Shown: positions 1 through 43,959 of the stretch, in pieces | Layout of the letters: the number at the start of each line of letters is the position of its first letter | Position numbering within the stretch: the first letter of the stretch is position 1 | From: a virus | Taxonomy: Duplodnaviria; Heunggongvirae; Uroviricota; Caudoviricetes | IMG/VR virus record: IMGVR_UViG_2925914267_000003 | Coordinates: 1-43,959 of that record | Reading direction: 5' to 3' (one strand) | Length of the DNA: 43,959 nt | Made by a program: the position numbers and the translations under genes | The notes under the pieces: model-generated | What the model was told of the DNA's origin: nothing | Database searches by the model: none | Seen by the model: only the letters and a program-made list of their open reading frames with translations

Positions 1-657
1 ATGAAAAAAAACACAGATGATGGGGCTAAAATTTACACACCACTTACCCTAAAGCTTTATGACTGGTGGGTTTTGGGAGTATCAAATCGGCTTGCATGGG
101 GATGCCCTACAAAGGAACACCTTCTTCCACACTTTCTGGAACATTTAGGTAACAACCATCTGGATATTGGTGTTGGCACTGGGTTTTACCTTACTCACGT
201 ACCTGAGAGTAGTCTGATATCTTTAATGGATTTGAACGAAGCTAGCCTGAACGCGGCATCTACAAGGGCTGGGGAATCAAAAATTAAACATAAAATTAGC
301 CATGATGTTTTTGAACCTTATCCCGCGGCGTTACATGGTCAATTTGATTCCATTTCCATGTTTTACCTTCTTCACTGCCTGCCTGGAAATATATCTACAA
401 AAAGCTGTGTAATACGCAATGCGGCGCAGGCCTTAACTGACGATGGAACTCTATACGGAGCCACAATTCTTGGCGATGGAGTTGTGCACAATAGCTTCGG
501 TCAAAAACTGATGCGCATTTACAATCAGAAAGGCATCTTTTCAAACACAAAAGATTCCGAAGAAGGCTTAACACATATACTCTCAGAGCATTTCGAGAAT
601 GTTAAAACCAAGGTTCAAGGTACTGTAGTAATGTTTTCCGCTTCAGGGAAAAAATAG
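1..657 (+). CDS. class I SAM-dependent methyltransferase, substrate unknown
   Basis: 218-aa track ORF; glycine-rich SAM-binding motif LDIGVGTGFY; no DPPY/NPPY or C5-cytosine MTase motifs, so not an obvious DNA methyltransferase; convergent to the tail-fibre genes. Confidence 0.55.
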   Translation: MKKNTDDGAKIYTPLTLKLYDWWVLGVSNRLAWGCPTKEHLLPHFLEHLGNNHLDIGVGTGFYLTHVPESSLISLMDLNEASLNAASTRAGESKIKHKISHDVFEPYPAALHGQFDSISMFYLLHCLPGNISTKSCVIRNAAQALTDDGTLYGATILGDGVVHNSFGQKLMRIYNQKGIFSNTKDSEEGLTHILSEHFENVKTKVQGTVVMFSASGKK

Positions 658-664
658 CATCCAA

Positions 665-697
665 CCGCAGCACGTTCTTGCTTAAGACGTGCTGCGG
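665..697. terminator. hairpin between convergent genes (putative bidirectional terminator)
   Basis: 11-bp perfect inverted repeat ccgcagcacgt / acgtgctgcgg with 11-nt loop, A-run just upstream on + strand; sits between the stop of 1-657 (+) and the stop of tfa (-). Confidence 0.4.
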
Positions 698-711
698 CAT
701 AATCCCAATGA

Positions 712-1296
712 TTACTCCCTGACAGGGTTCGTAGGCCACTCAATATCAGGTGCAGTTGATGTATCAACACGGTTCAGCAACACCCGATACTTTTTCCAGG
801 CTTCCAGCAACGAGATTTCTTCCTCCGTTGCAATTTCCAGATCTGCAGCATCCTGAAGCGGCGCAATATACTCACTGGCTACCTGCATCAGGCTGTTTTT
901 TGTTTCTTCTGCCTCCCGGATCCGGAACAGTTTTTCTGCTTCCGTATCCTTCACCCAGGCTGTGCCGTTCCACTTCTGATATTCCCCTTCCGGGGATAAC
1001 CAGGTGACATTTTCCGGTAACGAGCCAAGTTCAGAAATAAATAACGCGTCGCCGGAAGCCACGTCATAGACGGTTTTTCCCCGATGATCTTCAACGAGAT
1101 GCCACGATGCCTCATCACTATTGAAAACAGCCACAAAGCCAGCCGGAATATCTGGCGGTGCAATATCGGTACTGTTTGCTGGCAGACCTGTATGAGGCGG
1201 AATATATGCATCACCTTCACCAATAAATTCATTAGTTCCGGACAGCAGATTATAAATTTTTATGGTCCGTGGTTGTTCACTCATTCTGAATGCCAT
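712..1296 (-). CDS. tfa: tail fibre assembly protein Tfa
   Basis: 194-aa ORF directly downstream of stf with start/stop overlap; sequence recognised as lambda-type Tfa (from memory). Confidence 0.85.
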
Positions 1297-4172
1297 TATG
1301 CAAGCCTCACAATATAGTTAAATGCGATGTTTTTGACGGTGTTTTCCGCGTTACCAGCAGCGTTAACGGTGATTGTGTGTCCATGTGAGCCAATCGCAAC
1401 AGAGTGCGTATGAGCACCAATACCGACAGTATGCGTGTGTGCACCTGCGCTTGCAGCAGTACCCGATACAAAGTGCGTATGAGCGCCTGCAGAAGGAGGG
1501 ATAGAGCTGTATCTAGAATAATCAGGTGCTCCACTTCCCGGAGCCCCCCTGGAACCGGCTGAAGCAGCCGTACCGCTAACACTATGGGTATGCGCCCCGG
1601 TGTTATTCGTGGATTTAGTGCCGTAATCAAACGATGATGTGGTTTTCGTCCCCAAATCCGTACTGGATGCGCTGGCGCTGTGGGTGTGCGATTTAATGCC
1701 GTCCTGTTCCTGAGACAATACGGCACGACCACTAGCGGGTTTGCCCTTAATCGTCCAGCCACGCATATCAGGGATCACGCCTGACGGATAAGCGGCTGCA
1801 AGTTTCGGGTATGCAGATTTGTCAAAAGTCTGCCCCTGCATCAGGGCATAGCCAGACGGAACGGTATCTGATGGCCACGGGATTGGTGCGCCAGGCGGAT
1901 AAAACTGCTCTGATGGCGTATAGAGTGAATAAACTGTACCGTCCGTTAACCCTTCCGGCTTATTAGCAGAATATGCTGGTGACGTATGAATCGTCACGCT
2001 GGCATTACTGGTATAATCCCATTGAATATTTACACCAGTCGCATAATTTCCGATTGCAACGTAAATATCGTAAGTATCACCAGATGTATTGACCCAGGCA
2101 AAATTTGTAAACCCTGTCGATGTGCGCTGCCATAAAGCACCAGTAATCCCCTTCGGATTACCATTACCTGCACGCAAAACAAGTTCAGATATACCTGCCT
2201 GTTGAGGTGACCCCACGTTAAATCCCGCGCCACCAATCAACGTAATTGAAACAACAGAACTCGCCTGTGGCATGGTTACCGTTGCTAATTTGAACCAACC
2301 AGCACCACCGCTGAATGACATTGTTGTTGAGTTAAGCGTACCAATATCTTTCGGCGTCAGTGTTATATCCGCTGAAAGCTCCTTACCATTCACCTTACGG
2401 GCAGAAGGTACCCGACCATTCGCATTATCATTAGCTGCTTTCACTGCTTTCGGTGTCGCGGCAAGCGTTTCAGATGCGCTGTTGGTTGCACTACTGAGCT
2501 GGACAATTCCTTTTTGTGCTGTCGTAGCGTCATGAGCAGTATATTTCCCGTTAGCAAGGTCATAGGCTGCCTTTACCGACTTTGGCGTTGCCGCCAGCAT
2601 TTCAGATGTGCTGTTGGTCGCGCTGCTAAGCTGAACTATCCCTTTCTGTGCTGTCGTTGCATCCTGAGCGGTATATTTCCCGTTAGCCAGCTCATACGCG
2701 GCCTTAACGGCTTTTGGCGTTGCCGCCAGTGACTCGGAAGTGCTGTTAGTCGCGCTGCTGAGCTGTACTATCCCCTTTTTCGTCGTGCTCGCATCCTCAA
2801 GCGCCACGGCGGATGCAATATCCTCTGCCCGTTTTGCTGCTGTCTCGGCGCGCGTTGCCGCGGATTCCGCCGTACTCTTGCTCTGAGCTGCCGCCGTCGC
2901 ACTGCCAGCTGCCTCTGTCGCCTTCGTGGATGCCGTCGTGGCACTGCCCTTCGCTGCTGATGCTTGTCTGGTCGCCTCATCTTTTGAAGCAGACGCAGAT
3001 GATGCCGATGACGCCGCCGAACTGGCGGACGATGCGGCAGCCGTTTTTGAGGATTCTGCGCTGGTTTCCGACGCTTTCGCGTTCGTCTCGGATGTCTTCG
3101 CTGCGGAAGCAGACCTCGCTGCTGCGCTGGCCTGTTCAGTGGCTTCGCCAGCCTTCGTTGTGGCTGTTGAAGCGGACGATGCGGCGCTTTCTGCCGATTT
3201 TCCGGCGGAGCTAGCACTGGCTGAGGCCTGCCCGGCACTTGTTGACGCTGCACTGGCAGACGACGCAGCCGCTGTTTTTGAGCCTGCCGCAGCTGAGGCG
3301 CTCTGTCCCGCTGCCGTTTCAGAAGACTTAGCGTTCGTCTCGGACGTTTTTGCCGCCTTCGCAGAATTTGCTGCCGCCGTTGCCGAGGAAGCGGCACTAC
3401 TGGCGCTCGAGGCTGTGTTCGTTTCTGATGATTTTGCCGCCTCTTTTGAAGCCGACGCATCCCGTGCTGAAGTGGCTGCTTCTGACGCTTTCGTGGTCGC
3501 GGTGGATGCAGAAGTGGCGGCTGATTGTTGTGACGCTGCCGCATTCGTTTCTGACGTTTTCGCCGCACCGGCACTGGTAGCCGCCGCGCTTTTTGAGGAC
3601 TCTGCAGCAGCAGCACTTTTCGATGCTTCACTGGCCTTTGTTGATGCCGTTCCTGCGCTGGAAGATGCTGACTGAGCAGATGATGCAGCCTGTCCGGCTG
3701 ACGTTCTGGCGGCACGAGCTGAGCCTGCAGCATCGGTTGCATGAGTTGCCGCCTCACTGGCAGATGTGCGGGCATCACTGGCTGACTTCTTCGCGGCTGC
3801 CGTGTTCTGTGCCACTGCGGACGCGTTACGCGCCACCTCTTCCACCATCAGTTCAAAACGTCGCAATGCCTCCGGACGGGCATCATCCTCCGTCATGGCA
3901 CCGAGAAAATCATTCAGCGTACCGGGTTGAGAATCTTCATACACGGTGATGGTCCCGGCATGTGACGGCGGGAATCCCTCCACCAACAGAATAACGCTGT
4001 ACTGACCGTACTCAACGTCCATGCTGTAACGCCCGGCTTCATCCGGATTTTCTGAGGCCAGCGTGTTCACCACCACCGTGGTGCTGTTACGTTTTGCTTT
4101 CAGCTGGATTGTGCAGTTCTGTACCGGTTTTCCTGTGCCGTCTTTCAGTACACCTGAAATCTTTACTGCCAT
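1296..4172 (-). CDS. stf: side tail fibre protein Stf
   Basis: 958-aa ORF; lambda-Stf-like N-terminus ([17 protein letters not shown]...), long Ala/Ser/Thr-rich low-complexity shaft, three 44-aa tandem repeats, His/Gly-rich C-terminal (GAHTHSVSG...) motif typical of side tail fibres. Confidence 0.85.
2478..2810 (-). repeat. about 2.5 tandem copies of a 132-bp (44-aa) coding repeat inside stf
   Basis: repeat starts near 2478, 2610, 2742; encoded peptide [19 protein letters not shown](M/T/S)LAATPK(A/S)VKAA(Y/N)(E/D)LANGKYTA(Q/H)DA repeated three times. Confidence 0.7.
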
Positions 4173-4182
4173 ATTCCCCCCA

Positions 4183-4210
4183 CAAAAAAGCCCGCCTGAA
4201 CCGGCGGGCT
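4183..4210 (-). terminator. rho-independent terminator after lom
   Basis: 8-bp stem agcccgcc/ggcgggct with 6-nt loop, followed on the minus strand by a U-run (A-run 4184-4189 on +); between lom stop and stf start. Confidence 0.55.
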
Positions 4211-4236
4211 GTCATAACACTGTGTTACCTGGCTAA

Positions 4237-4836
4237 TCAGAATTTATAACCGACACCCACGATGAAACCGTCAGTGCGCCAGTCGCCACTGCCGGAGCCT
4301 TCATAAGCAATATCAATGGCCACGGATTCGGTCGGGTTAAACTGCACGCCAGCTCCCCACGCCAGAGACGTGTTGCTGTGGCGACCGTCATCACTTCCGG
4401 TCAGCACGTCGTGCGTTTTCCCCTTGTTGTCAGTTACGCGGAGATAATCCCCGGAGAAAGTCGACACACGGCTGTAAGCCACACCCGCCATCGCATACGC
4501 GCTGAACCATTCATTCACGCGCACAGACGGCCCCACCATCACACTGAACCAGCGGTTACGCACGGAATCTTCATGCCAGCGGGTATCGCTGTAACGGGTA
4601 AGCTGGCGATTCTTGTCTTCTGCATAGCTGAATGACGTCACCATTCCCAGCGTGTCCGTAAACTCATAACGGTATTTCACGTTAATCCCGTTCAGATTAT
4701 CGCTGCCGGGAGCGTTCGTACGGGCATGAAGATACCCCGCGCTCAGTGTGGACTGATGTTCAGACGCCCATGCAGGCGCACCGGATACGGACAGACAGAT
4801 GGCTGCGGACAGAATAACAGCACATAATTTACGCAT
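4237..4836 (-). CDS. lom: outer membrane protein Lom (Ail/Lom family)
   Basis: 199-aa ORF with signal peptide, recognised as essentially identical to lambda Lom (from memory); GAGG SD upstream; located between J and stf as in lambda. Confidence 0.9.
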
Positions 4837-4858
4837 AATTACCTCTCGCTTTTCTGCA

Positions 4859-4884
4859 ATAAAAAAGGCGCCATTTCTGGCGCC
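4859..4884 (-). terminator. rho-independent terminator after J
   Basis: stem ggcgcc / ggcgcc with loop atttct, followed on the minus strand by U-run (A-run 4859-4866 on +). Confidence 0.55.
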
Positions 4885-4903
4885 CGTATATGGATTATAA
4901 AAT

Positions 4904-7900
4904 TCAGCTGATACTGATGCCTGCGGTGGCTTTCTTCATCACCACAACCAGCAAATCGCTGATACTTGCTGTGGGATACCAGTTATTCACCAGCCATGCT
5001 GATACCGAAAACTCCAGCGTCATGTGACCGTGACCGGCAGGCATATCAATAACGCCACTGTAAATCAGCGTATTATCCAGCGCGGTACGGTTATAAATTT
5101 CAGCACCGTTTTTCCGCACTATCAGACGGCATGAGGAGTAAATATCAGTATGCTCTCTCTTATGCTTAGCGCCACTGAATGCCACCGCCGGAATAACAAT
5201 TTGCCTGTCAAAAGGCTGATCGTCATAAATCCTGACGGTAATGGTCCCTGATGGCCACCGCTCCGGTGCACGGGAGTCCCGGGGAAAAGCCTTACCCACT
5301 GTTTTGACAATATCGCCTTCAATCTGGTTGGCGGACAATTTTCCCAGAACCCGGCAGCTCTCGTTAATCGTGACGTTGTTGAGCGTCCCGGAGTTCGCAT
5401 TCACGTTACCGCTGATATCGGCATTTTTCGCCGTCAGCCGCCCGTCCGGTGTCAGGGAAAATGCCGGAGGATTACCGCCGCTGGTAATGGTCGGAGCCGT
5501 CAGGCGTTTCAGGAACACGTCGTTCATGAATATCTGATCGCCCTGACCAACAAACATCGGCTTTGTGTTGCCATTCGCAGGATTAATCATCGCAATCCTG
5601 TCTGCCGCCAGCAGCACCTGACTCTGCATGCCGTCGGGGGTGTTCTCAATACCGGCACCGATACCCGCAATATAAAGGCGTCCGTCCTGCATCTGCTGCA
5701 GTTTCACGGCCCACATGCTGTTCAGGTTATTATTTGTATCAACCTGAACCTTCTGTATCTGCTGGATTGCCGCACTCTGATTTTCCAGTTTCTTATTGAC
5801 GGTCTGTGTGATTTCATTGCTGACATCCGTAATGGACGTCCTGATTTCAGCCAGGTCAGGCGCAAGCTGACCGTTATCAATCTGCGTCCACAACTCCTGA
5901 GCCAGATGGGTTTTCCCTATCTCGCCTTTGAAAAAATCCAGATAGCCGGAAGCATCATCACTCGGCCGACCAACAGCCTCCACGAATGCCGATTTGCCAA
6001 CGGTGTTCACACTGCGAACGTAAAAATAATAATCATGGCCCGGCCTGATATTGATACTGGCGGCTATCCAGTACAGCGCCGCACCAAGATAACGCGCGCT
6101 GGTTTCAACCTGCCTGATATCCGCAATCCGCTTTTCCGAGAACCAGAACTCAAACTGTACCGTCGGATCATAAACCGCAAGATGCGGCGTGGCGGTTATC
6201 TGAAAATACCCCGGCGTCAGCTCAATCCGCGACGGTGCTGCCGGTGCGGCAATCCGGAACGATACCGATGCCGGATCGCCCTGCTGTCCCCACGCATTTA
6301 CCGCCCGGACTGTCAGCCTGTAGTTCCCCAGCGCCAGCTGCCTGAAGCGGTATGTGGTTTCCGTCGTCCTGGCCGTGCTGACCAGCCGCTCACTGCCGTC
6401 ATCGGCGGCCACGGTCAGGCGAAGCATAAAGCTCACACCCTTCACCACCTTCGGCGTGTCCCAGCGCGCCAGCACCTGGTATTCACCGCTGTCTGCGGTG
6501 ACTTCTGCGGTCAGGTGCTGCACTGCTGGCGGCGTGACACCATTCACCGTGCCGCTCTGGTCGCCGTCAAAGTGCGCCCCGTTATCCACGATGGCCTCTT
6601 TTTCCGGTACATGCTGCACGGCGGTGATGGCATACGTGCCGTCATCGTTCTCACGGATACTCACGCAGCGGAACAGGCGCTGGCGCAGCGTCAGCAGCTT
6701 CAGCCCCCACACGCTGTATCCGGCAACGCCGTCAGGAACGCGGCTCACTTTCACCTTCACGCCGTCGGTGACGGACTGAACCTCCACGCTGACCGGACTC
6801 CCCTGCCCGTCAACCAGGCTTATCAGCGTGGTGCCGGAAGGTGGCAGCGTGATTTCACGGTCGAGCGTCAGCGTCCGGGTCTGGCTGTTTACCGCCAGCA
6901 CGCGCCCGCCGGTGCTGATACCGGCATAGTCATCATCGCAGATTTCAATGACATCGCCCGGTACATGGCGAAGCCCTTCGGCACCCACGCTGAAGTCCAC
7001 GGTCTGCGTTTCCAGCAGTTCTGTTTTAATCAGCCACAGCCCGGCGCGATGTGCCTGCCCCCGGCTGGTACAGCCAAAAGCATCCATCTTCGTGACGTTA
7101 CGACCGTAACGGGCAATGGCCTGCGTATCTTCAACAAGCTCTGTCGCCGTCTCCCAGCCGTTGTTCGGGTCAATCCAGTTCACCTCAACGGCATTATGGC
7201 GGTCCTTCAGGGCGCTGAAGCTGTAGCGGAACGGCGCGCCATCATCCGGCATCACCACATTACTGCGGTTATAGGTCCACACCTTATCTGATGGTCGGTC
7301 CTGCACGAACGTCAGCGTCTGCCCGTTCCATACCGGCATACAGCGCATCGCCGAGCAGAAATCACTGAGCACATCCCACGCCTTGCGCTGTGTGGTCAGG
7401 TACGCATTACAGGTGATGCGCGGCTCCGTGCCGCCAAAGCCGTCCGGCACTGACTGGTCGCAGTACTGGCCGATGACATACAGCGCCCATTTATCCACAT
7501 CCGCCGCACCAAGACGTTTCCCCATGCCGTAGCGCGGATGGGTCAGCATATCCCACAGACACCAGGCCATGTTGTTGCTGTATGCCGGTTTAAACGTTCC
7601 GTCCCAGATACCGCTGTATTGCCGCGTCTGCGGGTTATAATTCGACGGCACCTGCAGAATACGCCCGCGCAGATGATAATTACGGCTCACCTGCTGGCTG
7701 CCGAACTGCTCCGAGTCCACCTGCACGCCGACCAGTGCCGTGTTCGGGTAGCACTGTTTCACATCGATGATTTCGGTGTATGACGACCAGAGCGTTTTGT
7801 TCTGCAGCTGGTCTGTGGTGCTGTCCGGCGTCATCCTGCGCATCCGGATATTGAACGGGCGCGGCGGCAGGTTATCCACCACCACCGAGGCCAGATACTG

Positions 7901-8383
7901 CGAGGTGGTTTTGCCCTTAATGGTGATGTCTTTTTCCGTCACCCAGCCACCGTTACGCTGTATCTGAACCAACAGGCGGACTTCCGACGGATTCCTGTCT
8001 CCCTTTGAGGTGGTTTCCACCAGTGCCTGTACACCGAAGGTAAAGCGCAGACGGTCGATGTTTGCCGACGTGATGGTCCGGGTGATCGGCGTGTCATATT
8101 TCACTTCCGTACCCAGCACCGTCTCGGAGCCGGAGGATTCAAATCCCTCCGGCGGTGACTGCTCCTGCTCACCGGCCCGGAACACCACCGTGACGCCGGA
8201 TATATTGGTATTCCCCTCACTGTCCAGCACCGGCGTACTGTTCAGCAGCACGCTTTTTAATCCATCCACCGGACCTTCAACCGGCCCTTCGCTGATGGCA
8301 TCAATCACACTCAACAGCTGCGTGGATTTCAGGTTATCTTTCGCTTCGCGCGGGGTATGCCCCTTACTGCTGCCTTTACCCAT
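4904..8383 (-). CDS. J: tail tip / host specificity protein J (central tail fibre)
   Basis: 1159-aa ORF; N-terminal and central regions recognised as lambda J (from memory); position downstream of I. Confidence 0.9.
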
Positions 8384-8443
8384 TCCTCACGCTCCATAAA
8401 CGACAAAACCGCCCGCAGGCGGTTTCACATAAAATATTTTGCA

Positions 8444-9115
8444 TCATCGACCAATCACCACAACCTGACCACCGTCCCCTTCATCTGCCGTGCTGATCTC
8501 CTGAGATACCACACGTGACCCCACGCGCATTTCACCATACAGAACAGGCAGAACATTGCCCTGGGCAACCATGTTATCCAGTGAGGAGAAATAGGTGTTC
8601 TGCTTACCGTTATCCGTTGTCTGTGTACGGGGAGTTCTGGCTTTCGGTGCCAGCATCTGCGCCACACCACCAAGTACCATACTGGCACCGAGAGAAAACA
8701 GGATACCGGTCATACCACCGGCCCCAATGGCTGCCCCCCATGCTGCAAGGGTGGCTCCGGCAGTAAAGAATGATCCTGCAATGGCGGCAGCCCCCAGAAC
8801 AATCTGGAATACGCCCCCTGACTTAGCCCCGGCGGCTCTGGGAACAATATGAATCACAGCGCCGTCAGGCAGAGTCTCATGTAACTGCGCCGTTAACCCG
8901 AACGTGCTGACGTCCCGCCCGGCAATCCGTACCTGATACCAGCCGTTGCTCAGTTTCTGACGAAACGCCGGGAGCTGTGTGGCCAGTGCGCGGATAGCTT
9001 CAGCCCCCGTTTTCACACGAAGGTCGATGCGGCGGCCAAATCGTTGTAAATCCCCGTAAAGGCAGATGCGCGCCATGCCCGGTGACGCCAGAGGGAGTGT
9101 GTGCGTCGCTGCCAT
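8444..9115 (-). CDS. I: tail assembly protein I
   Basis: 223-aa ORF recognised as lambda I; its first ~100 nt overlap the 3' end of K in another frame, as in lambda. Confidence 0.9.
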   Translation of the reverse strand: MAATHTLPLASPGMARICLYGDLQRFGRRIDLRVKTGAEAIRALATQLPAFRQKLSNGWYQVRIAGRDVSTFGLTAQLHETLPDGAVIHIVPRAAGAKSGGVFQIVLGAAAIAGSFFTAGATLAAWGAAIGAGGMTGILFSLGASMVLGGVAQMLAPKARTPRTQTTDNGKQNTYFSSLDNMVAQGNVLPVLYGEMRVGSRVVSQEISTADEGDGGQVVVIGR

Positions 9116-9756
9116 TTGTCGGTATACCTCTCTCGTTTGCTCAGTTGTTCAGGAATATGGTGCAGCAGCTCGCCGTCACCACAGTAAATGGCGGCATGAT
9201 TCGGCACCGATGAACCAAAGCAGCACAGCAGCACGTCGCCAGGCTGCGCCTCTGTCAGTGCGACACGGTAAAAACCAGTCGTCTCCATATTGTCAAGATA
9301 GAGATTCTGACCGTTACGCCACCAGTCATCCCCGCGATGAAAATCCGGCATCTCAATTCCCGCCAGATGGTAAGCGTCCCGGAACAGCGTGTAACAGTCC
9401 GTTACCCCGTGCTCAAAGCGCCGCCCGGTGAGATGCGGCACACAGCGGAATTTATGAATCGCCCCCCGGCAGACCAGCCACCACGGCAAATCACTCTGTA
9501 CCTGCAGCCGCCGGTCGGCCTCACTCAGCCAGGGCAGACCACCGGGGTGGCTGTGGACCAGCGCCACAATCTCTCCCTGCATTTCTGCACTCAGCCAGTC
9601 CTCCGGAGCCATCCGGAAATACGCCTCCGGCTCACCGGAGATATTCACGCAGGGAAAATAGCTTTCCCCCTCCGGCGTTCTCACCACGAAGCCGCACGAC
9701 TCCGCTGGCGCACATCGCCGGGCGTGCGCCAGAATCGCTGATTCTGTCTCTGTCAT
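9013..9756 (-). CDS. K: tail assembly protein K (JAB/MPN + NlpC/P60-like)
   Basis: 247-aa ORF with JAMM-type motif (E...HSHP) and a C-terminal Cys/His peptidase-like region; recognised as lambda K; starts 6 nt after L stop. Confidence 0.85.
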   Translation of the reverse strand: MTETESAILAHARRCAPAESCGFVVRTPEGESYFPCVNISGEPEAYFRMAPEDWLSAEMQGEIVALVHSHPGGLPWLSEADRRLQVQSDLPWWLVCRGAIHKFRCVPHLTGRRFEHGVTDCYTLFRDAYHLAGIEMPDFHRGDDWWRNGQNLYLDNMETTGFYRVALTEAQPGDVLLCCFGSSVPNHAAIYCGDGELLHHIPEQLSKRERYTDKWQRRTHSLWRHRAWRASAFTGIYNDLAAASTFV

Positions 9757-9761
9757 GGGAT

Positions 9762-10460
9762 TTACTGCGAAAGTTTGTTAATGGAAAGGAAGCTGCCAAA
9801 GTTGCCGACATTATTGCGAAACTTACAGCCACTCAGGCATTTGCTGCATTTATCCTTCGTGATATCGGACGTTGGCTGGTCATATTCATCCGCGACCGCC
9901 GGACCGTGATAACCGCACTCATCGCCGCGATAGGTCCAGGTGCAGGTGTTGGTCAGCATGATACGTCCCGGAAAAACAGCGCCGTCCGTTTCCGTCGGCG
10001 TGGACAGTACAAAAGAGGCACTCACCGCGCTCAGTTCGCTGCACTGCTCAATGCGCCAGCGGCTGATCACCTCCTGCTCCGGATCGGCGTCACTGTTTCC
10101 GTTGACGAAGTTCACCGCATCCAGAAAACGGGCGTAAACCTTACGCCTGACCACCGTTCCGCCGACCAGACTCTGCAGATCTTCCGCCATCCCCGTGACC
10201 ATGCCGTGCAGGTTAGAAACCGTCAGTGTCGGACGGGCAGCACTGCCCTTGCCGTTCAGTTCAAATCCCGTCCCCTGAATGGGGTATGCCTGATACTGCC
10301 GCCCCTGCCAGGTAACCGGCTCACCTTTTTCGTTCTGCTCATTACAGAAAAAATAACGTTCTCCACCGACCTCTGTCAGGTCGATTTCCCAGAGCACCAC
10401 GCTGGCCGACTGCTCCGCACGGGTGCATTCATTCAGTGTTTCCTGCCGGATATCCTGCAT
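9762..10460 (-). CDS. L: minor tail protein L
   Basis: 232-aa ORF recognised as lambda L, including C-terminal cysteine cluster (CSKCLSGC). Confidence 0.9.
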   Translation of the reverse strand: MQDIRQETLNECTRAEQSASVVLWEIDLTEVGGERYFFCNEQNEKGEPVTWQGRQYQAYPIQGTGFELNGKGSAARPTLTVSNLHGMVTGMAEDLQSLVGGTVVRRKVYARFLDAVNFVNGNSDADPEQEVISRWRIEQCSELSAVSASFVLSTPTETDGAVFPGRIMLTNTCTWTYRGDECGYHGPAVADEYDQPTSDITKDKCSKCLSGCKFRNNVGNFGSFLSINKLSQ

Positions 10461-10789
10461 CAGTTCACCACCTGTTCAAACTCTGCGCTGAACTCAACAC
10501 GCAGCATACTGACCCGCGACGACCATTTTGCGCAGGTCACCTTTATCTGCCGCCACTCATAAGGCGGCGTCCACAGAAAGGATTTCCAGCCCCCGTGCTC
10601 TTCCAGAAACGACTCCAGTACCGTGGCCTCCTCACGGGGGACAGAAAGCGTCACGCTGTACGTTTTCAGGTTGGCATTCAACCCGGCAGGCGCTCGCTGG
10701 GAATAGCCATCACCAAAGCGCACCTTTCTTACAGAAGGGACCGAAGCCACATCCATACCGGGTTTCACTTTCCAGCGGAAGGTCTTCAT
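10460..10789 (-). CDS. M: minor tail protein M
   Basis: 109-aa ORF recognised as lambda M; overlaps H stop and L start. Confidence 0.9.
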   Translation of the reverse strand: MKTFRWKVKPGMDVASVPSVRKVRFGDGYSQRAPAGLNANLKTYSVTLSVPREEATVLESFLEEHGGWKSFLWTPPYEWRQIKVTCAKWSSRVSMLRVEFSAEFEQVVN

Positions 10790-13347
10790 CGTCCACCTCC
10801 GGAGAACAGGCCACCATCACGCATCTGTGTCTGAATTTCATCACGGGCACCCTTGCGGGCCATGTCATACACTGCTTTCATCATCTGTGGACCTGGCAGA
10901 CCATTCGTACCGTCGTTCTGAATCACCACGTTGTTGTTCTGCTCAAACCTGATACCCTCTGAACGCCGCATTTGCGCCGGACTTCCGGTGCCACCGACAT
11001 AACCGCCGGTGGCATAGCCGCGCATCAGCCGGTAGAGATTTCCCACGCCAATCCGGCTGGTTGCCTCCTTCGTGAAGACAAATTCACCACGGTGAACAAT
11101 CCCCGCTGGCTCATATTTGCCGCCGGTTCCCGTAAATCCTCCGGTTGCAAAATGGAATTTCGCCGCAGCGGCCTGAATGGCTGTACCGCCTGACGCGGAT
11201 GCGCCGCCACCAACAGCCCCGCCAATGGCGCTGCCGATACTCCCGACAATCCCCACCATTGCCTGCTTAAGCAGAATTTCTGTCATCATGGACAGCACGG
11301 AGCGGGTGAAGCTGCGCCAGTTCTGCTCACTGCCGGTCAGCATCGCCGCCATATTCTGTGCAATACCATCAAAGGTCTGCGTGGCTGCACTTTTAACCTG
11401 CGACATACTGTCCGTGGCGCTCTCTTCCCACTCACTCCAGCCGGACTTCAGGCCTGCCATCCAGCTCCCGCGAAGCTGGTCTTCAGCCGCCCAGGTCTTT
11501 TTCTGCTCTGACATGACGTTATTCAGCGCCAGCGGATTATCGCCATACTGTTCCTTCAGGCGCTGTTCCGTGGCTTCCCGTTCTGCCTGCCGGTCAGTCA
11601 GCCCCCGGCTTTTCGCATCAATGGCGGCCCGTTTTGCCCGTTGCTGCTGTGCGAATTTATCCGCCTGCTGCGCCAGCGCGTTCAGGTGCTCCTGATACGT
11701 AACCTTGTCGCCAAGTGCAGCCAGCTGGCGTTTGTACTCCAGCGTCTCATCTTTATGCGCCAGCAGGGATTTCTCCTGTGCAGACAGCTGGCGACGTTGC
11801 GCCGCCTCCTCCAGTACCGCGAACTGACTTTCTGCCTTCCACAAATCCCGGCGCTGCTGGCTGATTTTCTCATTCGCTCCGGCATGCTTCTCCAGCGTCC
11901 GGAGTTCAGCCTGAAGCGTCAGCAGGGCAGCATGAGCACTGTCTTCCTGACGATCGCCCGCAGACACTTTCACGCCGGACTGTTTCGGCTTTTTCAGCGT
12001 CGCTTCATAATCCTTTTTCGCCGCCGCCATCAGCGTGTTGTAATCTGCCTGCAGGATTTTCCCGTCTTTCAGTGCCTTGTTCAGTTCTTCCTGACGGGCG
12101 GTATATTTCTCCAGCGGCGTCTGCAGGCGTTCGTAAGCCTTCTGCGCCTCTTCGGTATATTTCAGCCGTGACGCTTCGGTATCGCTCTGCTGCTGCGCAT
12201 TTTTGTCCTGTTGAGTCTGCTGCTCAGCCTTCTTTCGGGCGGCTTCAAGCGCAAGACGGGCCTTTTCACGATCATCCCAGTAACGCGCCCGCGCTTCATC
12301 GTTAACAAAATAATCATCCTTGCGCAGATTCCAGATGTCGTCTGCTTTCTTAAACGCAGCCTCTGCCTTAATCAGCATCTCCTGCGCGGTATCAGGACGA
12401 TCAATATCCAGCACCGCATCCCACATGGATTTGAATGCCCGCGCAGTCCTGTCTGCCCAGGTCTCCAGCGTGCCCATGTTCTCTTTCAGGCGGCGGGTCT
12501 GGTCATCAAACCCTTTCGTTGCGGCCTCGTTCGCCGCCTGCAATGCCCCGGCTTCATCGCCGGAACGCTGCAACTGAGCAACATACGCAATCTGCTCCGC
12601 CGTCACGTTATGGAACTGGCGTGCCATCGCCGTCAGCCCCGACGTCGGGTCAGTGGTCAGCTTCCCGAAGGCTTCAGCGACCTTGTCCACCTCCACGCCG
12701 GATGCAGAGGAGAAACGCGCCACACTCTGGCTGATGGACGCAATCTGAGCCTCACCGCTTACCCCCGCCTTAACCAGTGCGCTGAGTGACTCGCTGGTCT
12801 GGTTAAACGTCAGCCCTGCCGCCTGCCCGGCTCTGGACAGGACCAGCATACGATCTGCCGTCAGCCCGGCCTGATTGCCGGAAAGGACCAGCGTTTTGTT
12901 GAAATCGGACAGGGTTGAGTTGCCCTGATACCAGGCATACGCCAGCGCACCGGTCGCCACCGCCAGCGAGGTGGCCCCCACCATCGGCAGGGTGATCGCA
13001 CCGGCAAGCCCCCTGAACATGGGGATCATCCCGCCGAAGGAGTCCTTCACCTGCCCCCCCTGTTGCAGCAGGATCAGCCACGGACTTTGCCCGCCTGCAA
13101 GCTGCGTGGCCACGTCGGTGAACTGTGCAGGCAGCATACGCATGGCGGCTTTATACTGCCCGACGGAAATCCCTGCTTTCTGTGCAGCCAGCGCCTGTCG
13201 GCTCAGCGACTGTTCAACGACTGCCGCTGTTCTTTTCGCATCACTTTCCGTACCGGAAAAATGACGCCTGACTCTGGCCATCTGCTCGTCAAATCTGGCC
13301 GCATCCAGACTCAAATCAACGACCAGATCGCCTACCGGTTCAGCCAT
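10786..13347 (-). CDS. H: tail tape measure protein H
   Basis: 853-aa ORF, helical/low-complexity tape-measure character; recognised as lambda H. Confidence 0.9.
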   Translation of the reverse strand: MAEPVGDLVVDLSLDAARFDEQMARVRRHFSGTESDAKRTAAVVEQSLSRQALAAQKAGISVGQYKAAMRMLPAQFTDVATQLAGGQSPWLILLQQGGQVKDSFGGMIPMFRGLAGAITLPMVGATSLAVATGALAYAWYQGNSTLSDFNKTLVLSGNQAGLTADRMLVLSRAGQAAGLTFNQTSESLSALVKAGVSGEAQIASISQSVARFSSASGVEVDKVAEAFGKLTTDPTSGLTAMARQFHNVTAEQIAYVAQLQRSGDEAGALQAANEAATKGFDDQTRRLKENMGTLETWADRTARAFKSMWDAVLDIDRPDTAQEMLIKAEAAFKKADDIWNLRKDDYFVNDEARARYWDDREKARLALEAARKKAEQQTQQDKNAQQQSDTEASRLKYTEEAQKAYERLQTPLEKYTARQEELNKALKDGKILQADYNTLMAAAKKDYEATLKKPKQSGVKVSAGDRQEDSAHAALLTLQAELRTLEKHAGANEKISQQRRDLWKAESQFAVLEEAAQRRQLSAQEKSLLAHKDETLEYKRQLAALGDKVTYQEHLNALAQQADKFAQQQRAKRAAIDAKSRGLTDRQAEREATEQRLKEQYGDNPLALNNVMSEQKKTWAAEDQLRGSWMAGLKSGWSEWEESATDSMSQVKSAATQTFDGIAQNMAAMLTGSEQNWRSFTRSVLSMMTEILLKQAMVGIVGSIGSAIGGAVGGGASASGGTAIQAAAAKFHFATGGFTGTGGKYEPAGIVHRGEFVFTKEATSRIGVGNLYRLMRGYATGGYVGGTGSPAQMRRSEGIRFEQNNNVVIQNDGTNGLPGPQMMKAVYDMARKGARDEIQTQMRDGGLFSGGGR

Positions 13348-13774
13348 ACCGGACTCCTCCTGCGATCCCTTCTGATACTGTCATCAGCATTACGTCATCC
13401 TCCGTCATGTCCGCCACATCCGGGGAAGCGGGGATAACTTCATTCCCGTCCGGGCCAAAGCGGACACCTCCGGCAAGCCCTGCCGCTTTCTGCATCAGCA
13501 CATCATCTTCAGGCTCTTCGTCAGCCTCGCGCCGGTTCAGCAGACTGAAATCCAGCGGATGCATATCCGGATCGCTGAAAAACAGGCTGAGCACGGTGTA
13601 CGTCAGCCCGGAAAAGTGCATATCCAGCAGAACATCATGAAAATAATGGGTACTGTAAAAGCGGTGCCAGTCGGCATACTCCGTGGATGACATCCCGGCA
13701 AGCATGGCACGCCAGTCGGGTCGCCCCATCTCACGCGCCAGTTTCAGGGCAAAACTCAGCTCACCGTCGAACAC
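13340..13774 (-). CDS. T: T-frame segment of tail assembly chaperone GT (made by -1 frameshift from G)
   Basis: 144-aa ORF in the -1 frame overlapping the 3' end of G; no independent start expected; lambda G/GT architecture. Confidence 0.8.
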   Translation of the reverse strand: MFDGELSFALKLAREMGRPDWRAMLAGMSSTEYADWHRFYSTHYFHDVLLDMHFSGLTYTVLSLFFSDPDMHPLDFSLLNRREADEEPEDDVLMQKAAGLAGGVRFGPDGNEVIPASPDVADMTEDDVMLMTVSEGIAGGVRYG

Positions 13775-14178
13775 TTTCCCGCAGAAACAGGCTCTGCGGG
13801 CCCGGCGTCCTCTGCCTGTTCAGGGGCATTATTCACCACAAACTCATACATACCAGACAGCCGGTACACCACGTTTTCAGCATGAGAAATTGCCTCTGTG
13901 GGCCAGGTGGTAAGCACTTCCTGCTCAATCTGTTTAACGGCTTCATTCATGGAAGGCTGCTTTGTCTTCTGCGGATGGTTATGCCACAGGGACATCGCCA
14001 CCAGAAACGCGCCGGTTCTGATGGCGTCTTCCACAGTAAACTTCCGGTTGCTGTCTGACTCCGCCTGTTCTGCCTGCCGTTTCATCAGGGCGAGATGCTC
14101 AATACGCTGCAGGGCTGACAGTTCAGAAAGCGTGACGGTCACACCGTTATGTTCAAATGATTCGGTTTTCAGGAACAT
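13756..14178 (-). CDS. G: tail assembly chaperone G
   Basis: 140-aa ORF recognised as lambda G; ends ...PVSAGKCSTVS, with the slippery heptamer inside the AGK codons. Confidence 0.85.
   Translation of the reverse strand: MFLKTESFEHNGVTVTLSELSALQRIEHLALMKRQAEQAESDSNRKFTVEDAIRTGAFLVAMSLWHNHPQKTKQPSMNEAVKQIEQEVLTTWPTEAISHAENVVYRLSGMYEFVVNNAPEQAEDAGPAEPVSAGKCSTVS
13774..13780 (-). other. programmed -1 ribosomal frameshift slippery heptamer G GGA AAG
   Basis: + strand reads ctttccc (reverse complement GGGAAAG) within codons GCG GGA AAG of G, exactly at the G/T frame overlap. Confidence 0.75.
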
Positions 14179-14193
14179 CTCTGACTCTCCGGA

Positions 14194-14934
14194 TTAACTG
14201 GCGGTGACGGTGATTTCTGCAACCGCAGCAAACTCACCATTACCGGATACAATCGGAATGTTGACCTTGCCTGCAGCAACGCCATTCACGGTGATGGTCA
14301 TACCACTGACCGACACGGTGGCTTTTGTTTTATCCGCTGACACCGCACGGAAGCTCTTGTCGGTTGCGCCTTCCGGCTGGAATGCCACGGTCAGCGTGGT
14401 GCTCTTCCCTTTCACTACGGAAGCGCTGGCTGGCGTCACGGTCATACCGGTTACCGCTGTTACCGTGCTGCGATCTTCTGCCATCGACGGACGTCCCACA
14501 TTGGTGACTTTCACCGTGCGGGTGATCACTTCCTTCGCCGTCACCGCCTTACCGATACTGCTGACCCAGCCGCGGAACACATCGACCGTGCCGTTCGGGA
14601 AGCGGATTTTATAGGCACGGGTATCACCTTCATTAAACCACGCCAGCAGCGCCTGCTGCCCCTGCTCTCCGGGCATCCACGCCAGCGTGAAGCTGGTATC
14701 TCCGGCGGATTTCTGCCCCTGTCCGGTCGCGGCCCAGTCCGCATCTTCATCATCGAGATAACTGTCGTCATAGGACTCAGCGGTCAGTTCGCCGGGCGTC
14801 AGGTCTTTAACCTTTGCCAGACGCGACCAGTCATTGTCTGAAAGCGGGTTTGCATAAGGGTCGCCGCTCCCGTTATAAACCCACAGGGTGGTCCCGGCCC
14901 CTTTCACCGGTGCCAGAGGATTTGGTGTTGGCAT
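14194..14934 (-). CDS. V: major tail protein V
   Basis: track ORF 14194-14964 trimmed to the internal Met ([20 protein letters not shown]...) matching lambda V start; C-terminal Ig-like domain. Confidence 0.9.
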
Positions 14935-14941
14935 ATCGTCC

Positions 14942-15337
14942 TCACATTTCATAGGTAATGACATAAGTCAGATCGGCTGAACTCCACAGGCCCGCATCAT
15001 CGTCGCGCCGGTAGTCATAGCCGCTGGCCACCATACTGGTGATCAAATCTGACAGTGCCGGGATATCGCTCATCACCGGATAAATCCGGGACTCCATCCA
15101 CGCATCCAGCTCTGAATCCGGCACCTGAGCAGGCAGGAAAACTTCGATATGCAGCTCCGCTTGCCAGGTATCGCTGTCCAGCTCTTCGCCCGTGTATTCA
15201 GCGCCGGTGAGATAAACGGCAACTGCCGGAAAATCCGCCTCATCAAAAACAGCGGGGCGACCATCAAAAAGCGTCGCCCCGGTGTCATGCTTCTCCAGTG
15301 CATCCAGTACGGCTGCACGGAGTTCAGTATGTTTCAT
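14942..15337 (-). CDS. U: tail terminator protein U
   Basis: 131-aa ORF recognised as lambda U. Confidence 0.9.
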
Positions 15338-15912
15338 CGCTTTATTACCATTCTCAGTTGATGCTGCAGCGCATAGCCCAGCTCTTTCGGAAGACGTTCA
15401 CGCCGTATCCGTTCAATATTCTGTTTAAACGCCGTGGTAAGCGGCACCGCCATCGGGATTTTCACCACATCAATGGGGTAACGGTTTTTCCCGGCCACAC
15501 GCTGCATGACATGCCACCGGCCATTTTTCAGTTGCTGAATAAACGCGCCGGGAATACGACGGTTTCCCACCACAAGCACGCTGCCGCCACCTTTCAGGGA
15601 TGAACGCTGCCCCTTTTTACGACGTCTGCGGCGGGAAAGGACAACCCGCGCGTTACCCAGCTTGATTACGGGCAAATCCCCCCGGTTAACCCTGATTCTG
15701 GCCTGCGGATTTTTGACCGTGGCCCTTTTCAGCCTGGCCCTTTCCTTTACCAGTTTCCGGCGTACCTTTGTCTCACGGGCAACCTGTGCCACCGACTGCG
15801 ATATCGCGGATGACGCAACGCGGTTAATGGCCATTGCGGCGGCACCGGGCACCGCCGTTCTGCTGATACGGCTGAGGTTTTCAACGGCCTGCTCAAGACC
15901 TTTTATGGCCAT
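15334..15912 (-). CDS. Z: tail completion protein Z
   Basis: 192-aa ORF recognised as lambda Z; 4-nt overlap with U. Confidence 0.9.
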   Translation of the reverse strand: MAIKGLEQAVENLSRISRTAVPGAAAMAINRVASSAISQSVAQVARETKVRRKLVKERARLKRATVKNPQARIRVNRGDLPVIKLGNARVVLSRRRRRKKGQRSSLKGGGSVLVVGNRRIPGAFIQQLKNGRWHVMQRVAGKNRYPIDVVKIPMAVPLTTAFKQNIERIRRERLPKELGYALQHQLRMVIKR

Positions 15913-15923
15913 ACATCCCCCTT

Positions 15924-16277
15924 TCAGCGGCGACGGTTAACGGCAGGCGGTACGCCCCGCCCAAGCCAGAGATGACAGCTTCCGCCATCATCCGGCGAAA
16001 TCCGGTCTATCCAGAAGTTTTCCTCACCGATGGTCAGCGTGTCGCCGCGCCGCAGCTGCCGCACATCATCAGTCCGGACAAACAGGGACGGGCTGGAGCC
16101 TTCAACGCGCACGCCCTGTCCGGCATAGCTGATATTTTCAGGGTCATCAAAAACACCACGTATCACAGCACCGGACTGCTCACCGGATGTCATGGTGGCT
16201 GACGTTCCCATGTACCCGCGTATCGTTTCATCGGCGCAGGCAATGGCAGCATCGAACAGGTTATCGAAATCAGCCAC
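15924..16277 (-). CDS. FII: head-tail connector protein FII
   Basis: 117-aa ORF recognised as lambda FII. Confidence 0.85.
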   Translation of the reverse strand: MADFDNLFDAAIACADETIRGYMGTSATMTSGEQSGAVIRGVFDDPENISYAGQGVRVEGSSPSLFVRTDDVRQLRRGDTLTIGEENFWIDRISPDDGGSCHLWLGRGVPPAVNRRR

Positions 16278-16288
16278 AGCGCCTCCCG

Positions 16289-16681
16289 TTATTGCATTCT
16301 GGCCAGGCCGCGCTCTGTCATTTCAGCTGCCACACCGGCAGAGACACGGAACGCCGTTCCCGGCAGCACAAATGCCACAGCCTCATCCCGCGTGGCGTGA
16401 AGTGCATCAGTATGCAGCGTCACCAGTGCCACAACCGTGACCAGATCAGCCGTATCAGTCACGGTATCCGGCTGCGCTGATACAACCTCATTTTCATGTC
16501 CGGTCAGCACATTTTCCAGGCTGAGAGGGGTATCCTGATCGGCAGTGTCGCCCGTGTCATCAAGCTCTTCTTCCAGCTCTGCCACACGGAGCGCCAGTTC
16601 TTCTTTCGTCCCCGTCAGGCTGATATCACGGTTCAGTTGTTCACCCAGCGAGCGGAGACGGGCAATCAGTTCATCTTTCGT
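16289..16681 (-). CDS. FI: DNA packaging protein FI
   Basis: track ORF trimmed to internal Met MTKDELIARL... (lambda FI start). Confidence 0.85.
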   Translation of the reverse strand, partial: TKDELIARLRSLGEQLNRDISLTGTKEELALRVAELEEELDDTGDTADQDTPLSLENVLTGHENEVVSAQPDTVTDTADLVTVVALVTLHTDALHATRDEAVAFVLPGTAFRVSAGVAAEMTERGLARMQ

Positions 16682-16725
16682 CATGGACTCCTCCACAGAG
16701 AAACAATGGCCCCGAAGGGCCATGA

Positions 16726-17751
16726 TTACGCCAGTTGAACGGACACGAACTCATCAGGATCAGCCAGCAGCATCAGCGGTGCTGACTGAATCATGGTGAA
16801 CTCACGCGCCGGATCGCCGGTAGTCACCCAGTTTTTCGGGTAACGGGCAGAGGCGTTAATGCCTTCGCGCTGTGCATCCGCATCCTGAATGCAGCCATAG
16901 GTGCGCAGACCGCGAGCCTGAGTGTTCCCCAGCACCATCGTGTTGTCCGGCAGGAAGTTCTTTTTGACGCCGTTTTCCACGTACTGTCCGGAATACACGA
17001 CGATGGCCACATCGCCATACATTCCCTTATAGGACACCGCTTTGCCCAGGTCTTTTACCGCTGTCTCCAGCTCGGAATGAGAGCCGCGACGGGTATCCAG
17101 CTTCTCCTTGACGGCTTTGAAGGAACGGAACAGCGCCCAGCCTTTCGGATCAAACACGATGATATTCACCACACCGCTGGCGTTCAGCGCGTAGGCTTCG
17201 ATATCGTCGGTCGGGTCATACGTGGACTTGTCACGCTTGCTCCACTCCGTGCCGCCGGACTGCGTGATGTTATTCGCCTCACTGCGGCCCATATCCACCT
17301 CAACCGGATCGAAGGCTTCACCGGTCATGGTATATTTGCCCTTAAGCACGGCAGAAACTGCCTGCATCTCTTCGACCTGAGCAATGGCCAGCTCTTCGTC
17401 ACGCATGTTCTGCATGATGATGCGACGGCGGCGGTAAGCCGGGTCCGCCAGATTCTGCGGATCTTCATCCGGCAGGCGACGCAGGGTCATCTGCGGATTC
17501 ACTTCATGCTTGGGTTTGACATATCCCGGCGTAAATTCAGAGGTGGAGCCGCCACGGGAACGGATAACCTCACCGGAAACAATCGGCGAAACGTACAGCG
17601 CCATGTTTACCAGTCCCGGAATTTGTGAGAGATAGACTTTCTCCGTAGTGAAGGGATAGCTCTCACGGAAAAAGAGACGCAGAAACAGCGGATCAAACTT
17701 AAATTTCTGCTCATTTGCCGCCAGCAGCTGGGCGGTTGTGTACATCGACAT
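16726..17751 (-). CDS. E: major capsid protein E
   Basis: track ORF trimmed to MSMYTTAQLL...; recognised as lambda E (341 aa). Confidence 0.92.
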   Translation of the reverse strand: MSMYTTAQLLAANEQKFKFDPLFLRLFFRESYPFTTEKVYLSQIPGLVNMALYVSPIVSGEVIRSRGGSTSEFTPGYVKPKHEVNPQMTLRRLPDEDPQNLADPAYRRRRIIMQNMRDEELAIAQVEEMQAVSAVLKGKYTMTGEAFDPVEVDMGRSEANNITQSGGTEWSKRDKSTYDPTDDIEAYALNASGVVNIIVFDPKGWALFRSFKAVKEKLDTRRGSHSELETAVKDLGKAVSYKGMYGDVAIVVYSGQYVENGVKKNFLPDNTMVLGNTQARGLRTYGCIQDADAQREGINASARYPKNWVTTGDPAREFTMIQSAPLMLLADPDEFVSVQLA

Positions 17752-17806
17752 AAAAAAATCCCGTAAAAAAAGCCGCACAGGCGGCCTTTAGTGATGAAGG
17801 GTAAAG

Positions 17807-18139
17807 TTAAACGATGCTGATTGCCGTTCCGGCAAACGCGGTCCGTTTTTTCGTCTCGTCGCTGGCAGCCTCCGGCCAGAGCACATCCTCATAACGGAAC
17901 GTGCCGGACTTGTAGAACGTCAGCGTGGTGCTGGTCTGGTCAGCAGCAACCGCAAGAATGCCAACGGCAGCACCGTCGGTGGTGCCATCCCACGCAACCA
18001 GCTTACGGCTGGAGGTGTCCAGCATCAGCGGGGTCATTGCAGGCGCTTTCGCACTCAATCCGCCGGGCGCGGTTGCGGTATGAGCCGGGTCACTGTTGCC
18101 CTGCGGCTGGTAATGGGTAAAGGTTTCTTTGCTCGTCAT
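17807..18139 (-). CDS. D: capsid decoration protein D
   Basis: track ORF trimmed to [14 protein letters not shown]...; recognised as lambda D (110 aa). Confidence 0.92.
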
Positions 18140-18148
18140 AAACATCCC

Positions 18149-18754
18149 TTACACTGGTGTGTTCAGCAAATCGTTAACGGCATCAGATGCCGGGTTACCT
18201 GCAGCCAGCGGTGCCGGTGCCCCCTGCATCAGACGATCCAGCGCAGTGTCACTGCGCGCCTGTGCACTCTGTGGTGCTGCGGCCAGAATGCGGCGGGCCG
18301 TTTTCACGGTCATACCGGGGGTTTCTGCCAGCACGCGTGCCTGTTCTTCGCGTCCGTGAGCCTCCTCACAGTTGAGGATCCCCATAATGCGGCTGTTTTC
18401 TGCCGCAACCGCTGCGGTGATCTGCGCGTTCACGTCCGGCTGCGCCGCGCTGGCGTTCTCGCCCTCCGTCGCTGGCACCACGTCAGTAACGTCAGCCTGC
18501 GAAGCAGTGGCTGAAACAGTTGTTGATTGAGTCTCTTTGGTCATTCGCCCTCCTGAGAGACGGGATTTACGTGCATCCAGTGCATCACGCATGACGGTGA
18601 TCGCATCGGTGCTGTTAACAAGTTCATCAGCCAGTCCGGCATCAATGGCCTCCTGACCGCTGTACACTGCAGCCTCGGTATCCAGCACAGCCTGCACGGA
18701 CAGGCCGGTATATGCCGACACCTTCTGTGCAAACATCCGGCGGGTTGCATCCAT
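18149..18754 (-). CDS. Nu3: capsid scaffolding protein Nu3 (nested in-frame in the 3' third of C)
   Basis: in-frame internal Met (MDATRRMFAQ...) exactly 201 codons from the shared stop, matching the lambda C/Nu3 nested arrangement. Confidence 0.6.
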   Translation of the reverse strand: MDATRRMFAQKVSAYTGLSVQAVLDTEAAVYSGQEAIDAGLADELVNSTDAITVMRDALDARKSRLSGGRMTKETQSTTVSATASQADVTDVVPATEGENASAAQPDVNAQITAAVAAENSRIMGILNCEEAHGREEQARVLAETPGMTVKTARRILAAAPQSAQARSDTALDRLMQGAPAPLAAGNPASDAVNDLLNTPV

Positions 18755-19448
18755 CCGGGACTGCAGTGTCTCCCGGACGTCATCAGGAAGATGGCTGTAG
18801 GGGTTGCCATCCACCTTATGGCTGCCGCTGTAAATCAGCGTGATTTCCACCCCCTGTTTCTCCAGCGCAGCACCGTAATTACTGTGAGCCATCATGACGC
18901 CGATGGAGCCTGTCCGGGCGGTCTGTGTGACCAGACGCCGGGAGGCGGCGCTGGCAAGCAGCTGACCTGCACTGCAGTTCATGTCGTTGGCCAGCGCCCA
19001 TACCGGTTTTATGTCACGCACACGGGCGATGATGTCAGCACAGTCAAATGCTCCCGCCACCATCCCGCCGGGCGTGTCCATATCCAGCAGAATGCCGTCC
19101 ACCATCGGGTCGCTGGCAGCCTGTTGCAGACGGGCGATAATGCCGTTGTAACCGGTCATCCCCGAATACGGCTTCAGCGCCCGCGTCCGGCTGACCAGCG
19201 TGCCGGACACCGGCAGCACGGCGATGCCGTTCATGACCTGATAACTGCGGGCCTGTCGTGGTCCGTCACCATCACCGGATAACGCCAGCGTCGCGGGTGC
19301 CTCTCCGGCAGTCAGGCTGTCGCCGGACACCGCATCCGTCAGGCGGCTGATCCCAAGCTGGCCTGCAAGCGCACAAAAGAAAACCCGCGCATAGGCGGGT
19401 TCAAGCATCAGCGGCTCATTAAAAGCCATGCTGGCAATATGCGGGAGA

Positions 19449-19468
<20 letters not shown>
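18149..19468 (-). CDS. C: capsid assembly protease C (S49/ClpP-like)
   Basis: track ORF 18149-19603 begins at an upstream GTG; lambda-C-equivalent start is the in-frame codon for V46 (VTAELRNLPHIAS...), giving 439 aa and a 20-nt overlap with B as in lambda. Confidence 0.85.
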
Positions 19469-23149
<3,681 letters not shown>

Positions 23150-23175
<26 letters not shown>

Positions 23176-23695
23176 TCAGCAACCCCGGTATCAGTTCATC
23201 CAGCGCGGCTGCTTTGTTCATGGCTTTGATGATATCCCGTTTCAGGAAATCAACATGTCGGTTTTCCAGTTCCGGAAAACGCCGCTGTACCGAGAGAGGG
23301 ATCCCGTCAAGAATACTGGCAATTTCACCTGCGATCCGTGACAGCACGAAAGTACAGAATGCGGTTTCCACCACTTCTGCGGAGTCTCTGGCATTCTTCA
23401 GCTCCTGTGCGTCGGCCTGCGCACGCGTAAGTCGATGGCGTTCGTACTCAATAGTCCCAGGCTGGAGATCTGCCTCACTGGCAGCCCTGTAATCCTCAAC
23501 CTCTTTACGGAGTTTTTCATTTTCGATATCAGCCTCCCTCTGCGCATACCACTGAATTGCCATGGAGGTATCAAATACAGATTCAACGCCCTTACCACCT
23601 CCGGAGACGCAAGGGAGTCCCTGAGACTGCCAGCGTTCAATCGTTCGCGGATCCACGTTGAAAATTTCGGTAAGTTTCTTTTTATTAACCTTCAT
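23150..23695 (-). CDS. Nu1: terminase small subunit Nu1
   Basis: 181-aa ORF; C-terminal two-thirds recognised as lambda Nu1, N-terminal wHTH cosB-binding region divergent ([28 protein letters not shown]...). Confidence 0.9.
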
Positions 23696-23839
23696 GAAAC
23701 AGTCTCACAACAAACACAGGGTCCGACATGAAAGTGCCCGAAAATGACTTTTTTAGGCGTTTTCATGTCGGACCTTTTACCGATTCGATATTAGAAAAAA
23801 CAAATAGTTATGTTCGAGAAGTACCGACATGATTTTCCC

Positions 23840-23900
23840 CGGAAAATTTTCATAAATAGCGAAAACCCGCGCGCCTTCCGCCCCGTGGCAGGCCACCCCA
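23840..23900 (-). other. cos site (cosN region), uncut in the prophage
   Basis: minus strand reads ...GGGTCCTTCCGGTGGGGTGGCCTGCCACG GGGCGGAAGGCG CGCGGGTTTTCGCTATTTATGAAAATTTTCC..., closely matching the lambda cos junction as remembered (right end ...ACGGGTCCTTTCCGG..., left end GGGCGGCGACCTCGCGGGTTTTCGCTATTTATGAAAATTTTCC); about 190 bp upstream of Nu1. Confidence 0.65.
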
Positions 23901-24279
23901 CCGGAAGGACCCGCACAAATGAGAGCGTTTGTCATTAACATTTACAGATAAGATGACGTACATCATTGAAACGCCATTCAGCCATATACCGGCAGCATTC
24001 GTAGTTGCACTCCGTAACTCTGCGACTTAGGTTAAAAACATGGCCCTCTTTTGCCACCGGCAAATCTTCAATGGATTTCCCCTGCCGGTTTTTTATTTTC
24101 GTCGATGCATAACATTGCATTTACATCAATAGCGGCTATTGTCATTAGTATGTTGCATCAATGCATGGGTGGTATTGGCGGTCTTCGCCGGCCGGTTCTG
24201 TGTAGCTGCTCCCTGTGACCGGTTTTTTATTTCTCACATTACAGCACCCCCTTAGAGTGAAGGGCTGCTGTAATGCCTG

Positions 24280-24678
24280 TTACTCACGAATCAGGCGAGC
24301 ACTCTTACTATTCATTTCAATACGCGAATACTGCGGATTACCATCAATGATGTCTGTCATTACGAACACCTCACCCGGCTGCAGTTCAACTGCACCTTCC
24401 GGTGATTTCATACCGGCAAATACCGGACAGCCCGGATGGCGATCATCTTCTGTTGCTTCCAGCATTGACTCACCAAACCACGCCGTTGTGGCACGACCAT
24501 CAGCAGCCTTGTAGTGGATCAAGTACTGGTTTTCGCCATCCGCATACTGCGCGCGAGCTTTAACCTCACCCCATTCATCACTGATGCGCATCTCCACCAG
24601 TTGTGACAGTTCAAACTTAAACGGAACAGCCACAGCACCAATTGCAACCGGTTTGTTTTCTGTTTTTTCCATCATCAT
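24280..24678 (-). CDS. hypothetical protein, last gene of late operon before cos
   Basis: 132-aa track ORF, acidic, no recognisable motif. Confidence 0.45.
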   Translation of the reverse strand: MMMEKTENKPVAIGAVAVPFKFELSQLVEMRISDEWGEVKARAQYADGENQYLIHYKAADGRATTAWFGESMLEATEDDRHPGCPVFAGMKSPEGAVELQPGEVFVMTDIIDGNPQYSRIEMNSKSARLIRE

Positions 24679-24734
24679 CTCCAGATATAAAAAAGCCCCG
24701 CATTTGCGGGGCTACAAACAGGCATCACAGCCAG

Positions 24735-24980
24735 TTAGCTAAGTCCGACAGACATAAAATCATCACTACCTAAACGATGGGAACCATAACGAACTTCATA
24801 CTCCCCATTCAATTCAGAGCGTTTAGACTTTGCGCCATCCTCCGTTGCATAAATGCCGACCAGATGCCAGGGTTTGTCACGTACTACAGCCCAACCAAGA
24901 ACCCATCCCTGATTATCAGGATCAGCCTTCAGGTTATTTTCTACAAACATAGTGTTCTCCTTTTGGGTACCCAGAGACAT
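24735..24980 (-). CDS. hypothetical protein
   Basis: 81-aa track ORF; Trp-rich; no recognisable motif. Confidence 0.4.
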   Translation of the reverse strand: MSLGTQKENTMFVENNLKADPDNQGWVLGWAVVRDKPWHLVGIYATEDGAKSKRSELNGEYEVRYGSHRLGSDDFMSVGLS

Positions 24981-24990
24981 TCTATGTCAT

Positions 24991-25215
24991 TCATGAAACA
25001 GGCAACAACGTGGCCGTTACAATCCCTGCCATATTTGCGTTCAGATCACATTCAACAGAAATTTCTTCATCCGTGGCATCCACTTCATATGTCCGGGAAT
25101 AACACTCCGTGCATTTACCACTGAAGATATCCTTAACCAGAACACGTCCACGCTGCAAAACCCTAAATGGAATCGTTCCGTTAAAGGGCTTTACGGTTAC
25201 CAGTAATCTCTTCAT
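24991..25215 (-). CDS. hypothetical small protein
   Basis: track ORF trimmed to internal ATG (MKRLLVTVKPFNG...) preceded by GGAGGGG SD; CxxC pair near C-terminus. Confidence 0.5.
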   Translation of the reverse strand: MKRLLVTVKPFNGTIPFRVLQRGRVLVKDIFSGKCTECYSRTYEVDATDEEISVECDLNANMAGIVTATLLPVS

Positions 25216-25389
25216 ATCCCCTCCGGATAAAAATGCCCCTTGCCGCCCGGGCTGTTGTTCAAAGTTCATCCTGATTCGGGCAAGATTCAGAATGTATAAG
25301 ACAAATTGGCACACACAGCAGAATTTCATGCTTTCCGGACGCTGGCGCACCCTTCATTTTTCAGCGAAATATTCTGCTCTTACGGGCGA

Positions 25390-25587
25390 TCAGCTCTGCA
25401 GACACTGTCGAACACCGTCGACAATTTCGCAGACCTGAGAAGCCGTATCGAAAAGCTGGCGCGCCTTATCCAGGCTGACGCATCCCACCAGGAAAAAAGG
25501 CACCAGTATCGCTACCAGTGCCCATTTCGCCGCCGTTCGCGGCATTCTGTGTGTCCGGCGTTTTCGCTTCATCTCACTATCCACCAA
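25390..25587 (-). CDS. small lipoprotein (lipobox LVGC)
   Basis: 65-aa track ORF; basic N-terminus, hydrophobic h-region AKWALVAILVPFFLVGC with lipobox Cys; short Cys-containing mature part. Confidence 0.5.
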   Translation of the reverse strand: MVDSEMKRKRRTHRMPRTAAKWALVAILVPFFLVGCVSLDKARQLFDTASQVCEIVDGVRQCLQS

Positions 25588-25711
25588 TCAATCCGGATAA
25601 GCTCAATACTCGCCAGGCGGTGGAAATGAAAATGGCAACCAACATTGCTGAAAATGAAAGGCCAACAACCACACAGAGAATTCGCGCCAGTTTTATAATG
25701 CTATCTGACAT
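25577..25711 (-). CDS. small single-TMD membrane peptide
   Basis: internal ATG of a GTG-started track ORF; 44 aa MSDSIIKLARILCVVVGLSFSAMLVAIFISTAW...; G-rich SD. Confidence 0.35.
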   Translation of the reverse strand: MSDSIIKLARILCVVVGLSFSAMLVAIFISTAWRVLSLSGLIGG

Positions 25712-25858
25712 ATTTACCCCTGCCCCACTTACGATTTCACAGCAATGATCAATTTTGCCATCCCATACAGCATCGGAGACACAGTGATACCGACCGCCAC
25801 CCACTTAATGGCAAAAGCCACCGCCCGGATAAGGCAGAGATTCGCCGGATTTTCTGTC

Positions 25859-26011
25859 TTATCTACAAACATATGCTATCGCTGCAACCGCAAAACCAAT
25901 TGCCCCGATCATTGCCGATAATGCAAGAATAATTCCGGCAATATTTGCTGCTTTAGGTGTCATACTGCCCCCTATACTCAGAAAGGTTTTATTGTTATCC
26001 TTTACCTGCAT
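25859..26011 (-). CDS. small single-TMD membrane peptide
   Basis: 50-codon ORF read by hand (not in track, below its size cut-off): MQVKDNNKTFLSIGGSMTPKAANIAGIILALSAMIGAIGFAVAAIAYVCR; GGAGA SD 7 nt upstream. Confidence 0.4.
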   Translation of the reverse strand: MQVKDNNKTFLSIGGSMTPKAANIAGIILALSAMIGAIGFAVAAIAYVCR

Positions 26012-26081
26012 GAATTATCTCCATGTCTAATTTGTCAAAATGCAACCCCGGACTGTTCCCCCAGCCGGGGTTTTGCTTTAC

Positions 26082-26465
26082 TTATCGTTTCAACTGAAAG
26101 TGAGGCCCGTCCTTTAACGACCGCCACTCACCACCCCATTCGATGGGGGTATTCAGCTCTGCGGCAGCCTGCTTAAATGCCTGTGCGATTTCCTCGTACA
26201 GAGGCCAGTCCCATGACACCTGGCTGCCAATGTAGGCAACAACATCCACCGCATCACCGGTCAGGTGGCGGCTGTTCATGGTCTGGCTCTTGCCTTCTGC
26301 AACCAGCTGTTTCTGGCGATACTTACTGCGCAGGCCTTCCGTAATACCGAAATCAACCTCCGTCAGCTCCAGCGCACGGCGAACTACAGCAACCAGCTGT
26401 GGTTTGACGCCCTCCAGATTTTTTTCGCTTCGACGACTGAATCTGAATTTACCCGACACATTCAC
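26082..26465 (-). CDS. endolysin, peptidase M15 family (phage T5 L-alanyl-D-glutamate peptidase-like)
   Basis: 127-aa ORF; segments SEKNLEGVKPQLVAVVRRALELTEVDFGITEGLR and HLTGDAVDVVAY align with T5 endolysin as remembered; 4-nt overlap with upstream membrane protein gene. Confidence 0.8.
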   Translation of the reverse strand: MNVSGKFRFSRRSEKNLEGVKPQLVAVVRRALELTEVDFGITEGLRSKYRQKQLVAEGKSQTMNSRHLTGDAVDVVAYIGSQVSWDWPLYEEIAQAFKQAAAELNTPIEWGGEWRSLKDGPHFQLKR

Positions 26466-26749
26466 CTCAACAATGGAAAGATTCTTGCGACGCTCCCGCG
26501 TGCACGTATCACCAGCACGCAGAACAGCAGGTTAAAAAACACTTCCAGCCAGCCCGTTGCTAACGGGCGACCACACAGATAGCTGAGGGGCGCAAAGGCA
26601 TACAGCAGCATCAGCAGCCAGGCCAGCCACGACATCAGCGGTTTATGTCTCGACTCACCACGACGATAAAAAAAGAGCGTCAGCACGATAACCGTGCTTA
26701 ACGCCACATTCAGTAATCCGGGAAGGTTACTTAACATTACCGCCTCCAC
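26462..26749 (-). CDS. membrane protein, holin/antiholin-like
   Basis: 95-aa ORF with 2-3 predicted TMDs, directly upstream of endolysin. Confidence 0.45.
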   Translation of the reverse strand: MEAVMLSNLPGLLNVALSTVIVLTLFFYRRGESRHKPLMSWLAWLLMLLYAFAPLSYLCGRPLATGWLEVFFNLLFCVLVIRARGSVARIFPLLR

Positions 26750-27116
26750 CCCGCAGACGGGAGAACAGCCCGGATACCAGCGATGCGATATCCTGCTGGT
26801 GGATGAATGAGAGAATCTTCACCGACACCACCGATACCAGCACCGCACACAGCGCATCTGCCGATGTACCGTCATACCCTGTTTTTGATGCAATCCAGGC
26901 TGACAGCACGCGCGCCCCCAGCACGCCGACGATAAACGACACCAAAAAATGCGCCACCACACGCCAGACTGAAAGCGCCTGCGGCATCGTTGCCACAAAT
27001 AACGCCCCGGCGAACGCACCAAACACAATCCCGAAATCCGTTCCGGTAAACAGCCCGAATACCGTCGCCCCACCGAGCGCCGCAGCCGTGCCGGAACCAG
27101 ATAAGGGTTCAGACAT
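26727..27116 (-). CDS. holin-like membrane protein
   Basis: track ORF trimmed to ATG (MSEPLSGSG...) preceded by AGGAG SD; Gly/Ala-rich multi-TMD protein at head of lysis cassette. Confidence 0.5.
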   Translation of the reverse strand: MSEPLSGSGTAAALGGATVFGLFTGTDFGIVFGAFAGALFVATMPQALSVWRVVAHFLVSFIVGVLGARVLSAWIASKTGYDGTSADALCAVLVSVVSVKILSFIHQQDIASLVSGLFSRLRGGGGNVK

Positions 27117-27130
27117 ACGTTTTTCTCCTG

Positions 27131-27157
27131 TAAATAAAAAAGGGCCACCAGCGGCCC
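27131..27157 (-). terminator. rho-independent terminator immediately upstream of holin RBS
   Basis: stem gggcc/ggccc, 6-nt loop, U-run on minus strand (A-run on +). Confidence 0.5.
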
Positions 27158-27281
27158 GTAAAAACACCCCGTCAAAGGCGCCCGCAGATGCCTTTTGCGC
27201 GGCGTTATTTGATGTGATATGCGCCGGGTGTGGCGAGGATATGAAAAAGGCCCGCCGTAGCGAGCCATGAAAAAAATGAAT

Positions 27282-27306
27282 AAAAAAAACCGCCTGGTGC
27301 GGCGGT
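27282..27306 (-). terminator. rho-independent terminator downstream of tRNA array
   Basis: 6-bp stem accgcc/ggcggt, 6-nt loop, 7-8 nt U-run on minus strand. Confidence 0.6.
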
Positions 27307-27581
27307 TAAGGATGTATTTCCAAGTTTTGCTTAGTACGCGATTAATCTCAACGTTATTCTGAGCGATGCTTACAACATCAGAATGATGCATTACCGACCC
27401 TGCCAGGAAATACAAAATCTCCACCGATAATGCACCATTCTGCTGTCGTAAAAAAAATCAGCACTGAGGCTAACCTGGCCTCAAATCATAGCCAGAGAAC
27501 AGAATGTCTCTTAAAACAACCTGCTCCCACGTAATAAAAAATACGCCAGTGCTGCAATACAATAAGGCTTATTTCAAATGC

Positions 27582-27656
<75 letters not shown>

Positions 27657-27659
27657 ATA

Positions 27660-27735
<76 letters not shown>

Positions 27736-27737
27736 AC

Positions 27738-27814
27738 TGGCCCGCCACCGAGGACTCGAACCTCGCACCATCAACTTAGAAGGTTGATGCTCTATCCGGA
27801 TGAGCTAGTAGCGG
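27738..27814 (-). tRNA. tRNA-Arg (anticodon UCU)
   Basis: 77-nt cloverleaf: anticodon stem TCAAC/GTTGA, loop CTTCTAA, T-arm CGAGG TTCGAGT CCTCG, 3' CCA encoded. Confidence 0.7.
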
Positions 27815-27815
27815 C

Positions 27816-27891
27816 TGGTGGCCCTTGCTGGATTTGAACCAGCGACCTGGCGATTATGAGTCGCTCGCTCTCACCACTGAGCTAAAGGGCC
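27816..27891 (-). tRNA. tRNA with CAU anticodon (Ile2/lysidine type or Met), ileX/ileZ-like
   Basis: 76-nt cloverleaf GGCCCTTTAGCTCAGTGGTGAGAGCGAGCGACTCATAATCGCCAGGTCGCTGGTTCAAATCCAGCAAGGGCCACCA; resembles E. coli ileX as remembered. Confidence 0.75.
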
Positions 27892-27994
27892 GGGCGCAGG
27901 ATAATAACGTTACGAAATCAATGTTGCAAGCATTCAAAAATCCCCCTTATCTCCTCCACCAGCGCATTCACCATGTCTATCCGAGATAAGTGGC

Positions 27995-28020
27995 ACAAAA
28001 AACCCGCTTGTGGGCGGGTT
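27995..28020 (-). terminator. terminator hairpin just downstream of Q-like gene (tR'-like)
   Basis: stem cccgc/gcggg flanked by A-run (27996-28002) and T-run (28019-28023); can terminate in either direction. Confidence 0.55.
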
Positions 28021-28085
28021 TTGTTTGCTTTTGCCATCACGTACAAAATCGGCAAAATATCAGATTTGCATGAAATATATGCCTT

Positions 28086-28781
28086 TCAATCTACTTTTGC
28101 AACACTTCGCTTTGAAAATGCCGCCTTTTGTTTTGAGCGTGTTCTCATTACAAACAATAAAGCCTCACTATCAAGTCGGTGAAAAATGTGTTTCATTGCA
28201 ACCCAGTGACGAGTAAATGTTTTGGACCAGTTTTTAGTTGTCACTCCCGCCAGTAATGCCAGCTCCTGGTATTCATAACCTTCCCCACCAAAAAGCTCTG
28301 CTTTTACTGCCTGCGCCGCCAGCCAGATTAATTTTTTCAGGCGTTCCTGCGTTTTCCCTGCAATTTTTCTGGTACCGGATTGAGTATTAAATTCATTCCA
28401 CGCCCACCGTGTTATCGCGATCTGATATTCCCAACAAATACTCCCGCTGTAACACCACAACAACCAGGCTTTATGATGTTCTTCAAGAGACAGAACAGCC
28501 CGCCGCCACGATGATGTCGAAAACTCAACCGGACTGACCAGAGGAATTGATGCCCCCTTCGCCAGCGATTGCTTTCCCGGGATTGGTGGATTATCCCGCG
28601 TTATCATTTTTCCAGTCACTTCATCGCGGTACCGGATTTTTTTTCGCCTGTAACGCCCTGTATCGAACATGGCATTCTCCTGCCAGGCTTCAAGCTGCCC
28701 TTTTGTTGATCCACTCAAATCGGCGGTGGCAATCATGAGTTGCTCACGAACAAACTGTAAATACTGGTTATTCATGCGCAC
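28086..28781 (-). CDS. putative late-gene antiterminator Q-like protein
   Basis: 231-aa ORF located where Q sits in lambdoid phages (upstream of terminator, tRNAs and lysis genes); family assignment is positional plus weak recall, not motif-proven. Confidence 0.45.
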   Translation of the reverse strand: MRMNNQYLQFVREQLMIATADLSGSTKGQLEAWQENAMFDTGRYRRKKIRYRDEVTGKMITRDNPPIPGKQSLAKGASIPLVSPVEFSTSSWRRAVLSLEEHHKAWLLWCYSGSICWEYQIAITRWAWNEFNTQSGTRKIAGKTQERLKKLIWLAAQAVKAELFGGEGYEYQELALLAGVTTKNWSKTFTRHWVAMKHIFHRLDSEALLFVMRTRSKQKAAFSKRSVAKVD

Positions 28782-29137
28782 TCCAGTTCTGTGATTTTTA
28801 TCCCCAACCGCCCACCAGGAACAAGCTGACCGCGCACAATATTAATTTCATCAAACTGCTCGTCGTCGATAAGCAACCCCGCATGTGTCAGTGCATCCAG
28901 TGGTGCTTTCAGGATATTGTCCAGGTCACGACGACGTTTATCCGGTGGCTCTGCAATCACCTTTATCGCCAGCCTTCCGGACAGGTTTAATTTCAGCCGC
29001 TGCTGGCGAACAATTAGCGCCACATCACGGCGATAACGCTCACCGGCTTTTGATACAAAATATGTGCTGCCACGACGTCGCCAGTAGGTGTTCACCGTTG
29101 GCGGGTAAGGCAAAACAAATTCTATGCGTTCGGTCAT
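28772..29137 (-). CDS. rusA: Holliday junction resolvase RusA
   Basis: 121-aa ORF; RusA motif region ...PPDKRRRDLDNILKAPLDALTHAGLLIDDEQ... parallels E. coli RusA ([30 protein letters not shown]). Confidence 0.85.
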   Translation of the reverse strand: MTERIEFVLPYPPTVNTYWRRRGSTYFVSKAGERYRRDVALIVRQQRLKLNLSGRLAIKVIAEPPDKRRRDLDNILKAPLDALTHAGLLIDDEQFDEINIVRGQLVPGGRLGIKITELECA

Positions 29138-30265
29138 TTATGCTTTCCACTTCAGGACACCCGAATTTCTCGCGTGCATTAAAAAACGAATCAGCAACAA
29201 CAGCTGGCTGCCGTGTTTTTCTTCAAAATCTTTTACCCCGGCGTGCAGTTCGTTATGACATTTACGGCACAGCGGAATAACAAACAAATCATCAGCCTTT
29301 GTTCCCATCCCTCCCAGTCCATGACCAATGATGTGATGCGGATCATCTGCCTGATTACCGCACGTCATGCATTTCTGCGTTTTTACCCAGCGCGTGTATA
29401 CAGGCATCTCTTCCCGTTGTGGTTTCTGGCGCTGGAGATACTGAGCCGGTGACTCCGGATCAACGGCAATGCTTACCACCGTCTTTTCCTGTGGCGGGTT
29501 TTGCTGGTGGGCGTGAGGCAGTGGCGCAATACTTTTTGTGCGCTGCTTCAGCATGCTGGTGGCGGTCTGCTCTCCCGGCACGATGTCGCTCTCGCGGTAT
29601 ACTGAGCGAATTTTTTCCGCGCGTAATCCCAGCGAACGACGTAACACCGTCTCCGGTAGTGCGTCCGCTACGTTATTTATGGTTGCCCACCAGGATAATT
29701 CAGCCAGCGATAATTCCCGCTCCTGCGTGCCATTCATTGCGTGGCGGATGACATCAATCATCCATGCTGACAGGTTTTGGTGAGCAAGTTGCTCGAGTGA
29801 TTCGGATGTCTGGTCACGCAGCTGGTTGTCGCAGTGCCAGCACAACACCATTGCGCCGGTACCATAACGGTGAATGACGGTTTCGCTGTGATGATAATCG
29901 CCGTGTGGCCACTGGCAGGATTTAATATGGCGCAACAGCCAGTCAGACAATGCACCAGCACCACCAGCAGCACGAATCACCCGTGCGTTACTGAAAAACG
30001 GCAGCAATGTTTTGTGTTCCACCAGCGGCTGGCGAACGGCAGGGACGACTCCGGATGGCAGGCCGCACATGCTTTTCGGTTCCGGCTCCACCAGCACTCG
30101 AGGATTGTGAAATACCTGCATGGATTCACGACCTGGCTTAAGGACCACCAGCCCGAGTTCCGGTACCAGAACGGGTCGAAGTAATACCCGCACGTTACCT
30201 CCAGATCCGTTGCTGGAATGTGCGGGACGGACGCGGTGGGCGTTCGGAGTAAGGGAGCCTGACAT
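29138..30265 (-). CDS. DUF968-like protein (Qin YdfU-like) with C-terminal Cys/His cluster
   Basis: 375-aa track ORF; C-terminal CMTCGN...HHIIGHG...CRKCHNELH zinc-finger/HNH-like motif; track start overlaps the upstream gene by 70 nt, alternative internal ATG at 30121. Confidence 0.55.
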   Translation of the reverse strand: MSGSLTPNAHRVRPAHSSNGSGGNVRVLLRPVLVPELGLVVLKPGRESMQVFHNPRVLVEPEPKSMCGLPSGVVPAVRQPLVEHKTLLPFFSNARVIRAAGGAGALSDWLLRHIKSCQWPHGDYHHSETVIHRYGTGAMVLCWHCDNQLRDQTSESLEQLAHQNLSAWMIDVIRHAMNGTQERELSLAELSWWATINNVADALPETVLRRSLGLRAEKIRSVYRESDIVPGEQTATSMLKQRTKSIAPLPHAHQQNPPQEKTVVSIAVDPESPAQYLQRQKPQREEMPVYTRWVKTQKCMTCGNQADDPHHIIGHGLGGMGTKADDLFVIPLCRKCHNELHAGVKDFEEKHGSQLLLLIRFLMHARNSGVLKWKA

Positions 30266-30467
30266 AGATTATCCAGTGACGATAATCGAGGCTGAGGGCT
30301 TTCTTAATCTCGTATCCGCGTCTGCGGTAGTTATGAATTAGCCATTCGGCCTGTTCTTCAGTACATGGTGGGTGTTGGTACCAGTCGGTTTTAAATGCGT
30401 GTGAACGCCGCCCGTGCCGGATGGCAAGGTCGGTATCAGAATTGTGAAATTTGGTTTTGTGCGCCAT
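30195..30467 (-). CDS. hypothetical small protein
   Basis: track ORF trimmed to internal ATG (MAHKTKFHNSDTDLAIRHG...); 90 aa, basic. Confidence 0.4.
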   Translation of the reverse strand: MAHKTKFHNSDTDLAIRHGRRSHAFKTDWYQHPPCTEEQAEWLIHNYRRRGYEIKKALSLDYRHWIIYVRLPYSERPPRPSRTFQQRIWR

Positions 30468-30582
30468 CGGTTGTCTCTGCTGGCGCAGCAGGTGCCAGTT
30501 GTTCAGGCTGGCGTGCGAATTGTAAACCAGAATGCCAGGAAAAAACAAAACCCGCCGAAGCGGGTTTTCATTGGAAGCACCT

Positions 30583-31077
30583 TTAGTTTTGCTGTTCTAT
30601 TTTAAGCTTGATAGTTTCATACAAAACAATAGTTGCGCCTGTTTTACATAATTCCCGGCTGTCATACGCGCGAGACCAATAACACAACCAGTTCTCGAGA
30701 TCTTCTCGAGTATAGGTTTTGCAGGCCAGTCCCTCTGCCATTTCCACGATTTCATCGCCTGGTGCTGTTAACTCATAGCCATTCAACAACAAGAAGACGT
30801 AACCAGCCATCATTGCTGTGCGCTTGTTTGCATTAGCGAATGGATGATTCTGAATCAGACTTTCAATCAATACCGATGCCAGTACAAACATGTCATTAGT
30901 CTGTTCATACCATCGAACCATGCTGGGACGGGCCTGAGAAGAACTTAAGTTATCTGGACTCAGAACACCAACGGGCTCATCTGGCGTCTGTAATTCAATT
31001 AGGGAATGATTGATTTCAACAAGATCATCAACCGTAAGGTAATGCACTCCTTCAACAATCTCAGCCATAGAGCACAA
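30583..31077 (-). CDS. Doc-family (Fic fold) toxin-like protein
   Basis: 164-aa ORF containing HPFANANKRTA, matching the Doc motif H-x-F-x-(D/N)-(A/G)-N-K-R (P1 Doc HIFNDANKRTA as remembered) rather than the Fic HPFx(D/E)GNGR motif. Confidence 0.7.
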   Translation of the reverse strand: MCSMAEIVEGVHYLTVDDLVEINHSLIELQTPDEPVGVLSPDNLSSSQARPSMVRWYEQTNDMFVLASVLIESLIQNHPFANANKRTAMMAGYVFLLLNGYELTAPGDEIVEMAEGLACKTYTREDLENWLCYWSRAYDSRELCKTGATIVLYETIKLKIEQQN

Positions 31078-31086
31078 TACCCATCA

Positions 31087-31266
31087 TTACACTTTTGAAA
31101 GTTCTTCCATGGCTTTCTCATAACGAGAAAAACCGAAATCAAAAGCATTTTTCACTTGTTCACGATGTGCGCAGTTTTCATCAATCACTGGGCGAGGGAC
31201 TGCCACAACGCTTTTATCGCGAGGCGGAATACTCAACCGCGTGTGTTTTTTGAGTGGGCAGCTCAT
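31087..31266 (-). CDS. putative antitoxin partner of the Doc-like toxin (unrecognised family)
   Basis: 59-aa ORF from internal ATG (MSCPLKKHTRLSIPPRDK...) with AAAGGA SD; stop lies ~10 nt upstream of the Doc-like start; Cys/His pairs; assignment positional only. Confidence 0.35.
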   Translation of the reverse strand: MSCPLKKHTRLSIPPRDKSVVAVPRPVIDENCAHREQVKNAFDFGFSRYEKAMEELSKV

Positions 31267-31483
31267 ACTAATGAGTCCTTTTGTTTTCCGATTATTGGCA
31301 ACGCCATGCACCAAATTTGATGCAAAATAGATCTGTTTGAGATCCTTAGGATAGTCTAATGGTAGCTAAAATTACAACCTCATAATGCGACGAAAAACCC
31401 GCCGAAGCGGGTTAAGTGCGGGTGCGTTGAGGATGCCTGACACATCAGAGGCGGCGAGGGATTTCTCCCTCGCCTGGTCACTC

Positions 31484-31639
31484 TTACCCTCTAGATTCGT
31501 AGTCTACGAAGACAGCGACCTCCGTCTGGCCGGTTCGGATTCGTACCTCGCAGAGGTCTTTCCTCGTTACCAGTGCCGTCACTATGACGGTTAAACAGAT
31601 GACGATAAGGGCGATTAACATCGCCTTTTGCTGCTTCAT
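31484..31639 (-). CDS. hok: Hok/Gef family type I toxin (HokD/RelF-like)
   Basis: 51-aa peptide MKQQKAMLIALIVICLTVIVTALVTRKDLCEVRIRTGQTEVAVFVDYESRG from internal ATG of track ORF 31484-31696; single TMD plus conserved KDLCEV/RTGQTEVAVF core. Confidence 0.8.
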   Translation of the reverse strand: MKQQKAMLIALIVICLTVIVTALVTRKDLCEVRIRTGQTEVAVFVDYESRG

Positions 31640-31929
31640 AGCCTGCTTCTCCTTGCCTTTCGGCACGTAAGAGGCTAACCTACATTTGTGAGACATAGAT
31701 TGAGCCTCAGATTAATGTTAAGCGTCTTGCAGGACGCGTAATGTTAACTGGGGCTTTTCTCTATCTGCCTTTGGTGTTCATGCCTGAGACAGATAGCCTC
31801 AAGCACCCGCAGCAATTCTACTTAACTCCCCTTTCACTGCAAACCGTTTTTATCCCCAGCGGCAAATCGAATACACAACAAGTGCTACCGCCATTGCAAT
31901 TCCTGTCGTTGTGAATGCCTCCGGCCAGG

Positions 31930-32352
31930 TTATCGTAAAACATCCTCCGCGCTTATCAGCCCATTCCGCTCCAGATACCCCATCGCCATATCCGGTAATT
32001 TGCAATCTGGTTTCGCTTTTTTCAACTGACTTACCAATTGTTTAACCAGCATTGTCAACTCTTCCTCATGTGAAAGTGATGCCGGTTGCGCAGCGTACAG
32101 GGGTTTTGGCGCAATGGCTGAGTGTTTTGCGTATGCCGCAACAGATTCAGCATTGAACAAAACCATATTGTGAGCACAGGACCATGCAACTGGCATTGCT
32201 TCAAGTGAGGCAAGCGCAATACGGGCAAGCGCAAGATCCATTTCAATGGCAACTCTTGAAGTCTTAAACACGGTCTGTCGCGCAGCAAATTCCATGGATT
32301 TCACACTTTCATTAGCATGAGCAATCAATTGCTCTCTGGTAAATTTCGTCAT
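31930..32352 (-). CDS. hypothetical protein
   Basis: track ORF trimmed to ATG (MTKFTREQLIAHANE...); no recognisable motif. Confidence 0.45.
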   Translation of the reverse strand: MTKFTREQLIAHANESVKSMEFAARQTVFKTSRVAIEMDLALARIALASLEAMPVAWSCAHNMVLFNAESVAAYAKHSAIAPKPLYAAQPASLSHEEELTMLVKQLVSQLKKAKPDCKLPDMAMGYLERNGLISAEDVLR

Positions 32353-32523
32353 ATTTTTCTCATCCAGTCCTGTCGCTATGCCTGCGCAACCATTACCCCA
32401 CAATTACATCACAGGGGGTAATGGTTGCAATTCAGTGGCCACCGCGAGATTCACATCATTCACAATAAATCATAAAAATACACGCAATCACAGACCATAA
32501 TAAAAGAACTGTTTCGGCCACAA

Positions 32524-32874
32524 TCACAAGACCTTCCCACATTTCTTTTTCCCACACCTCCTGAAACCAGAGAATCGGCATATCGCCCCCCTCTGAAAAA
32601 CAACCACATGCCCTAGCTTCTCCGCCAGAGCCAGTTCCGCTTTAGCGCCTGCTGACCGCTGCCAGCCTTGCAGCATGTAAATCGCATCCACGCAACGAAT
32701 CATCGCCATGCAGATATCCATGTAGTGTGGCTGTGTCAGCCCGTCCGGAAGTACTGCCGGGTTCAAGACTGTATGCCCTTCCCGTTTCAGTTCCTCTTCC
32801 GCCTTGTGGAACGCCTCACGGTTGAAATTTTTATACCCGGTCATCGGACCAGCGATATAAACCCTCACCCTCAC
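32524..32874 (-). CDS. DUF4406-like protein (nucleoside 2-deoxyribosyltransferase-like fold)
   Basis: 116-aa ORF beginning MRVRVYIAGPMTGYKNFNREAF..., the hallmark N-terminus of this family as remembered. Confidence 0.5.
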   Translation of the reverse strand: MRVRVYIAGPMTGYKNFNREAFHKAEEELKREGHTVLNPAVLPDGLTQPHYMDICMAMIRCVDAIYMLQGWQRSAGAKAELALAEKLGHVVVFQRGAICRFSGFRRCGKKKCGKVL

Positions 32875-33308
32875 GCCATCACCTCCTGAAAATTACCCTG
32901 ATAAAACGCCAGCACTCGCTGCATAACCTCACTCTTCCGGCACTCGCGACAGATTATGTTCAGACGCCTGTCGTAACGACGTATTTCTCCGTCGGGTAAT
33001 GACCAGATAAGGTCAGGATCAACCACAACCGGTTTCTTCACCTTTGCCCTTGATAGTTTTTTACGGGCATTTTGCCAGTCCTTACGAGCCTGTTCAGAGG
33101 GAAATAACCCATAGCCAGAGTTGTATACATCGCCACTGGCAACCAGCTCTCTGGCAAGAACGCTCACCAGATATCTTGTCGCACCTGTCTTGGCTTCCAG
33201 TTGTCGTAACGTCTCGCGCCCACTCCGGCGTACCAGCTCAACAACCTGCCCTTTAATTTTTTCTCGCTCTTCTTGTGTAAATACTTTTGCCATAAGCGCC
33301 TCCGGCAA
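32871..33308 (-). CDS. hypothetical protein
   Basis: 145-aa track ORF; basic; CxxC near C-terminus. Confidence 0.4.
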   Translation of the reverse strand: MPEALMAKVFTQEEREKIKGQVVELVRRSGRETLRQLEAKTGATRYLVSVLARELVASGDVYNSGYGLFPSEQARKDWQNARKKLSRAKVKKPVVVDPDLIWSLPDGEIRRYDRRLNIICRECRKSEVMQRVLAFYQGNFQEVMA

Positions 33309-34070
33309 TCACTTTTCCGACACAATATGACTGGAGGAATCGAAAATATGTCGAACAATATCCCGGTGCTTGTTCAGCTCCCGCAGCGCGGCGCAGACTC
33401 GTTCCCACTTCTGGGCATGACTTTTCGCCCGACGCAGTTCGCGGTTTGCCATATGCAGCGATGGTAAAACCAGGTCATCCGCTCGCGTTTCAGTAAACGA
33501 TGGCAGCGACTGCACAATGTCCGCCACAGTTTCTGTTTTAATATCTTCCTGTGTTGCAGCCTCCTGTACTGGTAACGCAACACATGCAGGCTGAGGAAAG
33601 GCTTTACCATCAGTTTCCGCTACCGATGCTGCTTTCGGCTCTGCTGGTAAATTATCGCCCGGCATGCAGTAACGAAATTTACCGTCCTGATTTGCACGAA
33701 TCAGGCGTCCTTTGCTGATTGCCATTGCCAGCGTTGAAGCCACTTTGCGTGATGTGGTACCAAACAATGTAGCCAGCTCATCAGCCGTTTGTGGTCCGTG
33801 TTGTTCAATCGTCGCGGTTAAATCGCACTCTGAGATTTTCGCTACTGTCGCCGTGGAGGTTTCTTCCGGCAGTTCTGCCTGCGCTGGCTGTTCCTGCTGA
33901 ACGTTGTTATCAGCCACACGCCAGGTGTACGCGCTTTTATCAACGAAACCAGCCTTTTTCAGTTCCCATAGTTCGTTCAGCACTTCTTCACGACTGATAT
34001 CAAGTCGCGCAGCAAGTTCTATGGATGTGGCTTTTCCCATTGCTTTCAGTGCGTCAAAAACGGTTTCCAT
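33309..34070 (-). CDS. hypothetical protein with two winged-helix-like segments
   Basis: 253-aa track ORF; N-terminal ([17 protein letters not shown]) and central ([26 protein letters not shown]) HTH-like segments. Confidence 0.45.
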
Positions 34071-34091
34071 TAAAATTTCCTCCGGACAAAA

Positions 34092-34838
34092 TTACTTCAC
34101 AACCCTCAGGTGCCTGACATTCGAACGCCAGCTCTCCCAGTTAAAATTCACCCAGCGACCACCGTTCATGACCATGCGGTCCATTACACGCTCACCAAGA
34201 AGCGTACTCATCGCTACGTGGTTCAGGTTTGTCAGCATTCCGACACTGCGCATCGAAGCCGTTCTGCGGTCGACTATCTGGTTCAGCGTGACCTGCTCGT
34301 TGCGCGTATCCCGCTGCATTCCGATTTCATCCAGGACAAGCAGGTCAACATCACACAACCCCTGTAAAAATTTTTCGCCTGAGTTTTTGTTGTCGTAGCT
34401 GTTGTGTAACGCCAGCATCACATCAGCCACCGTTATCACAATCACGCTGCGACCTTTCGCCAGAAGATGATTACCAATGGCGGCTGCAAGGTGGTTCTTT
34501 CCGGTACCCGGCTTACCGCTGAACACAAAATTCGTGCACCCGGTCATCAGTTCGTCAGCGATGGATTTTGCCTGGCTCAGCGCGTGTTTTTGCCCGTCAT
34601 TCTGCACCTGATAATTCGCAAACGAGCATTTGCTGTGCAGAGGCTGGATGCCCGAACGATTCAGGATTTTCTCCACCCGCAACTGGCGATTCTGGCGGTT
34701 GATCTCCTCGCTACGTTTTCGCCCTTCTGCCAGTTGCCACTCGCGCCACTCGTCCACTGTCCGGTACGGCGCGATTACATGCTGCGGGGCCAGCTTACGG
34801 ATACGCTCAAGAACACCACCTGCCGCGATATTTTTCAT
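34092..34838 (-). CDS. DnaC-like replicative helicase loader (AAA+)
   Basis: 248-aa ORF; Walker A FSGKPGTGKNHLAAAIG, Walker B DLLVLDEIG; overall strongly resembles E. coli DnaC as remembered. Confidence 0.85.
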   Translation of the reverse strand: MKNIAAGGVLERIRKLAPQHVIAPYRTVDEWREWQLAEGRKRSEEINRQNRQLRVEKILNRSGIQPLHSKCSFANYQVQNDGQKHALSQAKSIADELMTGCTNFVFSGKPGTGKNHLAAAIGNHLLAKGRSVIVITVADVMLALHNSYDNKNSGEKFLQGLCDVDLLVLDEIGMQRDTRNEQVTLNQIVDRRTASMRSVGMLTNLNHVAMSTLLGERVMDRMVMNGGRWVNFNWESWRSNVRHLRVVK

Positions 34839-34844
34839 GGCCCG

Positions 34845-35792
34845 TTACCCCCTGAACCCCGGCGGAATTTCGGTATCCGGCTCAGAAATATGATTCACAC
34901 AACGCTGTACAGACGAACGCCCCAGGCGGATAACCAGTTCATCCCATTTTTCGCGAAGCTTTGACGGACTCATGATATTTTTTACCCAGAATGGATCCCG
35001 CTGCACCCGACCAAACATTTCACAAATTTGTCTGTGAGTTCTGCCATCCAGCATCCGCATTGTGCGCACGTCGTTGGCCCATGCGGTCCAGTTGGGTTCT
35101 TTCGGTCGCGAAATCTCGCCATCATCGCTGGCGGCCTGCTCGTAAAGACTCACGATTCGCCCCCAGATCCACTGCGCACACGCTAAATCTTCCTGGCTAC
35201 CCCACTGGCGTTTTTTCGCACTGAACACAATCGCGTCAGGGTGTCGGGTTAAAAAATCCTGTTCAGCCGTCTGCATGTCCGGTTGCGAAGCTTTCGGACG
35301 AAAAGATCTTTTATCTGACGGATCAGGTTTTAATACTGACGGATCGGGGCCAACCATCGCCCCCCTAACCGGCTGTTTTTTATCAACGGTTGATCCATCA
35401 AAATTTGACGGGTCAACCGTTGAGGGGTCAATATTTGACGGGTCATTTTTTGCCTGGCTAATTTTTCTTTTCGGTTTATATGCCTCACGCGCTGCCGCTG
35501 CTGCTGCTTCGAGTTTTTCCACATTAAGACGGTAGATATTGCTTTCATTACGCCCACCGACCTTACGTTCCTCCTTCGTCAGCCAGCCGTTCTTTTCCAG
35601 TTCTGCTATCGCAGCTTTAACCGTTGATTCACTCTTTGCCCCAATCTGACGACGAATGGTCTCCACTGCAGGCCATGACACACCTTCGTCATTGCTGTAA
35701 TCTGCAAGGCGAGCCATAACTGCCACCCTGGATAAGATCATGCCGGTGAAGGCACACCCTTCCCAGACAAGACCATGAAGCTTGCTGCTCAT
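34845..35792 (-). CDS. replication initiator with N-terminal HTH and C-terminal DnaT-like domain
   Basis: 315-aa ORF; C-terminus ...VNHISEPDTEIPPGFRG parallels the E. coli DnaT C-terminus (...VSEPDSQIPPGFRG) as remembered; ori-like iterons inside the gene. Confidence 0.65.
   Translation of the reverse strand: MSSKLHGLVWEGCAFTGMILSRVAVMARLADYSNDEGVSWPAVETIRRQIGAKSESTVKAAIAELEKNGWLTKEERKVGGRNESNIYRLNVEKLEAAAAAAREAYKPKRKISQAKNDPSNIDPSTVDPSNFDGSTVDKKQPVRGAMVGPDPSVLKPDPSDKRSFRPKASQPDMQTAEQDFLTRHPDAIVFSAKKRQWGSQEDLACAQWIWGRIVSLYEQAASDDGEISRPKEPNWTAWANDVRTMRMLDGRTHRQICEMFGRVQRDPFWVKNIMSPSKLREKWDELVIRLGRSSVQRCVNHISEPDTEIPPGFRG
35320..35482. repeat. origin-like iteron cluster plus AT-rich tract inside the initiator gene
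   Basis: at least five ~10-bp repeats TGACGG(A/G)TCA / TCAACGGTTGA spaced about 20 bp apart (35325-35445), then an AT-rich tract (35445-35482); same strand encodes repeated DPSN(I/F)D linker. Confidence 0.55.
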
Positions 35793-35815
35793 AAAAAACT
35801 CCGAACACCGTGCTT

Positions 35816-36241
35816 TTAGTGCATCACCAAGGCATTTCCTGCCGGGCCACCACGATTCATCTGATTGAAACCAGCGATCGCCACTGCGACAAAATCATCA
35901 GCGTCTCTCACCAGTCGTTCCCGCATCTCCACCAGCTCCCGAAAATAAGCTGAACTGTGGCTGCGCATTCTGGCCACCAGCAAAGGTGGCATTGCTTTTT
36001 CGATAGCCGGTAACAACGCCTGAATTTTTTTAACCGCATCAGGAGTATCTTTCTCCACCCAGCGGAAAATTTTCTGAGTATTGCGAGCCAGGGCTTCCGG
36101 ATGGCTGTCGTCATACAGTTCCGGGAACGTCATACCCAGCTCAAAATAAGCCCGGGTTATTTCAGCTGCCGGAACTTTTTCACCGTCCGGATGCGCCCAG
36201 GCATTCATCGCCATGCGGATGTGTTCATGCTTGATTTTCAT
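35816..36241 (-). CDS. YdaT-like protein (Rac prophage family)
   Basis: 141-aa ORF beginning MKIKHEHI..., second gene of the early rightward operon after the Cro-like gene; family call from memory. Confidence 0.5.
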   Translation of the reverse strand: MKIKHEHIRMAMNAWAHPDGEKVPAAEITRAYFELGMTFPELYDDSHPEALARNTQKIFRWVEKDTPDAVKKIQALLPAIEKAMPPLLVARMRSHSSAYFRELVEMRERLVRDADDFVAVAIAGFNQMNRGGPAGNALVMH

Positions 36242-36506
36242 GAATCAAGCTCCTAGAAAGTGGTTGTGTTAACGTTTTGGTATCTTCCAGCTCGGGCCAA
36301 ATATTCATCCAATCAAAAGGCCTTAGTTGCTGACGTGTAACTTCACCATTACTGGCTCGCTCAATAAGGACACATAACGATGCCCCTAACACTTGACCTT
36401 TACTCAATGCCTTTCTTAGATAACCGATGCTGGTACCACACTCGCATGCAAACATACGCTGTTCATCTGACGAAAGAGAATTGAGAAATATTCTTAATTC
36501 TTCCAT
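36225..36506 (-). CDS. Cro-like HTH regulator (YdaS family)
   Basis: 93-aa ORF with HTH (CGTSIGYLRKALSKGQ); AAGGAG SD 6 nt upstream; divergent from repressor gene. Confidence 0.6.
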   Translation of the reverse strand: MEELRIFLNSLSSDEQRMFACECGTSIGYLRKALSKGQVLGASLCVLIERASNGEVTRQQLRPFDWMNIWPELEDTKTLTQPLSRSLIHENQA

Positions 36507-36531
36507 AGCGACTCCTTAGTAAACACAGTAA

Positions 36532-36559
36532 AGAATACCCACAGGTAAACAAAAGTCAA
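36532..36559 (-). promoter_or_regulatory. PR-like promoter for the Cro-like operon
   Basis: on minus strand -35 TTGACT (+ coords ~36554-36559), 16-nt spacer, -10 TATTCT (~36532-36537); both elements overlap operator palindromes. Confidence 0.45.
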
Positions 36560-36571
36560 TACCCACAGGTT
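36536..36571. promoter_or_regulatory. OR-like operator pair
   Basis: two copies of TACCCACAGGT(A/T) at ~36536-36547 and ~36560-36571, 24 bp centre to centre, between the divergent repressor and Cro-like genes. Confidence 0.55.
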
Positions 36572-36606
36572 GTTTACCTTGCGGTAATCGCATCTATTAT
36601 TTACCT
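36572..36606 (+). promoter_or_regulatory. PRM-like promoter giving a leaderless repressor mRNA
   Basis: -10 TATTAT at ~36595-36600 ends 6 nt before the repressor ATG (36607) with no SD in between; weak -35 TTTACC about 16 nt upstream. Confidence 0.4.
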
Positions 36607-37026
36607 ATGGACAAATATGAATTTAGACGACAGCAACTCATCAAAATTCGTGATGAGAAATGCGATGGTAAAGCGGTTAACGTGGCCAGAAAGATCGGGC
36701 GCGAGCCTTCTTATGTATCAAGAATGTTGTACCCAGAGGGGAAAAAGGGAAAAAAACGGATCGCTGATGATATGGTGGAGATTATCGAAGAGTCCTTTGG
36801 GTTACCCCGGGGATGGATGGATGGTATCGTTTCATCATCAACGAACACAGCCTCCAGTTATGAAACAAGGGTTCTAACGCCACGACAACGTATTTTTTTA
36901 GATCTCTTAGACGAACTGCCAGAAAGTGAAGCGGATAACTTATTAAAAACTCTTGAAGAGAAAAAACAGTATTACAATATGATCTACGAAGAAATCCGTA
37001 AAAAGAAAGCACAAAACGCATCATAG
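36607..37026 (+). CDS. prophage repressor, DicA/RacR-like HTH protein (no S24 peptidase domain)
   Basis: 139-aa ORF; N-terminal HTH (VNVARKIGREPSYVSRML); C-terminal ...RIFLDLLDELPESEADNLL... resembles DicA C-terminus as remembered; flanked by operator pairs. Confidence 0.7.
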   Translation: MDKYEFRRQQLIKIRDEKCDGKAVNVARKIGREPSYVSRMLYPEGKKGKKRIADDMVEIIEESFGLPRGWMDGIVSSSTNTASSYETRVLTPRQRIFLDLLDELPESEADNLLKTLEEKKQYYNMIYEEIRKKKAQNAS

Positions 37027-37069
37027 CTCACCAAACAACTAGTCACCAGTTAAGACACCGCAAAAAAGT

Positions 37070-37110
37070 TACCCATGGGTATTTACTTTTTAAATACCTA
37101 TGGGTATCCT
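37070..37110 (+). promoter_or_regulatory. OL-like operator pair with PL-like promoter
   Basis: perfect palindrome TACCCATGGGTA (~37070-37081) and TACCTATGGGTA (~37095-37106), 25 bp apart; candidate -35 TTTACT (~37082-37087) and -10 TATCCT (~37105-37110) overlap them. Confidence 0.5.
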
Positions 37111-37291
37111 TCTTTTCATACCAACCCACCCCGCCCACAGAACGCAGGGCAATACTTCGAGTTACCAGGCAGTGGTCAGGGGTTAAGTAGCCAGCCCGAG
37201 GCGTAAGAACATGACGGCAGGGTTCAACTTTAATAACTATGCAGCAGGTTTTTGTTCCGCCACCCCGGCGTTAAGGGGAAATGAGGTCAAC

Positions 37292-37444
37292 ATGGATACT
37301 ATCGATCTTGGCAACAACGAATCTCTGGTGTGCGGCGTGTTTCCCAACCAAGACGGCACGTTCACCGCGATGACGTATACCAAAAGTAAAACGTTTAAAA
37401 CCGAAGCTGGCGCGCATCGCTGGTTAGCAAGAAACTCTGACTGA
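37292..37444 (+). CDS. small protein, YdfA-like (first gene of PL-side operon)
   Basis: internal ATG of track ORF 37211-37444 (MDTIDLGNNESLVCGVFPNQDGTF...), GAGG SD 6 nt upstream; same position as ydfA in the Qin dicB operon. Confidence 0.5.
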   Translation: MDTIDLGNNESLVCGVFPNQDGTFTAMTYTKSKTFKTEAGAHRWLARNSD

Positions 37445-37455
37445 TGAGGTTGACG

Positions 37456-38094
37456 ATGGAATTTAAAGATTTACCTACTTCAATCCAGGAGATTGCAGCA
37501 CACACACTTCGTCATCGTCTGAACGAACTTGCATTGGAATCGGTAACGAAAAAAGACACTGATAATATAGCTCGTAATGTGCGCGATGCGTTTACCGGAT
37601 TGTATTTCTGTGCGTCTGTAAATAAACACGACTCAGATAGTGTGGCAAATAAAATTGCAGAAACGACAGCGCAAAACATCAATACGAAACCAACGGAAGA
37701 AGAAATTGATCAGTTTGCTCATGATGCTGGTTTAAAAAACAAGAAAGAAAAATCGCCATATGCGGGGAACATGTTTGTTTATGACAATCTCATCAGAATT
37801 CGTGGCGAAATTCCGGCGGAATACCTGGCAAGAGTCCATCAGGCATTGCTTAAAAATCTGGAAACAGAATTATTTGATGGCAACACTAACGGTTTCTTCA
37901 TGGTATCAGGCCTTGAGAAAGACTGGGATGCAGAAAAACGCTGGAATGTTGCTACATGGTTATTCAGTAACAGAGCCGCTGCCCTGGAAGCTTCGGCATG
38001 TATTTGCGGCCTGTTCTTAACAGACCACAAATATAACCTGGATGTGTACAGTTATATTTACGCTGAACACGGTCCGCTCTGGATTGACTGGTAA
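37456..38094 (+). CDS. hypothetical protein (212 aa), unknown function
   Basis: track ORF 37444-38094; preferred start ATG 37456 (GAGG SD 7 nt upstream), alternative 37444 overlapping upstream stop (TGATG); no recognisable motif. Confidence 0.5.
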   Translation: MEFKDLPTSIQEIAAHTLRHRLNELALESVTKKDTDNIARNVRDAFTGLYFCASVNKHDSDSVANKIAETTAQNINTKPTEEEIDQFAHDAGLKNKKEKSPYAGNMFVYDNLIRIRGEIPAEYLARVHQALLKNLETELFDGNTNGFFMVSGLEKDWDAEKRWNVATWLFSNRAAALEASACICGLFLTDHKYNLDVYSYIYAEHGPLWIDW

Positions 38095-38304
38095 TTATAA
38101 GGAAACACCAGCAGGGCCGCGGCGACCAACAGAACGATTAAAATCAATAATGCCATTATAAAGGACATTATTTAATTTATCGTCGAATGCTGATTCTGTT
38201 AGCCTCAACTCTGAATGAGTTTTTAATAACCCTGATTGCCTGAGTTGATTTACCAGGCATTCAATCTGTTTTTCAATAAGCGGATTTCTTTTTTTGTTTG
38301 GCAT
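38095..38304 (-). CDS. hypothetical small protein (69 aa), convergent to the PL operon
   Basis: track ORF 38095-38316 trimmed to ATG with GGAGGA SD (MPNKKRNPLIEKQIECLVNQLRQSGLLK...); its stop codon directly abuts the stop of the 212-aa gene (TAATTA). Confidence 0.4.
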   Translation of the reverse strand: MPNKKRNPLIEKQIECLVNQLRQSGLLKTHSELRLTESAFDDKLNNVLYNGIIDFNRSVGRRGPAGVSL

Positions 38305-38640
38305 TTTATCCTCCATTGAGGTTCTGGGTTAAAAATGGAGACCAACACGCTGCCACGTGTGGTCGTGCGCCGGACACGGATAAGAATCCGGTACTGACAG
38401 TTTACTGAAAGGATATATCCCTGAAAAGCCAGAGCATAACGCGAAAGCGCACGGCGAAATTGGTCTCTCTGTACGGTGTCGTTAAATTTAATTCGACCGT
38501 GCGCTTCCGGTTGTGGCACTCCGCGAAATGGCGCGGCGGTAAGTATGGCGGGGTTATTCCTTCCCCGTTGAGGACACCGGGTTGTCAGGTTGACCATACG
38601 CTTAAGTGACAACCCCGCTGCAACGCCCTCTGTTATCAAT

Positions 38641-38693
38641 TTTCTGGTGGCGTTTGGCGGTATCAGTTTTACTCCGTGACTGCTCTGCCGCCC
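38641..38693 (+). ncRNA. dicF: DicF small RNA
   Basis: tttctggtggcgtttggcggtatcagttttactccgtgactgctctgccgccc + T-run; differs at one position from E. coli K-12 DicF as remembered; ends in intrinsic terminator hairpin GGCGG...CCGCC; directly upstream of dicB. Confidence 0.7.
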
Positions 38694-38867
38694 TTTTTAA
38701 AGTGAATTTTGTGATGCGGTGAATGCGGCTAAGCGCACGCGGAACAGTTAAAACCAAAAACAGTGTTATGGGTGGGTTCTCTGTATCCGGCGTTAATTGT
38801 TAACTGGTTAACGTCACCTGGAGGCACCAGGCACCGCATCACAAAATTCATTGTTGAGGACGCGATA

Positions 38868-39056
38868 ATGGAAACGTTATTACCAAACGTTAATACGTCT
38901 GAAGGTTGTTTTGAAATTGGTGTCACTATCAGTAACCCAGTATTTACTGAAGATGCCATTAACAAGAGAAAACAAGAACGGGAGCTATTAAATAAAATAT
39001 GCATTGTTTCAATGCTGGCTCGTTTACGTCTGATGCCAAAAGGATGTGCACAATGA
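38868..39056 (+). CDS. dicB: cell division inhibitor DicB
   Basis: 62-aa ORF METLLPNVNTSEGCFEIGVTISNPVFTEDAINKRKQERELLNKICIVSMLARLRLMPKGCAQ from internal ATG with GAGGA SD; matches K-12 DicB as remembered. Confidence 0.8.
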   Translation: METLLPNVNTSEGCFEIGVTISNPVFTEDAINKRKQERELLNKICIVSMLARLRLMPKGCAQ

Positions 39057-39244
39057 ATTCAGCATTTGCGCTTGTTCTGACAGTTTATCTTGTTTCCGGA
39101 GAGCCAGTTGATATTGCAGTCAGTGTTCACAGGACAATGCAGGAATGTATGACTGCAGCAACCGAACAGAAAATTCCCGGTAACTGTTACCCGGTCGATA
39201 AAGTTATTCACCAGGATAATAACGAAATCCCGGCAGGTCTTTAA
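39053..39244 (+). CDS. ydfD: YdfD-like small protein (DUF1482)
   Basis: 63-aa ORF MNSAFALVLTVYLVSGEPVDIAVSVHRTMQECMTAATEQKIPGNCYPVDKVIHQDNNEIPAGL; overlaps dicB stop by 4 nt; gene order as in Qin. Confidence 0.65.
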   Translation: MNSAFALVLTVYLVSGEPVDIAVSVHRTMQECMTAATEQKIPGNCYPVDKVIHQDNNEIPAGL

Positions 39245-39337
39245 AACAGTTCCGTAATAAACATCCGATTTCATTCTTATATGCCAGCAATGGCAGGGAT
39301 TTGTTCATCCTTAAATCTGTAATGAGGTTAAAACAAA

Positions 39338-41809
39338 ATGAGTAAAGTCTTTATTTGCGCCGCCATTCCGGACGAACAGGCAATAAAGGAAGAAGGTGCA
39401 GTCGCTGTAGCCACTGCCATTGAAGCTGGTGATGAACGTCGCGCCCGCGCAAAATTTCACTGGCAATTCCTGGAACATTATCCGGCTGCTCAGGACTGCG
39501 CTTATAAATTTCTTGTTTGCGAGGATAAACCCGGTATACCCCGCCCTGCCCTCGATTCCTGGGATGCTGAATATATGCAGGAAAACCGCTGGGATGAGGA
39601 GTCTGCTTCCTTTGTCCCGGTTGAGACTGAATCAGATCCGATGAACGTCACTTTTGACAAGCTGGCCCCTGAAGTACAGAACGCTGTCATGGTTAAGTTC
39701 GACACATGTGAAAATATCACCGTTGATATGGTGATTAGCGCGCAGGAATTGTTGCAGGAAGACATGGCAACATTCGACGGACATATCGTTGAAGCGTTGA
39801 TGAAAATGCCAGAAGTTAACGCCATGTATCCGGAGCTTAAGCTGCATACCATCGGGTGGGTTAAGCATAAATGTAAGCCTGGTGCCAAATGGCCCGAAAT
39901 TCAGGCAGAGATGCGCATCTGGAAAAAACGTCGCGAAGGTGAACGCAAGGAAACCGGAAAATACACGTCTGTTGTTGATCTCGCCCGCGCCAGAGCCAAT
40001 CAACAGAACACTGAAAATTCAACAGGAAAAATCAACCCGGCCATTGCTGCCACTCATCGCGAATACAAGCAGACATGGAAAACACTGGATGATGAACTGG
40101 CCTACGCTCTGTGGCCTGGTGACATTGATGCCGGAAACATTGACGGCAGCATCCATCGCTGGGCAAAAAATGAAGTTATCAACAACGACCGCGAAGACTG
40201 GAAGCGTATCTCGGCATCAATGCGCAAACAGCCTGATGCCCTTCGCTACGACCGCCAGACTATTTTTGGCCTTGTCCGTGAGCGTCCGATCGACATTCAC
40301 AAAGACCCTGTGGCACTGAACAAATACATTACTGAATACCTGACTACAAAGGGCGTGTTTGAAGATGAAGGAACAAATCAGATCGCAACTGATACTCTCT
40401 CGTCGCCAGTACCAGAAACTGATGCAGTGGAAACGGCAATTCCGGACAACGAAAAAACCGAATGCAAAGTGGAAGTCGAACCATCTGTAGAGCGTGAGGG
40501 GCCGTTCTACTTCCTCTTCACCGACAAGGATGGCGAAAAATACGGTCGCGCAAACAAACTTTCTGGTCTGGATAAGGCACTGGCTGCCGGGGCTACTGAA
40601 ATCACGAAAGAAGAATATTTCGTCCGCAAAAACGGTACATACTCAGGTTCACAACAAAATACTGGTGCATCTGACACGACCGCACAACCAGGGCCGGTAA
40701 AAGTTACCGCTGACGAAGTAAACAACATTATGCAGGCAGCCAATATCAGCCAGCCTGACGCCGATGAACTGCTTGCAGTATCACGTGGTGAATTTGTTGC
40801 AGGGATTAGCGATCCGAATGATCCGAAATGGGTGAAGGGGATTGAAACCCGCGATTCTGTGAACCAGAACCAGCAAGAAACGGAACAGAACGGCCAGAAA
40901 GCGGAACAAAACAGCCCAAATACTCAACAAAACGAACCAGAAACGAAACAACCTGAACCAGTAGCGCAACAGGAACCGGAAAAGATCTGCACCGCCTGCG
41001 GTCAGAGCGATGGCGGCAACTGCCCTGATTGTGGCGCGGTGATGGGCGACGCAACATACCAGGAAACATTCAATGAAGAGAATCAGGTTGAAGTTCAGGA
41101 AAATGATCCGGAGGAAATGGAAGGCGCTGAACATCCACACAAGGAGAATGCTGACAGGTATCAGGACCACGCCAGCGATAATGAAACTGGCGAGGCGACA
41201 GCTCCCTTAATTAATGTGAACGGTCATCACGAAATCACATCCACCAGCAGAGTGTGGCACCATCTGATGATCGACCTTGAAACGATGGGAAAAAATCCTG
41301 ATGCGCCAATCAACTCTATTGGCGGTAAGTTTTTTGATCCAGTAACCGGAGAGATGGGGCCGGAATTTAGCAAGACCATCGATCTGGAAACAGCTGGCGG
41401 AGTCATTGATCGTGACACCATTAAATGGTGGCTTAAGCAATCACGCGAGGCGCAATCTGCCATTCTGACCGATGAAATCCCGTTAGATGATGCACTACTG
41501 CAATTGCGGGAATTTATCGCCGAAAACTCCGGTGAATTTTTTGTTCAGATCTGGGGAAATGGAGCCAACTTCGACAACACGATTTTGCGCCGTTCATACG
41601 AACGGCAGGGGATCCCCTGCCCGTGGCGTTACTACAACGATCGCGATGTACGCACAATCGTTGAGCTGGGGAAAGCCATAGGCTTCGATGCCAGAACGGC
41701 TATTCCATTCGAAGGTGAGCGCCATAATGCACTTGATGACGCTCGTCACCAGGCAAAATACGTTTCAGCTATCTGGCAAAAACTGATCCCGAATCAGGCT
41801 GATTTTTAA
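39338..41809 (+). CDS. large prophage exonuclease with C-terminal DEDDh 3'-5' exonuclease domain
   Basis: 823-aa ORF; C-terminal DnaQ-like motifs (MIDLETMG ; WGNGANFDNTIL ; HNALDDARHQAKY); long acidic low-complexity N-terminal/central part with a CxxC...CxxC ribbon. Confidence 0.6.
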   Translation: MSKVFICAAIPDEQAIKEEGAVAVATAIEAGDERRARAKFHWQFLEHYPAAQDCAYKFLVCEDKPGIPRPALDSWDAEYMQENRWDEESASFVPVETESDPMNVTFDKLAPEVQNAVMVKFDTCENITVDMVISAQELLQEDMATFDGHIVEALMKMPEVNAMYPELKLHTIGWVKHKCKPGAKWPEIQAEMRIWKKRREGERKETGKYTSVVDLARARANQQNTENSTGKINPAIAATHREYKQTWKTLDDELAYALWPGDIDAGNIDGSIHRWAKNEVINNDREDWKRISASMRKQPDALRYDRQTIFGLVRERPIDIHKDPVALNKYITEYLTTKGVFEDEGTNQIATDTLSSPVPETDAVETAIPDNEKTECKVEVEPSVEREGPFYFLFTDKDGEKYGRANKLSGLDKALAAGATEITKEEYFVRKNGTYSGSQQNTGASDTTAQPGPVKVTADEVNNIMQAANISQPDADELLAVSRGEFVAGISDPNDPKWVKGIETRDSVNQNQQETEQNGQKAEQNSPNTQQNEPETKQPEPVAQQEPEKICTACGQSDGGNCPDCGAVMGDATYQETFNEENQVEVQENDPEEMEGAEHPHKENADRYQDHASDNETGEATAPLINVNGHHEITSTSRVWHHLMIDLETMGKNPDAPINSIGGKFFDPVTGEMGPEFSKTIDLETAGGVIDRDTIKWWLKQSREAQSAILTDEIPLDDALLQLREFIAENSGEFFVQIWGNGANFDNTILRRSYERQGIPCPWRYYNDRDVRTIVELGKAIGFDARTAIPFEGERHNALDDARHQAKYVSAIWQKLIPNQADF

Positions 41810-41870
41810 TGTTCAACCGTCGCCAGTTGTCGTTGGTATTCTGCAACTGGCGCGTTCCGGAGTGATAGCC

Positions 41871-42140
41871 ATGAGCGAACAGTACCTGATAACGCTCGAC
41901 GAGTGGAAACCAAAACGGTTCAGTCTCCCAATAACAAACACTACCCTGGTGAAATACGGAAAACTAGGATACATCGTTCCAAGACCACAAAAAATTCGTG
42001 GGCGTTGGCTGATAGATCGCCGGGCAGTATTTGTTGGACCTGGTGAAACGGGAATTGCGCCAGAAATTCATACTGGCGATGATAATGCACTGAAGGAGAT
42101 TTTAACTCATGTCACCGAGGCCACGAAAAAACAGCACTGA
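41871..42140 (+). CDS. excisionase-like protein
   Basis: track ORF trimmed to ATG (MSEQYLITLDEWKPKRF...); immediately upstream of and overlapping int; Xis-like YLTL.EW segment. Confidence 0.5.
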   Translation: MSEQYLITLDEWKPKRFSLPITNTTLVKYGKLGYIVPRPQKIRGRWLIDRRAVFVGPGETGIAPEIHTGDDNALKEILTHVTEATKKQH

Positions 42141-43236
42141 CGTAGCCGGTCTTTACGAAAAGTTTGATCGCAGAACTGGCAGGGTTTACTACCAGTATAA
42201 AAACCCTGTGACTGGAAAATTTCACGGTCTCGGAACAGACAAAGGCAAAGCAGAAAAAATCGCTTCCACAGCCAATCAGCGAATAGCTGCAGCAGAAGCT
42301 GAATATTTCATGCGCAAAATTGATGAAAGTCCGTCAGCAACAAAACGTCGGGGTATCAGATTAAAGGCATGGGTTGATCGATATCTGAAAATACAGGACA
42401 CGCGACTGAAAAATGGAGATATTGCAGCTACAACTCACAAAGAAAAAACTCGAATGGCTGCATACCTGGTTTCCCGTCTGGGAAACCACCCATTGAAAGA
42501 ACTGGAAGTAAGAGACTTTGCATTAATACTGGATGAGTGGCTGGATAAAGACATGGTCAGTACAGCGAGAGTAAATCGCGGATTATGGGTTGATATTTAT
42601 AAAGAAGCACAGCATGCAGGGGAAGTTCCTCCTGGATGGAATCCTCCGGAGGCCACCCGTAAACCGATCCCTAAAGTAACCAGAGCCAGACTCACCCTGG
42701 AAGACTGGCAAAAAATTTACAACGCAACGCCTGAAAAACACTTTATCCGTAACGCAATGCTCCTTGCGATTGTTACTGGTCAGCGCCGTGATGACATTTG
42801 CCACATGCGTTTTTCAGATGTGTGGAACGAACACTTGCATATCACCCAGGGAAAAACCGGAATGCGTCTGGCGTTACCGCTTACACTACGCTGTGATGCT
42901 ATTGGGATAACGTTAAAAGAAGTTATTGATGGGTGCCGAGACAGAATATTAAGTCCATATCTAATCCATAGTCGGCACCAGAAACAACCAAAGCCGATGA
43001 GTAAAGACAACCTGAGCGACTACTTCGCCAAAGCACGGGATCTGGCTGGGATAATTCCACCAGCAGGAAAAACTCCGCCAACATTTCATGAACAACGCTC
43101 CCTGTCAGAACGACTGTACCGTGCGCAGGGTATTGATACAAAAACATTACTGGGACATAAAGTTCAGGCAACCACCGATCGTTATAACGATACTCGTGGT
43201 CAGGAATGGGTTAAATGGGTTAAATTGGTTATTTAA
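42109..43236 (+). CDS. int: tyrosine integrase (lambda Int family)
   Basis: 375-aa ORF at the prophage end; catalytic-domain features (R...HxxR...Y region: LLGHKVQATTDRYNDTRGQEW) and overall lambda-Int-like layout. Confidence 0.9.
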   Translation: MSPRPRKNSTDVAGLYEKFDRRTGRVYYQYKNPVTGKFHGLGTDKGKAEKIASTANQRIAAAEAEYFMRKIDESPSATKRRGIRLKAWVDRYLKIQDTRLKNGDIAATTHKEKTRMAAYLVSRLGNHPLKELEVRDFALILDEWLDKDMVSTARVNRGLWVDIYKEAQHAGEVPPGWNPPEATRKPIPKVTRARLTLEDWQKIYNATPEKHFIRNAMLLAIVTGQRRDDICHMRFSDVWNEHLHITQGKTGMRLALPLTLRCDAIGITLKEVIDGCRDRILSPYLIHSRHQKQPKPMSKDNLSDYFAKARDLAGIIPPAGKTPPTFHEQRSLSERLYRAQGIDTKTLLGHKVQATTDRYNDTRGQEWVKWVKLVI

Positions 43237-43416
43237 TAAGATATTTGCCATAAAAACATAATTGCCATCTTGAATGTATACTGATAGTATGATTCGAATT
43301 TAAACTTGCACTGTCGTTTAACTTATGCGGGAGAATAGGAGATTTACTATGCTTTGTATTTCTTATCAGCACAATGAAATTCTCCCATAGTAATGAATAA
43401 CATTAGTACACAGATA

Positions 43417-43959
43417 TCATAAATTAATAACATCCGCATTAAAATATGTTGAAAAATCTGATTTATACTTTGATAAACTTAACAATGAATGATGTAACTC
43501 CCTTTTGAACCACTTATCCTGGTTAATTCCTAAAGCCACTAGCTTATCAAAAGGATTAGATGAAGATATAAAATCTCGCTTAAAATCTGCAACTCCAGAT
43601 GTCTTGCATTTACAAAACGAAGCGATCAATTTATTTAAAGTTACAGAGCAGCAATACGCGATTTCCTCTTCGAAATTTCTGGTCTGTTGCAATAAAAAAA
43701 TCGAATGTTTTCTGCTTGCTAAGTAATTAACATTCTGAATAAATCTATCAACCCTATCAATAACATCACTATCAAAAACAACTATTAAATCACAATTTTT
43801 AGGTATGTTAACTGCATATTTCTTTATATCATCAACCCAAAAATTCTTCTTGACAATTTTTTTGAATTTAATCAAACCTTTTTGCTTCATCTTTTGAAAC
43901 AAGGCATACTCTGTTTCACCTTCAACAAAAATAATTTTTGCGTTCTGATTTTTTGACAT
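43417..43959 (-). CDS. RloB-like Toprim-domain protein (AbiLii-like), AT-rich
   Basis: 180-aa ORF starting at the last base of the window; N-terminal IIFVEGETEYALF and later VVFDSD resemble the two Toprim acidic motifs of RloB/OLD-family proteins; very AT-rich unlike the prophage. Confidence 0.45.
   Translation of the reverse strand: MSKNQNAKIIFVEGETEYALFQKMKQKGLIKFKKIVKKNFWVDDIKKYAVNIPKNCDLIVVFDSDVIDRVDRFIQNVNYLASRKHSIFLLQQTRNFEEEIAYCCSVTLNKLIASFCKCKTSGVADFKRDFISSSNPFDKLVALGINQDKWFKRELHHSLLSLSKYKSDFSTYFNADVINL

What the first reader, a model, noticed from the sequence alone, without database searches (positions are those of the whole stretch)
30583..31639. Doc-family toxin with an unrecognised partner, sitting directly downstream of a Hok-type toxin
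A 164-aa protein carries the Doc signature HPFANANKR (Doc-type kinase motif, not the Fic AMPylation motif). Its upstream neighbour is a 59-aa Cys/His-containing ORF that does not look like Phd/YefM, so the antitoxin family is unclear. Immediately upstream again is a HokD-like type I toxin. In Qin as I remember it the order is relB-relE-hokD; here hok comes first and relBE is replaced by the Doc-like pair, an arrangement I do not recognise.
Basis: partly seen in the sequence, partly recalled or inferred. Interest (0 to 1): 0.55.

Follow-up and report, generated by a model that had tools for sequence, protein, structure and literature searches.

The report
Doc toxin with uncatalogued mini-antitoxin
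A lambdoid prophage carries an 847-bp inserted two-gene cassette encoding a Doc-type translation-blocking kinase and, just upstream, a tiny conserved protein that is always found with it and is most likely a new kind of antitoxin for Doc; the neighbouring Hok toxin is only an incidental neighbour.

Summary
All three genes lie on the minus strand:
- mok/hok, with its sok/leader region
- a 59-aa ORF (31087-31266)
- a Doc-family toxin (30583-31068/31077) with the Doc kinase motif HPFANANKR

Doc membership is solid by sequence: TIGR01550 2.7e-37, and profile hits to solved Doc structures.

The 59-aa protein matches nothing in Pfam, NCBIfam, PADLOC or the PDB. It is PHROG 2208, "unknown function", and public sources call it "hypothetical" or "bacteriophage" protein. 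It is nevertheless a real gene (dN/dS about 0.10).

In all 196 related loci I fetched, a Doc gene lies a few bases downstream on the same strand. These loci span Enterobacterales, Pseudomonas phages and metagenomes.

AlphaFold predicts a disordered N-terminal half and a C-terminal amphipathic helix. That is the architecture of the Doc-neutralising tail of Phd, but no homology to Phd is detectable and no DNA-binding domain is predicted.

The pair plus a terminator forms an 847-bp cassette bounded by two copies of the hok terminator hairpin. Thousands of E. coli genomes hold the precise empty site. Hok adjacency is therefore incidental.

Verdict: a type II Doc toxin-antitoxin module with an uncatalogued minimal antitoxin family. 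Neutralisation itself is inferred, not shown. Interest is moderate.

The parts
30547..30568 (-). Intrinsic terminator hairpin plus T-run directly after the Doc stop codon. This is the distal copy of the 20-nt repeat AAAACCCGCCGAAGCGGGTT and the right-hand end of the cassette.
   Evidence: The terminator scan reports 9 pairs followed by GTTTTTT. There are two exact copies in the window, against 0 expected by chance. It is conserved at the cassette end in loci whose downstream DNA differs.
30583..31068 (-). Doc-family toxin gene, 161 aa from the ATG at 31068. The ORF extends to a TTG at 31077, giving 164 aa.
   Evidence: Pfam Fic 1.3e-11, TIGR01550 DOC_P1 2.7e-37, PHROG 577. The family profile matches solved Doc chains 9vzc_A at 2.2e-19 and P1 Doc 3k33 at 1.6e-7. 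It is 99% identical to a RefSeq 'death-on-curing family toxin' cluster.
30820..30846 (-). Codons for HPFANANKR (residues 75-83 of the 161-aa protein), the Doc-type catalytic motif.
   Evidence: Read directly from the sequence. The same columns are invariant or nearly so in 36 homologues. The motif H.F.N[AG]NKR is kept in remote metagenomic relatives.
31087..31266 (-). 59-aa candidate antitoxin gene (PHROG 2208, no other family). It is co-oriented with Doc and ends 18 nt before the Doc start codon.
   Evidence: No hit in Pfam, NCBIfam, PADLOC or the PDB. PHROG 2208 'unknown function' at 3.7e-40. Only 38 representative clusters among 1.84 billion proteins. Paired with Doc in 196 of 196 loci. dN/dS about 0.10.
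31096..31167 (-). Codons for residues 34-57, the predicted C-terminal amphipathic helix (HREQVKNAFDFGFSRYEKAMEELS). This is the most conserved part of the family and the proposed Doc-binding element.
   Evidence: AlphaFold2 predicts helix 34-57 with block pLDDT 79-86. Positions A41, F42, F46, Y49 and L56 are conserved. dN/dS is 0.04 here against 0.18 for the N-terminal half.
31213..31230 (-). Codons for IPPRDK (residues 13-18), a second conserved motif in the predicted disordered N-terminal half.
   Evidence: I13, P14 and R16 are nearly invariant across 40 diverse members. The region is predicted as coil.
31307..31324 (.). Imperfect palindrome TGCATCAAATTTGGTGCA, 58 nt upstream of the small ORF. 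This is a candidate operator and is unproven.
   Evidence: Found by the repeat search. A [T/A]GCAC-N8-GTGCA palindrome recurs upstream of several other versions of the cassette: 24 of 60 distinct upstream regions, 0 in 54 kb of gene bodies, and a mean of 0.27 in shuffles. It is absent from many lineages, and the upstream sequences are related to one another.
31394..31413 (-). Proximal copy of the 20-nt hairpin, the native 3' stem-loop/terminator of the hok transcript. It marks the left-hand end of the cassette.
   Evidence: Exact repeat. The same hairpin follows hokD in K-12 Qin. Joining the two copies reconstructs a sequence present as one piece in many E. coli genomes.
31484..31696 (-). mok/hok type I toxin. 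Hok is 51 aa (31484-31639); the in-frame 70-aa Mok reading frame reaches 31696. It is a neighbour of the Doc cassette, not part of it.
   Evidence: Pfam HOK_GEF 1.1e-22. PHROG 251 'MokW-like'. 94% identity to K-12 HokD.
31634..31808 (-). hok leader / sok regulatory region.
   Evidence: Rfam RF01794 'sok' at 117.5 bits against a gathering score of 59. A promoter-like site TTTGCA-17-TAGAAT lies at 31843-31815 on the minus strand, just upstream.

Best explanation
The segment 30547-31413 is a self-contained type II toxin-antitoxin 'moron' (an add-on gene cassette) inserted into the early-right region of a lambdoid prophage, immediately after the hok terminator.

The downstream gene encodes a Doc-family Fic-fold kinase. 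By analogy with P1, Salmonella and Enterococcus Doc, it should phosphorylate elongation factor Tu and arrest translation.

The upstream 59-aa protein is its antitoxin. It is largely disordered on its own. Its conserved C-terminal amphipathic helix (residues about 34-57) is proposed to fold onto the concave surface of Doc and hold it inactive, as the C-terminal tail of Phd does. The conserved N-terminal IPxRD motif may provide a second contact or a protease tag. The protein has no recognisable DNA-binding domain, so it would be a 'neutralisation-element-only' antitoxin.

If antitoxin synthesis stops, through loss or silencing of the prophage or host shut-off by an infecting phage, the labile antitoxin would decay and Doc would stop growth.

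Shown here:
- Doc family membership by sequence
- the strict two-gene linkage
- purifying selection on the small gene
- the predicted helix
- the cassette boundaries

Inferred, not shown:
- binding and neutralisation
- EF-Tu as the target
- antitoxin lability
- the biological role
For: - **Doc identity:** TIGR01550 at 127.6 bits against a 38.65 cut-off, Pfam Fic, motif HPFANANKR, and profile matches to solved Doc chains 9vzc_A at 2.2e-19 and 3k33 at 1.6e-7.
- **Operon layout typical of type II modules:** the small gene comes first, on the same strand, with an 18-nt gap, its own ribosome-binding site, and a terminator directly after Doc.
- **Obligate pairing:** a Doc gene lies directly downstream in 177 of 177 loci found either through the small protein or through Doc. 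These include 14 genomes from 11 named genera plus an unnamed Orbaceae bacterium, Pseudomonas phages Sirocco and LPPA56, and IMG/VR contigs. The same holds in 19 of 19 metagenome loci found through remote relatives of the small protein. Both genes are always present together in 124 E. coli genomes.
- **The small ORF is a real gene under constraint:** median dN/dS is 0.10, and 0.04 in the helix.
- **Predicted structure:** coil for residues 1-33 plus helix 34-57. Conserved hydrophobic residues fall at i, i+4, i+7, i+11 and i+14 (F42, F46, Y49, M53, L56).
- **Precedent in the literature:** a 22-residue C-terminal Phd peptide alone binds and inhibits Doc (PMC9207808). The Phd-C element alone, fused to SUMO, neutralises a Doc, and single-domain antitoxins consisting only of a neutralising element are known (PMC10440598). 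Enterococcus Phd binds Doc with a bent C-terminal helix although it has no sequence similarity to P1 Phd (PMC13034048).
- **Moron structure:** an 847-bp unit between two exact copies of the hok terminator. The reconstructed empty site matches as one piece at 97.5% identity in strain 510016 (H33), which has hokD followed directly by the next gene. 3306 genomes have a place covering at least 80% of the reconstructed empty-site sequence.
Against: - No experiment or complex model supports binding.
- The Doc monomer model was of low confidence (pLDDT 47.5), so the fold test is undecided.
- No detectable homology links the small protein to Phd. hhalign probability is 0.7%. An end-anchored ungapped comparison with Phd 52-73 scores only 4, with shuffle p about 0.03, and other registers score higher.
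- No convincing sigma-70 promoter was found for the cassette.
- The candidate operator palindrome is not universal.
- The pLDDT of the small-protein model is only 73 overall.
- The family is absent from plasmids, so a P1-like plasmid-addiction role is unlikely.
Confidence: 0.72

Rival explanations
1. The small protein is simply a degenerate or truncated Phd. That is, it is a true homologue of the Phd C-terminal neutralising tail that has lost the N-terminal DNA-binding domain, so the module is an ordinary phd-doc.
For: The position, size and predicted C-terminal helix are the same as for the Phd tail. In an end-anchored alignment, F42 and L56 fall on the Phd 'gatekeeper' residues F56 and L70 of PMC9207808. 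Phd tails are known to diverge beyond recognition (PMC13034048).
Against: hhalign probability is 0.7%. The end-anchored score is marginal, and other registers score higher. No member of the family hits PF02604 or any antitoxin model, even at E<=1. The N-terminal half carries its own motif (IPxRD), conserved from E. coli to Pseudomonas phages and metagenomes. This is not expected of a decaying remnant.
Confidence: 0.12
2. The small protein is not an antitoxin but another kind of obligate Doc partner. It could be a regulator, an activator or specificity factor, or a substrate-like peptide. In that case Doc would be controlled in some other way, or would not be growth-inhibitory in this subfamily.
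For: Neutralisation is untested. No DNA-binding domain or demonstrable Phd homology was found. This Doc subfamily has a conserved C-terminal extension (W..W.R.YD..LC) that P1 Doc lacks.
Against: The gene order, the tight spacing and the 100% co-occurrence match the type II pattern. The catalytic motif of Doc is intact and conserved, so an unopposed active kinase would be expected to be toxic. Disordered small proteins ending in a helix are the norm for antitoxin neutralising elements (PMC10440598).
Confidence: 0.1
3. hok/sok and the Doc pair form one integrated composite system, and the arrangement is functionally meaningful.
For: They are adjacent and co-oriented here and in 111 E. coli genomes. 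In Qin another type II module (relBE) also abuts hokD.
Against: A terminator separates them. The pair occurs without hok in all non-Escherichia loci and in some E. coli contexts. hok occurs without the pair at the exact empty site in thousands of genomes.
Confidence: 0.03

Closest known systems
Phd-Doc of bacteriophage P1, and its chromosomal Salmonella Typhimurium homologue
   Same: The toxin is a Doc-type Fic-fold protein with the HxFx(D/N)(A/G)NKR motif. The antitoxin gene comes first and is closely spaced. The partner is small and ends in a roughly 25-residue helix, like the Doc-neutralising tail of Phd. The module is carried by a prophage.
   Different: The partner has no detectable similarity to Phd/YefM and no predicted N-terminal DNA-binding domain. 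It is 59 aa against 73 aa. Doc is about 35 residues longer, with a conserved C-terminal extension. It is only distantly related to P1 Doc (1.6e-7 with a profile). It sits on integrated prophages and chromosomes and is never found on plasmids.
Enterococcus faecalis Phd-Doc (PDB 9VZC; PMC13034048)
   Same: This is the closest solved Doc (2.2e-19 with the family profile). That work shows a Doc partner can use a bent C-terminal helix while sharing no sequence similarity with P1 Phd.
   Different: EFPhd has a folded N-terminal beta-sheet DNA-binding domain and recognises a palindromic operator. The 59-aa protein here is predicted to be disordered before its helix. No sequence match to it was found in a search of all PDB chain sequences, a copy that includes entry 9VZC.
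PanA-Phd-C : Doc and other modular or single-domain antitoxins (NetFlax network; PMC10440598)
   Same: The principle is the same. A short linear neutralising element is sufficient to neutralise Doc and can be attached to different domains or to none.
   Different: There is no Panacea or other accessory domain here. The family itself is not named in that paper's main text. I could not search its supplementary tables for this family.
relBE-hokD of the Qin cryptic prophage (E. coli K-12)
   Same: The lambdoid backbone is the same (hokD ... DUF968/YdfU ... Q), and a type II module abuts hok. The 20-nt hok terminator hairpin is identical.
   Different: In Qin the type II module lies upstream of hokD and belongs to the RelBE family. 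Here the module lies downstream of hok, belongs to the Doc family, and is a separately bounded insertion.

Membership tests
Doc (death-on-curing) branch of the Fic/Doc superfamily | Match to the Fic/Doc domain models above their curated thresholds | tested here: met
   Pfam PF02661 scores 45.6 bits against 24. NCBIfam TIGR01550 DOC_P1 scores 127.6 bits against 38.65 and covers model positions 2-122 of 122.
Doc (death-on-curing) branch of the Fic/Doc superfamily | Doc-type active-site motif HxFx(D/N)(A/G)NKR rather than the Fic AMPylation motif HxFx(D/E)GNGRxxR | tested here: met
   HPFANANKR lies at residues 75-83. The columns H75, F77, N79, N81, K82 and R83 are invariant in 36 homologues.
Doc (death-on-curing) branch of the Fic/Doc superfamily | All-alpha Fic/Doc fold | tested here: inconclusive
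   The AlphaFold2 model has mean pLDDT 47.5, and its Foldseek matches are meaningless. Sequence-profile matches to solved Doc chains (2.2e-19 and 1.6e-7) imply the fold indirectly.
Doc (death-on-curing) branch of the Fic/Doc superfamily | Kinase activity on EF-Tu (Thr382/383) and growth arrest | not testable with these tools
   Requires toxicity and phosphorylation assays.
Phd/YefM antitoxin family | Sequence match to PF02604 or to P1 Phd | tested here: not met
   None of 40 family members has a Pfam hit to it, even at E<=1. hhalign of the family against P1 Phd gives probability 0.7%.
Phd/YefM antitoxin family | Folded N-terminal alpha/beta DNA-binding dimerisation domain | tested here: not met
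   Residues 1-33 are predicted as coil, are proline-rich, and are only 33 aa long. The model has moderate confidence, and oligomers were not modelled.
Phd/YefM antitoxin family | C-terminal helical tail that binds and neutralises Doc | tested here: inconclusive
   A conserved C-terminal amphipathic helix is predicted. Binding could not be modelled. Similarity to Phd 52-73 is not significant.
Type II toxin-antitoxin module | Two small adjacent co-oriented genes, antitoxin first, with tight spacing | tested here: met
   The gap is 18 nt here and 4-22 nt in most relatives.
Type II toxin-antitoxin module | Conserved co-occurrence of the two genes across hosts and genomic contexts | tested here: met
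   Paired in 177 of 177 loci plus 19 of 19 loci, in prophage, phage and chromosomal contexts.
Type II toxin-antitoxin module | Protein antitoxin neutralises the toxin by direct binding; the antitoxin is labile | not testable with these tools
   Needs co-expression rescue, pull-down and stability assays.
Type II toxin-antitoxin module | Autoregulated promoter with a palindromic operator | tested here: inconclusive
   A palindrome lies at 31307-31324, and related palindromes occur upstream in several but not all lineages. The scan found no clear sigma-70 promoter.
hok/sok type I system (the neighbour) | Hok/Gef toxin ORF with an overlapping mok frame and the conserved leader/sok region | tested here: met
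   Pfam HOK_GEF 1.1e-22. 94% identity to HokD. Rfam RF01794 at 117.5 bits against 59.

The most novel reading that the evidence does not exclude
The 59-aa protein founds a previously undescribed antitoxin family dedicated to one Doc subfamily. It would be a neutralising-element-only antitoxin, with no DNA-binding domain and hence no Phd-type conditional-cooperativity autoregulation. Its conserved N-terminal IPxRD motif would make a second, new kind of contact with Doc, for example at the active site or on the subfamily-specific C-terminal extension. The module would act as a prophage-borne abortive-infection or exclusion device rather than as a plasmid-addiction device.
Probability: 0.4. Interest if true: 0.5.

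Novelty: new variant of a known kind. Interest (0 to 1): 0.35.

Why it matters
Doc is one of the classic toxin families, and its regulation is understood almost entirely through Phd. A widespread Doc subfamily is present in about 2% of complete E. coli genomes, including O104:H4, and also in Salmonella, Yersinia pestis, Providencia, Xenorhabdus and Pseudomonas phages. Its obligate partner is an unannotated 59-residue protein.

This would add a new antitoxin family and fix thousands of 'hypothetical protein' annotations. It would give a very small natural Doc inhibitor for peptide-design work. It would also provide a test case for how a type II module is regulated when the antitoxin lacks a DNA-binding domain.

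It does not change the general picture of toxin-antitoxin biology. Partner swapping and minimal antitoxins are already established concepts.

Tried and rejected
1. **Complex prediction.** A read-through translation of both genes was rejected because of its stop codons. No interface model was therefore obtained.
2. **Doc monomer structure.** The model, built from a 36-sequence alignment, had pLDDT 47.5. The Foldseek search against the PDB gave only meaningless hits with E>2. I discarded both.
3. **Homology of the small protein to Phd.** hhalign gave nothing. The end-anchored resemblance I first noticed (F42/F56, L56/L70) is not statistically convincing. I keep it only as an analogy.
4. **PDB profile search with the family.** It returned only chance hits with E>0.2.
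5. **PADLOC.** It found no defence-system model for the small protein, and only sub-threshold hits (E=0.002 and 0.0046) of Doc to PDC-S23 models.
6. **Promoter search.** The consensus scan found none between the hok terminator and the small ORF. My manual candidates (TTGTAA-18-TATCCT; the conserved ATTAGACTAnnCTAA block) are weak.
7. **Operator idea.** The palindrome is enriched relative to shuffles but is not universal, and the sequences are not independent.
8. **Rem.** The gene downstream of the cassette (30195-30548) is not a Rem homologue.
9. **Literature.** I found no paper mentioning the RefSeq accessions or PHROG 2208. The Yersinia pestis addiction-toxin paper (PMC2897361) is not held, so I could not check whether the Y. 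pestis copy was ever tested.
10. **Broad family alignment.** Alignment A2 was too diverse for locus searches, so I used narrower alignments instead.
Full report
**What is there**

The region lies in the early-right arm of a complete lambdoid prophage that is read on the minus strand. The gene order is:
- integrase at 42109-43236 (+)
- YdaS/YdaT-like genes
- replication genes
- DUF1627, DUF977 and DUF4406
- a 157-aa protein of unknown function
- mok/hok
- the 59-aa ORF
- Doc
- a PHROG 1212 protein
- DUF968/HNH
- RusA
- antiterminator Q
- four tRNA genes

Doc is the ORF 30583..31077, 164 aa from a TTG. RefSeq relatives and all homologues start at the ATG at 31068, giving 161 aa. The 59-aa ORF is 31087..31266. 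It has an AAGGA ribosome-binding site, and its stop codon lies 18 nt before the Doc ATG. hok is 31484..31639 and is 94% identical to K-12 HokD. The in-frame mok extension runs to 31696, and an Rfam 'sok' match of 117.5 bits covers 31634-31808.

**The toxin**

Doc membership rests on sequence:
- Pfam Fic scores 45.6 bits against a cut-off of 24.
- NCBIfam TIGR01550 DOC_P1 scores 127.6 bits against 38.65, over the whole model.
- PHROG 577 'Doc-like toxin' matches at 2.1e-51.
- A profile of 36 homologues matches the solved Enterococcus faecalis Doc (9vzc_A) at 2.2e-19 and P1 Doc (3k33) at 1.6e-7.

The active-site loop reads HPFANANKR, encoded at 30820-30846. This fits the Doc kinase motif HxFx(D/N)(A/G)NKR and not the Fic AMPylation motif. 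These residues are invariant in the subfamily and are kept in remote metagenomic relatives.

The subfamily is 155-166 aa long. It has a conserved C-terminal extension (W..W.R.YD..LC) that the 126-aa P1 Doc lacks.

My attempt to check the fold failed. The AlphaFold2 model had mean pLDDT 47.5, and its Foldseek matches were noise. That test is undecided rather than negative.

**The partner**

The 59-aa protein has no hit in any of these libraries:
- Pfam, including all 40 diverse family members scanned at E<=1
- NCBIfam
- PADLOC
- PDB sequences, searched with the single sequence and with the family profile

It is PHROG 2208, 'unknown function'. Every public source names it 'hypothetical protein' or 'bacteriophage protein'.

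A full HMMER scan of 1.84 billion representative proteins found only 38 clusters. Most are proteins of 47-66 residues; seven are longer (69-121 aa), one is 38 aa, and one hit is a 2,917-aa protein matching only profile positions 20-44.

The family has two conserved elements. One is an N-terminal motif, L-x-I-P-x-R-D-K. The other is a C-terminal segment, Q-V-x-N-A-F-x-x-x-F-x-R-Y-E-K-A-x-E-E-L-S-K-V, which ends exactly at the C-terminus.

AlphaFold2 predicts coil for residues 1-33 and a single helix for 34-57, with block pLDDT 79-86. The conserved hydrophobic residues (F42, F46, Y49, M53, L56) form one face of that helix.

The ORF is a real gene under purifying selection. Median dN/dS is 0.10 across 32 pairs, 0.04 in the helix and 0.18 in the N-terminal half.

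C3 is not conserved. Only H34 is conserved, and C32 partly so.

**Linkage to Doc**

I fetched loci in three ways:
- Through the small protein: 14 genomes from Kluyvera, Serratia, Citrobacter, Hafnia, Rosenbergiella, Yersinia pestis, Morganella, Providencia, Xenorhabdus and an Orbaceae bacterium, plus 80 IMG/VR contigs.
- Through Doc: 80 IMG/VR contigs and three deposited phages.
- Through remote relatives of the small protein in metagenomes: 19 loci.

Every one of the 177 loci and the 19 loci has the small ORF and a Doc gene on the same strand. They are usually 4-22 nt apart. The set contains 69 distinct protein pairs.

The genomic context varies widely:
- in E. coli, the nin-like region of lambdoid prophages
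- next to the integrase at the genome end of the P2-like Pseudomonas phage Sirocco and of Pseudomonas phage LPPA56, which is unclassified below Caudoviricetes
- between flagellar genes and a DNA glycosylase gene in the Yersinia pestis chromosome

In L197 and L198 the N-terminal motif has decayed but the C-terminal helix is intact. This points to the helix as the essential element.

All 124 complete E. coli genomes that contain the module have both genes. There are 128 places, all chromosomal. The Doc subfamily is essentially absent from the plasmid collection.

**Relationship to Phd**

The architecture resembles the neutralising tail of Phd: a small protein, disordered alone, ending in a helix of about 25 residues.

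The literature shows that such a tail is sufficient:
- Phd 52-73 alone binds Salmonella Doc with picomolar affinity and inhibits it, with F56 and L70 acting as 'gatekeepers' (PMC9207808).
- A SUMO-Phd-C fusion neutralises a Doc, and single-domain antitoxins consisting only of a neutralising element exist (PMC10440598).
- Enterococcus Phd binds Doc through a bent C-terminal helix while having no sequence similarity to P1 Phd (PMC13034048).

When I anchor both C-termini, F42 and L56 of the 59-aa protein fall on Phd F56 and L70. This is not statistically convincing. The BLOSUM score is 4, the shuffle p is about 0.03, and other registers score higher. hhalign gives 0.7% probability.

I therefore claim that it probably works like the Phd tail. 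I do not claim that it is a Phd family member. The defining Phd/YefM features I could test, the sequence match and the folded N-terminal DNA-binding domain, were not met.

**The cassette and the hok neighbour**

An exact 20-nt sequence, AAAACCCGCCGAAGCGGGTT, occurs twice in the window, at 30547-30566 and 31394-31413. Chance would give none.

It is the stem-loop/terminator that follows hok, and the same hairpin follows hokD in K-12 Qin. The second copy, with a strong T-run, terminates the Doc operon.

Joining the two copies in silico gives a sequence that matches as a single piece at 97.5% identity in strain 510016 (H33). There hokD is followed directly by the PHROG 1212 gene. In all, 3306 genomes have a place covering at least 80% of this empty-site sequence.

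The 847-bp unit is therefore a discrete insertion and a classic moron. In other E. coli prophages the same cassette, with the same distal terminator, has different upstream or downstream neighbours, including one context with no hok.

Here the type II module lies downstream of hok and the backbone has no relBE. Nothing was 'replaced', and the hok adjacency looks incidental. The flanks of hok simply appear to be a favoured place for such insertions.

**Regulation**

This is the weakest part of the analysis. The consensus scan finds no sigma-70 promoter between the hok terminator and the small ORF.

Alignment of three E. coli versions of the upstream region shows a conserved block, ATTAGACTAnnCTAA, about 100 nt upstream of the start codon. 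An imperfect palindrome, TGCATCAAATTTGGTGCA, lies at 31307-31324.

Palindromes of the form [T/A]GCAC-N8-GTGCA recur upstream of several other versions. They occur in 24 of 60 distinct upstream regions, never in 54 kb of gene bodies, and at a mean of 0.27 in shuffles. They are missing in the Providencia, Xenorhabdus, Yersinia and Pseudomonas-phage versions and in the second E. coli allele. The positive cases are also related to one another.

Whether the operon is autoregulated, and by what, remains open.

**Verdict**

The locus is best explained as a type II Doc toxin-antitoxin moron whose antitoxin belongs to an uncatalogued, minimal family that is strictly specific to Doc.

This is a new variant of a known kind. 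The toxin, the operon logic and the idea of a linear helical neutralising element are all established. What is new is the antitoxin family, its apparent lack of a DNA-binding domain, and its N-terminal motif.

RefSeq already names the toxin generically and leaves the partner 'hypothetical'. I found no paper on the pair, but I could not search TADB, TASmania or the NetFlax supplementary tables.

Neutralisation, the EF-Tu target, antitoxin lability and the biological role are all inferences. Prophage retention or abortive infection is more likely than plasmid addiction, given the absence from plasmids.

Interest is moderate at 0.35. The result is useful for annotation and for Doc inhibitor and regulation studies, but it would not surprise a toxin-antitoxin specialist.

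Noticed in passing
window 31634-31808 (-): The Rfam 'sok' family (RF01794, a 157-nt model) matches on the hok-sense strand, not the antisense strand. The model seems to capture the hok mRNA leader and mok start region rather than only the roughly 64-nt antisense Sok RNA.
   Followed up: no
window 30547-30566 and 31394-31413; L178 4032-4051: The identical 20-nt hok terminator hairpin brackets the Doc cassette and also follows hokD in K-12 Qin. In Qin another type II module (relBE) abuts hokD on the other side. The flanks of hok look like a recurrent landing site for toxin-antitoxin cassettes in lambdoid prophages.
   Followed up: partly
L010 2875-3667 (Yersinia pestis NCTC5923): A copy of the small-ORF plus Doc pair sits alone between flagellar genes (fliF/fliE-like) and a DNA-3-methyladenine-glycosylase-like gene. 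This is outside any obvious prophage.
   Followed up: partly
L004 2193-2991 (Salmonella phage SW-37, CP051275.1): Both genes of the pair appear frameshifted in this deposited phage genome. The small ORF is split into two frames and Doc into three pieces. The cause is either sequencing errors or a decaying module.
   Followed up: no
L002 and L003 (Pseudomonas phages Sirocco and LPPA56): The same two-gene module, with Doc about 60% identical, lies next to the integrase at the genome end of two temperate Pseudomonas aeruginosa phages: P2-like Sirocco and LPPA56, which is unclassified below Caudoviricetes. This shows transfer between very different phage types and hosts.
   Followed up: partly
window 27582-27891 (-): Four tRNA genes lie just downstream of the Q antiterminator gene: Gly-tcc, Lys-ttt, Arg-tct and Met-cat. 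The close relative L001 carries a different set there (Gly, Lys, Ile), plus a methyltransferase and a PP2C phosphatase / Ser-Thr kinase pair.
   Followed up: no
window 38642-38693 (+) and 755-953 (-): There is a DicF sRNA match (76 bits) in the immunity-proximal region and an 'IS009' sRNA match (224 bits) near the left end of the window.
   Followed up: no
window 35816-36241 and 36225-36506 (-): YdaT_toxin and YdaS_toxin Pfam matches occur at the cII-like and cro-like positions of the immunity region. This is another pair annotated as a 'toxin' in the same prophage.
   Followed up: no
window 30195-30548 (-) and 31930-32403 (-): The genes flanking hok and the cassette are conserved phage proteins of unknown function (PHROG 1212 and PHROG 660). 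The downstream one occupies the position of rem in Qin but shows no similarity to Rem.
   Followed up: partly
E. coli genomes: Two antitoxin alleles, MSCPLKKHTRLS... and MSYALKKHPRLT..., are about 88% identical and circulate in E. coli with Doc proteins that are 94-99% identical. The differences are concentrated in the N-terminal half and in the upstream region. The O104:H4 outbreak lineage carries a 91.5%-identical cassette.
   Followed up: no

What the first reader, a model, noticed from the sequence alone, without database searches (positions are those of the whole stretch)
37292..38304. Unknown 212-aa protein and a convergent 69-aa gene in the PL-proximal accessory slot
Where Qin has ydfB/ydfC (as I remember), this prophage has a 212-aa protein with no recognisable motif. 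It is followed by a 69-aa gene on the opposite strand with a strong GGAGGA SD, whose stop codon directly abuts the stop of the 212-aa gene (TAATTA) with no room for a terminator. The PL-proximal position is a known hotspot for superinfection exclusion, anti-restriction and defence genes, so this pair is my main candidate for an uncharacterised function.
Basis: inference. Interest (0 to 1): 0.5.

Follow-up and report, generated by a model that had tools for sequence, protein, structure and literature searches.

The report
Convergent prophage gene pair, swappable cassette
Two uncharacterised genes that face each other inside a prophage's repressed early operon are real, always travel together, and are one version of an exchangeable two-gene cassette that is common in E. 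coli prophages, but what they do is still unknown.

Summary
A 212-aa gene (F, 37456-38094, +) and a 69-aa gene (R, 38095-38304, -) meet stop-to-stop (TAATTA), and R has a GGAGGA Shine-Dalgarno. Neither matches Pfam, NCBIfam, PADLOC or PDB sequences. Both are under purifying selection (dN/dS about 0.2).

The pair lies in the dicBF early-left operon of a lambdoid prophage: repressor, ydfA, F, R (reverse), DicF, dicB, ydfD, exonuclease.

- F has a roughly 55-aa N-terminal domain that is shared with many proteins carrying unrelated C-termini.
- At least ten unrelated small reverse genes start at the same ATG behind one conserved leader, about 335 nt upstream of DicF.
- The F C-domain and R recur together, still convergent, in three lineages down to 33-39% and 46-54% identity. 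This includes Salmonella prophages with a Cox-type switch and no DicF. All 73 loci found by searching for R alone carry the F C-domain, although most of these are near-identical E. coli copies.

Best reading (inferred, about 0.4): F is an induction-phase effector. R is its cognate small partner, made from the opposite strand while the operon is repressed. Convergent transcription would keep the two from being expressed together. The function has not been tested.

The parts
36607..37026 (+). Context: prophage repressor (139 aa), DicA-like only at its C-terminus. It is transcribed in the same direction as the early-left operon.
   Evidence: phrog_5736 'transcriptional regulator', E 4.4e-70. The NCBIfam DicA model scores 23.9 bits against a cut-off of 101.
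37070..37106 (.). Palindromic terminator-like hairpin between the repressor gene and the operon. An A-run precedes it and a T-rich run follows it, so it could stop transcripts in both directions (inferred).
   Evidence: Reported by the terminator scan on the + strand. It folds on both strands, at -22.9 and -24.0 kcal/mol.
37292..37444 (+). ydfA homologue (DUF1391, 50 aa), the first gene of the operon. It lies inside the finding's coordinates but is a separate gene.
   Evidence: PF07151, E 5.7e-30. It is 91% identical in DNA to K-12 ydfA.
37456..37620 (+). F, N-terminal domain (residues 1-55, two predicted helices). It is shared by many proteins whose C-termini are unrelated.
   Evidence: The N-terminus alone matches phrog_1363, 9419, 6937 and 33007. 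Most of the 53 hits among 1.84 billion representative proteins match only residues 1 to 55-90. 71 Stx-converting phages carry it at 42% identity. dN/dS is 0.32-0.39.
37621..37746 (+). F, linker (residues 56-97). It is low in confidence and probably flexible, and it has insertions and deletions between alleles.
   Evidence: pLDDT is about 44-58 over residues 51-100. The alignment shows indels.
37747..38094 (+). F, C-terminal alpha/beta domain (residues 98-212, including the stop codon). Conserved motifs include YDNLIRIRGEIP and FDGNTNG. This is the part that always occurs with R.
   Evidence: Highly conserved in the family alignment A1. dN/dS is 0.17-0.20. Homologues at 33-39% identity with different N-termini occur in Salmonella-type prophages.
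38095..38304 (-). R, a 69-aa gene convergent with F. Two helices are predicted (residues 8-24 and 37-61), followed by a conserved basic tail, GRRGPAGVSL. An A7 run lies at codons 4-6.
   Evidence: phrog_4274. Present in 596 of 5426 complete E. coli genomes. dN/dS is 0.17-0.23. AlphaFold2 model has pLDDT 68. Homologues at 46-54% identity sit next to every distant F C-domain homologue examined.
38305..38394 (-). Conserved leader upstream of R. Elements: hairpin 1 (38367-38394), hairpin 2 (38340-38364), a CTCCAT that is complementary to the Shine-Dalgarno region (38335-38340), and GGAGGA (38309-38314).
   Evidence: The leader is shared by all cassette types and by the Salmonella lineages. Hairpin 2 exists in four stem versions that differ on both arms. 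The leaders fold with z scores of -0.4 to -4.2, most between -2.7 and -4.2. Which strand uses the structure is not resolved.
38399..38427 (-). Candidate sigma-70 promoter for R: TTTTCA, 17 nt spacer, TAAACT. The -35 is at 38422-38427 and the -10 at 38399-38404. It predicts a leader of roughly 90 nt. This is a weak consensus match and remains an inference.
   Evidence: It is the only candidate within 420 nt upstream of the ATG in four E. coli cassette types, at the same position in each. It falls below the threshold of the standard promoter scan.
38642..38693 (+). Context: DicF small RNA, about 335 nt from the R start codon.
   Evidence: Rfam RF00039, 76.4 bits. The spacing is constant at 333-342 nt across cassette types.
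38868..39244 (+). Context: dicB (38868-39056) and a ydfD-like lysis gene (39053-39244), downstream in the same operon.
   Evidence: ORF translations. RefSeq annotation of the 99.9% identical E24377A copy.

Best explanation
SHOWN.
- The 212-aa gene (F) and the 69-aa gene (R) are real protein-coding genes.
- They form a conserved two-gene module in the repressor-controlled early-left (dicBF) operon of a lambdoid prophage.
- F has the orientation of the operon, between ydfA and DicF. It consists of a roughly 55-aa helical N-domain shared with many other early proteins, a flexible linker, and a roughly 115-aa alpha/beta C-domain.
- R lies on the opposite strand. It starts at a fixed site behind a conserved, structured leader with a strong Shine-Dalgarno, and it ends exactly where F ends, with no terminator between the two genes.
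- In other prophages the same site drives at least ten unrelated small ORFs, so the position is a recombination-exchangeable slot.

INFERRED, about 0.4 overall.
- F is made only when the operon is derepressed.
- R is made from its own promoter while the operon is silent, that is, in the lysogen.
- Because the two transcription units collide head-on and overlap at their 3' ends, strong operon transcription shuts R off, and R transcription dampens leaky operon expression. The result would be either/or expression.
- R, a small soluble two-helix protein with a conserved disordered tail, binds and neutralises the F C-domain. F would then act only after full induction, which is the logic of an antidote-and-effector or immunity pair.
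- The target and activity of F are unknown.
For: Real genes:
- dN/dS is 0.17-0.23 for R in its own frame, against 1.3-2.1 in four of five control frames.
- dN/dS is 0.17-0.20 for the F C-domain.

Operon context:
- ydfA/DUF1391, DicF, and dicB, ydfD and the exonuclease are all present.
- In K-12 this operon is repressed by DicA and is not expressed under laboratory conditions (PMC5069750, read).

Coupling of the two genes:
- F is found full-length in 590 of 5426 E. coli genomes and R in 596.
- All 73 loci retrieved by searching for R alone have an F C-domain ORF convergent with it and abutting or overlapping it. Most of these are near-identical E. coli copies and are not independent.
- Three deeply diverged lineages keep the pair tail-to-tail: E. 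coli dicBF, Salmonella int-repressor-Cox, and a form with an HTH_3 domain inserted. Identities to the window proteins are 33-39% for the F C-domain and 46-54% for R. The N-termini of F differ, the flanking genes differ, and there is no DicF in the Salmonella loci scanned.

An expression site of its own for R:
- The leader, Shine-Dalgarno and ATG are conserved across all cassette types, and sequence divergence begins right after the ATG.
- Hairpin 2 of the leader has four compensatory stem versions.
- A single positionally conserved promoter-like site lies upstream.

R looks like a binder rather than an enzyme: 69 aa, two helices, no transmembrane segment, and no domain hit.
Against: - There is no expression, interaction or toxicity data of any kind.
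- The R promoter is only an 8-of-12 consensus match.
- The strand on which the leader hairpins act is ambiguous: 11 variants are more stable in the R sense and 15 in the operon sense.
- F is not obligatorily paired in the wider family. Stx phages carry N-domain proteins with no reverse gene.
- Two F body types each occur with two different R types or with none. In those cases only the C-terminal tail of F changes with R. Part of the pairing could therefore be simple linkage inside a recombination slot.
- In 5 of 40 unique loci of this type, R is frameshifted at its A-run while F stays intact. This is tolerable only if F is silent or harmless.
- The structure models are low in confidence (pLDDT 59 and 68), and the fold searches gave only non-specific matches.
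Confidence: 0.4

Rival explanations
1. Independent cargo. The reverse site is a 'moron' expression slot for lysogen-expressed small proteins that act on the host or on other phages. F is an ordinary early lytic accessory protein. The two are neighbours only because recombination between the conserved F N-domain and the conserved leader moves them as one block.
For: - At least ten unrelated ORFs use the same start site.
- The same F body occurs with two different R types, or with none.
- N-domain proteins exist in Stx phages without any R.
- R or F can be inactivated individually.
Against: - The F C-domain and R stay together and convergent across three lineages at 33-54% identity. This holds even where the left recombination arm (the N-domain) and the whole genomic context are different.
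- R was never found without the F C-domain (73 of 73 loci).
Confidence: 0.25
2. Reverse polarity. R is the lysogen's exclusion or abortive factor against superinfecting relatives. The F C-domain is the prophage's own early antidote, which lets the prophage grow lytically after induction. This is self-immunity in the manner of P22 sieB/esc or BstA/aba (recalled from the literature, not checked here).
For: - The orientation predicts that R is present in lysogens and that F appears only after derepression (from the sequence).
- The cognate pairing is conserved.
- The position matches that of the classical exclusion genes next to the repressor (established knowledge of lambda rex and sieB).
Against: - R types are small soluble proteins with no transmembrane segment, enzymatic domain or nucleotide-binding domain, which is unusual for a stand-alone exclusion factor.
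- No model of a known defence protein matches any cassette type.
Confidence: 0.12
3. Mainly RNA-level control. The conserved leader and promoter drive antisense transcription back through F and ydfA toward the operon promoter. This acts as a brake on the toxic dicBF operon, through transcriptional interference and 3'-overlapping double-stranded RNA. The proteins would be secondary passengers.
For: - The units are convergent with no terminator at the junction.
- The next terminator-like hairpin in the R direction lies only at 37070-37106, beyond the operon's 5' end.
- The operon is known to be highly toxic when expressed (PMC5069750).
- The leader, or part of it, is present in 3530 of 5426 E. 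coli genomes, including K-12, which lacks R.
Against: - R is under clear protein-level purifying selection and is conserved at 46-54% amino-acid identity.
- A strong Shine-Dalgarno and the ATG are maintained for every cassette type.
- This rival is compatible with the best explanation rather than exclusive of it.
Confidence: 0.1
4. Annotation noise: one or both ORFs are chance reading frames or decaying pseudogenes of a cryptic prophage.
For: - Frameshifted and truncated copies do exist in other genomes.
- Both genes are annotated only as 'hypothetical protein'.
Against: - dN/dS is about 0.2 in the correct frames.
- Both ORFs are intact in the window and in hundreds of genomes.
- Both are conserved in distant lineages.
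Confidence: 0.02

Closest known systems
dicBF operon of the K-12 Qin cryptic prophage (ydfA-ydfB-ydfC-dicF-dicB-ydfD)
   Same: It is the same operon. ydfA is 91% identical in DNA. From 38364 onward, the leader, DicF, dicB and ydfD are 95% identical. The K-12 operon is repressor-controlled and toxic when expressed (PMC5069750).
   Different: The window lacks ydfB and ydfC and carries F and R. K-12 lacks F, R, the Shine-Dalgarno and the ATG, and keeps only the distal part of the leader. F and R have never been described in the dicBF papers I could search.
Pore-forming colicin operons (activity gene, then an immunity gene on the opposite strand with its own promoter, then a lysis gene). Recalled from established literature, not tested here.
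   Same: - A small gene lies convergent inside an inducible operon that ends in killing or lysis genes.
- The large protein has a conserved N-terminal part and a variable C-terminal part.
- A small partner gene is exchanged together with that C-terminal part.
   Different: - There is no sequence or fold similarity.
- R has no transmembrane helices, whereas those immunity proteins are membrane proteins.
- F shows no sign of export.
- Cognate specificity is untested here.
Type II toxin-antitoxin modules (for example relBE, which sits beside this same cassette in E24377A)
   Same: A two-gene module on a mobile element, with a small, probably partly disordered protein that could neutralise a larger partner.
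   Different: - The genes are convergent, not co-transcribed.
- Neither protein hits a toxin or antitoxin family.
- There is no evidence of autoregulation or toxicity.
Type I toxin-antitoxin loci with convergent, 3'-overlapping transcripts (for example Bacillus txpA/RatA and bsrG/SR4; recalled, not tested here)
   Same: Tail-to-tail transcription units with no terminator between them, so the two RNAs must overlap at their 3' ends. In the other cassette types the coding regions themselves overlap by 11-131 nt.
   Different: Here both partners encode conserved soluble proteins. F is not a small hydrophobic peptide.
Repressor-proximal lysogen-expressed genes of lambdoid phages (lambda rexAB and sieB, P22 sieB/esc, HK022 nun; recalled, not tested here)
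   Same: They occupy the same neighbourhood, between the repressor and the recombination genes. Their expected expression is in the lysogen.
   Different: There is no homology. R is antisense to the early operon rather than co-directional with the repressor. No exclusion phenotype is known for it.
Polymorphic toxin systems (CdiA-CT/CdiI and Rhs; recalled, not tested here)
   Same: A conserved N-terminal region is joined to exchangeable C-terminal regions, each with its own adjacent small gene.
   Different: The proteins here are intracellular phage early proteins with no secretion signals. The partner gene is convergent. For several types, only a short C-terminal tail of F co-varies with R.

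Membership tests
dicBF (Qin-type) early-left operon | A DUF1391/ydfA gene at the 5' end of the operon | tested here: met
   PF07151, E 5.7e-30, at 37292-37441. It is 91% identical in DNA to K-12 ydfA.
dicBF (Qin-type) early-left operon | DicF small RNA followed by dicB and ydfD | tested here: met
   RF00039 scores 76.4 bits at 38642-38693. The DicB and YdfD reading frames are present and are annotated in the 99.9% identical E24377A copy.
dicBF (Qin-type) early-left operon | ydfB and ydfC between ydfA and dicF | tested here: not met
   There is no similarity to K-12 between 37438 and 38363. F starts 12 nt after the ydfA stop codon.
dicBF (Qin-type) early-left operon | DicA repressor upstream | tested here: inconclusive
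   The 139-aa repressor matches the DicA model only at its C-terminus, with 23.9 bits against a cut-off of 101. It belongs to phrog_5736. It is therefore a different immunity type in the same position.
PHROG phrog_2151 (F) and phrog_4274 (R), both of unknown function | Full-length match to the family profile | tested here: met
   F matches over residues 1-212 of 212 with E 3.5e-144. R matches over 1-69 of 69 with E 1.2e-51.
Type II toxin-antitoxin system | A recognisable toxin or antitoxin domain | tested here: not met
   No Pfam or NCBIfam hit at or near the curated cut-offs for either protein.
Type II toxin-antitoxin system | A co-directional two-gene operon | tested here: not met
   The genes are on opposite strands and meet stop-to-stop.
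Type II toxin-antitoxin system | Growth inhibition by one partner that is neutralised by the other through direct binding | not testable with these tools
   This needs expression and interaction experiments. The only indirect support is the conserved co-occurrence of the two genes.
Known anti-phage defence systems (PADLOC-DB v2) | A match to any defence-protein model | tested here: not met
   No hit for F or R. Ten proteins from other cassette types gave only marginal hits, with E of 0.008 or weaker.
Colicin-type activity/immunity arrangement | A small partner gene on the opposite strand inside an inducible operon | tested here: met
   Seen directly in the sequence. This is a resemblance in layout only.
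Colicin-type activity/immunity arrangement | Homology to colicin or immunity families, and a membrane-embedded immunity protein | tested here: not met
   No family hits. R is predicted to be a soluble two-helix protein.
Colicin-type activity/immunity arrangement | The variable C-terminal domain and the partner gene are exchanged as cognate units | tested here: inconclusive
   Pairing is one-to-one for five cassette types and is conserved across three lineages for this type. Two F body types, however, each occur with two R types.
Type I toxin-antitoxin (convergent, 3'-overlapping) | A small hydrophobic toxin peptide and a non-coding antisense RNA antitoxin | tested here: not met
   F is a 212-aa soluble-looking protein. 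R is protein-coding under purifying selection.

The most novel reading that the evidence does not exclude
E. coli and Salmonella prophages carry a previously undescribed plug-in system inside their repressed early operon. It has three parts:
- a fixed antisense expression site (promoter, structured leader, Shine-Dalgarno, ATG) that can host many unrelated small proteins made in the lysogen;
- facing it, an early protein built from a common N-terminal adaptor domain and exchangeable C-terminal effector parts;
- cognate pairs such as this F C-domain with R, which would act as an effector and its inhibitor, switched by convergent transcription at the moment of induction.

This would be a new class of lysis-lysogeny or inter-phage conflict module.
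Probability: 0.25. Interest if true: 0.75.

Novelty: new variant of a known kind. Interest (0 to 1): 0.58.

Why it matters
The dicBF operon is one of the best-known toxic prophage loci in E. coli, yet the genes between ydfA and DicF have never been given a function.

How common it is:
- This pair is in about 11% of complete E. coli genomes. These include O157:H7 EDL933, strains labelled O111 and O145, and ETEC E24377A.
- The leader that drives the reverse gene, or part of it, is in about 65% of genomes, at up to seven copies per genome.

Why it is worth testing:
- If the pair is an effector and its lysogen-made inhibitor, it would add a control layer to prophage induction or to competition between resident prophages in pathogenic E. 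coli.
- It would supply at least ten small proteins as candidate specific inhibitors.
- The system is easy to test, because both genes are short and natural allelic swaps already exist.

If the two genes turn out to be unrelated cargo, the fixed antisense expression site is still a compact example of how prophages exchange lysogen-expressed genes.

Tried and rejected
Family and sequence searches that found nothing useful:
- Pfam, NCBIfam and PADLOC gave nothing for F, R or the other cassette types. PHROGs gave only families of unknown function.
- PDB sequence and profile searches gave nothing below E 0.1.
- A profile search of 1.84 billion representative proteins gave only 53 hits. Two giant repeat proteins among them look like compositional matches.
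- Scans of 185,579 species-representative genomes for R and for the F C-domain found none. The module is strain-level prophage cargo.
- The phage genome collection has no F C-domain and no R of types A, B or E. Type H has only one weak relative.

Structure:
- AlphaFold2 gave pLDDT 59 for F and 68 for R.
- Foldseek gave E above 4 for R.
- Foldseek gave E of about 0.01 or weaker for F, with TM below 0.3 on the query, to YsxB/Prp-like and SUI1-like proteins.
- I do not rely on any of these. At most they hint that the F C-domain is a small alpha/beta sandwich.
- The afdb50 library was unavailable.

RNA structure:
- RNAalifold on the leader recovered only hairpin 1, because the arms of hairpin 2 do not align between stem versions.
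- The G-U test for which strand uses hairpin 2 was ambiguous, 11 to 15.

Literature:
- Searches for ybl81, DUF1391 and dicB with related terms found no description of these genes.
- I could not link the genes to published EHEC transcriptome or ribosome-profiling data.

Idea rejected: that F/R replaces ydfB/ydfC. The two sets of genes co-occur in other prophages.
Full report
WHAT IS THERE. The window is a complete lambdoid prophage of E. coli. Its closest relative over this region is E24377A, at 99.9% identity over 37118-40000. Around the finding the gene order on the + strand is:
- a repressor, 36607-37026 (phrog_5736);
- a palindromic terminator-like hairpin, 37070-37106;
- a ydfA/DUF1391 gene, 37292-37444 (PF07151, E 5.7e-30);
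- the 212-aa gene, here called F, 37456-38094;
- the 69-aa gene, here called R, on the - strand, 38095-38304;
- a conserved non-coding stretch;
- DicF RNA, 38642-38693 (76.4 bits);
- dicB, a ydfD-like gene, an 823-aa exonuclease, and the integrase.

This is the dicBF operon known from the K-12 Qin prophage. In K-12 it is repressed by DicA and is toxic when expressed (PMC5069750).

CHECK OF THE OBSERVATION. The stop codons abut as TAATTA, GGAGGA precedes the R start codon, and no terminator is detectable at the junction. The finding's start coordinate belongs to ydfA, not to F. Neither protein matches Pfam, NCBIfam, PADLOC or any PDB sequence. Both match PHROGs of unknown function over their full length.

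The ORFs are not chance frames.
- R has dN/dS of 0.17-0.23 in its own frame. Four of five control frames give 1.3-2.1, and the fifth is the antisense frame that shares its third positions.
- The F C-domain has dN/dS of 0.17-0.20 and the N-domain 0.32-0.39.

F is present full-length in 590 of 5426 complete E. coli genomes and R in 596. These include O157:H7 EDL933.

RELATION TO QIN. Compared with K-12, similarity covers ydfA (37254-37437) and everything from 38364 onward. The stretch 37438-38363 is different, and K-12 has ydfB and ydfC there. F/R is nevertheless not an alternative to ydfB/ydfC. Prophages L088, L261 and STEC316 carry ydfB and/or ydfC followed by a pair of this kind. K-12 keeps the leader only up to the CTCC that precedes the Shine-Dalgarno, then runs straight into the end of ydfC. 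Relative to those prophages, Qin lacks the pair.

THE PAIR IS ONE ALLELE OF A POLYMORPHIC CASSETTE. F has three parts:
- a roughly 55-aa N-terminal domain with two predicted helices, motif MEFKDLPxxIQxIAAxxL...NxxRNVRDAFxGLY;
- a linker of low model confidence that contains indels;
- a highly conserved C-terminal alpha/beta domain, residues 98-212.

The N-domain alone matches four other PHROGs. A search of 1.84 billion representative proteins returned only 53 hits. Most of them share just residues 1 to 55-90 and then continue into unrelated sequence.

I collected about 270 prophage loci from IMG/VR and from complete genomes. Every locus with this N-domain in a dicBF context falls into a handful of types. 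In almost all of them a small gene on the opposite strand converges on the 3' end of F, either abutting it or overlapping it by 11-131 nt.

These reverse genes are unrelated to one another:
- lengths are 63 to about 100 aa;
- one has a zinc-ribbon-like CxxC...CPxH motif;
- all are of unknown function.

All of them begin at the same ATG, behind the same Shine-Dalgarno and leader, 333-342 nt upstream of DicF. Sequence similarity between types ends within a few bases after the ATG. I count at least ten such ORF types on two versions of the leader. The variable block is therefore bounded on the left inside F, after the N-domain, and on the right exactly at the R start codon.

THE LEADER. Read in the R sense, the roughly 90 nt before the ATG contain:
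- hairpin 1 (GCCGGA...TCCGGC);
- hairpin 2;
- a CTCC(A/T)T stretch that is complementary to the Shine-Dalgarno region;
- GGAGG.

Hairpin 2 occurs in four versions with different sequence on both arms: GACCACACG/CGTGTTGGTC, CTCCAC/GTGGAG, TTCCCGA/TCGGGAA and CCCAAC/GTTGGG. That argues for a conserved structure. Individual leaders fold with z scores mostly between -2.7 and -4.2, and the Shine-Dalgarno is at least partly paired in most predictions. The G-U test did not decide which strand uses the structure, and RNAalifold failed on hairpin 2.

The only promoter-like site within 420 nt upstream, at the same position in four E. coli cassette types, is TTTTCA, 17 nt spacer, TAAACT (38427-38399, minus strand). 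It would start the transcript just before hairpin 1. It is a weak match, and I treat it as an inference.

THE KEY RESULT FOR THIS PAIR. Distant homologues of the F C-domain (33-39% identity) occur in Salmonella and related prophages whose early region is integrase, HTH repressor, then Cox. These prophages have no ydfA, and no DicF in the two loci scanned. Their N-termini are different, and in one lineage an HTH_3 domain is inserted. In every case examined the gene is followed by a convergent, 3'-overlapping ORF of 64-69 aa that is a homologue of R. Identity to the window R is 52-54% in one lineage and 46% in the other, and the C-terminal RRxPAGxxL tail is conserved. The same leader elements lie upstream.

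Searching IMG/VR and metagenomes for R alone returned 73 loci, and all 73 have the F C-domain convergent and adjacent. Most of these are near-identical E. coli copies, so they are not independent. The F C-domain, R and the leader have stayed together through deep divergence and a change of genomic context. That is the strongest available argument that the two proteins work together.

LIMITS ON THAT INFERENCE. In the wider family the pairing is looser.
- Two F body types each occur with two different reverse genes, or with none, and only the extreme C-terminal tail of F changes with them.
- Stx-converting phages carry N-domain proteins with no reverse gene.
- In 5 of 40 unique loci of this type, R is frameshifted at its A7 run while F is intact. 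Truncated F copies with intact R also exist.

The slot therefore also behaves as a general expression site for small lysogen-side genes. Some of the co-variation may be plain linkage.

MECHANISM.

Shown:
- two conserved protein genes;
- fixed convergent geometry without a terminator;
- a conserved leader and start site for R;
- co-inheritance of the F C-domain and R.

Inferred from orientation and from what is known of the K-12 operon:
- F is made only after derepression;
- R can be made while the operon is silent;
- colliding, 3'-overlapping transcription would make their expression mutually exclusive;
- an R transcript that is not terminated would run antisense through F and ydfA as far as the hairpin at 37070-37106.

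R is small and soluble, with two predicted helices and a disordered conserved tail. That fits a binding or inhibitory protein better than an enzyme or a membrane exclusion factor.

My preferred reading, at about 0.4, is that R neutralises the F C-domain in the lysogen, and F is released to act when the operon fires. The layout is the same as in pore-forming colicin operons, and the logic is the same as in toxin-antitoxin pairs, but there is no homology to either. The rivals are:
- unrelated cargo in a shared slot (0.25);
- the reverse polarity, with R as an exclusion factor and F as self-immunity (0.12);
- a mainly RNA-level brake on the toxic operon (0.1), which is compatible with the preferred reading;
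- annotation noise (0.02), which the selection data effectively exclude.

WHAT DID NOT HELP. The structure models were poor (pLDDT 59 and 68). Fold searches gave only generic helical or small alpha/beta matches. No paper in the searchable library mentions these genes. The module is absent from species-representative genomes and from isolated phage genomes. This agrees with the earlier report that DicB and DicF homologues were found in resident prophages but not in phage genome databases (PMC5069750).

VERDICT. The pair is real, uncharacterised and widespread, and it is one allele of a previously undescribed exchangeable convergent cassette in the dicBF operon. The function is untested. The effector-and-partner model is a reasoned hypothesis with clear experiments to settle it.

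Noticed in passing
window 31634-31808 (-): A sok antitoxin RNA (Rfam RF01794, 117.5 bits). This indicates a hok/sok-type type I toxin-antitoxin locus inside the prophage.
   Followed up: no
window 755-953 (-): A full-length match to the Rfam family IS009 (RF02111, 223.9 bits), near the tail-fibre end of the prophage.
   Followed up: no
window 27582-27891 (-): A cluster of four prophage tRNA genes: Gly-TCC, Lys-TTT, Arg-TCT and Met-CAT.
   Followed up: no
window 37070-37106: A 16-pair palindromic hairpin with an A6 run before it and a T-rich run after it. It folds on both strands (-22.9 and -24.0 kcal/mol). It may be a two-way terminator separating the repressor gene from the early-left operon.
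   Followed up: partly
window 38289-38295: A homopolymer run (T7 on the + strand, A7 in the R sense) at codons 4-6 of the 69-aa gene. A run one base shorter truncates R to 17 aa in 5 of 40 unique loci of this type, while F stays intact. This could be slippage-prone on/off variation, or a single lineage.
   Followed up: partly
window 38305-38640; K-12 locus L002: The 'long untranslated region' upstream of DicF is the conserved leader and promoter region of the reverse gene. It, or part of it, is present in 3530 of 5426 E. coli genomes, at up to seven copies. K-12 retains it without the Shine-Dalgarno, the ATG or the gene. Parts of it are conserved even in Salmonella prophages that lack DicF.
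   Followed up: partly
L001 (E24377A) 3330-3801; L003 (EDL933) 2067-2405: The same cassette sits behind different immunity regions. In E24377A it follows another repressor plus a relBE toxin-antitoxin pair. In EDL933 it follows a LexA-family repressor. The cassette is therefore independent of immunity type.
   Followed up: no
window 39338-41809 (+): The 823-aa 3'-5' exonuclease gene is intact here, but it is annotated as frameshifted in the otherwise 99.9% identical E24377A copy.
   Followed up: no
L281 (Stx phage PA2) 3323-3427 (-): A 34-aa antisense remnant inside the Stx-phage N-domain gene resembles the C-terminal end of the 99-aa reverse gene of another cassette type (LDDIRLALSLELSGW compared with AEDIRLALVTELEEW). 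This suggests the Stx-phage gene derives from a cassette that lost its reverse partner.
   Followed up: no
L278 6582-6669 (+): A C4 antisense RNA (RF01695, 76.8 bits) lies downstream of the Salmonella version of the pair. That prophage also has a P1/P7-type immunity element.
   Followed up: no

Follow-up and report, generated by a model that had tools for sequence, protein, structure and literature searches.

Systems that combine an ABC ATPase with a Toprim nuclease have been described in several arrangements. Burman et al. (PMC11464382) place AbiL and MADS3-4 in one group of ABC + Toprim systems with PARIS, together with the fused OLD and GajA proteins. AbiL requires both of its genes, according to the citation of Deng 1999 in PMC13064643. 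For two of these systems the nuclease is known to cut tRNA, i.e. for AriB of PARIS (PMC11464382) and for P2 OLD (2026 OLD preprint). In E. coli the AbiLii protein of Fusobacterium nucleatum proved toxic, and its toxicity was not relieved by AbiLi provided in trans (Dy et al. 2014, PMC3985639); this protein is a possible member of the family described below.

Here we compare with these systems a gene pair whose second gene forms the end of the window, i.e. of the whole stretch of 43,959 nt of caudoviral DNA that was analysed (IMG/VR record IMGVR_UViG_2925914267_000003). The pair is probably an AbiL-like member of the split ABC-ATPase + Toprim anti-phage class, carried as a prophage cargo operon and acting by abortive infection; we put the probability of this reading at roughly 0.7. 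The role that we propose may also be worded as that of an abortive-infection or superinfection-exclusion module. The features of the locus are as follows, with the closest complete genome, L001, as the reference for positions outside the window:

41862..42140, plus strand: excisionase gene (Pfam Exc, E = 7.7e-5; annotated as excisionase in L001-L003)
42109..43236, plus strand: gene for a lambda-type tyrosine integrase of 375 aa, which bounds the cargo slot (Arm-DNA-bind_1, E = 3.8e-21; Phage_integrase, E = 1.9e-18)
43237..43416, no strand: AT-rich spacer of 180 bp, left edge of the cargo slot (GC 30.6%)
43417..43959, minus strand: Toprim-type gene, the second of the pair, for the predicted nuclease effector (ORF of 180 aa)
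43957..43959, minus strand: ATG of the Toprim gene, read on this strand from the three bases that end the window
~43959-45152, minus strand: ATPase gene, outside the window, extrapolated from L001 (13050-14243)
~45412-45444: promoter region and att arm with three TTTTGGRGA repeats, outside the window, extrapolated (L001 14503-14535)
~45492-45503: att core, outside the window, extrapolated from L001
~45514: ATG of potC, outside the window, extrapolated from L001

An earlier note on this DNA had pointed to a very AT-rich gene at the end of the window and to Toprim-type acidic motifs in its product, and both statements hold. The ORF of 180 aa has a GC content of 29.1%, compared to 30.6% for the spacer 43237-43416 and 52.5% for positions 1-43236 of the window. 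The two cited motifs are present in the protein, i.e. IIFVEGETE at residues 9-17 and VVFDSD at residues 60-65 (within LIVVFDSDV), and they are conserved in the family alignment. The N-terminus of the product is MSKNQNAKIIFVEGETEY. The ATG at the window edge is the true start, because in L001 an in-frame TGA is found five codons upstream of it, with no alternative start codon in between.

The initial homologue search with the 180-aa protein yielded 16 clusters, all from Enterobacteriaceae, all annotated as 'hypothetical', and none with a Pfam domain. The profile of the close homologues retrieved 348 representatives at E <= 1e-3 and 124 at E <= 1e-10 among 1.84 billion representative proteins, with family members counted as cluster representatives at 50% clustering. 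Nearly all of them have a length of 160-190 aa, and the family was seen in Proteobacteria, Fusobacteria, and Clostridia. In 131 aligned members D63, D65, and E97 are invariant, and nine further residues (E13, G14, E17, N39, N76, Q92, N95, E99, and K127) are shared by 90% or more of the sequences. A search for related loci with a narrow family alignment returned four loci, and the gene region had no match at the DNA level in the phage collection.

The AlphaFold2 model of the protein, calculated from the close-homologue alignment, had a pLDDT of 87.8 and a pTM of 0.83. It is composed of four parallel strands (residues 8-12, 34-37, 57-63, and 86-92) that alternate with helices, and of a helical C-terminal half. 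E13 and E17 directly follow strand 1, D63-x-D65 is located at the end of strand 3, and N95-F-E97-E-E99 follows strand 4. According to this predicted model, the acidic residues are placed where the Toprim fold requires them. The hallmarks of the Toprim superfamily, i.e. a Glu after strand 1, a DxD at the end of strand 3, and a four-stranded parallel sheet, were thus found in the alignment and the predicted model. Fold searches were consistent with Toprim, without being specific. Foldseek with the model returned nothing from the PDB at E <= 1e-3, and among the PDB sequences the family profile had a borderline match to the small Toprim protein 1t6t (E = 0.12). A match of the profile to GmaR in the same sequences was rejected as likely spurious.

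The sole Pfam match of the 180-aa protein was OLD-like_TOPRIM, with an E-value of 0.01 and a score below the gathering score, and the NCBIfam search gave noise only. The PADLOC profile AbiLii matched with E = 5e-4 and 18.7 bits, whereby a short stretch of the profile was aligned. Among the 131 relatives, Pfam matches were found to OLD-like_TOPRIM (17 proteins, best E-value 1.1e-6), to RloB and DUF3226 (three proteins each), and to Toprim, Toprim_2, and DUF4276 (one each). PADLOC AbiLii was matched by 82 of the 131, with a best E-value of 1e-7, and was the top PADLOC family for these.

The product had also been called RloB-like, which is correct for its N-terminal Toprim core. Alignment of the family profile to a genuine RloB protein (Pfam RloB, E = 4.9e-28, 99 bits) with hhalign resulted in a probability of 94.7% and an E-value of 6e-8 for the N-terminal 68 columns only, and both motifs are inside this region. 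Membership in the Pfam family RloB (PF13707, gathering score 31.5 bits) was rejected: the 180-aa protein has no match to it at E <= 1, and 3 of the 131 relatives match, the best with 9.5e-4. Taken together, the predicted model, the alignment of 131 sequences, the OLD-like_TOPRIM and AbiLii matches of the relatives, and the hhalign result support the assignment to Toprim made previously. The protein belongs to the Toprim superfamily, and within it to the OLD/RloB/AbiLii group; its family lies outside the coverage of Pfam and the PDB.

The earlier note had further predicted an ATPase gene upstream of the Toprim gene, outside the window. The region past position 43959 was accessible via other carriers of the cassette, and the ATPase gene was found there. 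A search of 5426 complete E. coli genomes found the int end together with the Toprim gene in eight (94-97.6% identity; for example NZ_CP015240.1, 3977118-3979238). In all eight the gene for an ABC ATPase of 397 aa, annotated as 'AAA family ATPase' or 'ATP-binding protein', is directly upstream of the Toprim gene on the same strand. The same layout was found in all six examined contigs that encode an identical 180-aa protein, with the order exo, xis, int, the 180-aa gene, the 397-aa gene upstream of it, potC, and potD. The junction between the two genes reads ...ATATAATGTCA..., so that the stop codon TAA and the ATG share one base (TAATG). The window ends before the ATPase gene, and its presence in the window's own genome is expected from all other carriers.

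The label AbiL-like, which the earlier note had also used, fits this ATPase. It matches PADLOC AbiLi (PDLC02335) with E = 1.4e-24 and 84.7 bits over residues 3-392, i.e. nearly the full length; the search was run with the ATPase of L001, to which the cassette DNA in the window is 99.4% identical. Further PADLOC matches were mad3 (7.5e-13), AriA (1.5e-9), and PtuA (1.1e-7), and Pfam matches were AAA_15 (4.8e-8) and AAA_21 (2.9e-5, 24.7 bits, just under the gathering score of 27). In 57 ATPase homologues the invariant positions are the Walker A residues G53 and G58-K59-T60, the ABC signature residues R263, S265, and G267, the Walker B residue D302, and the switch histidine H335; E303 is retained in 90% or more. 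The closest structural neighbours are the heads of Rad50 and SMC proteins; phmmer with the ATPase against the PDB returned nothing useful. A tblastn search of plasmids (PLSDB) with the ATPase reached no lactococcal plasmid and had one Acinetobacter plasmid as its sole match, and the link to the founding AbiL therefore stands at the profile level only.

Adjacent ATPase/Toprim pairs were found in E. coli, Citrobacter, Erwinia, another member of the Enterobacteriaceae, Stenoxybacter (35% identity), Fusobacterium, Clostridia, Klebsiella, and the Acinetobacter phage Ab105-3phi. Across these pairs the ATPase gene is always first, the gap ranges from -8 to +3 nt, and the two proteins diverge in parallel. 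The pair is mobile into known defence hotspots. The homologous pair of Klebsiella is located between gpQ (portal) and gpA (replication gene A) of a P2-like prophage, and the gpA-gpQ defence hotspot of P2 holds old and tin (Rousset et al., PMC9122126). In Fusobacterium animalis the pair is found two genes downstream of GajA/GajB (Gabija). In Stenoxybacter and Clostridia the homologues have housekeeping genes as neighbours, and neither a mobile element nor a defence gene is visible around them. In other E. coli strains (L010/L011 8637-16534), a 53%-identical pair adjoins a polyvalent protein of 2792 aa with the domains LPD5, LPD1, MuF_C, and LPD38.

To locate the pair relative to the prophage boundary, the empty potB/potC junction of K-12 was compared with both lysogen junctions, which defined an att core of 12 bp, TGAATAAGAAGG. 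At the empty site potB passes straight into potC (...cgtttgcTGAATAAGAAGGtggaactcgaATGatc). In the lysogen 2011C-3911, phage DNA begins after ...cgtctgcTGAATAAGAAGGcaaccgaaatagatgattag on the potB side, and the lysogen potC side reads ...ccaccttaTGAATAAaAAGGtggaactcgaATG; strain A19 has the exact TGAATAAGAAGG at this position. The core abuts potC, 1533 bp past the Toprim ATG and thus past the last base of the window (L031, L033). Three direct repeats of the consensus TTTTGGRGA precede it by 50-90 bp (TTTTGGGGA, TTTTGGAGA, and TTTTGGAGA at L001 14503, 14516, and 14527, i.e. with spacings of 13 and 11 nt). All three are identical in prophages of different cargo, and they are likely to be the arm-type sites for the Arm-binding domain of the integrase.

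The earlier note had expected the core in the 180-bp spacer next to int, had viewed the pair as a possible defence island beside the prophage, and had suggested a comparison of both prophage ends. This comparison led to a different picture. In the spacer (43237-43416) no copy of the core was found when up to two mismatches were allowed; it is located about 1.53 kb past the window end, next to potC, and the boundary is not at int. As the core abuts potC and none is present between int and the cassette, the cassette is on the phage side of the core and inside the prophage. Judged from these junctions, it sits in a potB/potC lambdoid prophage, in a replaceable slot that extends from the int stop codon to the conserved att arm. 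The spacer itself had no Rfam match, and a search for inverted repeats that could indicate a terminator or a structured RNA revealed short ones of 8-9 nt only.

The integrase gene is annotated as such in related genomes and is convergent with the Toprim gene. Homology to prophages with other cargo is lost at the int stop codon (about 43221-43236). The slot is bordered by int and the att arm and contains two genes only. In four strains, among them E24377A and O103:H2 12009, prophages that share this integrase have a DUF2335 gene and a small ORF in the same slot. When the DUF2335 and the ATPase/Toprim cargo are compared, homology breaks at the int stop codon and returns 90-135 bp before the core. 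The DUF2335 cargo is present in 211 and the ATPase/Toprim cassette in 8 of the 5426 complete genomes, the latter always in the int-att slot. The exo-xis-int block of the window is 92-96% identical to seven carrier loci (L001, L030-L035), compared to 99.4% for the cassette and L001, which suggests that the cassette has spread recently across mosaic prophage backbones.

Several additional observations were made at the prophage ends. In E24377A the alternative cargo (L003 4405-5053) encodes a DUF2335 protein of 155 aa and an ORF of 67 aa, and this pair could be another defence or exclusion candidate. The int gene of the window has a tandem duplication of 9 bp at 43208-43225 (gttaaatgg gttaaattg, ...EWVKWVKLVI) that is absent in L001, L002, and L003 and explains the 375 aa of its product compared to 372 aa. 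Integration changes the end of PotB from ...RLLNKKVELE* to ...RLLNKKATEIDD* (L004 18868-18900, lysogen 2011C-3911), and it separates potAB from potCD by the entire prophage. At the opposite end of the window (1-657, plus strand), an ORF of 218 aa resembles, by eye, a class I SAM-dependent methyltransferase with the motif LDIGVGTGF. It is probably cargo at the tail-fibre end, and the other att site would therefore be outside the window, too. Tandem integration, in which the cassette would be left over from an older element at this attB, was considered and rejected: a third core copy is lacking, and the left break coincides exactly with the int stop codon.

Low-GC DNA gives rise to many spurious features, and the 180-aa ORF might have arisen by chance from the AT-rich sequence or be what is left of a decayed gene, in line with the lack of a match above any Pfam gathering score. 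However, stop codons are frequent in AT-rich DNA, and nevertheless 180 codons are open; moreover, the 348 family representatives have invariant catalytic-type residues, the synteny with the ATPase is kept across phyla, and the structure model is confident. Conservation refutes a chance ORF, and its probability is practically nil. The location of the pair has also been interpreted differently, i.e. as a chromosomal island that lies by the integration site but outside the prophage, the att core being placed in the 180-bp spacer. Such an island would be compatible with a cassette that is far more AT-rich than phage and chromosome alike, and with homology to most related prophages that stops right at the int end. 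In contrast, the empty K-12 site has nothing between potB and potC, and the 12-bp core occurs only at the potB end and directly before potC, with no copy between int and the cassette. In addition, the 90-135 bp before the core, including the three TTTTGGRGA repeats, are common to prophages of different cargo, and the cassette was only ever found with this int (8 of 8 genomes). By this comparison of junction sequences the island is refuted, and we regard it as very improbable.

The remaining alternatives concern the function of the pair. It might mainly stabilise the prophage as an addiction or toxin-antitoxin module, in which the Toprim protein would be the toxin and the ATPase the antitoxin, and it would have no anti-phage role. 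The tight coupling of the genes would suit such a module, as would the toxicity of the Fusobacterium AbiLii in E. coli (PMC3985639) and the formal resemblance of PARIS to a type II toxin-antitoxin pair (PMC13064643). The failure of AbiLi in trans to neutralise AbiLii (PMC3985639) argues against it, and so do the relatives of the pair in defence hotspots and beside Gabija and the finding that the pairs of ABC ATPase and nuclease characterised so far are phage sensors. A role restricted to addiction is thus unlikely; addiction and defence are not mutually exclusive. We consider it rather improbable that the pair serves phage DNA metabolism or integration, i.e. that a RecF/Rad50-like ATPase and a Toprim nicking enzyme act in recombination or replication instead of defence. 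Its vicinity to int, xis, and exo and the structural proximity of the ATPase to Rad50 and SMC heads would agree with this, and Toprim domains are also known in primases, topoisomerases, and RecR. However, the DUF2335 pair takes its place in about 210 related prophages and the cassette is present in only 8 of 5426 genomes, and the pair is therefore dispensable. Furthermore, it moves between lambdoid, Mu-like, P2-like, Acinetobacter phage, and chromosomal sites, and its own orientation and a GC content of 30% are those of a moron-type insertion.

The preferred reading is an AbiL-like defence operon. The weak matches of the small protein itself, the profile-level link to the founding AbiL, and the homologues among housekeeping genes count against it. 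For this reading the following mechanism can be envisaged. The first cistron encodes a Rad50/SMC-type ABC ATPase of 397 aa and the second a stand-alone Toprim protein of 180 aa, and the two would be translationally coupled at the TAATG overlap. The operon would be transcribed from its own AT-rich upstream region, convergently with int, and could be expressed in the lysogen. A promoter-like site, TTGACG-17-GATACT, is present upstream of the pair. Because the genes face int and have their own AT-rich upstream region with this site, expression from a repressed prophage is plausible. An oligomer of the ATPase may keep the nuclease inactive and may sense a signal of an infecting phage. Sensing would free or activate the Toprim protein, and its predicted two-metal acidic site (E13/E17, D63/D65, and E97/E99) would then cut nucleic acid, so that the infection aborts. 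Candidate targets are tRNA, as for PARIS AriB and P2 OLD, or DNA, as for GajA. We infer the defence phenotype, the roles as sensor and effector, and the nuclease target from homology and location.

In view of tRNA as a candidate target, a group of tRNA genes in the window is of interest:

27582-27891, minus strand: four tandem prophage tRNA genes, i.e. Gly(UCC), Lys(UUU), Arg(UCU), and one with a CAU anticodon

The tRNA with the CAU anticodon was called Met by ARAGORN, and the tRNA-Ile annotated by PGAP in matching arrays is presumably the same gene. The exact array was found in only one of the 5426 complete E. coli genomes, and variants are present in about 600, some of them with Thr instead of Lys. 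Both PARIS AriB and PrrC target tRNA-Lys(UUU), and the prophage tRNA-Lys could therefore be counter-defence cargo; its anticodon stem presumably differs from that of the host lysT. The tRNA-Lys does not strictly co-occur with the cassette, as the carrier 2011C-3911 has only Ile and Arg.

The pair is probably a divergent member of the known ABC-ATPase + Toprim class; its predicted effector is unusually small and belongs to a family that has neither a Pfam model nor a solved structure. As a case of moron exchange, the slot from int to the arm is useful but not surprising. Should lysogens be protected by the pair, a compact representative of 1.7 kb would be added to this class. Because the effector has 180 aa, about half of AriB, and no Pfam model, the pair would be a convenient minimal system for the gating of a Toprim nuclease by an ABC ATPase. 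The slot of the potB/potC lambdoid prophages could be mined for more systems, e.g. the DUF2335 pair with its 211 genomes. For annotation, a two-gene defence candidate should be recorded, with the 'hypothetical protein' beside this integrase as its effector, and the boundary of the prophage belongs at potC instead of int. A more far-reaching view appears doubtful to us, i.e. that the Toprim proteins of about 170 aa (348 representatives, no Pfam model, no solved relative) are a distinct effector family and a minimal branch of split ABC-ATPase/Toprim defence, and that the int-att-arm slot is a hotspot for the swapping of defence systems comparable to those of P2 and P4. In its boldest form, the effector would be an anticodon nuclease, and the tRNA array of the prophage would supply cleavage-resistant tRNAs that let the phage grow despite its own or PARIS/PrrC-type nucleases.

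The comparison with known systems is as follows. MADS is a multi-gene locus (mad1-8), whereas the slot holds two genes only, despite the mad3 match of the ATPase (7.5e-13). In the OLD family (P2 Old, Thermus scotoductus OLD, GajA, and the OLD of retron Eco8), ATPase and Toprim are on one polypeptide, whereas they are on two here; the fusion typical of Class 1 OLD and Gabija is thus replaced by two separate ORFs. GajA cleaves DNA. Compared to Gabija and retron Eco8, the system also differs in having no UvrD/GajB partner and no retron. The nuclease of PARIS, AriB, is a DUF4435 Toprim nuclease of 35 kDa. In contrast, the effector described here is about half this size, and DUF4435 (PF14491) was found neither in the protein nor among the families listed for its relatives. 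The match of the ATPase to AbiLi (1.4e-24) is stronger than that to AriA (1.5e-9). The pairs of RloB (PF13707) with an AAA_21 partner have the same gene order, an effector of similar size (about 180-190 aa), and a homologous N-terminal Toprim core, and a genuine RloB pair was recovered through the common FVEGETE motif (L017). The difference lies in the C-terminal half of the protein, which does not align and in which QQTxNFEEE and DFKRDFI replace the RloB motifs. Also among the closest described systems is AbiL of the Lactococcus lactis plasmid pND861, together with the AbiL class of PADLOC/DefenseFinder. The lactococcal AbiL differs in its vehicle, a lactococcal plasmid versus an enterobacterial prophage, and in the sizes of its proteins, i.e. 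about 458 aa for AbiLi and about 297 aa for AbiLii versus 397 and 180 aa, and the small protein matches AbiLii with only E = 5e-4 and 18.7 bits. Both are two-gene operons in which the ABC ATPase precedes a stand-alone Toprim protein, an organisation that is apparent here from the 1-nt overlap and the conserved adjacency, and AbiLi and AbiLii are the PADLOC families that the ATPase (1.4e-24) and the small protein, respectively, match best.
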